DNA of 63,588 bases, filler included, from Rhabdomonas costata (Eukaryota): the NCBI GenBank assembly GCA_019059605.1. It is 40 parts of 40 records of this genome, joined end to end, with 100 filler letters (N's around TTAATTAATTAA, not from the genome) between each part and the next. Parts side by side here need not be neighbours in the genome. Positions count along the whole stretch, not along the records: positions 31,847 to 33,337 come from JAHMHO010014592.1; positions 33,438 to 34,929 come from JAHMHO010014593.1; positions 35,030 to 36,521 come from JAHMHO010014594.1; 37 more parts are not named here. The stretch is one strand, 5' to 3'. Of this stretch, positions 1-63,588 are shown one piece after another (the first letter of the stretch is position 1; every line of letters begins with the position of its first letter). The notes under the pieces are model-generated. The model saw only the letters and a program-made list of their open reading frames with translations, did no database searches and was not told the origin of the DNA. The translations under genes were made by a program, and so were the position numbers.

Positions 1-469
1 GGGGGTGTTGGGCTACTGAAGATTGCAAGATGTTGGATGAGATGAAAGAAAATTCCCGCATTGAAAGGGCTCTCAGCTTCGGGGCGATCAACACAGTATT
101 TCAAGCATCCCAAAATTGCAGAAAGAACCAGCGGTGGTGGTACTGTGTGCTCTGGACCAGAGGAGAACAGGCGCGTGTGGGAGGTTCGAAGGTTCAGGGT
201 AATATCACCGTGGACACCGGGAATTGTCACAGTGTGATGCAAGGGTTTTGTGACAAAACAGGAACACTTCCCTTCACCTTACAGGTATTTGGGAGAAAAA
301 ACAGTTCTCCCGGATGTAATCACCAATCTGGTTAGCTACATATACAAAGTGGGGTCACAACAAACCCTTGCAACCCTATTTGTTTTTTTTAACATTTCTT
401 AAATTGTTTGTAAAATTTGTTCTTTAAAAATTGTTTAATGATTTCTAAAAATTTTTTTCAAACATTTAT

Positions 470-629
470 GCAAACTTTATTAGAGGGTTAAGCAGAAGCA
501 GGCCTGGGGTCTTTTGTACATACAGCAGGCCTCCCGAAACGCTGGGTGGCCGGTCCTTGAGGTTGAGGACATTTTTTGTACATTTGTACATTTTTTCAAA
601 CATCAGCGCAAACTTTAATAGAGGGTTAA
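470..629 (+). repeat. 22-bp direct repeat pair
   Basis: gcaaactttattagagggttaa (470-491) and gcaaactttaatagagggttaa (608-629) match at 21/22 positions. Confidence 0.8.
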
Positions 630-1061
630 TATGGCCGAAGGTCTTCGGGGTCAGAATTTTTTCTGACATTTATTTTTTTTACCTTTCACCCTCGGATGGT
701 TGTTTTTAGAATTCAGGTAATGATTTTCAGTAAGGTAAGACGACGGGAGATGACCCAAAGGGGATGTGAGGGGTTCCGAATGCACACGAAATTATGGTTC
801 CCATCACTATCAGAATTACGTGTGGGAAGAGAATGTCGAGCAAGTGCCACAGTGGAGTGGGGAAAAATTGAACATTCAAGGGTCATTGCAATTCTCAGCC
901 TTGCTTACGCGGACGTTCCTATCCCAGATTCCAGCCCATAAGGACATGCGGAGGGGTTGGGTGGGGGTAGACCAAAATCCAACCAAATGTCACACTACAA
1001 GGGGGTGCATCTATGAATCGCTCGTATGGCTTACCCCATCAGTGCTGCGCAAAACTTGTAC

Positions 1062-1220
1062 CTCACGCTGAAGCGCGTCGGCCTTCTGCTGGGCGCTGTC
1101 CCGCTCCTCTTTTATGGCGGCTAGGCTGCGGTGAAGCTCAGTCTTGGCCTGGCGAAGGTCCAGGAGCTCCTCCTCCGTGGATGCCGCGGAGAGAGCGAGC
1201 GCCGCTTCGGCCTCTCCAAG
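1062..1220 (-). CDS. Internal exon of a coiled-coil protein
   Basis: Boundaries cccag|CTT...GAG|gtacaa, 159 nt. LGEAEAALALSAASTEEELLDLRQAKTELHRSLAAIKEERDSAQQKADALQRE has a heptad pattern. Confidence 0.5.
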
Positions 1221-1489
1221 CTGGGTCGAAGACAAACAAACAATCAACAGATCAAACCGGAGCTCGACAACCCTTCAGCAAAACTGCAGATGATACGCAG
1301 CCCGGCTTCAGCAGTCCATGGGATAGCGGATTCTTTTCGGGAGAGAGAGAGAGAAGGTGAAAAAAAATTTAGCACCGCGGGGGCGAGGCCAGCCTTCGGA
1401 TCTTCCAAAGCGGGAGTCTGAGCTGGGGATTAGCACGGGAGCGTATATCGTCACACCACACCAAGAAAACCACGCTAACCACCCAACAC

Positions 1490-1589
1490 NNNNNNNNNNN
1501 NNNNNNNNNNNNNNNNNNNNNNNNNNNNNNNNNTTAATTAATTAANNNNNNNNNNNNNNNNNNNNNNNNNNNNNNNNNNNNNNNNNNNN
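1490..1589. other. Artificial contig-joining spacer (N44-TTAATTAATTAA-N44); first of 39 identical spacers, about every 1.59 kb
   Basis: The same 100-nt spacer, with a six-frame-stop 12-mer at its centre, recurs at 3085, 4678, 6271, 7862 ... 60412 and 62003. Contigs between spacers are all ~1.49 kb, as expected for a size-sorted bin. Confidence 0.99.
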
Positions 1590-4500
1590 GGTGGTTGGTA
1601 AACCCCACGATTCGGCGCATCGTTCGCCTTGTAACACGTTTTTATAACCCGAGCGTAGAAACAATGTAGGAAGGCGAACGATGCGCCGAATCGTGGGGTT
1701 TACACACCACTCAAGGGGCACCCACCAGGCTTAGCGGTCTAGTTAATACCGCATTATATAAGTGGCTTAATTTGAGTTTCACCCTGAAAGTGAGTATTTT
1801 ACGCTTGTTTTCTCAAATTTTGCTGATCCCTCAAGGTACGATCAAAAATTAACCCATTATTACCAATTAGATGAAATTCCGTCCAAATGTCTCGCACCGA
1901 GAACTGCGCACTGGTGTTGCTCTTGCGGCAGTGAAACGTGTTTCATCATCGTGGGTATGCTGGGCTGGACATAGAAATTTCTAAAAGGCGTTTTGGGAGA
2001 CACACTAAATATGGAGGGCATCCCAATACAGGGCACTCGGCGCCTCCGCTAGCGGCGAGAGGCCTTGGAACGAAGGGGCATTCCTTTGAAGGTAATCTGT
2101 TGGATCGTAGGATGAGTGTGCTTCTGGAAGTGCCTGGCTTCCATTGTGTTTTCTGGATACTGCTAGCGGTCGTTCCTGAAAAAAAGACCCCTTGCGTGTG
2201 GTGGACCCTGTACCCTGCTTTGGCCATTGTCACCCCTGCTGTGGGGCGGGATGCATTGCAAATGTTTACCCCATTCACAAGAAAAAGTTGTCAAAAGTTG
2301 TCAAGAGTAACTCAGAAACAGAGTTCTCTGTCCGGGAAGCTTGTAAGAGTTGCCGTCTCGCGTCCCCGCCCTAAACTACGTCACAGCCTTTGGCTTACAT
2401 CTGCACCAGCGGTACTTCCGGTATATTGCACTTCGAACCAAAAATGTCCTCAGTGAACACAAACGCGAGTTTGGAAACCACGCCAGATCGTCCATATGTG
2501 GTACAAAAGCGTTTCTCCAGTGTGTTAAATGAGTTCGATAAAGCTTGACTTAGTTGGAAGCGCTAGAGTCTTCAACAAATCTTCAACAAATGAAACAAAC
2601 CTCCCCGTTTGCGATCCTGGCAGTCAAGAGCTGCTTGGGTGCCATGAGAAACGTCCAAAAACGTCAAAAATACCTGAAGTTTGCTAAGTTTAAAATGTGG
2701 TATCTGTTGGAAAAATAAATATCAATGATCCAACAAAATACATTTGCTCATCAGCTGCTTTGCCCATTGCAAAGGTTAGGATAACCTTTCTTGCGGGGGT
2801 CTTGAGTCAGATACAGTAAGTTTCGACACTGTGTGATACTGATCTGTGCTGTCCTCCCCACTATTTATGTTTATATTTTTTTTACTGTGGCAGGACACAG
2901 TGATGACTCAACCCACCGTACCCGAGTCACGCACTCCATGGCAGTGGTTGAGACGTAGTGACGGGTGATGGCGCTATGCACAGGGAGTACCGTACGGGTA
3001 GCAGTACCATACATGTTACATCCTCAGGATAACGTCAACGCTCAAGCCATTTGGGTATGGCTAGCTCATTTCCCCCCACCCCACNNNNNNNNNNNNNNNN
3101 NNNNNNNNNNNNNNNNNNNNNNNNNNNNTTAATTAATTAANNNNNNNNNNNNNNNNNNNNNNNNNNNNNNNNNNNNNNNNNNNNGTTGGGGGGTGTGAAG
3201 GAGGCGACATTCCGCTTGCGCGTGGCCTCTGCCTCACTCGGGGGGGTTTCGTGCATCCAGACGGTAGAGAGTTTTCGGTTTGGTTGTGTGAGTTTTGTTT
3301 GTCCGCTGATGCCCTCCAGATACGCACTTCTTCTTCCCCAAAGTGACGCCCATTTCCACTGTGGCGCGTAAAGGTTAGACCCGTGGTGCTTTCTGTCTCT
3401 TTCTCTTCGGTTTCGTGATAGTGTGTCCCTGCCGATTGCCCGCTGTTGCTGTGACAAAGTCCGCTTCTGGTGAACTTGTGTCGGGCGCAGCTGTGGCACG
3501 TAGGGAGCACTCTTTCTTTCCTTTTTTTTATCAGCTTTCTTCTCCAGGGTGTCGGCGCTTCTGTGGGCTTCGGCGCATTCCAAAGATGGAACGAAGAAAC
3601 GCACATCATACTTCTTTTATGGGGAGGAGGAGGGAACTTGAGGGTTTTGGAGCATCCTTGTTCCACCCAATTCTCAACGGCCCAGTGGTGGCCAGGTTGT
3701 CCGGGTTAGTTCAACCTCAAGAGAGCCCAAGTATCAGCAGCACTCCTCCCCATCGTGATCGTGTAGCTCCCCTCGTACAGGTACAGTAATCTGTGGCACA
3801 GTGCGTCTTTCTTTTAGGCATCTGTGATGCCTTTCCCCTGTCCTTTGAGCCCCAGGCTCCTGTTTGGCTTTTGCTCGCATACTCACTTTGGCCCGCTTTT
3901 GCCGAGAACCTGTTGGACCTTTTCGGAGTACTGTGATCTTTGTTTTGACTTTTCGGAGAGTGAGGAGGAATCAATCAATGCCGTCCGGTCCGTTTCTGAA
4001 CGGTTTTGGCAAAAGCCAAGTCATTAATTTCCACAAAATCGCAAGCCTTCTAACAACGGATGGATTCCTGGTGATATATCTTTGATTCTGAGCAGGCCGT
4101 TTCCAGGGAGCAACACACATGACCTAGTTTTTCTTGTGGAGTGAATACCTCACGTGACCGCCGGTGTTTTCTGCTTTGCACTGGGAGTTTCTTGGATGAC
4201 GGCTATCACTTCTGTCGTGCAGTCCCAAAATTGCTCGCTTTTGGTGCTTGTGTTTGTGTGAAGGATTTGTATATTGGCAAACGCAAACACACTTTCTTTT
4301 CTGCTCAGCCTGCTTTCTCTTTAGTTACCCTCTTGCCATGGCCTCCATCCCCTTCACTCAGCTTCCGCATCGGCTCCTGCCCCTATCACCTGAGGTGAGC
4401 CTCCCCTAATTATAGCGGTTGCACTGGGTGAGGACTTTCGGCGTGAGTTGATGAGTAATCTTGGGCCCCGCTAAGTTTTTGTGCCCCATACAATCATCGC

Positions 4501-5802
4501 ATTATGCATCATGTCACGATGCCCGTTCCCCACTCCTCCTCAAAAGACCGAGTGTTTCACCGCAGTACTTGAGTTTAGGAGACAATGCGACGCTTGCAGT
4601 GCAGCGTGATATGTTAGAAGCATTCTCGCACGCCAGTACCCCCCACCCTGCCTGCATGAAGGAGTTTCCAACCCACANNNNNNNNNNNNNNNNNNNNNNN
4701 NNNNNNNNNNNNNNNNNNNNNTTAATTAATTAANNNNNNNNNNNNNNNNNNNNNNNNNNNNNNNNNNNNNNNNNNNNGTGTGTGGGGGTTTCGTGAGAAA
4801 CGTGCTGTGTTGGCCCGTGGTGCTGTGCAGTTACTTTGCATCTGCCTAACGGGTTAGTAGAAAAACGGAATTTTCCGCAAGGAAATCTTGTGCTCTCCTT
4901 CCTCTTGTCACCTCCTGTGTGGCTCGCAATTCGCAATTCCCTATATGTGAGCACATACTCCATTCTCCCATATTCCCAATCTTTCATCCCATTCTGAAGC
5001 CGCTAATTCCCTGACCTCCAGCACCAGAGGACTGGTGGTTGCCTCCCCCAGTGACTTGGCTTTAGTGCGAAGCTGAGAGGTGGTGGTCATTGTCAGTCAC
5101 GAACGTCGAGGCTGTTGGCAACACATGACAATCGATCATATGAGGGGACTGAAGAAGGAGGGTGGAACAACAGACGGGTACGACAATTGGAGCAGAGAAT
5201 TTTCCCAAATATGTGCATGTTCTTTCATGGCACGTACATGGAACGACCAGGAATGCTTGTGGATGTGTGGCAATCAACCGATGTCAGTGCCCCCGTACCA
5301 AGTTGAGGAGAAGGTTTTCAGGCAGGAAGCCCTCCAGCACTTGGGTAAATAGCCAGAATACACTCTCCCCCTGAAGGCAAAATAGAAAAGGGCGTGGAAA
5401 AGGGGATGCCATTTTACCAACGGCATGGCAGGCTGTGGGTATTCAAAAAGTTCAAGTCAAAGTCAGACGAAATGAGGCGCAAAATACCACCCAGCTTACC
5501 AAATTGACCCCCACTTCGGACTGACGTTTCAGGTGAGGAAGTTCGCGTGACCTCTGCTCTGACACTCCTAATTTTTGGTTTGCGATTTATGCGGTGAAGA
5601 TGCTCAAGTGGGTTCTTGCGTGTGTCGGTGCGGCGAGTTCGGTTCGGGTTCGGTTTGTCATACGGTTTTGCGGCTGTTTCGTGGTTCAGGGTACGCGTGC
5701 AGTTGGCGTGGGCGTGCGGAATCTCTTGGAATGTCTTCTGACAAATCGGCCAGATTTCTACACACAACACCGAGCGGCAGAAGAAGATGGAGAAGAACGC
5801 AC

Positions 5803-5961
5803 TTTGGCGGCCAATCTGCGGCAACCCAGGGCGACGGCGTAGGCCAGCTCGTGGGCACGCGTTGTGGAGCCCTGGCGCTTCGCCAGCCACGGCAGGAAGA
5901 ACGCCGAGAACGATGCTGGAGTGCGCGGGCTGGGTACCTCCAACCGGTCCTGCAGACTTTC
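5803..5961 (-). CDS. Internal exon, unknown protein (weak resemblance to the TSNAXIP1-like helical region)
   Basis: Boundaries tgcag|GAA...AAA|gtgcgt, 159 nt, GC-rich. Translation ESLQDRLEVPSPRTPASFSAFFLPWLAKRQGSTTRAHELAYAVALGCRRLAAK. The family guess is weak. Confidence 0.35.
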
Positions 5962-7703
5962 CTGCACGCAACAGTGGCATACAGAGTGCTGAGGCGTAGC
6001 CGTGAGTGCATTCCTCGCCCCTGAGAACACTGAAATCACAAATCACAGAAACATTTGGCGAAAGCAGCAGGGGGGGGGCTTTTTAATAGGGGGTTTATTT
6101 CTCTCTCTCTCTCTCCTCTTTTTTTTTTTTTGCTTTGGGTGGTCGCAACCGTATTGCCTCTAACCAGCGCGAGGTTGTTCAAAACGAACTGCACCAAAAC
6201 AGAAATGGGCAGGGTGAGGTCCGCCAAGGCGGTCTCAATTTCCGCTCACAATAACAGAATCAAAAAAACANNNNNNNNNNNNNNNNNNNNNNNNNNNNNN
6301 NNNNNNNNNNNNNNTTAATTAATTAANNNNNNNNNNNNNNNNNNNNNNNNNNNNNNNNNNNNNNNNNNNNTGTTGTTTTTCTGCGATTGCTATTCTTCCA
6401 CATGGGTTCAGCCGGCTTCGGGACCCTCACCAACAGTCGGGGCCTCACCAAAAATGAGGGGGTAGGATCACTTATTTAGTCCCACAAAGTCACTTTATCG
6501 CTCTGCCATGGTCACTCCAGGCCAGACCCGACGCCGTGTCGCTCGCCTTCACCCAAATTCCGGCTACAGGTTAGACGTCAGCCATCCAGATTTGACTTGC
6601 AAGGAACAGTGGAACTGGTCACCTAACCCTATTCTGTAAGTCATTTCGAGGGTGCTTCCTGAGCTTTACAAGTTAGAATGAGAACATTCTTCGATGATTA
6701 TTTTTCTGTTGCAATCTGTCTTTCTGTTGCAATCTCGGAAGTATGGTGTTTTCTATGTCCGATTTGTGGTTTATCGAGGTTCCTGCGACCAGCTGATGTC
6801 AACTCGCGGACTGAAGCGGAGGTTTGGTTGAATCCCATTTTTTTAGATTTTTAAGATTTCAGGATAAGGCTGCTGTATACCAATAGACCCCGAAACTGAT
6901 TCGGCTTAGCCCTCAATTGTTCTTGTTGTTTTCAGGATAAGGGATATGTTATTTACGAGTCTCTGTCCACTATTGCTTTTTTTTTTGCATATTTTTTCAC
7001 TGACGGAATAGCTTGCCATCATCCGTGCACATGTGGTGAGCATTGCATCAAGATATTTTTGATCCACCCGCCGTCTCAGAAGATGATTTGTGCAAGAGAA
7101 AAAATTACCGACCATTTTATTTCCTGGTTATTTTCATCCCCACGTTCATTGCGTTGACGGTTGCATCGGGTTTCCTGGGAGATTGATTTTCTATGTGACG
7201 CATATGCGGGTTGGGCTATTGGGTTCATCCGACAGTTAGGGAGGGGGTTTGCCGAGAATGCTTGGAAGAATTTTTGAGCTCGCTATGCCTCTACCATTGG
7301 AAAATGTTTCGTGTACTGCGGATCCTTCAGACGTCATCCGGAAAATATTTATTTTATGAGCACGCGCGTCATCCAAGCGACGTGCAAACGATTTGCTCGC
7401 CTACCCCATAACTTCAAGCAAGCCTATGATTTTTCCCGTGTTGCGACACAGTACATGTGGTTACTGCGTGTCCTTTGCTTGCTCACATGCAACACAGACT
7501 GTTGCCCCAATCGTTCGCTTTACTTTTCTGGTTGTTCACTGCCATCTTCAGGGTTTTTTCTACATTCTGAGGAAATGTCGTGCCTTATTCTTGACCAAAG
7601 AAGCAAGAAAGTCTCTCTATGTCATGATTGGGCTGAAGCGAAAAACTTAGTGCTGAAATGTGCGTCTCGGAGCTCCCTTCAACTGCTCGACCTTACCTCC
7701 GCA

Positions 7704-7861
7704 ATGCGCCAGCCCGCTGTTGCGGCAGGCATCTTCCACCTGACATATATATCCCGAGAAACCCACCGCTTCACCGAAAACCAGTTGCATCAGGTTGCAA
7801 GCAAGTCGGAGGCCTTTAACTCCCAGGTGGGTATCACGGGCTTCCTGATTTACTCCCGTCC
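7704..7861 (+). CDS. BLUF (blue-light sensing, FAD) domain N-terminal half, PAC-like; truncated by the contig end
   Basis: (MRQPAVAAG)IFHLTYISRETHRFTENQLHQVASKSEAFNSQVGITGFLIYSRP contains the BLUF Y-x-S motif with the conserved Tyr, the conserved Asn and G-I-T-G-x-L. The start may instead be the AG acceptor at 7727-7728. Confidence 0.85.
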
Positions 7862-8052
7862 NNNNNNNNNNNNNNNNNNNNNNNNNNNNNNNNNNNNNNN
7901 NNNNNTTAATTAATTAANNNNNNNNNNNNNNNNNNNNNNNNNNNNNNNNNNNNNNNNNNNNTGTGTTTTGGCAGAGATTACTTGTTGGTTTGTTGTTTGA
8001 AAGTTGATGATGGAAGATCGAAGAAGAAAGAACGTCTGCCCTGTTTACACAG

Positions 8053-9185
8053 ATGCAAACCGTGGCCTACAACGGCAATCTCCTCCTGAACGTCGGGCCC
8101 ACGGCCGACGGGCGGATCCCGGTGTTGTTTGAGGACCGCCTGCGGGCGATCGGGAAGTGGCTTCAGGTCAACGGGGAGGCCGTCTTCGACACGGTGCCGT
8201 GGACCGTGGCACAGCAGTTTGAGTACGAGTCTGGGGTTCCGCCCGGGGCGGGCAGGCTGCGCCGAGGAAGGCGGTGGATGTTTTCCGAAGAGATGGGCAC
8301 ACCAGGGTTCTACACCAGGTCGTCACGTTTGCAACGGAAGGAAATGAGCGAGTGGAGTGGAAAAGAGAGAGATGATTCAGCCTCAGCGCAATGCTTGACC
8401 TAAACTTTGGTATTTTTGTTGGAACTCGGACGAAAAAGGGGGCCGTTATTACTTTTTTGAGGCTTCCTTTGGGGTGCACTGCCATGGATCCAAAAGAATT
8501 ACCACGAACAGCTGAAGTTGCTTGTGGAATCGACAGACATGAGCATGAGAGGGTGGAAAATGGGTTTGCTTCGTGTCGTTAATGTAAATGCACACCAGGC
8601 TGCTGCCTGGGCTGCTGCTCGAAGTGTTGACGAGCCTATTTTTGCCGCCCACCCATCCCTCCAACTTTCGGTCAGCCCGCCGTTTGCTCAGCGCTTTTCC
8701 TTTTCCAGGGCCTTTGCGGCCTTTTTTTGCTGTTAATAATGTCCCAATTATGACACATGATGATGGTATATATGGGCACGATGATATTGCGAATTGAAAT
8801 TGCATTCGAATAGCATGTGCGCAGGCAACTTCGTCTTCTGTTCACTCCTCTCCCCTCGGTACTAATTGGGTAATTGGGGATCTCCCGTTCGTCCACCAGC
8901 AAGCCGCCTGGGGAGCTCTTCGCGGCCTTCTTTGTGTGGCCCCAAAACGGCCAGCTGGAGCTCCCCGATATCACGTCCTGTCCCTCGGGTGGCCCCGTGC
9001 GGCCCACCATCCGCCTACTGGGGCAGCCTTCGGGGGCCCGGTTGGTCTTCCGCCCCACCGAAGGGGGCTCCAAAGGGGTTGTGGTGAAGCTGCCTGTGCT
9101 GACCCCGGCTTCCCCGTTGTCCCGCGCCGAGGGCTGGGTGCTCAAGCTGTCCGGGTTTGGGCCCCCGTGCGGGGCGAAGGAGTAG
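8053..9185 (+). CDS. Alpha-L-fucosidase (GH29), last exons
   Basis: Exon 8053-8318 reads [48 protein letters not shown]...FYT. A GT-AG intron at 8319-8899 joins in frame to give [25 protein letters not shown]...GWVLKLSGF...* (fucosidase C-terminal domain), stop at 9185. Confidence 0.92.
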
Positions 9186-9401
9186 GACACCCTTAGAGGC
9201 CAGACCGGGCCGTCACCGTGAGACACACACACACACACACAACATAGACGTCACATAGACGCATTAATCAAAGAAGAAAACACACTTAAACGTCGTCCGC
9301 TCCCAAGCCCCTCTCGAGAGCACCCGTGGCCAACAGCCCGTGCGCCCGTCAGTCCACAGTGGTCCCCAACAGTCAGGCTTCAGCCAGCGCACTGTGGGTC
9401 C

Positions 9402-9402
<1 letters not shown>

Positions 9403-9450
<48 letters not shown>
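9403..9450 (+). repeat. (CA)n microsatellite
   Basis: About 21 CA units. Similar (CA/TG)n tracts occur near 9223, 51777, 54340-54378 and 56951. Confidence 0.95.
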
Positions 9451-9451
<1 letters not shown>

Positions 9452-9966
9452 AACAACANNNNNNNNNNNNNNNNNNNNNNNNNNNNNNNNNNNNNNNNNN
9501 NNTTAATTAATTAANNNNNNNNNNNNNNNNNNNNNNNNNNNNNNNNNNNNNNNNNNNNGTGTGTTCATCTTGGGTGCCTTGGCTATGGGTGTTAGAGGGA
9601 ACTGTCATCACTGGCAGTGCAACCAGTAATTGCAATCACTGGTTGCACTGCCAGTGATGACAGTTCCCTCTAACACCCATAGCCAAGGCACCCAAGATGA
9701 ACACATCAACCAGATTCTCAGGACCGCTTTTGTTGGGGAAAGTAGCACTTTGGGGCTGTTTTGAATGCACTAAAGAGGTGTAGGCTAAGGGAGGCTGAGG
9801 CTGTTTTGGCACTTTGCTCTGTGGACGATGGAGCCTTCGACAACTGACCCCCACCGCAACTAACTGGGATTGGAATGGAAGCTTCATCGCATCTTGCACT
9901 TCATCCTCATCCTTGAGATGTCTCACCGTGCAGGAACCCCGGATATCTGAGTGCGGGTGAACGCAC

Positions 9967-10651
9967 CTGGCAATCGTCTTGTGCAGCTCGGCGACCTCAT
10001 CGGCGGCACGCCCTAGCCGCCCCCGCAGGCAAAGCCGCAGGGCATCCAGGGTAGCCAACGGACTCTGCTTCTTCAGCGCTTCTCTTTCCGTGGCCTACAC
10101 GCAACCACTCGCACAAGAAGACCCACGCTCTCTGACGACCCCGAAAGTCATGTAAGCCCAACCCCGCACCTCAAAGCCGTGAAATGCCTCCCTGGGGTGG
10201 CACAGCCTAACTTCCGCCTTTCTTTCCCCATTGCAGTGATTACTCTGGTGATCACACTGCACGAACTGCATGGGAAATTACTCCTTTGTCTCACCCGTGG
10301 GAACAGCTGACTACAGCCGAAGCAATTAGGATCAACGTGCAAGAGAAACGCGGATTGAAGTTGTGGGTATGCACTTTCGCCGAACTTCGGCAGGCCGATC
10401 CCTCAGAGATAAAAAAAAAAGTTCGCAGTTCAATTCGGAAACGATCGCCGCGAAAGCCGATTTTCGCACCCCAATTCACATGTATCCTCATAGACGCCTA
10501 AGGTGTAGGAAACCAGTCCGGCAACCCACCACACCCCCTCCTAAGGCACCAACCTCGCGTCGCCTCAGCTCCTCCAGTGCCTGCTCCGCAGTGGTCGCGG
10601 GCACCACCACTGGGGCCGCGGCCCCAGGCGCAGCTCCCCCAGCACCCGCTA
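9967..10651 (-). CDS. Two exons of an unknown helical/coiled-coil protein
   Basis: Exons 10651-10554 and 10094-9967 have AG/GT boundaries and join in frame: ...PATTAEQALEELRRRE|ATEREALKKQSPLATLDALRLCLRGRLGRAADEVAELHKTIAR. Confidence 0.5.
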
Positions 10652-11910
10652 CTGCGGCGAGACACACAAGACGGACTTTCAGTTTTCCACGCATTCCACG
10701 CTTTTGAGTATTGTAGCTGTCCGTATTTTCCCTTGTGCGATCATCGTCACCTCCTGGGCGTTTAGAGGATTGACACTTAAAACAAGGGGGTGTACACCTG
10801 CAGGCTATATTTACACAAAAAATTCGTTGCGGAAACTATGTGAAATAATCACCTGAACAGCACGGTTGCTTGGAATATTTACCGGTGCAACTCAACGGCG
10901 GCATTAACGTCACAATTTTATTTCTCAGGTAGTAAAGACAAATTGGAAATCTCTAAGATACCTAAGATTGTCATGGTCACGTTTGGCAGAAATAAAATTG
11001 TGACGTTAATGCCGCCGTTGAGTTGCACCGGTAAATATTCCAACCAACCCCNNNNNNNNNNNNNNNNNNNNNNNNNNNNNNNNNNNNNNNNNNNNTTAAT
11101 TAATTAANNNNNNNNNNNNNNNNNNNNNNNNNNNNNNNNNNNNNNNNNNNNTTTTTTGGTGATTTTCTTGTATTTTTCTGTAAAGGCAACCTGGCAGCTG
11201 TAATGCAGCTGTACAATTGTGGGAGATGGTTTTGCTTTCTGCAGACTGTGTGAGTCGTTTCCCTTTGCTTGTGTTAATTAACCTACGCTGGGGAAGAGGA
11301 CATGACCGATCGATCATCAGCATTGGAGCAATTTACCACGTCTTAGAGAGTTAATTGCTTCTGAACGAGTTGACGAAGTCGGTTTGACCACAGGTGAATT
11401 TGATTTTTTCAGCTGCATACCCCACATTGTGTGCTGTGTCTGATATTTTACGGGATCCACTCGGGAAGCAGCACAGTTTTGAGGACGTTTGAGAAAAATC
11501 AAACACGTCTCTTCAGTCACCATCTATGGATAACACCATTTTCGTTTCCCGTATGCTAACGCATATAGTTACTTCTTATTCAAAACGGATGGGTTCGGGT
11601 ACTTTTCGAGCGTGTTTTGTGCCATTAATTAATCAAGCAGTCTCAGTCAGAATAACAGCTGAAAGTCCAGTGGGCACTGACTGATGGTCTCGTGCCTTCA
11701 ATGCGTCTCCAGGAGCGTTCGGATCATTTTGTCGTTAATCTTGTTGTTGTTCAAGAAGGTGATACTCGCAAGATCGAGTGCCAAAAAATGTTGCAGAAAA
11801 ATGTTTTTGCGAATTCGAAGCATGAGCCCAGTCGGGCTTGAACTGTTTTGCCCGCTGTTCAAAGGGTTTTGTGAGATGCCAATGAGAGAAATTGACGTAA
11901 ACCATTTTTA

Positions 11911-12023
11911 TGAATACGCTTCAGTTGCGAACGCTATTCATCAATAGCGAACACTGCTTACGGTTGAATAGCGAACTCCACTCGCAAGGTGAATAGCGCC
12001 CTTACGCAAAAGTGAATACAGCG
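11911..12023. repeat. Array of TGAATAGCG-like 9-mers at 23-25 bp spacing, with one inverted copy
   Basis: Copies at 11911 (variant), 11932-11940 (reverse complement), 11941, 11965, 11990 and 12013 (variant). Confidence 0.7.
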
Positions 12024-13338
12024 GTGGTGAGGGGTCAAACAGTCCATGGCCGCCCAGAGTGACAATCACATTAAGTTGTTCATCGATTTCTCCCATTACA
12101 TTTATACTCTTCCATTTCATTTTTGTCCCTGTGTCTCTAAGTTAATTCAGAGCTCAAAAGCTGGCTCAGGCGTGATCAGTTCTGTGACACAAATTATATG
12201 CATAGCACAGTTGGAAACGTGCAACAATGCCATGCTTCAATGTTTGTTCGCATTATTTTCTGAACTTGCATGGTCTTTTCTTTTCTGCAGTCTGTTTTCT
12301 TTTCCGCTTTCCGATTGAGTGTCACGTGCTGCCCTTTGGCGGACCATGCTTTTCTCTTTCCTTTGGTAAGGCCAAGGAGATACCTTCTCCCTTCTTTTCC
12401 TTCCGGTTCCTTTCTTTTCCAATGATGTATTCCCCAGTCCTTTTCTTTGCCACCACTGGCGCGCTTTCGGTGGCCTTTCCGTTCTCGCTGTTGGCTGCCT
12501 CGGGGGCTTCACCGCTCCCCTGTGCGGTAGCGTTTTCGGGCTTTGCCTGGCCCTTAGTTTAGTGCAGTGGCAGATGGTGCGGTGGCAGCTCAGTCAGTGC
12601 CTGGAAAGCTCCGATTGCGCTGCCACCGCACCATCTACCACAACNNNNNNNNNNNNNNNNNNNNNNNNNNNNNNNNNNNNNNNNNNNNTTAATTAATTAA
12701 NNNNNNNNNNNNNNNNNNNNNNNNNNNNNNNNNNNNNNNNNNNNCCGTCCGCTCCGTGGCGCTCCTCTTTGGTGAGGCGCGAGTTTAGCGGGTATCTCAG
12801 ACACCGTCCGAGAGTTTTCTGGCTACGCTCGCGGGGGAGGGGGGCTCTCTGTTCAATTGAGCCAGAGGAAGATAATGTGGTGGTACGCTCTCTCTCTCTC
12901 TCTCTGAATCTCTCTCAGCAATGGATTACTCCATCGGGTGGCCCTATCCAGCTTAGCTTGCGCAGCTCAACAGCCTCACCCTTGAACGGCCCGCCTGCAC
13001 TTGTGGGGATGGGGATGGGATTTCGGCCTTGAGGGCATATGCTTTCTATGTTATGCTGCCTGTAGGCCTGAACTAAAGAACTAGAGGGGCCCGTAAGTCG
13101 GAGGGGGGGGAATCCCCAGTGGACCCCAACTACCTTTCGATTTTTGCCCGGCAATGCCATTATGACACACAGCGCGTGTGGTATTTCTTATGCGCTCTAA
13201 TGCTCTAATACTCACAGCTTTGGCTTGCATTATAGTCTTTCTTATGGTCTAATGCGGATTTGCCAGGAAAGTGTGTGGGGGTAATAACCTTCGAAGATAA
13301 TCAGTTAGGGAAACATTAGTCCGGCTTGTTCTTTTCAG

Positions 13339-14105
13339 AGATGACTCCGCTGGACAGCTGGCCCACTTCCTGCTGGACACCGAGACAACTCACAACCACA
13401 AGGAGATGCTGTGCGTGGAGCTGCGCTCTGTGGAGCAGGAGCACCGCGAGGTAGTGCGCTCTCCACAGCCCAGGGCTCGCCCACCACCTACCGCCCTTTC
13501 TAAGAAGAGCAACATCACACTCGCTGGTAGTTTCCGTCACACATCGGGAACCGCCAAAGCAAATTCCCTTCATGGGACAACCCTTATCTTTATCGACTCT
13601 TTCTGAGGACCAGAAGAGACGAGAAGCCTCGTTGTGAGCCCCTTCTTGGCTGCTCTATAATGAGCTGCTCATTGAGATTGACGTTTAACCCGGGCTTGGC
13701 ACCACTGTTCTTCCAATTGTTCCCCAGTTTTCTGCACTCTTGTATCCCCTCATCCCGCTGCAGTTCCTTGTCCTTGTCTTGATGTTCAAAGATACTTCGC
13801 CGCGTTAATATTTGGGTACTCCCGCCCCGATTGTTGGAGCCGGGTAGCATGGACATGATGAGCTTTGCCAACTTTGCTGAAGTTACATAACGGATGAGAC
13901 AGTCTTGAGACAGTTTTGAGTCTTTTCGCTCAAATTGTCTCAAATTTTTAGCTCAGTGCGCGCTCATTTTTGGTGCTCAGGTCTGACGTTTTCGGTTCAC
14001 CTGTTTTCTTTTTGCTGCAGGAGCAGGAGAAGCTCGGGGTGGAGCTGCAGCAGCTGAAGAGCAGGGCACAGCAGCTCAAGGAGGAGATCTCCCTTACCCG
14101 CGACC
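13339..14105 (+). CDS. Two exons of a coiled-coil protein
   Basis: Exons 13339-13450 (cttttcag|...GAG|gtagtg) and 14021-~14105 (tttgctgcag|) give ...EMLCVELRSVEQEHRE|EQEKLGVELQQLKSRAQQLKEEISLTRD. The 3' boundary is uncertain. Confidence 0.5.
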
Positions 14106-14618
14106 GTATCAAAGCACGCTCCTCAGAGCTAACGTCTGTGCACCACCGCAGCTTTTCACACCACGAGCTTAAAACTGTCCTTTTGCCCTTTTGAGGTTGA
14201 CATTGGGACATTGGGACATAGGGGCTTCGCTTGAGNNNNNNNNNNNNNNNNNNNNNNNNNNNNNNNNNNNNNNNNNNNNTTAATTAATTAANNNNNNNNN
14301 NNNNNNNNNNNNNNNNNNNNNNNNNNNNNNNNNNNAAAACAAACTCAATAAACCCAGAACATCCAAGCGAAATCTCTCTGCTCACTGTGTGTAGATTGCA
14401 AAGCAACTCAAAGAAGACGCAAAATCCGTGGGAACTCAATTCCTTCGCAAACGGCGGAAACGAAGTCCAAACACTAGATCTGGGTTCTACACAGAGAATT
14501 CAATTCCTTCGCGGATTTCGTTCACACAGCGAAAAGGGGTGCAATGCTGCACAGACACGGCACGGCCCCACTGGCCATTGAAGATGTGGCGGGCGCTGCA
14601 ATCCAAAGACTGCGGCAG

Positions 14619-15553
14619 CTACAGCGACATGGCGGCCGCCGCGGCAAAACACTGCTGAGCCAAGCCTGTCGAGCAAAAATGAAAGCGGGGGAGGTAACAA
14701 AAGGAGGAAAGCCACCCACGCCATAATGCCAAAGCTGTACAGAGGCACATTCAGAAATGCACACTACATCAACCTGGCTGACAGCGCGTCTGCCTTGGGT
14801 CAATTGGCCACAGTGCAGTGTCACCTCCAATACACGCGAGAGAAACGCGTTAAAAGTTCTGCCGAGGGAGCGCTCACGTATCGCCTCGGACACTTTTATT
14901 TATCGTCAACGTTTGCCTCAGAAGCGCAACAAGTTGAGCCCACGTTCGCACAAAGCGTGGCTTAGAGTCAATGTGTCACAGCCCACCATGGGGAATTCCC
15001 AACACATCTTCGAAACATGTACTTTGTCATGGCAGTACCAAGCGCGAACACTAAATCATTTGATAGCGATTTGGAGAGAACAAACTTCTGATCATTCTTC
15101 TGTAGTGATACCATCCAATGCTAGTAGAATGCGGCGTTGTTTCCGAAATTGCGCGGATGTGCGGAATGCTTTGATTTTGGACAAAGGGGTCGAAAAGGAA
15201 TGAGCCAAACATCCTGGCTGTGTTTCTTCGTCCGCGCACCTTGCTAACACTCTTCCTACACAACCGCGCAAGCAAGAACACCGAACGCAGCACTGCGCCG
15301 CACCCCACAGGCAGAGGGCATACTGTGCAGCTCCTTCTCTGCGCACTTCAGGCCCAGGCTGTTCCACAGGTCGAAGGCCAGGCTGCCGGGAATCTCCGCC
15401 CCTCCGGGCTGCCCTTGCAAATGCTGCTGCGGGGTCTGCTGGGTGGCCTGGGCCAACGCCTGCACCGCCTCGGGCATCCGCCCCCCCTGCAGTGCTAGCT
15501 TCAGCCGCTGGGCAAGCGGGACACCCGGCACGGACAGCGCCTCGGAGATGTAC
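14619..15553 (-). CDS. C-terminal two exons of an alpha-solenoid protein resembling the coatomer WD-associated region (beta'-COP or TSET-like)
   Basis: Exons 15553-15324 and 14665-14619 splice in frame: RLKLALQGGRMPEAVQAL...LWNSLGLKCAEKELH|SLAQQCFAAAAAMSL*. This resembles the LALQLG...W..L...A......LAQEC pattern of coatomer. Confidence 0.45.
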
Positions 15554-16349
15554 CTGATGCCCCACCAACCCTAGAGTGAAGGAGAGAGCATGTGCATTGA
15601 TGAAAAGAAATTTTCGATTTCTGCAGCAAGAAGGAATACAACGGGATGAAACATGAATTTTGTATGGCAAGTGTTGCTCACAAGGGTAATTTTTCTGATT
15701 AGCAACCCCAAAGCGTAAACGCACGCACGAAAATACACACGTAACACAGCCGCCACAACGGCAGCATCCAAGGTTGGGTGTACGAGGGATGATGATGCTA
15801 TGACCGTTGTTGAAGCACCACCCACANNNNNNNNNNNNNNNNNNNNNNNNNNNNNNNNNNNNNNNNNNNNTTAATTAATTAANNNNNNNNNNNNNNNNNN
15901 NNNNNNNNNNNNNNNNNNNNNNNNNNGTGTTTTCAAAACGCTTCTCAGGTCTTGTTCCCTCCCTATTATGATTGGTTACCATGCAGCGTTTTGAAAATAC
16001 TCCACTTCCGCCGACAATGGCGTCTGGGCCACATTTTAGGCTCGTTTTTCGCCTGTTTCTGGCCCATTTCTGACCCATTTTGCTTGGGTTTGCCCCATTT
16101 TAGGGCATTTTTCACCAAAAACTCGACCCCCCTGTTCCCGCATGGTCAATGTTGGATCGGAAACTATGGTCGTAGTATGTCCCTCCCGGCCCTGCACTTT
16201 TTCGGGACCAAAATTGACCGGCGGGGGAAGGGGGTAACGAGGTACAGAATTATTGTCCATTTTAAGACCCTTTTATTTTGTGTTTTGTCAATATGTATAG
16301 GATAGGGCACGGAAGCGTCCGAAAAGCGCATGGAAATTGGAGGACGCAC

Positions 16350-17419
16350 CCATTCCCAAGCGGGGCAGGCAGACCGTCGCGGCTACGACCAGCTTGTTCC
16401 TGTGAAGCGAAACAGAACAACTCGAGCCCTTAAGGATGCAGTAGTCATTGCAACTTGTCAAATCCTGCTCTGAAGACTCCTAAAAAAGTCCAGAAAAGGG
16501 GGTGGAAGGAAGAATCCAGGTCATCAAGAAAGAAAATCTCAAACCGGTAGTCCCGCATCAACCCCGTGCCATTAATGCACCGCACAGCCGCGTCAATCGG
16601 GCCTTGGGTGGTGCCCGGCGCGGTGCCACAGTTTGGCGAGCACTCCGCCGTGAGCCTGGGCTCGTACAGGTAGGTGGCTCCCACGCCGGTGTCGTTCGTG
16701 ACCTTCTCCACCAGCAAGAGCTCTGTGGTTCCGCCCAACTTGGCGTTCAGCGCAGAGCCCTGCTTCGCCAAAAGCCGGAGGTACTCCGATCGAACAACGT
16801 GATAAGCACTAGAATCGTAGATGTCCTGGGTCTCGGTGGATTCCAGCTGAAGCTCCAACATGAAACTGGCGTTCAGGTTGGACATCTCCCAGGAAATCAC
16901 CAGGGAGCTTGGGTCGTCATAGCTCGCATGCCCCATAGAGATCTGCGTCGGAGATAACAACGCTGCTGCTCCCGCGGGGTCAAACGCACAGCTGCCAACC
17001 GTGCACGGAACAAAGCTGCCCGTAAGCACAACCCCAGGGTTGGCCTTCTGCTCCACAACAAGATCCAGCACTTCATTCGTGAGATTCGCCACGTATGCTC
17101 CGTCCACAACCTGGGTCAGGAAGCTCACCTGGCTCTGCCGGAACGGAAGCACGTACACAATCCCCAGTGCAGTCCCTGGAACCCGCACGGACGCAATGAA
17201 CGCAGCCTCTTGGGTGTACGTGGTCCCCAAAGAGCTTTCCTCCGAAGACGAGCTGCTGGAAACCGCATCGGCGGCAGCACTCAGCACGTCACTGCTGAGG
17301 CTGCACCCGGACGAAGGTTGGCCTCCTGCGCAGTACCGAAGTTGGCTAAGAAGTACCGCACCATTGCCCAGGTTGTAGCCATGGGTCGCAGTCGCGTTGG
17401 CGGAGGCCTGCACAAGCAG
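16350..17419 (-). CDS. Extracellular tandem Cache-like sensory-domain protein (partial)
   Basis: Exon 17419-16545 (CG|gtttga) plus exon 16399-16350 (cacag|G...G|gtgcgt) restore GTGLMRDYR|NKLVVAATVCLPRLGMG, the DYR..VVAA....P..G.G Cache-type motif. An earlier related unit reads TTYTQEAAFIASVRVPGTALGIVYV. Confidence 0.6.
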
Positions 17420-19793
17420 NNNNNNNNNNNNNNNNNNNNNNNNNNNNNNNNNNNNNNNNNNNNTTAATTAATTAANNNNNNNNNNNNNNNNNNNNNNNNN
17501 NNNNNNNNNNNNNNNNNNNTAAGAGGCAGAGGAGAGGGTTTGAGTAATGCCGGAAGAGTAACGATGATGCACGCTTGGAGAAGGGGCTGCCACAGTTGAA
17601 CAGGAAGTGGAGCGGGGTGTGGCGGCGAGAAAGTAGATAAAGGGCAGGGAGCAGGACACCCGTTTCCGACACGTGGTTGGGATCTACCGCAGGATTTCCG
17701 AGGTACGCATGTGCGTACCCCATACACATCTCACGCATACATAAGCAAATGCACATTTTCGTCCACACCCGCAAACGCATCAGCGGCCCAACGCAAAACA
17801 CATCGAAAGTTTCTTTCCTCCACATACTCCCCTCACGCTACCGTTAAAAAGAAACAGGCCTGAGCATTTCATAGCGTTTGTTCGCTTCAAGATGTCTTTT
17901 TTAAACAGAAGGAGATTGGTACCCGCCAGGCTAGGGCACGGGGTGTCCATGCAGTTGCTAATCATGTATATAAGGTAGGGTTTGTGGACAGAGCTTCAGA
18001 GTTTCTTTTGTGTGGTTGGTTCACGGCCTTGCTGGGGACTCACTCGCTGCAAGCCCAGACCCCCCAGCCGTACGTGTGTTGACCATAACGCCCTGGAACA
18101 CCAAAAAGTTTTGCTAAAGTTTTGCTAAATTTTGCCGAGCAATTTCCCGAAAGTTGAAATTGCCAGTCTTTTGCAATACTACTGTGCCCGGTAACATGAG
18201 GATAAATGGGTGAATAATTTTGCTTGGAAAGGAGTTTAGCACCAGAGGACAACAGAGAGAGACAATTCGGCAATGTACACAAAACTGCCAACATCATTTT
18301 TTCAAGTGGGGTAAATGGGAAACAGGTCGAATTTATCAACAGCGGTGAGCAGACGGAGCAAGGAAGGGAGGAAGCGCAAGTTCTAGTAAGAATGCGGTGT
18401 GCCAAACAGCAATATTGGCATGTTGATTGTGCGCTCAGACGATTGACGTGGCGGTGTTGCCCTTGGGCTCCTGTGTGAGGCACCAGGTGGACTTTGGGTT
18501 TGGGAACTTGTGGCTCGCCATGCGCCTGCGCCAAGGCCAAGGAGCGGCTCCTAGGCCGTCCCAAGGTCCCACAGACCCTCTTTGGGGCCTGCGGTGGCTG
18601 CCCCCATTGCTCCGTCATGCACTACTCCGCCGCCGGGGCTCAGCACCAGCGCCCGGGGCCGTTCACGGCGCCCTATCAAACAGTTCCTCTGGGCCTCCCG
18701 CCCTGGTCGACCAGAACCCGTGCTTATAGCCTAATTTTGTCACATAATGCATCCAACGGTGTGTCGACGGCTTTCCGCTTTGGCTTTTGCCTTGTTCTTT
18801 TCACTTTCCATTTTTGTGAATATGTGGAACACAGTGGAGGAAATGAAGGATTAAGTCAAATAAAACCTAATTGCACTCAATATTTTAAGTACTTTTATTA
18901 GGAATGTTTTTTAAACAATAAACGCAGGAAGCTCTAAGTAGGATGTACAGCATGACGCGATGACATTGATGACACACTCCCGTGGCAACGCACCATAAGC
19001 ATACCCCCCAACCNNNNNNNNNNNNNNNNNNNNNNNNNNNNNNNNNNNNNNNNNNNNTTAATTAATTAANNNNNNNNNNNNNNNNNNNNNNNNNNNNNNN
19101 NNNNNNNNNNNNNGTGTTGGGTTTGTGCGTGTTTGGATTTCCTCTCAGGTTTGGGCTGTACATCCTGGGCAAAGCTCCAGTGCTCCAAGGGACGTAGCAC
19201 CTCCGCATTGCCCAGGATGTACAGCCCAAACCTGAGAGGAAATCCAAACACGCACAAACGCAACAATCAGTAGAACAGGTCTGATGGGGGGTGGGCGTGA
19301 TGGTGTGATGGGAGTTTCCGTCCTGCTGCGCCTCTCTTCTTTGGGTCAGACATGCCCTACGTATTCTCCTTCCCATCTTCAGCTCTCACCATTTCTCGGA
19401 CAGTTGGTTTTCTGTAATATGGTTTGCTTGTTGTAAGTGGTTGGCCCTCAGAGTGAAAAGCAAATGCAAACCAGGCGCGAACCAAACGTCAACAACCGTC
19501 GGGCTGCACTGGCGGTAGCTGACCGCTGACCCAAGATATATGTCTGGGACCAATAGGACCAATGCTTCCCTCGATGAATCCACACGGGTAAATTCTCCAA
19601 GGAACCAAGAGAATCTAATCTGCGGTGCCATCGATTGTTTGGTTTCTCAATCCCCATAACAGGCCAACCCTACCAGTTTCAAGAAGCGGAAAAAAGATAC
19701 ACCGGGGAAGTTTTTGTCTGATTAACAACCCACATCCGAAGCAGAAGCACACGACATCAACGGAGGCTCCGGTGGGATGGGGGCGGGCGGCAC

Positions 19794-20198
19794 CGGGCCC
19801 GGGTCAGCGCGGTGAACATGAGATGGGGGCTGCGCAGGAAGTCTGGGCAGAAGTCCTGTGTGGTAGCGACCAAGGACAGCACCACCACGTCGGCCTCCAC
19901 CGCGCGAGCCCCCGCGACGGTCTCCACGGTGACCCCGCCCAGGCCAGAGCACCGCCTCCGCAGCGCAATCATCTGTGCCACCCACGCAGTGGAGTGTGAG
20001 AGACAGAGGTAAGGGTACTAGAAGATTATCACAAGGCACCGACCCACCAGAACCGTCTGGGAAGGCACGGGGAGCTACGGCAACTCTGACCCAGAGAGCC
20101 CCAAAGACCTGAATCTTGTACGGCGTCAGGATGGCCAGCTGCTGAGGCCGCAGCCCTCCAAGCAGAAGATACTCAGCCAGCCTGAACGCCATCTCCAC
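19794..20198 (-). CDS. UPF1-like SF1 helicase C-terminal (AAA_12) domain exons, ZNFX1/AQR-like, with degenerate motifs
   Basis: Exons 20198-20109 and 19972-19794 are separated by a GT-AG intron (20108-19973). Translation VEMAFRLAEYLLLGGLRPQQLAILTPYKIQ|MIALRRRC...VETVAGARAVEADVVVLSLV...DFLRSPHLMFTALTRAR. Confidence 0.8.
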
Positions 20199-20705
20199 CT
20201 GCAAATGGGCAAAGCGCATAGAAGCAAAACAGCAGACATCCTTGCACCGTGAGCTGTCCTATCCACTGCGCGGATTCCCCGGATTAAAAAAGACCCCCAC
20301 CCCTCAGCGCATTCAAGGTTTCAAGGTTTGTGCGGCGTGCAAGACAACCCGTGGCATAGTAATTAATCTTCCCATCCTATCAGCACCAGCCCCACACCAC
20401 GTTCTCACCTCTTGCTTGTTGGCCCAGCTGGGCTGACCGTCGCAGATCCCCTGGCTGTGGGGGTGGTCGTGGGTCCAAAACACGGCCTCGGACACCATCC
20501 CGTCTACCACAGCGCAAGGGCCCCTGGGGTAAAAACCCACCCACCCCATTTAATCCTTTCCCGAACACCTACATCCCAGCACCAGGAGAACCGAAAAAAA
20601 CAAAANNNNNNNNNNNNNNNNNNNNNNNNNNNNNNNNNNNNNNNNNNNNTTAATTAATTAANNNNNNNNNNNNNNNNNNNNNNNNNNNNNNNNNNNNNNN
20701 NNNNN

Positions 20706-20910
20706 GCCTTGGTTGTTGGTGTTGGGTGCTGGTGCTGTGCTTGGTGGGTGTTGATGCTGTGTCTGTCTATGTGGTTGTGGTGTTGGTTTAGTGGGTCTGT
20801 GTGTCTGTGTGTCTGTGGCAATGATGGTGTGCTTGTGGTTGTGGCTGATGGCGTGGTTGGTGGTTGGTGTTGTCGTGCAATTATCTGGTTGGGTGTCGGA
20901 TGGTGGTGTC
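20706..20910 (+). repeat. G/T-rich low-complexity tract at the contig start
   Basis: Degenerate TGG/TGT repeats with very few A. May be partly amplification-primer derived. Confidence 0.7.
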
Positions 20911-23900
20911 AGCGTCTCATAGTGCGGTTTTATCTTATTTTCCTCTTGTTTGAGTTCCGGATTGCCCCAGGGCTGGTATGGTTACTTCCTCCGTTGTGTG
21001 GTTCTTCTGCGCTGGTGAAACCGTGATAATGGGTTGTCGTTTTGGGTTGTGAAGATGACTTTGTACCCCCGCCGGACCTTTTGACATGGGATTAGGGATT
21101 CATGGGGTGCTTTCGGCTCCGGGCGTGGGGTGTTAATTTGTTCGGCCTCCTTGAATGGACCCGGCGCCCCGTGGTACTGGCAAGCGGGTGAACGCGCGGA
21201 GGTCATTAGGGCAACATGGCGCCTTTTGGTCGGAAACGCCGTTCGAAGCGGGATCCACTTACGGCGGGGCGGCGCAAAGAAGGTATCAAAAAAAACGGGG
21301 CGCCAAGCAAGCAACACGTGCAACAGCGTGGACTCGTCGGCAGGAACGCGGTTCGGCAAAGCCCCTCCGCAGAAGGAAAACTATCAAGCAAAACAGGTTA
21401 AAGGAGGCAGCGAGAAAAAAAACAGCGCACTTTCTTGGAGGACCTCCTCTTTTCCACACCCATATCGCCCTCAGGCACCCCTGGGGGACTCGTGGTTTCA
21501 GCAGGGGCTCGGCATCACCGCCTCCAAGCGCGCGTTTCCGCAGGAGGCTTTTCCTGGAAAGGTGACTTCGAAAGGGGTTCCGGGTCAGTGCCAGTGTGCG
21601 CCTGCCGGGCAGTCATCTTGAGACCATTTATTCCGCCGACTGATAACAACGTCTACCCCTCGAGATCGACCGTACTGCAAGAATATTTCTCCACCCTCAC
21701 CCATTCGCAACCCCAAACCACCACCATAAAATGGTAATCTGGGGCACAGCCTTCTACCAAGCCACCAGAAAAAAAGAGCACTTGCTCTTTATATTCAAAA
21801 TCCATATTTATCTTTGTAGATGGAACACTTCATAGACCACTGGTTCGACAACCCAATCTCAAAGAGCAGTAACTGCGACATTCAGAGAAATTGCTTTTGG
21901 AGAAGAAAAGAGGCGGAGCACATCAACGCGCAACATGCGACAAAGTTGGTGAAACATGACAGAGGGTACCTTTCCGAAACATACACTTTTTCGCCCTCCT
22001 AAGCACATCAACAGCGCCACTTTTTGCAGAGGCTTGTTCACAAATCACTGCACCAGCCCCAAACCCCGACGGAGCTGGAGAAACTCTGCCGCCGAAGGGT
22101 GTTGCGGACGCAGCACCCTACACACCAGAAGGGAAAGCACAAAAGTGAAGGAGTCTGAAGCAACTATTTCAAAAGTAACCACAAACCCAACTCGAAANNN
22201 NNNNNNNNNNNNNNNNNNNNNNNNNNNNNNNNNNNNNNNNNTTAATTAATTAANNNNNNNNNNNNNNNNNNNNNNNNNNNNNNNNNNNNNNNNNNNNTTT
22301 TGCTTTTGACGAGGCGTCCAATTGGAGACTACTTTTCTTCAAGCAGGTCACGATAACAAAAGCTCATCTGGGAGGCATGCACGCCGACCCCGGTAAGAAA
22401 AGAGGAAAACAACAGAACCGCAAGCCTATTGCCGAACGCGGCCCTCCCAGCGCAGCGCCTGAAAGATCGGGCGGAATCCCGGTGAGTGTGCGCGTAGCGT
22501 GTGCGTGCGGGCCCCTCCCCCCGAGGTTTTATGTTCCCTTCTCTGGTCGCCGTGCTTTGGCTTCATGTGAGAGAGAATCTTCGGTCTTCCCTTTTTGATT
22601 CTTTATGTGCTACTTGGGGTAAAATTTAGTAACGCGCAGTGTCTCACCTGATTAAAGCGCGAATATTCAGATTTTTGCAGGCGGAATCTCGGTCTCACTC
22701 GGTACACGGTTAACCGGTCAGTGAAATGGTTTCCCATTAACCCCCAAAAGCCAACCTGCACGCCAGAAAACCAAAACCCGCAACCCATACACCTGCTGCA
22801 ACCCATACAGCAGGTGGAAGCCTTTTGAGACACAGACCTGCCCAGAGATGTAGTGGTTACCTTGGCCCTTTCCCCGTTCCACGTCTCAGAATCCTTCAGA
22901 AGCCACACAAACGAAGAGTCACGTAGGAAGCGGCAAGAAGGGGTTCGGATTAGAAAGGCAGCAGTCGGGTGAGCCGCAGCTACGGGAACACAAGGCACAA
23001 GGGGCGGCCGTGTGGTGGGAAACGGCAGGAACTGCCGTCCCTCCACAGAGAGGGCTGGACAGGGTTTTGATGAGCACCTCCAGCCACAAGGGCGGGCGGT
23101 AATCAGAGAAAAAGAGACAAAGAGAAAACAAAAGCAGAAAAAGCCCGGAGGCAAAGAAGCGAAGAGAAAAACTAAACCGTGGGTTCTTCCACCAGTTAGA
23201 AAACATCAGAGGTCCAAGCGGCTGGAAGAAGAATGGAATGGTGCTGGGGTGCAGTTGACAACCAAGCACCTCAGATCCGGATTGCTGCGACAGGAGGCAA
23301 ACGCAAGAAAAAACAAGGAAGGATGGGAAAAGTGTGAAGGGTGTGGGTGCGTTTTTTTGACAAAGCTGCTGTGATGAGGGCCTTCTCCAAACGCAGCCGA
23401 GCCCACCCTTCCCTCGAGCCTGATTTCATAACTTCACGGAGCGCGAATTGGATGTATGTATTGCACGTCAAAAAAACTGTAGCCGCGGCGACCCACACAT
23501 CACGAATAGGTCGCTGTGCATTTCCAAAAAAAAAAAGAAAAGAAACAACTAGAGCCCATTTCTCCGCAATAAGGTCGCGCCGGACTGCCAAACCCCCCCG
23601 CTACATTGCTGAAATGCTGAACTAAAAGCAAACGCGAGAGAACACCTTCACTTCTCCAGTTTGCACGGGTGCCCTCCTAAAGCACCGGCACCCGCACGGG
23701 CACCGGCACCGGCACCGCAGGTGAGCGCCCAGCCGCTGCCTGTGCTTCTGTGAAACCGGACAACGCGCCCCAATGCAACCAGAGTGCATNNNNNNNNNNN
23801 NNNNNNNNNNNNNNNNNNNNNNNNNNNNNNNNNTTAATTAATTAANNNNNNNNNNNNNNNNNNNNNNNNNNNNNNNNNNNNNNNNNNNNGTTTTTTTTGC

Positions 23901-25482
23901 TGTTATTCCTCTTTTTCACTCTGTAAGCATGACGCGCAAGGTCACTGCCGAGCAGAGACCTTCTGACCCTTGGGAAAGCTTGTTGGTTTCAAGTAGCCTC
24001 TGGTCGGCAGTGACCTTGCGCGTCATGCTTACAGAGTGAAAAAGAGGAATAACAGCAAGAAAAAGCCCAGTGCAGTTGGTTTCTTTTATCACCGAAGCCG
24101 GCACTTCCACCTTATGGGGGAACATTGGTCGTAGATAATAATAAAAAGCAGGCGGAAATCCTTCTGACCTTGCCTGCAATACGGTTTTCATAATGCATGA
24201 GGCGTAAAACGGTTGCCGGTGACCTTTCTTCATGGAAGGACTTCCAAAACAAGCTTGCTGTAACTTTGATTTTTCTGGGTTATGTCGAACAAAACTAAAC
24301 TTGTCAAATCTTCATTGCTGTATTTCTGGAGTCATTCTCACGTCGGAATTTTCTGCACTCCCAAACAAACAATCCCGTCCCTCGTCAAAGAAGAAGAGGC
24401 GAAATAAAATATGCAGTTGGAGAGAAACGCCTTGATCTCCTAAATGTGAGCGCAGTCCTTCATGTGATGTGAATTGCAAACCATTCACAGAGTACACTGC
24501 GTTTGCCCTGAGGTTGTAGGGAGAACGAGCAGTGCATTAGTCTGGCTTCAGCGTGCCTCATCTTCAATGTTTGCTTGAATTTTGACCTGCGTACCATAAA
24601 TTTGGCCGAAATCCTCGAAATCTCGTAACAAAAAATGGCAAAGACAAACGTCGCCTGGACTTTTGTTCTGCATTTCCGCTTTTCCTTCAGCCTAGTCGCA
24701 ATGTCCAGTTTCATCGGAGGAACATTCAGAGAGTGTAGATCGTCCCCGGCGAGACAAATAGCCACCCACCTGTAAAAGCGGGTTGGTTCAGAGCACCTTC
24801 TCTCGTGCCATTGTTGTATACACAGCAGACGGTCGTTACACCTTCTCGAGTCCTTGGAGCAACTTTTTTAGGTTAGGTAGCACTTAACCAGCTCCACGAT
24901 CAAGGGACCCGTCCATTGGAAGTTCCGGAGACAGAACCAGGACCAGGACAGCCCCTCGATTCCTTTTGCACGCACCTCTGTCCTCACTTCGTGCAAAACC
25001 GCAAAACCACCATACGTGCTAGAACGTGATGCAGCTGCAGCAAAGAGCGCTCGAGCCAAGGTCGGCAGTTAACAGCTTACACGGCCGCGTTGCGGTTGAG
25101 GACTGCCAGTGAGAATCTAGCATTCAGTCATAGAACTCCATTGCTGATTTTCTGGACTGACATAACACACAGTGACACAACCGCTTCCGTGGCTTCCTTC
25201 CGCTGCCTGAACCCTGCCGAAATTACTTTAAATCACCGCACTTTAAGCTCACATCCCGTGAAAAAGTTTGAGAAGCCTGGGAAGGCCCTCGATAGCTCCT
25301 TGTCACGCAGGTGACAAACAGGCAAATTGGTTGCAAATTAAACTCATTTGAACAACACAAAGAAGATGAGCACACACAACCNNNNNNNNNNNNNNNNNNN
25401 NNNNNNNNNNNNNNNNNNNNNNNNNTTAATTAATTAANNNNNNNNNNNNNNNNNNNNNNNNNNNNNNNNNNNNNNNNNNNNT

Positions 25483-26747
25483 TTGGGCATAGCATCGCAG
25501 TCAGTGCTGGGCTATGTCCACCTGCTCGCGCAGCGGCTGCCGGGTAGTAATGGTAGTGGTGGTGGTGGTGGGGATGCTTCTGTTTCTTCCTGCTTTGCTG
25601 GAAGGGACTGGCAAGGTTTTCCTAAAGGGCATTGCATGGAAAAAAGACCTTCCTCCAGAAAAATAGGGGGCGAGGGAGAAAACCGATGGAGACTGGTCAG
25701 TTCGAAGGGCCGTGAACAGTCGAAGAGAGCTGCGCAACCTCAGAACTTTCACGGAAACGTGAGAGCCAAAGTCTTTTTCTTACTTAAGAGCAAGAGGGGG
25801 GAGGGGCACCGTCAGCTGCTGAGCCACGAGCTCCCTCGTCATGAACTCTGTGTTCAGCGGCCGCGGCGGGGAGCCCCCGGGGCTATCGTACACCACTTGC
25901 AGCCCCACCATTCGCTCCACAAGGCACCGGTACCTTGGGATAAAAGAAAGATTGAGCAACACTTCCCAGCAACACCTGTTGAAGTCGGAACTCATGATCT
26001 AATATTTCCCATGCGGGCATTTTGCCTACAGACAGAAATAGCAGACTTCAAGGCTTAAATACAGATTGGCTCATTAAAAGCCTCCTTTTTGCACAAGAAC
26101 TCTGATGTAAATGGTGGGCAAACTATGAGGGAGGGATCTACGCTCGTTAACATTCAATCCACATTCAGCAACCAGCAATGCCCAACTCAACGCCCACAAG
26201 GACGTGCAAACAAGCAATACTGCTTGTCTGCCTTCAGGTACAACCTCCAGTGCTCCGTCTCGGGCACTGGAACGAAACTCCCGACGTGCAGCCCCAGGTC
26301 TGAGTTAAAACCCTGTCTGGAAGGATGGTGAAATCGCAGTGAGGTGCAGAGTAACAAGCCACTTGCTAGGAGCTCTGCTAAAAGGCCACGTACATCAACT
26401 ACGTATATCAATCGATCGAGGACATTTTGCACGTCTGACAAAGGTACGCATAATGAAGAGCGCCGAGACCCGGAAGAGGATCATGCGACAAGCCCTTCAC
26501 ACACCTGCCGGTGCACAGAAACGCCAGGAGGTTCACCAACCCGCAGAGCTTCAGCAGGGGTTCAGCCCGCGTCAGCAAGAAAACCGGCACCCCCCGACTC
26601 CAGTCCTTTGAGAGACGCAACGGCTCCCCCATCAAAGCAGGAAGAAACAGAAGCATCCCCACCACCACCACCACTACCATTACTACCCGGCAGCCGCTGC
26701 GCCAGCAGGTGGACATAGCCCAGCACTGACTGCGATGCTATGCCCAA
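25483..26747. repeat. 115-bp inverted duplication (25483-25597 vs 26633-26747)
   Basis: The arms are reverse complements with one visible mismatch. The left arm starts at the contig edge. Confidence 0.9.
25810..25933 (-). CDS. PEX2: Peroxin PEX2 (Pex2/Pex12 N-terminal family) internal exon
   Basis: Boundaries cccaag|G...ACG|gtgccc. YRCLVERMVGLQVVYDSPGGSPPRPLNTEFMTRELVAQQLT matches the PEX2 pattern Y.SL.ER.LG...V.......R...FEYMNREL.W. Confidence 0.7.
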
Positions 26748-27104
26748 GCTTATAAAGAGCACAAGAAAGTAGACCTCCTCCCCTTCGCTTAAGACTGAGC
26801 CACCTCAAAACGCTTCCTGAAAAGTTATTCCATGCGTGCACAAAAAAGAGTGAGAGGAGAGTTGGACGGAAAAAATTCGGAAGGGCCGGAGAGACAGTGC
26901 CTGAAATTCAGTGAGAAAATTTAGGCGAAAAGATGAAGAATAGTAATGCGGACGAAATCACTCCAAAGCAACCNNNNNNNNNNNNNNNNNNNNNNNNNNN
27001 NNNNNNNNNNNNNNNNNTTAATTAATTAANNNNNNNNNNNNNNNNNNNNNNNNNNNNNNNNNNNNNNNNNNNNGGGTTGTGGGGGGACCTACTACTCCTG
27101 CCCC

Positions 27105-27331
27105 GAGGGGTTCGCCGTATACCCCGAGGGGCAGGAGTAGTAGGTCCCTCCACAGGTCGAGTAGCAGCATTCCCACAGGGAGCATACAGAGTAGCTGCAC
27201 GACGTGCTTAGGGGCTTTGCGGGGTATCCGTAGGGGCATGTGTACGCGGAGGGGCTGCCACAGGTTACCGCGGACGCTGCCGTGGCAAGCAGCCCCACGG
27301 CCAGAAGAGCACTGAGGGCGGGGGACCACAT
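27105..27331 (-). CDS. Secreted Cys-rich repeat protein, N-terminal part
   Basis: Signal peptide MWSPALSALLAVGLLATAASA, then repeats TC....YTCPYGY..KP...C....CS..ECC and TC...YYSCPSGY. The apparent stop lies inside the fold-back artefact (27084-27104 vs 27128-27148). Confidence 0.7.
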
Positions 27332-28326
27332 CGAAGGGATACCGCACTGAAAAGGGACGTGGGGTGAAGGAAAAAAGAAAGAGGGGGATGGAGGAAGGGC
27401 GAAAGATTGTGATGTCAGCTGTCAGCTGGAAAAGAAAAGCAGCAACACACCTGAGTTAACATGCAAGTACAGAAGGGCGAAGAAATGGGATGGTGGATTG
27501 ACTATTGGAAGAGGCCCGGAGATTTTTTCGAGGAACAAAAGGCCAAAGGGCCGAAACGCCGCTGAAAAACGCTGCACCCTTTCGTCGGTGTGCTTGCTTC
27601 CGCGACTTGACGCTTTTCTTTTGTCCTGCTTTTTACCGCCTCCCAAGCACCACCACCACCACCACCTCAACCACCCAAGAAAAAGAGAAAAGACCAGCGA
27701 GAGAATTGCTGAGTATGCGAGAATGATTTTTTGTTTGGTTTTTTGTTTGGTGCTAGCTTTTTTCCTGACGACGGCTTTTGTGGTGTTTTGGCACACTTCG
27801 CCAGAGCAAACCGAGAATCACGACAGGACCGTATTGACTCACTGGCGGCATTTTGAGTCAGGTTCACACCAATCCAGAGCACTTTGTGCGTTGCTGCATT
27901 CACAGAATATCCCTCCTCAATTCTCGGGAACCAGGAGAGGTGACAACACTACGCCATTGTGCCAACGGTAAGGTACAATTCTACGCCAAAATCTCGTGGT
28001 GAGGGTAAACGTGTACGTGCGGAAGTGCGCGCGTGTGGGGATCAGGTGTGAGGGGAGCATGCAACGCAGCCATCCAGCGGTGTTGAAAAACGCCAGTGCC
28101 CGAGGGGAACTCGAATGGAGTGGTGCAGCTGATCGACCTAATATCATCAGGGAAAGGGAGGAGGGGGCATGCTTCGGTTAGCGGTCGTCAAAGAAGCCTT
28201 CTTTCAAAGCGTCCAAGGGGCCAGTCACATGTCATCTTGGGCTGCAGTGCCACATGAAGGCGGTCTCAAAAGGAAAGCTTAAAACTCGGCGCAATGGCAA
28301 TGTCCGGTAGGGGCTGGGGTGGTGAT

Positions 28327-28553
28327 GGTAACCAGTGGTAACGTCTTTTCCCATGCGGCAACACATTAGAAAGTCATTAAAGCCCCCCCCCCCCGATTGC
28401 TCTCCTTCCTGGTCCTTAGGAAAGTCTACGGAACAGTTAATCTAACTCCCTTATATCTGAATGAAATTGGAGGCTGGCATCAGTTACGAAACTTTTCAAA
28501 GCCAGCAATAATTTTTGGCCAGTATGGCCAGTTTTCTGTTTCCACTGGCAACC
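28327..28553. mobile_element. Putative MITE with imperfect 16-bp terminal inverted repeats
   Basis: ggtaaccagtggtaac (28327-28342) vs gtttccactggcaacc (28538-28553), 13/16 complementary. A related motif occurs at 61050-61105. Confidence 0.35.
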
Positions 28554-28753
28554 GTAACCCCCNNNNNNNNNNNNNNNNNNNNNNNNNNNNNNNNNNNNNN
28601 NNNNNNTTAATTAATTAANNNNNNNNNNNNNNNNNNNNNNNNNNNNNNNNNNNNNNNNNNNNGGTGTGTGGGAATCACAGCAAGGCGGGGAAGTAGAACT
28701 AAAGTCTAACCGATGATGCAGCGCGCGCCGCAATATTGCGACAGCTTGCCCAC

Positions 28754-29474
28754 CCACACAGTGGCCCGAAGGTTGGTTGGGCCGTTAGCGGGCGGGCCCT
28801 CCCCAGCGCGGTACTGCTTCGTCAGCCGGACCACAGTATTTCCAGATTCGGGAGGCACTGAGGAGGAGGAGGAGGAGGAGGAAGGGGCCTCCACCCCACC
28901 CATGGGGGAGTGCACGACCGCCCCGTTAAGGGTGAACCGCCCATAGGCGTCCGCGCCTACCGCGCGGATCTCGCCCGCCTCCAGAAGCATATACAAGGGA
29001 TTCACCTGAGCGCAACCACAGGGGTCCGCTAGAATCTGACACAAAGGGGTTCCTTCAGGAAATGGCCTAAAGCAAAACAGCGAGTTAAACGCACAGGAAT
29101 ACAGTACAGGTTATTTTGCCTCCACTTGCCGAAAACGGTCTCAACGACAATTAGCGGTCGTTGAAGAAGAACGCTGGCAAAAAGAATGAAACACAAATCA
29201 AGGTCAAAAGTGTGCTTGAAAAAATATGAGAGGGAGAAAGGGAGGAGGTACCCACCTCCAGTGGCCAACGCGTGCCACTTGCAGGGTCGTCGATGTGCCC
29301 CTGCCACCGGCCCGTCTCTGTCGGGGTCAGCCCAGTGCGGAGGTTAGCCCCGGGGTTGAGGCTGCGGTCCGCGGTGAACCCGGCCAGGGTGTCGGGGAGC
29401 ACCCCCACGGCGGGCTCACACAGGGGGCACGGCGACGGCACCTCCCCGGTTGCCTCGCACTGCGGGCACTCCAC
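28754..29474 (-). CDS. Two exons of an unknown protein with a CxxC zinc-binding pair
   Basis: Exons 29474-29256 and 29005-~28754 join in frame: VECPQCEATGEVPSPCPLCE...RWPLE|VNPLYMLLEAGEIRAVGADAYGRFTLNG...VRLTKQY. Confidence 0.55.
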
Positions 29475-29762
29475 CTATCACGCACACATCCACATTGAGC
29501 TGGGTGTGTGGTTTGGATCCTGCCAGACACGAAATCGGCTCCATTCCATATTCACGGTATCCACGGTCTCGAGCAGTCTCGAAACTTGAAGTGATGGCAG
29601 AGAAAGGTCACACTCACGGGGCATTCTTCCACACGCACACACAAACGACCGCTGGGTTGAAGTGACTTCTTGCCATTTGCCAGTCACCGTAAGTGCTCGG
29701 ACATCAGCTGATGGTTTTTTCGGCTGCCCCGACCTCGGGCTTCAATTCGAATCGGGCTTATA

Positions 29763-29927
29763 CCGTGTCACCTCAAAAGTTAGAGCAGAAGGTAAAAAAA
29801 CAACAGCTCAAAAAACAAGCATTTTGAAATGTTCAGCTAAATCCCAGTTTTCACACGTTTTAGCTTCCAAATCCGACGACACCGATTTCAGTGCACACGT
29901 TTTGAGCTCAACTTTCTGAGGTGACGG
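29763..29927. mobile_element. 165-bp MITE, Tc1/mariner(pogo)-like, with TA target-site duplication
   Basis: TA|CCGTGTCACCTCAAAAGTTAGAGC ... GCTCAACTTTCTGAGGTGACGG|TA. The ~24-bp imperfect TIRs are flanked by TA on both sides and lie well inside the contig. Confidence 0.65.
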
Positions 29928-32237
29928 TATCCTATTTTTTAGGAACTGCAGTGCATTATGTGATATCCCTACTGGGTTTTCATCATATATTGGCAGGATG
30001 AAAACACCGCAGACAGAGTCATACCTTCATCACCCCAGATCCGCAAAAAACATTGCGAGGAGGACACCATTTCCGTGAATGCAAAATCAGAGTAGAAGGT
30101 GTCCCCCCTTCCACACACACACACACTCACTCACAAAAGGCCACATGAAAACTGNNNNNNNNNNNNNNNNNNNNNNNNNNNNNNNNNNNNNNNNNNNNTT
30201 AATTAATTAANNNNNNNNNNNNNNNNNNNNNNNNNNNNNNNNNNNNNNNNNNNNGTTGTGTGTGGCCCATAACGTATCGTTACCGTCGCACAGCTGTGGG
30301 TGTTCTGACAACAACCGTGAGGGGGGACTCAAGTGAAGAACTGGTCATCCGAACTGAACAACTCAGCTTGAGGAGTATGCGGAATAGTCATCGGAGTATG
30401 GGCAGGCTGCAATACGGGAATGTAAAACCGCCGTTAACCGAACACAGTTTCCTTTGCCTTCCCATATGTGGTGTCCGGCAGTGAACGTAAAGTAGTGCCA
30501 CCCCCCACCCCCTTCACAATCGGGGGGCTCACCTCACTCAAGGGAAACGACTTCTTCCGCAGGTGATGCCGCAGCCTAACCCTTCGGTGGCGAGAGCGGA
30601 TCAGAATCACCACCAGCCACGTGATGACCTGTGAAGGACCCACCGGTATCACAACGGTACCAAAGCGAAAGAGAGAATTGGAGCCCCTTGTTCTTCCGCC
30701 AGAGTCGATGCAGCAAGACACCCCAAAAGCAATAATTCGGGTAATATGGACCCGGAGTTGGAATTCGCAGGAACTGGGACTGAGCAAGACACACAAGATA
30801 ATACCCGGGTGGGAAATTGAAACCGGGAATTTTGGATTAATCTGAGCGATGGAATGGGTTTTGGCTTCTGCTTCGAAGCAAAGCTCCAAACAACACACTA
30901 AAGCCAGAAGAATGGAAGTAAATCGTTACAAACACTTTAACGACATCATCACCGGAGCCAGAAAAATCAAAAAGAACTCAGCCACAAACCACGGCACAGC
31001 AAGCCACGGGCAACAGAATCACGTGGAAGTACGCCATTGTGCGAGCTATCAAATGTATGGATGCTCTTGTCCACTTCGCGATCCCTTCAACAAGAAACTC
31101 ACAGAAGATCAGCACGTCTGCGAGTGAGAGAAAACCAAAATCAAAGAAGCCTCTCAATCTTTTTAATTCTTCGTTTCCCTTCCACCCTTGACTCTTAATT
31201 ACCATTCTTGCTGTACAGTGTCCTGCTATCTTCCCTCACCTCGTGCCCACTGCAAATATGGTTGAAAATTTTCGGAGATTATCCGGAGGTTATTTCCGGA
31301 GATTATCCGGTGCCCCCAGCATTCTATCGCCGTGGATACTCTTCCATGAAATGGTCACTACGTCTTGCATCGTTTCTAAGTTTCTAACAGCCCGAGCTTT
31401 TCCGAGAAGTAATTCGATTACAGACGAACCAGTAGATATACCTTATTGCATTTTTTTGAAGCACTTCGACCTTTGATTTTCCGCCATTCAGACTGTCCGC
31501 TCATCCCTTGCTCCAACAAAGCATTGCAAAATGTCTGTTCTCTGCTTTGCCCACGTAACTATCCCGATTGTGTTCGCGTTTTGTCACAAAACCATGACAT
31601 CAAAAAGTGTATCCACAGCGATACCTCCTGCCCTTCCCGCCAATTTCCACAGCTCCAAGGTGTATCAAAGTGGCAGTATCAAAGTACTCCACGAGTCGTT
31701 GTGCACCATAACCCTCACCAATGAAGAAAACAGACAAAAACTTTCCNNNNNNNNNNNNNNNNNNNNNNNNNNNNNNNNNNNNNNNNNNNNTTAATTAATT
31801 AANNNNNNNNNNNNNNNNNNNNNNNNNNNNNNNNNNNNNNNNNNNNGTTTTGTGGTGAGTGATCTGGTCAGCAGAGGGCAGACCGAGATATGCGGATATG
31901 TTTGGTTAAAGGGAATGTATGAAAAAACACCAAAAAAAGTTCAAAATAGAAAATTTTCATCCAAGTCTTCTATTTTGAACTTTTTTTGGTGTTTTTTCAT
32001 ACATTCCCTTTTCCCAAACATATCCGATATCTCGGTCTGCCCTCTGCTGACCAGATCACTCACTTTAAAACCATTATCACTGCCACATCTCTCATTGGTT
32101 CATCTCTGCCTGAAGCCCCCGATGCTGCAGCAGGTTCAAAGGAGAACACTAAACGAGGCGTCGTTTAGGAGCGAACTGAGGGGAAAAGGGCCTTCTGTCA
32201 TGACTATGAAGCAATCGCGAAGAGAGCGGGGCAGAAC

Positions 32238-33054
32238 CTCACGGCCTGGAGCTGGTGGGGGCGCAGGACCCTCACAAGGAAGGGGTCCACCCAGACGTCG
32301 TGCACAGGGACCTGCCGGGCGTCTACTGAGGGGTGCCCCTCGTTCAGAAGAACACGCTCTGCGGTGCTGCTCTCGGCATCCAGACGGAGTCTCTTCCGGG
32401 AGCTCTGCACACAATTTTTTCGGGGATCACAGGGTTTTGTCCGCAACCACTAAAACTCCATCACTCCCCTAGCACGACGCCCCTATCTCAACCGGACGAA
32501 CGAAGCGGGCCTTCGCGCAGTGCTGCAACCGCAACAAAACCCTCAACCCCTCGACCAAAAATGCAACGCACCGATCGGGTATAAGTACACGGCAAAGCAG
32601 CCATCTTCACGCATTTATGAGTGGCGAGTTTCGCAAACGACATGCACCGCCTTTTTCCCCTTACGAGACATGCATAACCTTCTCTCAAGGGTCACATCAG
32701 CATCTCTGACCCCCTGCAAGACTTAGCTTAGAAACCAATACCCTTAACCGCAACGCTTAAGCAAAAACCAGTATCATACCGAGGCCACCGACGAGCACGA
32801 CTCCTGCCGCGGGGGAAGACCATCCGCTATGGGCTCCCCTCGCCCCTCCTCAGCTTCTCTACTGGGGAGCGGAATGTTCACGGTGGGGCACTGATGGAGG
32901 GGCCTGCGGGAAGAGGCCCCGCCACGAGACGGAAACCCACCGCAAGGGCGGGAGGGAATCACGGCAGCCGTCGCCGTGGCAGCGGCGAGAAAGAGGCGGC
33001 CGCTGGCAAAGTCGTCCGCGCTGACCGCCCGAACAATTTCTAAGAGGTACTTAC
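32238..33054 (-). CDS. RAD54B: RAD54B/Rdh54-like SNF2 translocase, two exons
   Basis: Exon 33054-32780 contains EIVRAVSADDFASGRLF, like the RAD54B N-terminal ...DDFSSGRCF motif. It joins in frame to exon 32404-32238, which ends VWVDPFLVRVLRPHQLQAVR (start of the SNF2 domain). Confidence 0.8.
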
Positions 33055-35250
33055 CTGTGGAAGCGAATGTTGAGACGGTCCAGTTTGCAAAGAGCTCGAT
33101 GAAAGCGGAACGGATGCTTGAACTGGGCGAGCCAACTTGGATTGTTTTACATAAAAAATGCCGGGGAGTCACCAGCAAAGCCCCACTGTGCAGTTGAACT
33201 GGAAGCACCCCGCCAGATTTACTGGTCTTTCCCAGATCACCAAGCAGGAGGATAGGCAGGGAAGGAGGGACGCTGAAACCACGCCCTTGAAACTCTCGTA
33301 TATCATACACTCGACCGTAATATAATACCCACAACCCNNNNNNNNNNNNNNNNNNNNNNNNNNNNNNNNNNNNNNNNNNNNTTAATTAATTAANNNNNNN
33401 NNNNNNNNNNNNNNNNNNNNNNNNNNNNNNNNNNNNNGTTGGTGGGGTGTCACCTCTCCACCAAATCCTCTGAGGCGGTGTGCCTTTCACGCTGAGGTCC
33501 TAGTCCGTCACATGAAGCATGCGTAGTGTTTCAGCAAATGGCATGCGGAGTGCTGTATGAGTAGGATGTCTGCAGAATGCCCGAGTCCTAGGGAGTGCTT
33601 GACAATGATACATGAGGTGTGTCCCCGAAGCAGCCGACCGTTTCAGAGAGACCTGGTCTGCTGTGGACATTGCCTTGATTTTTTGTCCAATTATCTCGCG
33701 CATCTTTGCACTTTATTTTGTAAAGAATCAGAGTCTTGAGACAGTACTTTGTCCACTACTAGCACCATTTAGTTTTATTCGGTTTTAAACCTCATTTACC
33801 CAGCCACCCACCGGCATGAAACCATCCCAAGCGGATGATGCAATATTGCAGCCAGTGCCCGCCAGGGTAAAAGTAGAGCCGACACAGGCCGCTCCAGCGT
33901 TGTCTTCTGAGACACTTACAACATGTCCTTCGTCCACACCGGCAGCTCCGGTGTCTTTGAGGTATCTACAGTGTTGGAATCGTCCGCTACGATGTTCCGA
34001 TGCTCCGATAAACACTTTTCCTTGCTGTCCTCTGGAGCTTAAGAATCTTTCATCAGTGCGGACATTGTGCGTGAAGCAGGCTAAAAATCATTGCCTTTAA
34101 AGGCACAGATTCAATTCAAGGTCGAGAATATTAATATAGATAGCAACGCACTAAGTTCGCTTGCAAGGTAAGATAGGTTAGTTACAGGTGAGGCTTTTGT
34201 TGTGTGTGATTGAAAATTATCTTCCCATTGCGTTGGGATATTATTTCCTGCATAAAGTAAACCATTTTATTAACTGGGTTGAGAGGGCAGTGCAATTTAG
34301 GATTTGAAAGAAGCTTACTACTGTTCGGGTTTCAAAAGCAATCGGTAGTTCAGTACCATCTCTCACACACTCACTTAATATTTCTGATGATATACATAAC
34401 AAACAAATGAATGTCACTGAGACCGCTCAGGAACGTGTCGTTAGCCTGAGTCAACCGCTCTCGTGATAGGAACCCATCAGGCTGCTCCATAGACGTGTTC
34501 TGTGCAAGAGTCTTAAACTCTGGTGGTTAAATGACCACCGTCGCCGCGTGTTTTGACATGTATAGTGCATTACATGTGGAATTTGCCTCTGGAGAACATG
34601 CGCTCATTACCACAGACGTGGATTTTACCCTACAAACAGGCATTTATTGACGCACTGACCAGTTTTTGGGAGCGCAAGCACCACATATCGGTTGTAGCTG
34701 GAGTAATTGATCTCAACTACAGAGAAAATATAAATGTCTTGCTGTTAAACCACGGAATGATGGACTATAGCGTAAAGGAGCGTAATATTGTGGTACAATT
34801 GCTGTTGTAAAACGTTGCGACATCTACCGTGAGCTTGGTTCACAACTCCATGGATTGTGCGAGGTTTTTGAACCCCATAATGCTCCTGCCTCCTGGTGTT
34901 TTATAGCAGCTAACCACAGAAGTTAGAGANNNNNNNNNNNNNNNNNNNNNNNNNNNNNNNNNNNNNNNNNNNNTTAATTAATTAANNNNNNNNNNNNNNN
35001 NNNNNNNNNNNNNNNNNNNNNNNNNNNNNTGTAAAAAAAATTATTAATGTATATGTTTACATATTTTTTTTGTAAAACAATAAAATATTTTATAAAAAAG
35101 ATTATTGATTTCCCAATGTTTCATGAACCATAATATGCGCGCATACATAGTCAATATCAAAGTTAATGACATATACAATGACATAGTTAGTCACATAGTG
35201 ACTAACATAATTAATGACGACATTGGGGCTGTGGAAATAAGGATTTTTAT

Positions 35251-35290
35251 AAATTTTATTTTTAGATATTTAATATTAAAAATAAAATTT
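35251..35290. terminator. AT-rich hairpin like a Mimiviridae transcript 3'-end palindrome
   Basis: Perfect 14-bp arms aaattttattttta (35251-35264) and taaaaataaaattt (35277-35290), with a partly self-complementary loop, in the intergenic DNA of the AT-rich contig. Confidence 0.45.
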
Positions 35291-35418
35291 TTGTATCAGT
35301 AATAAGATATTAAAAAATGTATTTTTACATATAATTTAATATTTTAAAATACATGGTCTATATTCTCTTTATTTCACAGCCCAATGATTATTTAAAATTC
35401 AGAATTACACATTCAAAT

Positions 35419-35426
35419 AAAATTGA
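35419..35426 (+). promoter_or_regulatory. AAAATTGA octamer (Mimiviridae early-promoter motif)
   Basis: Exact AAAATTGA ending 61 nt upstream of the ATG at 35488. No Shine-Dalgarno before the ATG (context tcaacaATG). Confidence 0.6.
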
Positions 35427-35487
35427 AATTTTAAATGTTTATGATATAAAATAAAGAATAATAAGTATTTAATATCTTAAATCAACA

Positions 35488-36521
35488 ATGTCTAAAGTGA
35501 AGAATGATCAAGATCTCAAGAAACTATTTCATTCCATTCATGATTATATTCGAAATCAGGAAGCTTATTTTGGAATGATGGCCTTGAAGATATTTAATGT
35601 ATTGTATGCTTTGAAATTACTTGATCCACTTATTACTAATAAAAAACCATTTGAATATAAAGAAGATGGTGTTTGGAAGATACACGTATTTTCTGATTTT
35701 TGTTCATTTACATCATTAGTAAAAAAGTTAGAAACAAAAAATGATCAAAAAGTAAATATATCTCTAATATTAAAAGACATTTTAAATGAAATTTGTAGTA
35801 AACCGGGATTACGTGATACTATTTTTTATGAGATTCCTGATGAAATTAAAACGAATACTGTTGCTCATATAGTAAAAGAATTAGATCGAATTGATTATGA
35901 TGCAGATATAGGAGGAAAAATTTACGAATATTTTATTGGTCGAGATCAACGAGCAATCTCTGAACTAGGGGCTTTTTTTACAAATAGGCCTTTTATTAAA
36001 TTCATGATGAAAAAATTAAATCCTAAAATAAATAAAAAAAGAGAAATACCGTCATTCATGGACCCATTTGGAGGATCTGGTGGATTTCCAATTATGTATG
36101 TCCGACATTTACAAAAACAATCAAAAAATATAAACTGGAAAGAACAAATTAATAATTTATATCTTTATGATAACAATATAGATGTTGTTAAATCTGCAAG
36201 AATTGAATTATTAGCATTAACTGGACATATTCCTTATAATTTCAGTAAAAGACATTCATTTTATGAAAATATTGAAGAAAAAGTCGATTATATCTTTACT
36301 AATCCGCCATATGGTGGAGATAAGAAAACCGAGAAAATGAAACTATTGGATTGCAATGATCAAATAAAATCAATTGGATTAAAAAATAATAAAGTTGTAT
36401 TGCCTGGCGATAACAAAGAAAATCTATCAATGCAGTTAATGATGGCATTATTAAAGGATGAAGGAATTTGTTGTGTTGTTATGAAAGAAGGAATATTTTT
36501 CGATAATAAGTACAAAAAAAC
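35488..36521 (+). CDS. Type I restriction-modification HsdM-like N6-adenine DNA methyltransferase (3'-truncated), probably giant-virus derived
   Basis: Intronless ORF of >340 codons in DNA of roughly 20-25% GC (by eye). Motifs: GKIYEYF, GAFFTNR (motif X), DPFGGSGGF (SAM-binding motif I), TNPPY (catalytic motif IV), LKDEGICCVV. Confidence 0.9.
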
Positions 36522-36907
36522 NNNNNNNNNNNNNNNNNNNNNNNNNNNNNNNNNNNNNNNNNNNNTTAATTAATTAANNNNNNNNNNNNNNNNNNNNNNN
36601 NNNNNNNNNNNNNNNNNNNNNGGTGGGGGTGTATTGTCTGAGTCACCGTTCTGTATTTTTTCTTGAGCTGCCTGTTGGACGCTCGGCACAAGCGTGGTAT
36701 GGTTCAACCATCCTCGTCATGTGAACCATTAAACCGATCATTCTTTCCCTCGTGTTCTCGAATGGATGGGATGGTCCGGTTTTTTTCTGGGATTTGTGGC
36801 CTTTCCCAGTCTCCTTCAGTCAATTTCTTGGTACTGGGTGTGCCCTTCCGTTTTGGTAGGACTTTTTGCTTTTGTATCCTCTGTTGTGTGTTGTTGGGAA
36901 GGACGCC

Positions 36908-37049
36908 ATGCAGCCCTCGGGAAGCAGCTCGTCGCCTGCGCCCCGAGACAGGCTGGTGATAGTCTCGCGAGACTCTCAGCTCGCTATGATTCAGTCCAAT
37001 TATGTGAAGGACAGGCTGCACCACCTTTACCCCGCTCTGCAGGTCGAGC
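36908..37049 (+). CDS. hemC: Porphobilinogen deaminase (hydroxymethylbilane synthase), first exon
   Basis: MQPSGSSSSPAPRDRLVIVSRDSQLAMIQSNYVKDRLHHLYPALQVE matches the HemC N-terminal motif R.S.LA..Q...V...L...P.L.VE. The donor is either GT at 37043 or GC at 37050. Confidence 0.85.
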
Positions 37050-38844
37050 GCAAGACTTACCCACCTTGTTCTTTTGCCCTTGCTTAACGTGAACCCTGCA
37101 ACATCTTCACAGGCAAACACCCACCCCAACCTTAGGCCAAAACGCCCAGCATCTACCTCTGACAGGGAAACCCAAAATGTCCTTCGTGTTCTTCTGTGTT
37201 GTATTTTCGATTTGACAGCAAAGCAGCATGAGCATCAGCCTCAGCGACGAGCTGAATCCCTCATTTCTAAAGGCCATATTTTTTCTCGGTGATTGACCTC
37301 CGTTTGTTTTCCCTCCTTTCCACTCTCGTTTGCGCTGGCAGGGGGTGGGTGGGTGGAAGTCGCATAGCAATGTTCTCGCCGAGCGCACGTGCCTGAGTAC
37401 TCGCACGTCTGCAGGTATAGAGAACAGAGAGCAAAAGGTTTTACAGGCCAGCTGGGATAAGGCTGCAGGGCTGAGGCATTGCTCTGCGGTCAGACCAGGC
37501 TGCCCACATGAGTCCACTTTTGGTTACTTTGGTGTTTTCTTTCCATCTTTTTGGTTTTTTATGGATTTTCTCTTTTATTTTGACTGGCTGCCAATAGAAA
37601 CGATTGCTCCTTTGCTCTTACTTTCGTTTTCTTCACTTAAGTCTCTTGTTCTCATCGCAAGGGTTTTCATTCTGGCATGGCGTTTGATCTCTTTTGGGAC
37701 TTGATTTTTGGTATCTTTGCTTGCCTTTCTTTTCTCGCTGCTCTGCGGGTCATCCAGGTGGGCCTGCTCTGCCACTTTAGTATGACCTTGTTGTATCGGC
37801 TTTGACTCAAACGCGTTCGCATCTCAGAAACAAGTGTCGGAGCCTACGGGAAATTGGGGGGGGGGGCTCTTTTGAAGCTAAACGTCATGTCTTTCCCTTA
37901 ACGGAGAAACGCTGGACGCACCCCTCCCCTCCCAAATGCAACAGTCCCGCTGGAATTGGAATACGGTGATGTATTGTCCATATTATAATTATTATGGCTT
38001 TGATGAGTTAGTCGGTTACTTCTCGGCCTCCAGGTCCATGTCTTTGCTGAGATGTAACCGACTAACTCATCAAAGCCATAATAATTATAATATGGACAAT
38101 ACATCACCGTATTNNNNNNNNNNNNNNNNNNNNNNNNNNNNNNNNNNNNNNNNNNNNTTAATTAATTAANNNNNNNNNNNNNNNNNNNNNNNNNNNNNNN
38201 NNNNNNNNNNNNNTGTGTGTGTTTCGGGCTTTGACTGAATTTTCGGATTTGCTCCGCGTCAGATCAAAAGCGAAAATTCAGTCAAAGCCCGAAACATACA
38301 TGGAAAAACGCCCCTTTTGAGCTGTTAGGCAGTGAAAAGTATGGTTTTATACCACGTTTTCGCTCTGAAAGTTCAAAATCGTAAACTTTAATGTATACAG
38401 CGAGCGAAATTCTCATGAGGTGACGCGAGCAATTTAAGTGCAGAGATCTGCTGGTCCGAAGATTCCCCCCTCCCCCGTGTGAGGTCCTGTGTAAGGTAAG
38501 GTTAGGTATACAGTTTCATTGGCTGTCTTACTTATCACGATTCCGTGGCGTTAAACGGTGAGTTTCTTCAGAAACTCAGAGAACAGGGGAACACTTTCCA
38601 CGGCAATGGTTGCGCACAAAGCCAACGTTCAAATTTCTAAGACAACGCAAAAGGGGCGGGCGGGAGGGCTGCGGATGTGTCGACACAAAAGAACGCAGCT
38701 GCGAGAAAGCAACAGTACCAAAGCTTGCGTCTCTTTTGCAAAAGAGCATTCAGCTCCGTGTGAATCCATCCATGCCACCCATCCATCCACCACCCCCACG
38801 GCGAAGGCATGTCTGTGTATGTGTGCTTCTGTGGGGGGGTGCAG

Positions 38845-39632
38845 GTCCTGGATGTTCTAGAGGGAGTGGTGCTGCTGTGTCGGCCCCTGCCCTGCCCGCT
38901 GCACTGCGTCACAGCTGGCGCCCTGGGCACGGTGGCCTACGCCGGAGGTTCACCCCTAACCCGAGGGAAACAGCTAAACCTCCCACTCCCACTCCCACTC
39001 CCAGCGACAAGCACAATCAGATTAGTAAATACAAAAAGCGTTGCGCTCAACACAGCCCTCAGTTCGAGGGAACCGTTCTTTTGGTAATTCCCACGTTATC
39101 TCATTTCGAGGAAGGTGGTTGATAAAAGCAGTCCTGAAGCTGATGAAATGTTTCGTTTTGAATGTTCAGCGCGCATTGCTTGGATTTCTTTTTTCTTGAG
39201 CGCTATAGGACCCTCCGTGCGAGCACCCAGGCTGCGCGCGTCTTAGGTTAGGGGCAGCTTTTCTTTCGTTCCATGGTCGCTCTCCATAACGTGTGTGTTT
39301 GTGTGTGTGCGTATGTGTTTCTGTCTTTACATCGCACAAACATACACAAACACGAACAAACAGGCACAACTGTCCCTAAGTCAAAGAAGAAAGCTCGCCC
39401 TACTGCAAACCCGAAGTCCTGCCTCTGCTTCAGCGCAGGAGCACGGATGTCCTTCACGACGGCTGTCGATGTATGGGTTTGTATCTGTGTGTAACTTTCA
39501 GTGGAGTGTGTCGGTCGTGTGCTTTCTCGTAGGGACGGATGGGAAGATATACGAGGTGCCCTTGTACCCCTCGGGCCGTGCGGCGGCCCCCAGTGGAGCC
39601 GAGGAGGAGGCCCGCTCCTTCGAGGGCCACCG
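38845..39632 (+). CDS. WD40 protein, WDR18/IPI3-like, two exons
   Basis: Exons 38845-38947 and 39533-39632 join in frame: VLDVLEGVVLL...CVTAGALGTVAYAG|GTDGKIYEVPLY...RSFEGH. Confidence 0.6.
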
Positions 39633-39968
39633 GTGTTCCCTGTTTGTGGCTGTGGGTATTCTGTCGAAAACCATGTTTACAGTGATTGAGATAGCCCCCA
39701 ACAACNNNNNNNNNNNNNNNNNNNNNNNNNNNNNNNNNNNNNNNNNNNNTTAATTAATTAANNNNNNNNNNNNNNNNNNNNNNNNNNNNNNNNNNNNNNN
39801 NNNNNGGGTTGTTGGTCAACAATGCCAGCATTACAATTCGCTATAATTCGCAGCGCAGTTCAGCATGTGGTCAAAGACTCACCATTCACCATTTATTACT
39901 TGGGTGCAGGGATGGATGTCAGTAGAAACAGCAGTGTATTGTGTGTATTGTGTGTATTGTTCCCGCAG

Positions 39969-40079
39969 GTTCGTGGCCTTCCAGAGTCCCAGCAGTTGTA
40001 CCACAAAGCACAAGCTCAGAGGATTCTAGCCGCCCGTCGAGTGCTACAAAGCTATGGTTACTTTGATCCCAAAGATTAG
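39969..40079 (+). CDS. Putative terminal exon, unknown protein
   Basis: ttcccgcag| acceptor followed by VRGLPESQQLYHKAQAQRILAARRVLQSYGYFDPKD*. Confidence 0.35.
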   Translation, partial: VRGLPESQQLYHKAQAQRILAARRVLQSYGYFDPKD

Positions 40080-41769
40080 TGACATGATGCTCTGACGGGT
40101 GGTTCTGTGAAAGACACGTTTCTTCTTGTGTGTTTGTCCCTTGTTCATTACGAAGATGAAGTAGAAGTCTCTGTCTGATCTCTTTCCTTTTTGGAACGGA
40201 CGAAGTCGCCGTTAGTCTGCAGCCGAATTAGTCTTACTTCTTGAAAAAGGAAGGTACGGATGCTGGCTGCGTTGCGTGCGTCTTTCCAAAGCAGTGGGTT
40301 CTTCAAAACGCATGGAGTGCGGACACCAATGGCACAATGCGCCGAATGCGACGGAATGATTTAGAAGCTGTTGTGCGCTTCAGCAGAAGTGCGGGTCTCT
40401 TATAGCTTCTGGAAACGGAAGCCACATGTTGAAAGACACAAGGAAGAGGCAAATCACCGCACCCTGAAACACTTTTTTGAATAATGTTTCCGTCATGCGG
40501 TCATGGAGGAAATTGTGGTTGACTTGAGACTTGTCAACTCCACGGTGAGAACTGGGCTTCAGTTTGTGTATACATGTTTGCCTTGTTAATTTGCCAAGAT
40601 TTCTTCTTGCCTTGGTCCAAAGGGTCTCTTTCTTGTTTGCGGGTTGTTTGGTCTATTTTTCTCTGAAAACGGCTGCCCTTTCGCGCTGACTTAATCCACT
40701 TGCCCATTTGTTCAGAACAGAACGGACACAGACAACTACTGCGAAAACAGCGTGAGCATTTGAGGTATCAGCAGCCAACAATGGCTTTAATACCCCGGAG
40801 CTTTTGTAGATTCGCACCCGCGGGAGAATCCCGTTTCAGTGATATTAAATATTTGATTCGAACCTCTCTATGCGCAATGGCTGCTGACATTTAACTCGGC
40901 TTTCTGTTGCTTTCATTTCCCCATATTCCCTTTTTTCGTTCGTTCCTGCTATGATTCTCCGGTGATTCCCCGTGGCGCTGTGGGGTGCACGTGCGTTTTT
41001 ACGGTTTGTGCTGGGGGCCATTCCCGCGCCTTTGAAGGCCATGTGTATGCGTTCCCGTTCCGTTCCGTTCGGGTGTTGAGGTCTTGTATGCATCGCTTTG
41101 CGCGCTTTAAGTGGCAATCTTGGTCCCTTTTTTTTTGGCCGACGTCCAACATAGTGCTACAGCAAAAAACGGAGGCGGGCGCTAAGACGCGAGCACCAGA
41201 AAAACACGAGAGCACGACAAAAACAGAATGATAAAAGCTTTGGAGATGAAGGGGTGCATGACGGGAAAAACCAAACCAAACTCACCTAACACANNNNNNN
41301 NNNNNNNNNNNNNNNNNNNNNNNNNNNNNNNNNNNNNTTAATTAATTAANNNNNNNNNNNNNNNNNNNNNNNNNNNNNNNNNNNNNNNNNNNNGGGGGTG
41401 TGTTGGCGTACCTCGAACAGGGTTTCTTTGGAAAGTCGACCTTCCGCATCTCCAAAGACTTCGAAGGCCTTCTGAGCACCTGAAACCAGGCGATCGAGCA
41501 GACCATTCCCCCAATGTCAGAAAAATAGGCCCCAAGACTGTCCCACGGCTCTTTTTCTGAGCTCTTGTCATCCTTTTTGTCCTTCCTCTTCCTTTGTCGA
41601 CAGCTGACTCTCTCCAGAGCCAGGGAAAGCAGAATGCTATGACCGTCCGCAGTGATACACTCTGTATTCAAGGATGGAAAAACTTATGGGCACCCCCCCC
41701 CCCGATTAATCCTGGGCATCCTGTTTTCAGGATGCAGATAAATGGAGATGTTGGGCAAACACCTCGAAC

Positions 41770-42455
41770 GTTCTGCGGGTCGATGCAGAGGAAGTGCAAC
41801 AGCTGCGGGTAGGGAAGGCTTTCGAAGGGGATGAGGGTGGCCTTGTGCGGGTCGGGCACCTCCGGCAGCGGGGGCTGGGACGCCGAGGGCTTCACTTTGC
41901 CCTTCCCCGCCGGCTGTGTGACGTAAGTGGCATGTACAATCACGGTGCCCCATCGCGTGCAAAAGGAACCCTAATATGTGTAATGTGTAATGAGAATGTC
42001 ATAATGTGGGTCTTGAACCAGGGGCATTCCAGCATGAGACAATCCCAACTATGGTTCCGAACGCCACTAATGCCCAATGAAATAAACAAGCGAGACAAAT
42101 ACCGCATGAACAGGAACCTTGACTCATTGGTGTCTGGCTCAGTGTACAGCATACAATCCTTAGCACCAACCATGCACATTCAGCATTTCACGGCGGCCAA
42201 TCAGACACTGGGAACAATCGAAGCACCGAACGGATGCGGGCCCATAATTTAGCTTCGAACAAAAACAACACGAGACGGGGTTGCGGACTGTGACTGTGGG
42301 TGTGAGGCGGAGCAGCGCAACGGAACCTTGGTGTCCTGTGTTTCGGAGGGCTCGGGGAGCTCAGGTGGGCAGCAGAAGATTGCCCACAGCAACGACTTCA
42401 GGTGGAACTCCGGGGGCCGCCTGCCCTCCGTGACTTCAAACCAGAACGGCACACT
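41770..42455 (-). CDS. Two exons of an unknown protein (weak SPEF2 C-terminal-like pattern)
   Basis: Exons 42455-42327 and 41913-41770, both phase 0 with AG/GT boundaries: SVPFWFEVTEGRRPPEFHLKSLLWAIFCC...K|PAGKGK...LPYPQLLHFLCIDPQN. Confidence 0.5.
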
Positions 42456-43105
42456 CTGTGGTGTGGCACGGAAGAGGAAAATTATAGAGGTGAACCATCC
42501 TCCGCTCAATAAGGAAAGCGTCGAGGAAAGGAAGGGGGGGGGAATGGAATGGAATGGAATGGAAATGAATGAAAAACGCCCACGGACATGCGCATCGCAA
42601 CCTAACCCCAGCCAAGCTTCTATTCGGGGTCGTTGTCATAGGGGCGCAAAACACAGTTGAACGGGGTGTGGGTGGCTGTGGGGAACACAATTGCGACAGC
42701 ATCAGTCCCAGATCCAAACCGTCAGCGTAATAATCATAATTTCGGGACGGTGGAGATGGCCACTCTGCTTGACTCTGCCAAGTGACATAGGCTTCCCGAA
42801 CAACAAGGAATCCCAGGTGCCCACATTTTTTCTTGAGAAGTGCACGCACGAGATAGGAACTGTGTACGCGGTGAAGAGTGCTTGCNNNNNNNNNNNNNNN
42901 NNNNNNNNNNNNNNNNNNNNNNNNNNNNNTTAATTAATTAANNNNNNNNNNNNNNNNNNNNNNNNNNNNNNNNNNNNNNNNNNNNGTTTTTGTGGAGTGC
43001 GCTGAATCAGGTCCCATCTTTTTATCGTGTGCACACCGCCCGCTGGTGGCATGCACACCCAAGACCCCATGGATCCCTTTTCCCCTTTTCCCTTTGGGAC
43101 CCCAG

Positions 43106-43333
43106 GGCGAGACCTCGGGCAGCAGCGGAGACGAGGCGCTGGCGGCCTCGGAGGCGGTGGCAGCGCAGCTCCACGCCTTGGAGGCTAAGGTGGGGGCTCT
43201 GCAGCGCGCGCTGTCCGAGAAGGATCGCCTGTTGGCCGGACAGGCCGAGCTCTCTCAGTCCATCCGAAGGGCCCAGCAGCTGCAGCAGCAGCAGCAGCAG
43301 CAGAGCCTCGCGACTTCCGCCGAGGCTGTGCAG
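43106..43333 (+). CDS. Internal exon of a coiled-coil protein with a poly-Q tract
   Basis: Boundaries cccag|GGC...CAG|gtgggg, 228 nt. Contains AQLHALEAKVGALQRALSEKDRLL...QQLQQQQQQQS. Confidence 0.6.
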
Positions 43334-45148
43334 GTGGGGTCACTCCCTCCCTCTCTCCCTCCCTCCTTCACACACGCAGACCCAAACACTTACTTGATCT
43401 TTCAACCTTCTTGCTCTTGAATCACTGTCGGGGCTTGTTGGTTGGTGGTATTACTGGGGCTCTACAATTAAGGCCCCTCCCCCCTTCCTAGGCCGACAAG
43501 ATGAATGAGGGAAGAATGAGCGAGAGAATGGACCACAAAATCCGTCGGGAGTGGAGGAGAATGGGACTTGCCAAAGGGCAGACCATGGAAGAGAATGTCA
43601 TGCGAGAAAAAGAGTGAATTTGATCGAAATTGATAGAATTGCTGGAGGAACTGGTGGAAGGCGCGGATGTGATCTAAAGGGGTTTTTTTGTGGAAATATG
43701 CAAATGCGTGAGAATGATTCTTCATGGAAGTGCACAAAAGACTGGAGCATCATTGGGATATTAACAGAGCTGAGACTTCTGTGTTCTGAGCGGCCACAAC
43801 ACTATCACTATCCACTAGCGGCTAGGGTGAGCCAAAGCCCTGGGAATGAATGTGGCCGTGTGTAGTTGAAAAGGACGAGGTATTGTTTTGTTAGTTGTTT
43901 GTATGTATTGTTTGCGTGAAGGCTGTGGATTATGTTAAAATGGGTGAAGTCATGATGGGTGAAGTCAGAAGAGCACAAGGGTGGCTAGGAGGGTGGTGGC
44001 AAAAACTTTGTATGCTTGAGATGGGGACGAGGGGCATGAATGCGGCCACGACAAAACCCAGTAGGGATGAAAGCGACAATAGGGGCAAAGGCCCAACGGG
44101 CACCCCGATGATACCAGCCCTGGTCCGACCCAAGCGGGGGCATTGGGCACCCCATTGGGGACAGCACAGAGATCTCAAACATGAACAACGAGAAAACCCA
44201 GACAGGAATTCGAGCACCAGGGCGTCAGGAACACGAAACTGGCGGGCACCGGCAATAGATGCACCAAAGGACCAGGAACTTGCTCGCAAGGGCGCGGGAG
44301 ACGCGAACCTCCAGTGCCGTCATGTTTCTCCCCGTAGCTCCTCGAAGCTATTTTTTTTACGCCATGGCAGGCGCACGCGCCAAGCCGCGGGCCCAAAAGA
44401 CCACACAACACGACAAGGAAAACACGGGGTCAGCCACAACCACACTGGAAAAGCGACGACGATACACAAAAACAAACNNNNNNNNNNNNNNNNNNNNNNN
44501 NNNNNNNNNNNNNNNNNNNNNTTAATTAATTAANNNNNNNNNNNNNNNNNNNNNNNNNNNNNNNNNNNNNNNNNNNNGTTTTGGTGTGGATGGGCGGTTT
44601 GGTCTAGCAAAAGGGGTTTCCAATTAAATTCCTTTAGTTTTAGTCTATTGCGGTTTTGGTGGTAAATTTCAAAACATGCCGGTAGGGTCAAGTGGCCAAA
44701 AGGTACGCGGGGGAAAAGCGGTACCAAAGGAAACCAACAGCGGGAAGAAAAGCACGAAAAACACAACGGGTATTGGGAAGGGAAATGACAGTAGCAACAG
44801 AGAAGGGGGAATGGCCAGAACGGGGGATTTTGGCCAAAAAGGGAAATTTTGGTTAGGGGGAAAATGTGGGTGAAGGTAGGTGTTGTGGGGGCACGTGTTT
44901 CCGGGCAAGAGGTGACCCCCGGCCGGCGGGAGAAAGAATCGGTTTCTGACATTAGGAGGACCGTCCAGCATGGGCGTTCCATTTCCAAGCTTTTACACCC
45001 CTTTTACACTCCATTCTCGTTTTTTTGGTGGTTACAATATGTGTTTTTTTTTTGGTTCCTTCTAAAGGTTTTGTTTTTGGTAACGGGAAAGAGAGGAAGT
45101 TTCAACTAAATTTCTACCGAATCAGGAACGCACCTTGCAAAGTAAGTA

Positions 45149-45226
45149 TCCGCAAACCGGGACCTGAGCCCAGGTCTTCTGCTTTCGAGGCTCAAACAGT
45201 TCACCGTTTTCAGCCGCTAAGCGGGA
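45149..45226 (-). pseudogene. Degenerate tRNA-like sequence (tRNA pseudogene or tRNA-derived SINE head)
   Basis: The minus strand reads TCCCGCTTAGCGGCTGAAAACGGTGAACTGTTTGAGCCTCGAAAGCAGAAGACCTGGGCTCAGGTCCCGGTTTGCGGA. It has tRNA length, a T-arm-like CTGGG-N7-CCCGG and partial acceptor pairing CCGC/GCGG, but the T-loop lacks TTC. Confidence 0.35.
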
Positions 45227-45796
45227 GTGTTGAGATGTCACGGGATTTATTGAACGGATTATTTCAAGCAAGGAATTTATCCATTAAAATGGTAACCTCT
45301 GGCAACGACAAAAAGAGCAAGCACAAAGCGAACACGAATGGCTGGTAGTCGTGAAAAAACCGTCAACAGGGGAGGGCCGGATCAACGACCTCGGGACCCA
45401 GGCCCACGGTGCAGATAATGGTGGAAGAGGTGGAGGCAGGCGTGCTGAGTCCTTCACTGAGGAACCTCGAAGACATGGAGCTTCTCCATGTCGTAAGCCG
45501 TGCAACCAACCTTCCGACCGTCATCCGTAAAGCACACTCCGGTCAGAAGACTGTCCTTAACCAGCCGATGCCCCACGTGTGTTACCTGCGCGGGGACCAC
45601 AACTCCACAAGCGAGTTTCGTAAATAACATGAGCACAACGTTCTTTTTCCTCTGAAAAACCACCCGCTTGCGCTGGTTCTGAGAACGCTGGGTCTGTTCA
45701 CAGTGTGGTCACATTAAAAACAAATTCTAAAATCGTTGCTGCACACCGGCGTGCAGGTGGGGACGGTGTGCCTATAGTTCTTTCTCTTTTCAGTTT

Positions 45797-46069
45797 GCAG
45801 GCCTGCAAAGGACCAAAAAGGGCCCTTGCACGCTGTGTAAAGGCAAAAAGGGCTCAAAATTACGCCAAAAAGGCCCTGAAATGGCCTCTAGCGTAGCTCT
45901 AAACCGAATCATTCCGGCTCACTCCGGTGCCAGCATGAAATACTCCTGGGCTCTACCCTTAAGTATATAAGCAGGCCCGGCCAAATGCTTAGGCTCAGCA
46001 TGCAGGCCTGTTCAGGGCCAAAAAGGGCTGCGTAAAGGCAAAAAGGGTTCAAAAATAACCCAAAAAATA
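45797..46069 (+). repeat. Diverged direct repeat units rich in CAAAAAGGG
   Basis: gcaggcctg..ccaaaaaggg..gtaaaggcaaaaaggg.tcaaaa occurs at ~45797 and again at ~46002. Confidence 0.7.
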
Positions 46070-46338
46070 NNNNNNNNNNNNNNNNNNNNNNNNNNNNNNN
46101 NNNNNNNNNNNNNTTAATTAATTAANNNNNNNNNNNNNNNNNNNNNNNNNNNNNNNNNNNNNNNNNNNNAGTGCGAAGAGCAAGCTTTAGGTTTTGTATT
46201 TCTTTCCCTTTGTGAGCTTTCGCTTCACTTCAGAAGCTTTCCTTTGAAGTAGGAGCCGGTGGTGTACTTCTATATGGTCAGGCACTGCAAACTTAGAAGG
46301 GCTGACCGCCCGGAACAACATCTCCTGGTTTTTTCCAG

Positions 46339-46723
46339 CACGTCCCGCACCTCGAGGGGAAGCCTCCGGCGCCCGTTGCAGTGCCTTGGCGACCTCTTCG
46401 TCCTGGAGCGGGACGAGCGAGGCGGGCGGTGGATCGGCCCTGTGCCGACCATTGGGTCGGCACCCGAGCCTCGCGCAGGGTCCGCGGTGGTCGCGCTGCA
46501 GGACTCTCTGCTTCTGCACGGAGGGTTCGGAGGGGTTTCCCTCGACGGGGCTGAGCCTCGGGTGCTCGCCGACGTGCACCAGCTCTGCCTGCGCACTCTG
46601 GAGTGGAGGGAGGTTGTAGTGGGTGGGGAGATCCCCGCACTGGGGCGCTTCCTGCATAGCGCCGTGGTGATGCCCTCCTCTGTGGAGCAGCCCGGAGGTT
46701 CCAAGAAGGGGCCTGGCTCTGGA
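46339..46723 (+). CDS. Kelch-repeat (beta-propeller) protein exon
   Basis: ttttccag| acceptor. LGDLFVL...W...G.APEPRAGSAVVALQDSLLLHGGFGG...LADVHQLCLRTLEW...G.IP..GRFLHSAVV. Confidence 0.85.
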
Positions 46724-47115
46724 GTGAGGTAATACGACGCCGATTCGTTTGCCGATTCTCAGACGATGAATGGCAATTGAAAGAGAGATACGAAGGTGAG
46801 AATGGAGAGATTAGTTGGCGTTTGGACCGAACCGCGGGCTTAATCTGCTGGCGGGACAATGACGTCCGCAGCACCCATCAGGGAGAAGAATAGATGCGGT
46901 GCTTGTGCACTGGGCATCACTGTGCTCTGCAAGACAGGTGTCGGAAGAGTCATACAATAATAAGACGGTTGTTGTGTATCTTTCTGAAGTGTGTGACTGT
47001 TTTCGAGTTAGTTTCCAAACACGCAAGCGCGTGCGAAGACAAGAAAATCAAAGGGGGACTTCTTAAGCGAAACAAACCTGCACATGACAGCAACAGTGAA
47101 TACTCAGGCACAGTT

Positions 47116-47177
47116 GGTTTTTGTCCCCGATCCACACACAAGAACTATACAAAATAAGGTCACCCCTTTCTCCGCTC
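47116..47177 (+). repeat. Dispersed repeat, copy 1
   Basis: ggtttttgtccccgatccacacacaag...ggtcacccctttctccgctc aligns to the reverse complement of 50955-51017 on a different contig. Confidence 0.75.
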
Positions 47178-48019
47178 GACCTCCTTGAATCCTATCCACG
47201 TCCCTACCCACGTCCACGTTGCAGTGTATACCAGTGTTAATCCCCATGGGGCTGCTCTGCAATGGAATGGATTAAGGGTTGGTGGGCGTGAAGGTCCCTC
47301 ACGTATTCACATCTTTGGTAGGTCCAGGTTACTTTGATGGGCTTGAACGGAGCCACCCATGGTAAAAAAAAGTCCCCCCTCCCACACCCACACACCCGAA
47401 AGAAGAAGACGGTGCAGTTGCTGTTAGGTCTGGCAGGGTCCTTTCTCCACCCCTTCACCCTTCTTGCGGCTGGATTCCCCCATTGTTGTGCGCTTGTTGC
47501 AGCAACTGCTGCTTTGACGTGGTGCTGGTGGGAGGCTACGCAGTACCCATTGCGGCGGAAGGCCTGGCGCCCTGCGCGCGGTCTTTGGAGGCAGCGGCGA
47601 GGGCGATGCAGCGGGGCTACCCTCGGCTGTTGCTTGGGCTGGGCTGCACCCAACCACACACNNNNNNNNNNNNNNNNNNNNNNNNNNNNNNNNNNNNNNN
47701 NNNNNTTAATTAATTAANNNNNNNNNNNNNNNNNNNNNNNNNNNNNNNNNNNNNNNNNNNNTGTTGTTGTGCTTTTTCTACAGCTTTTATTACGTTGCAG
47801 TATGTCTATATATTGGTTGCTGATGTTTGTGATGTTTTTTTGCGGAAGAAGACCGCAGTTGAGGGTTTGTTCACTCGTGAGCCGAACATCCAGATGAGGA
47901 CGGAAGCATCATGGAAGCATCATGCACCCCGATCGGCGAGTGCCCAACCTGCCCAAGACACATGCCACATACACTCAAACGCAAGGCCTTGCCACCACCA
48001 ATACCAATGCTTCCGCCAG

Positions 48020-49080
48020 GACATCGAGCTTGGTAATGCTCTTCCCCACGAAGTGCTGTTCAAGTTCGAGATGTGGGTGGCCTGCCTGAACCCCACGGAC
48101 ACCGTGCAGGCCGTGGTTACGGTGCACGACGAGGGCGGGCCTGACGCCACTCCGCTGTACTGCTTCGACTCAGGGCCGCGCAACTCCCGCAGGTTTCCCC
48201 ACTAACCCCCACCCATCCACCGCCGCCTAGGCTCTGTGGTCACCGTCGAAGGTTTCGTGGGAAAGTGCACTGCAGAGCTGACCTTGTTATGCAATCTCAT
48301 AAGAAGCAAAAACAAAACGAACGCGTAAAGTTGAATCATAACGCATGCATGAATTTTCCTTGGAGATGGAAGATTTGCCTCCGGGGTACCGCGCCAGAAG
48401 TTTAGCTTCCTGCAAAGATACGCGAGCGTTTGCAGAAATATTGCTTGTTTCACCTCAAAGGTGAGACATGACAAACGTTGCACGTTTCAAAACGTGTTTG
48501 AATGTGATGCCCCTCTGTCGGTTTTGTTTAGTGTGAATAGACTGCGTGCCATTGTAAACCCAAAACACAATGGCCCAAAATGGCACAACGGCACACTGGC
48601 CCAAAAGGCGCAAAGGCGCAAAGCACTGTTTCGAATGTTTTTCACGTTTTATGTAAAGACTGTGTTTGTGTTTGAAGGCAATCGCTCTTGTGGTATACAT
48701 TTTTTCAAAGTACTGTTTGCCAGAAGAATTCTTACTTCAGATGTAACGATCCAGTTTGGAGATGAACCGGACGCTGTGTAGGGGCATCACCAAACAAAAA
48801 GACAGGCGGTGGCTGATATGTAGGGACAAAATGTTGCAGAAAGGTTGATTGGTCCTTGATGGTGGGAGGGAGGAGGATAGAGGGTGGTGGCTTCGGCAGG
48901 ACGTGGATGTGCGTCAGCGAGTACTTCGCGCTTCCCCTACGCGCTGCATGGGCACGAGTGCGGCTGGTGGCGCGGCGGGTGGGCCACCCGCTGATCAACG
49001 GCGCGTGCTTCGACGACCTCTACCTGGGGCCTGTCTCTACAGCCACCGCCCTGGCAGCCCCAGGGGCGCCCCCGGAACGG
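48020..49080 (+). CDS. Galactose-binding-like (CBM/FBA-type jelly-roll) domain exons
   Basis: Exons 48020-48192 and 48900-49080 join in frame: DIELG...FEMWVACLNPTDTVQAVVTVHDEGG...FDSGPRNSR|RTWMCVSEYFALP...RVRLVARR...NGACFDDLYL. Confidence 0.55.
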
Positions 49081-49429
49081 GTACGCCCCTCTTGGATGCC
49101 TGCTCGTTTATGCTGGCTCAGCAAAGATCCCTGTAGTGCCGCTTTTGTTGTGAGGATGAGCTGCAATCGGATGATGGGTGAAAATAATGAAACAAAACGG
49201 CTGAAAGTGATGTTGCGTGCGGGTCGTGATTGCAGCTCATCCTCACAACACCCNNNNNNNNNNNNNNNNNNNNNNNNNNNNNNNNNNNNNNNNNNNNTTA
49301 ATTAATTAANNNNNNNNNNNNNNNNNNNNNNNNNNNNNNNNNNNNNNNNNNNNCTTTTATGTGTTTCTCACGGCTCTTCAATTCCGCACGTGCACCTCTT
49401 CCTCTGTGTCGTTTTCCTTTTGGTTTCTG

Positions 49430-61092: not shown

Positions 61093-63588
61093 TAGAAAAT
61101 TGGCTTAAAGCATTTCCTAATTTGACTGACCAGATAAAATACGCCAACAATCTCGAAATGACCCTATTTTCGTGTGAGGGGGTTCGGTAAACTTTTTCAG
61201 TGCTCCCCAGATGAACCGTAATAACTCCCCCTCACGCACACCGTCCACACAACGCCAAAAGGGCAGACGGGTGAGATTAAACCCAAAACCAGTATTATCC
61301 GTCACAAGACTGGCCGCTTGAAGAGCACCATTTTGTCCACCCCTGGAACAAACACCCAGAGAGCACATCGCCCCCCCCCACACACACAGTCACACCTAAT
61401 ATGAGACAGGCACCAACGTGGGTTTTGGTTTCATTAACATGGATTTTTCTCTGTGTTGATGTATGCATCAGCATCAATCCTGCTTGCGCCTGCATGGGGC
61501 TTTTTATCAGACTGGAAGGCTTGCGCCTTTGCGCTTATTTGTGAGAATTCGTGTTCTTACACAAAGCCGTCGTTCACGCCCAGTCGAAAATGCTTACGGG
61601 CGGTGTCCGAAATACTATTTACTCCATTTTAGCTCCATTTGAGAACAAGCTCCAAGGGCGCTCTGCCGTAATAATCTGCGTCCGCTCCCTATAACCCTAT
61701 TTGAATTGCATTGTATTTGAATTGCAACCAGACACCGCCCTACACCCCTTTTTAAATGGTACGCCACCACCACGGCATACACATTATGTTCCTTCTCCTC
61801 TGAGCTCTCCGGTCTCATCCTTCCTACCTTCCCCCTTTCCCAACCTCTCCCGTTCCTTCCTATGTTTTTCCGTGCTCTTGCCTGCCTGGTTGAGCAGACC
61901 ACTGCTTTTCGGACCCCAATGAACATCATTCGACTTTCCTGCTTGACCCACATGAAGGCGACCACGACCCTGAGGGTATTCCCACACCCCCCCTGAAAGA
62001 AANNNNNNNNNNNNNNNNNNNNNNNNNNNNNNNNNNNNNNNNNNNNTTAATTAATTAANNNNNNNNNNNNNNNNNNNNNNNNNNNNNNNNNNNNNNNNNN
62101 NNCGTTTTGTTGTACTTTCAACCTCCATTACTTGAGATTCCTTGTCAGCTTCCGTTTTTTAATCCATATGCATTGGTGGGTCATCACACAAGAAGATCTA
62201 TTCATCTCGGAGGAGGAGGACTGAGATTGAAAACACCTTTGCCATCGCCCTCGTTCCCCAAGGCACCACCAGCGAGAAGCTGGGTGCTAGGAAGCCACGG
62301 ACGCGACATAAAAATAGGAAAATCACGCGAGCACATTGATATGATAATTAAAACGAAAGAAAGGTCACCTAGAAAACCTCCAGAACCTCCAGAACAAGGA
62401 AAGCACTGCGCGGGACTTACCTTCATCAGGCAAACTCCACTATTCCACCTGACTCGGGGCCAAAGTGGCGGGTGGTGGGTCCCTTCCGGGCTACAACAAT
62501 CTCGACAACGCCCCATGCTACCAAATTCACTCTTCCTCCCCAGAACTGCCCTCTTCTGTCCCCCCTGTCGAGGGGAGCCTGGATGAGGAGGACACCTCCG
62601 GCCCGACGGGCGGCCGGGGCTGCAGCTGGAGCCGCGGCTGAAGTTCCCGCGTCACCACCCGAAGCTGCACCGCGGAGGCGAACAGCGTGGGTGCAGGCTT
62701 CCTCGTGGTGGAGGCACACGCGGAGCTTCGGGACGTGGCGCGTCCAGGGAGGTCGTCCCCGGGATGGTCTTCCGAGGAGGAGTGGCCAGAATCCGTGCTG
62801 CCGGCGCGGCCTCGGGATTGGAGTTGAGTCTGGGCTTGGGCCCGCTCCAGAATGGACCGCACAAACTCCGCCGAGGGGCACAGGCTCTCCGCAGGGCGTT
62901 CAGGAGAAACTTTCTCCAGAAACGCAGCCGCCGCACAGGAGGCTGAAGCGTAGTCCCCTGAATCGGATACCAGACCCGCCTCGATTCAGGCACCACCCAA
63001 TCGCGTGGGTTTTCACCGAAACTATATCACTCTCGCTCAGGTCTCTGGCTTCAGCACGACCAGAATACAGCTGTCCAGCTGCCAAGGGCAGCGCTGTTCG
63101 TTGGTCGTCCGGAAGATCCACGAAAGACGGGGAATAGGAAGGATCCTATAACTCCGCCGTCGTTGTCAAGCAAGCCAAGGAGGAAAGGGGTCAGGAGTCT
63201 TAGATTGCAAGGTTGGGCTTCGCGGTGAGAGAGATTTGAGAGTTGGGGCAAAGGATGCAACTAGGGCGGGGAGGTGTTCAGTAATTCTCAGAAACACTTT
63301 CACATTTCGAATGGGAGAGGGTTTTCGTGCGGTGAGGTAAACGGCAATTGAACTGCGTGGTTGATGTCAAACCTGATGAGGTGAATCTATTGCATCTGCT
63401 CCTCTGCAACTGCAGCCTGTCTTTTCTATGTCAGGAACTTCAGAGCTAGCAAGGCACAATTCAAAATCCAAAATTCCATTCAAAGTTGGCGCAGACCTTA
63501 TTCAGGATCTGATGGGGGGGGACTCACAAGTGGTACAAGCTCACCTTCGTAGAAGGCGGTGGCGCAGGTCGCCCACTCCTTATGCGGA

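Follow-up and report, generated by a model that had tools for sequence, protein, structure and literature searches.

A DNA methylase gene of probable giant-virus origin in the Rhabdomonas costata assembly

Introduction

Whose DNA is a short, strongly AT-rich contig found among contigs of far higher GC content in a eukaryotic assembly, and what might its single DNA methylase gene do? We addressed this for one contig of Rhabdomonas costata (assembly GCA_019059605.1), lying within a window of 63,588 nucleotides, filler included, i.e., the whole stretch of DNA analyzed here, which consists of 40 contigs of 1,486–1,512 bp each with spacers of N/TTAATTAATTAA between them. The first-pass annotation had read this contig as a fragment of a Mimiviridae-like giant virus carrying a Type I restriction-modification (R-M) methyltransferase. 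Here, we evaluate that reading against a bacterial source, a smaller mobile element, and a decayed nuclear insertion, and examine what the relatives of the methylase suggest about its role.

Results

A single contig of foreign composition

Across the window, GC content was 0.454–0.568 in 39 contigs versus 0.245 in the contig of interest, which is thus the sole strongly AT-rich one, as annotated, and close to the median of 0.253 for the first 79 giant-virus loci carrying relatives of its gene. Translated similarity to giant-virus loci (tblastx) was likewise restricted to this contig (1 of 40), and the other 39, none of which matched, were rejected as viral candidates. The contig comprises intergenic DNA followed by the opening 344 codons of one gene, and the features listed at first pass were all recovered where they had been placed (Table 1). 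No NCLDV hallmark gene was visible over its mere 1.5 kb.

Table 1. Features of the AT-rich contig, in positions of the whole window.
Feature	Position	Strand	Details and basis
Contig of foreign composition	35030..36521	.	separate, 1,492 bp, GC 0.245 (contig map)
Small ORF, doubtful gene	35105..35302	+	65 aa from TTG 35105; 59 aa from ATG 35123
Perfect 9-nt palindrome GTTAGTCAC-ATA-GTGACTAAC	35186..35206	.	direct reading
Perfect AT hairpin, candidate transcript-end signal for upstream transcription	35251..35290	.	14-nt stem, 12-nt loop
AAAATTGA octamer, candidate Mimiviridae-type early promoter	35419..35426	+	starts 69 nt, ends 62 nt before ATG
HsdM-type N6-adenine DNA methyltransferase gene, 5' part, 344 codons	35488..36521	+	ORF, Pfam, relatives, trees
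GAFFTNR, proline-free clade form of HsdM 'G.[FY][FY]TPR'	35968..35988	+	residues 161-167, alignments
Motif I (SAM binding) DPFGGSGGF	36061..36087	+	residues 192-200, direct reading
Motif IV (catalytic) NPPY	36301..36312	+	residues 272-275, direct reading

An intact HsdM-type methylase frame

The methylase frame runs from ATG 35488 to the contig end without a stop codon, its truncation corresponding to the assembly break, and encodes 344 residues; the start is backed by alignment to the N-terminus of P0122, the closest relative (see below). Competing ORFs of at least 30 aa overlapping the coding stretch are all short, 32–51 aa. Members of the N6_Mtase family carry a motif I of the form D/E-x-F-x-G-x-G followed by a catalytic motif IV, NPPY/F, and both are present in the window protein in the required order, with G196, S197, G198, G199 and F200 invariant across our alignment (A1). 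Together with a Pfam N6_Mtase match (PF02384; E 3.1e-17, with a score of 63.3 bits where the cut-off is 20.4), DPFGGSGGF and NPPY bear out the annotation as an HsdM-type N6-methyltransferase. This match spans residues 139–340, corresponding to profile positions 3–191 of 311, i.e., the catalytic domain is incomplete and runs ~100 residues further in relatives. The best solved-structure matches (PDB) were Type I M subunits, and none of the NCBIfam HsdM models scored above cut-off for the window protein. An N-terminal H..H..RN pattern (H15, H18, R22, N23) is conserved as well.

The state of this gene bears on whether the contig could be an old, decaying endogenous insertion of giant-virus DNA in the host nuclear genome, its methylase a functionless relic. 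Such insertions are common in protist and algal genomes, and the contig belongs to an assembly of nuclear-like DNA. However, the frame is intact over 344 codons while other frames break every 30–51 codons, the catalytic motifs are all retained, the composition is unameliorated (24.5% GC vs ~50%), and neither contig end carries a host-like flank, which together make a relic very unlikely.

A proline-free motif separates the viral clade from bacterial HsdM

In place of the bacterial G.F.TP form, the window protein reads GAFFTNR, a departure already remarked upon at first pass that proved to be a true clade marker. The proline was found in 11 of 12 prokaryotic comparators, none of 25 giant-virus sequences, and one of 14 metagenomic relatives. 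Where the window protein has N, the 25 giant-virus sequences have D (18), N (4) or S (2), with no match at this position in the remaining one. Motif IV was similarly partitioned, with NPPY in 25 of 25 giant-virus rows and NPPF in 10 of 12 prokaryote rows.

Relatives lie on giant-virus contigs and apart from prokaryotes

In an exhaustive search (1,029 matches), the closest relative was P0122, a metagenomic protein of 843 aa with 65% identity (E 2.2e-125). Two IMG/VR scans returned 95 and 92 relatives on giant-virus contigs, 29–40% identical over residues 1–344 with E values down to 1e-71; contigs named GVMAG hold 46 of 79 loci (a count made from names). A first scan of 185,579 prokaryote species genomes yielded no relatives, and a second prokaryote scan yielded 30, each 24–29% identical and aligned from residues ~83–140 to ~340. 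Among the matches listed, plasmid relatives were 23.5–27.5% and phage relatives 24–25% identical. For prokaryotes, plasmids and phages, E values reached 3e-17 to 5e-18 at best, and most of the alignments were confined to the catalytic core.

We then evaluated the placement of the window protein in a prokaryote-rooted tree of 52 rows, a quick LG+G4 inference with SH-aLRT as sole support. The 12 prokaryote rows formed one separate side (SH-aLRT 99), while the window protein and P0122 paired at 100 and nested within a 39-row clade (99) otherwise made up of giant-virus contigs and context-less metagenomic proteins. Three giant-virus loci (L113, L114 and L117) branched below this pair and 22 above it, the node uniting it with the crown clade having a support of 93; a first tree had placed the pair outside the clade of all viral loci then known. 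The pair forms a long separate branch, joined by no sequenced virus. Records whose relatives branch on either side of the window protein contain NCLDV major capsid genes. Taken at the level of sequence, alignments and trees show the methylase gene to belong to a clade of single-chain DNA methylases of giant-virus contigs.

These results weigh on the possibility that the contig comes from an AT-rich bacterium, i.e., an endosymbiont, a Mollicute, a member of the Rickettsiales or Bacteroidota, or a culture contaminant, with an ordinary Type I HsdM. The fold and motifs of the window protein are those of HsdM, strongly AT-rich bacteria are known, and relatives are labelled at source as 'type I restriction-modification system DNA methylase subunit'. 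The ESM Atlas neighbors of the window protein are also bacterial HsdM clusters; because these reflect fold-level features and not phylogeny, we set them aside for the question of origin. Against this, the prokaryote, plasmid and phage matches at 24–29% identity fall short of both the metagenomic (65%) and the giant-virus ones (29–40%), the TPR proline is missing, and NPPY stands where most prokaryote rows have NPPF. The comparators included two likely candidates for such a source, the alphaproteobacterial endosymbiont L101 and the Mycoplasmopsis plasmid L082, and both proved distant. The gene start is also unlike a bacterial one, as it follows 458 non-coding nucleotides and lacks a Shine-Dalgarno site, direct reading agreeing with the first-pass annotation that no purine run of that kind occurs in the 20 nt before the ATG. 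Rather than nesting among HsdM of AT-rich bacteria, the outcome set against a viral origin at first pass, the window protein lay outside the prokaryote HsdM clade with its nearest members at 24–29% identity, so the protein half of that test did not count against a viral origin. Overall, the bacterial explanation is largely refuted by the phylogeny, leaving it exceedingly improbable, and the window protein is, as far as these comparisons indicate, not bacterial.

Genomic context of the relatives

All relatives with visible context were on contigs classed as viral by IMG/VR, many of them 50 kb to 1.15 Mb long or part of giant-virus bins. Genes for ribonucleotide reductase, an SNF2 helicase and a fused mRNA capping enzyme were found in the flanks of relatives. 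Major capsid protein (MCP) was present in two of the four large viral records examined, with three NCLDV MCP matches on the same 123-kb contig as one relative (L045) and four in a complete 672-kb 'giant virus bin' with another (L117). The two partial viral records (32% and 43% complete) had no match to MCP or A32, which is uninformative given their partial state. Two metagenome scans for the genomic context of P0122 found nothing, and the longest contig carrying it is 26.5 kb.

This missing context leaves some room for a smaller element (a virophage, polinton-like virus or transpoviron-like episome), or an AT-rich organelle or plasmid, that acquired a methylase of giant-virus type. Virophages and similar mobile elements are AT-rich and can have promoter motifs in common with the giant viruses they depend on. 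Context is lacking for the whole branch of the window protein and P0122, the longest P0122 contig being only 26.5 kb, and context-less metagenomic proteins make up the basal grade between the viral clades. Yet the relatives that do have context sit on IMG/VR viral contigs with NCLDV capsid, capping-enzyme and ribonucleotide reductase genes near, and none was seen on an identifiable small-element contig, as judged without virophage or polinton-like virus markers. An organellar version is further opposed by Rfam, which gave no matches over the whole window and hence no organellar RNA genes. We consider such a smaller element, organelle or plasmid very unlikely.

Taken as a whole, the contig thus very probably derives from the genome of a nucleocytovirus of Mimiviridae/Imitervirales type that belongs to a barely sampled lineage. 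The giant-virus, Mimiviridae-like origin put forward at first pass therefore gains support from tree nesting, from capsid genes in records of the flanking clades, and from an upstream octamer that recurs across the family (see below). Since a methylase of this type has so far been found only in giant viruses, giant-virus DNA would be present in the sample. This DNA may come from a virus infecting the sequenced organism, from one endogenised in it, as by a recent insertion in the host genome, or just as well from a virus of some other organism that was sampled along with it.

Candidate signals upstream of the methylase

The AAAATTGA octamer is present as annotated, separated from the ATG by 61 nt. 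It is described as the early promoter of mimivirus and the giant virus CroV in the relevant passage of PMC5294985. Over the whole window the octamer is unenriched (4 found vs 4.27 expected). Of 500 dinucleotide-shuffled versions of the 458 nt upstream, 11 had it by chance within the final 150 nt and 53 had it at any position, i.e., a single octamer near the ATG has a chance expectation of ~2%, which is not negligible. Among homologues, AAAATTGA was found within 150 nt upstream in 20 of 68, and over all ORF-upstream windows of the viral loci in 164 of 624, versus 56 of 624 for its reverse complement, with a peak at −40 to −69. Going by this distribution, the octamer before the methylase ATG fits a family-wide pattern.

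The AT hairpin reported farther upstream was also retrieved, its arms (35251–35264 and 35277–35290) being 100% complementary; one of 500 shuffles of the upstream region yielded a perfect stem of 14 nt or longer. Mimiviridae transcript 3' ends depend on hairpins, according to the portion of PMC4402537 that treats them. Some 200 nt separate the hairpin from the contig start on one side and from the ATG on the other, and no convincing gene was seen upstream of it. The small ORF, whose 3' end overlaps the hairpin, was rejected as a second viral gene, as it had no relative in the viral loci (best tblastn E 1.6), and blastn matches of the upstream region were short, AT-rich and judged meaningless. 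Separately, the 9-nt palindrome sits in a locally less AT-rich patch.

Full-length relatives and their neighboring motor gene

Full-length relatives measure 800–1,050 aa, with two HsdS-type recognition domains following the methylase part: N6_Mtase and two Methylase_S stretches were found in seven of seven, P0122 included, and a profile search matched HsdM structures at 6e-34 and HsdS structures with two target recognition domains (TRDs) at 7e-25. These recognition domains are not visible in the window protein because the contig ends at residue 344.

On giant-virus contigs, the M-S gene almost always has a gene for a superfamily 2 (SF2) motor, or translocase, beside it (38 of 41 viral loci), and the two occur in three gene orders. 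In its common form, the motor lies downstream of the M-S gene, and the profile of this form matched the Type ISP enzymes LlaBIII (2.7e-39) and LlaGI (2.8e-38) over the ATPase region (motor profile positions 78/145–563). XPB-type helicases matched at only 3e-11, and we thus rejected the neighbor as an A18/XPB-like core transcription helicase. A single-sequence PDB search with the neighbor helicase gave no matches. In Pfam scans of the common-form motors, N-terminal T5orf172 or MUG113 matches were detected in 7 of 40 and a T1R_D3-like match in one of 40, with no N-terminal nuclease family of HsdR type. In one complete bin (G003), the motor beside the M-S gene is of a diverged upstream type, and no close motor copy occurs elsewhere in the genome, where the sole match is weak and partial (E 1.6e-14, query residues 2–355). 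On the contig itself, no motor gene was found in the 458 nt upstream of the methylase ATG, and a co-directional motor-methylase arrangement is therefore absent there. The restriction module is invisible on the contig, and we infer it from relatives only.

Discussion

Based on these observations, a mode of action can be proposed. Early in infection, the viral polymerase would transcribe the gene from the candidate AAAATTGA element, and the AT hairpin may signal where the preceding transcript ends. In the complete protein, of ~840–1,000 aa, the two recognition domains would bind a bipartite DNA target, and the methyl group would be transferred from SAM to adenine N6 via motif I DPFGGSGGF and motif IV NPPY. 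If the relatives are a guide, the methylase would partner an adjacent protein of ~700 aa with an SF2 translocase core, whose common form shows, in a minority of members, matches to GIY-YIG-clan Pfam families at its N-terminus. Such a pair would be a two-gene R-M-like module, predicted from the same relatives to mark viral DNA as self and to attack unmarked host, virophage or rival-virus DNA.

The contig may more tentatively be viewed as a first glimpse of a deep giant-virus lineage, hitherto unsampled and associated with this eukaryote, together with an apparently undescribed, Imitervirales-wide two-gene early R-M system combining an HsdM-HsdS fusion, a Type ISP-style translocase and a GIY-YIG-like nuclease; we regard this composite reading as possible, though less likely than its converse. 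We found no paper joining 'Type ISP' and 'giant virus', and supplementary gene tables may already list the pair.

For this assembly, the contig points to giant-virus DNA in the sample. Should the link to the host be borne out, it would also provide a virus-host lead for a protist group, from a virus divergent enough, with only 65% identity to the nearest known protein, to represent a lineage not yet sampled. An active restriction system, if the pair is one, would bear on host-DNA degradation and on defence against virophages and competitors, and if the two-gene reading is true, ATP-driven translocating restriction would be a regular weapon of eukaryotic viruses.

Comparison with known systems

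The window protein most resembles the giant-virus HsdM-HsdS clade (compared here with the ChlorV sequence left out), with which it shares the N-terminal H..H..RN, a T[DNS]R motif, motif I of the DPFGGSGGF type, NPPY and tree placement, as well as an AT-rich context and the upstream octamer seen in part of the members. It differs in being only 29–40% identical to viral-contig homologues, as opposed to 65% to P0122, and, unlike most crown-clade members, lacks a Lys-rich insertion of ~40–60 aa after NPPYGGDK.

With bacterial HsdM (the M subunits of EcoKI, StySJI and EcoR124), the window protein shares fold family, catalytic motifs and PF02384, and the recognition part of its relatives matches HsdS structures with two TRDs. 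Unlike classical Type I R-M, however, the relatives carry M and S in one polypeptide rather than as separate HsdM, HsdS and HsdR, the TPR proline is replaced in the window protein, identity to classical HsdM is only ~25%, the partner motor of the relatives best matches Type ISP and not HsdR, and the carrier is a eukaryotic virus.

Type ISP enzymes unite a nuclease, an SF2 motor, a coupler, a methylase and a recognition domain in one polypeptide, and the nuclease of LlaGI is Mrr-type. The module of the relatives (seen outside the window) has comparable parts, i.e., a nuclease-like N-terminus, an SF2 motor, an adenine methylase and target recognition, with the neighboring gene matching the ATPase region of LlaGI and LlaBIII (PDB 5ffj, 4xqk). 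Unlike in Type ISP, motor and methylase are two genes in the relatives, there are two recognition domains instead of one, the methylase half is HsdM/HsdS-like, with LlaGI and LlaBIII missing from its PDB matches, and the N-terminal domain of the motor matches T5orf172/MUG113 rather than the Mrr type.

Among giant viruses, one Type I-like gene is mentioned in passing in the section of PMC13196603 concerned. As far as the pertinent part of PMC7253447 goes, the R-M systems and orphan methylases of chloroviruses, Marseilleviridae and other giant viruses for which a target is predicted are all type II; like the methylase type described here, they are prokaryote-derived, with a proposed role in host-DNA degradation or virus competition. 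In contrast to those type II enzymes, the present methylase has a Type I architecture and, judging from its relatives, a translocase partner.

A probable giant-virus contig in the Rhabdomonas costata assembly

The window is not a single locus: it comprises 40 contigs of 1,486-1,512 bp each, with N/TTAATTAATTAA spacers between them. The contigs differ by at most 26 bp in length, and the window appears to have been cut from a highly fragmented assembly sorted by length, so that adjacent contigs are uninformative on linkage. One contig (35030-36521) has a GC content of 0.245 over its entire length versus 0.454-0.568 in the other 39, which lack clean long ORFs and look like the non-coding-rich nuclear DNA of a eukaryote. 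When all 40 were compared by translated search with ~1.1 Mb of collected giant-virus DNA, similarity was found for the AT-rich contig and for 0 of the 39 others. Rfam gave no matches anywhere in the window.

A methylase gene of the HsdM type, belonging to the giant-virus clade, begins on the AT-rich contig; its 5' part is intact and includes motifs I and IV. The ORF matches Pfam N6_Mtase (E = 3.1e-17; 63.3 bits, cut-off 20.4), among solved structures it is closest to Type I M subunits (best E = 1.2e-10), and none of the NCBIfam models reached its cut-off for the ORF protein. Competing ORFs across the same coding stretch encode 32-51 aa. DPFGGSGGF, NPPY and GAFFTNR all lie where the first-pass annotation had read them, and its remark that GAFFTNR replaces the usual bacterial G.F.TP turned out to describe a clade marker: the "TPR" proline of HsdM is found in 11 of 12 prokaryote rows versus 0 of 25 viral rows, and in 1 of 14 metagenomic rows.

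Features of the AT-rich contig and of the loci and proteins related to its methylase (A1, alignment of methylase relatives; A4, alignment of motor proteins; P-numbers, related proteins; L-numbers, loci holding relatives; G004, viral record holding L045; M-S, HsdM-HsdS fusion gene)
Feature	Location	Strand	Remarks
HsdM-type methylase ORF, 5' part	from ATG 35488, 344 codons, off contig end	+	ORF scan
Octamer AAAATTGA	35419-35426		61 nt between octamer and ATG
Hairpin, perfect 14-nt stem	arms 35251-35264 / 35277-35290		
Small ORF, sole candidate gene for hairpin			59-65 aa; no relatives in the collected viral loci
Palindrome GTTAGTCAC-ATA-GTGACTAAC	35186-35206		perfect; flanked by three AATGAC repeats
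Less AT-rich patch	35160-35220		
Cys/His module	N-termini, A1 columns 1-100, e.g. P0006, P0007, P0013, P0025, P0047; P0124 C-terminus		~100 aa
Lys/Glu-rich insertion	A1 columns ~460-540		~40-60 aa
M-S plus motor gene, examples	L015:9662-15023; also L004, L016, L045; upstream form L012, L113, L114, L115, L117		
Motor C-terminal region	A4, ~last 80 residues; L113:7599-9899		no Pfam match
Motor gene with one internal stop codon	L047:3940-6024	-	
Three tandem NCLDV MCP matches	G004:C1:67258-70674		

Relatives and phylogenetic placement of the methylase

A word-indexed search with the ORF protein returned 137 matches, all metagenomic and at ~31-46% identity except for one short local match above this range, while an exhaustive search returned 1,029 matches at E ≤ 0.001. 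The top exhaustive match was a metagenomic protein of 843 aa (P0122; 65% identity, E = 2.2e-125), and all remaining matches were at ≤47% identity, save a 124-aa fragment at 70%. A family-profile scan of IMG/VR yielded 95 relatives. The 79 loci retained from these align with virtually the full query at 29-40% identity, and by contig name 46 of them are on GVMAG contigs. Median GC of the 79 loci was 0.253, and the flanks of relatives encode a fused mRNA capping enzyme, a SNF2 helicase and ribonucleotide reductase. Across prokaryotes (one genome per species, 185,579 species), a first set of patterns detected 0 relatives and looser patterns detected 30; each was 24-29% identical, and the alignments were confined to residues ~83-140 to ~340. 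Among the matches listed, plasmids reached 23.5-27.5% identity (55 records, all <60%) and phages 24-25% (46 records).

In a first tree (90 rows, three plasmid sequences as outgroup), the window protein paired with P0122 (SH-aLRT 99) within a grade of context-less metagenomic proteins, apart from the clade that held every viral locus collected up to that point. Given this position, we profiled the grade and rescanned IMG/VR, which added six loci, including two on contigs of 1,152,313 bp (L113) and 349,569 bp (L114). In a second tree (52 rows, quick search, LG+G4, SH-aLRT support only), the 12 prokaryote rows formed one side (99), and the window protein and P0122 paired at 100 inside a 39-row clade (99), with L113, L114 and L117 below the pair and 22 viral loci above it. 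The node uniting the pair with these 22 loci received 93. NCLDV major capsid genes were present in the records searched from both sides of the pair: four in the complete 672-kb record with L117, labelled "a giant virus bin", and three within 3.5 kb on the 123-kb contig of L045, ~15 kb from the methylase gene. Neither MCP nor A32 was found in the two partial viral records searched earlier. The central proposal of the first-pass annotation, a giant-virus-derived, Mimiviridae-like and non-bacterial fragment, is well supported, and we consider this origin of the contig likely. The methylase itself is a new, divergent member beside known relatives.

Signals upstream of the methylase gene

Both upstream signals described in the first-pass annotation, an octamer identical to a Mimiviridae early-promoter motif and an AT hairpin, are present. 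To gauge how often they would occur by chance, the 458 nt before the gene were dinucleotide-shuffled 500 times: one shuffle produced a perfect stem of 14 nt or longer, 11 placed the octamer in the last 150 nt, and 53 contained it at any position. The accompanying caution that the octamer alone carries little weight was justified, its window-wide count being at chance level (4 vs 4.27 expected). Among homologues, the octamer lies upstream of 20 of 68 non-duplicate genes with a full 150-nt window, against an expected rate of 0.034 per window from the background in these loci; in most of the 20 its start is 41-57 nt from the ATG. More broadly, upstream of all viral-locus ORFs encoding ≥150 aa, the sense octamer was found in 164 of 624 distinct windows versus 56 of 624 for its reverse complement, with a peak at -40 to -69; the octamer on the contig starts at -69. 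One review (PMC5294985) places this motif ahead of 45% of mimivirus genes and 35% of CroV genes and describes it as a marker of early genes. From these counts, its position and its published early-promoter role, we consider the octamer good supporting evidence.

Palindromic hairpins are described as transcript ends in Mimiviridae in one report (PMC4402537). The hairpin on the contig is real, but there is no convincing gene for it to terminate. A separate palindrome, located in a less AT-rich patch, may be a binding site or a remnant.

Fusion architecture and a partner motor gene in relatives

All seven full-length relatives tested, including P0122, show N6_Mtase followed by two Methylase_S stretches, and their profile matches HsdM (StySJI M, 6e-34) and HsdS (7e-25) structures. 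By this domain order and these matches, the family consists of HsdM-HsdS fusions in a single chain of ~800-1,050 aa, of which the window holds the first 35-40%. Many giant-virus members have an additional Cys/His module (Y-x-C-x-I-C ... H-H-K-x-H ... K-H), which looks like a C2H2-type zinc finger and is absent from the window protein and P0122. Most crown-clade members also have a Lys/Glu-rich insertion directly after NPPYGGDK, which splits their match to the window protein into two stretches in the exhaustive search; it is missing from the window protein, P0122 and the basal grade.

Directly after the methylase gene, a gene of ~700-750 aa lies tail to tail in 43 of 55 viral loci (non-duplicate, gene complete and ≥2.5 kb of sequence beyond it), at a median gap of 57 nt. 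These downstream partners contain ResIII (37/40) and Helicase_C (28/40), with an N-terminal T5orf172 (5/40) or MUG113 (2/40), both members of the GIY-YIG nuclease clan. In the L015 protein, Y7, R31 and E79 are conserved positions of this GIY-YIG-like N-terminal part. In all five loci examined that seemingly lacked this partner, an SF2 ATPase of 681-771 aa was encoded directly upstream on the same strand, and the one in L113 has its C-terminal region in common with the downstream form (hhalign probability 98.5%). Using both motor forms as queries, we repeated the count on the 41 non-duplicate loci that extend ≥2.5 kb to either side: the motor adjoins the M-S gene in 38, in three gene orders (31 downstream convergent, 6 upstream co-directional, 1 upstream opposite), and is absent within 1.5 kb in the other 3. 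Adjacency that survives a change in gene order is a classical sign of a functional pair; gene order is nevertheless common among related genomes, so such a pairing is something we infer. On the AT-rich contig, the 458 nt upstream of the methylase gene hold no motor gene, which excludes the co-directional order there.

The strongly conserved Trp/Tyr/Cys-rich C-terminal region common to both motor forms could be where the methylase docks. One motor gene, in L047, may be a pseudogene or reflect a sequencing error.

Comparison with known systems

The full protein would recognise a bipartite site via its two recognition domains and make N6-methyladenine, with early expression from the octamer, and may form a restriction-modification-like pair with an ISP-like nuclease-translocase, as the gene pair in relatives suggests. 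This pair is a more interesting lead than the finding in the window itself. In one published account (PMC7253447), giant-virus methylases with a predicted target are all type II. Mimiviridae, a helicase, a methyltransferase and type I restriction are all mentioned in one paper, that on ChlorV, and a search of main texts found none joining "Type ISP" and "giant virus". Among characterised enzymes, Type IIB BsaXI is a weaker match to the profile of full-length relatives than the HsdM and HsdS structures. For the motor, a core transcription helicase is argued against by an XPB/RAD25-type match of only 3e-11, compared to 2.7e-39 and 2.8e-38 for the Type ISP enzymes LlaBIII and LlaGI, which match the downstream-partner profile across the motor region.
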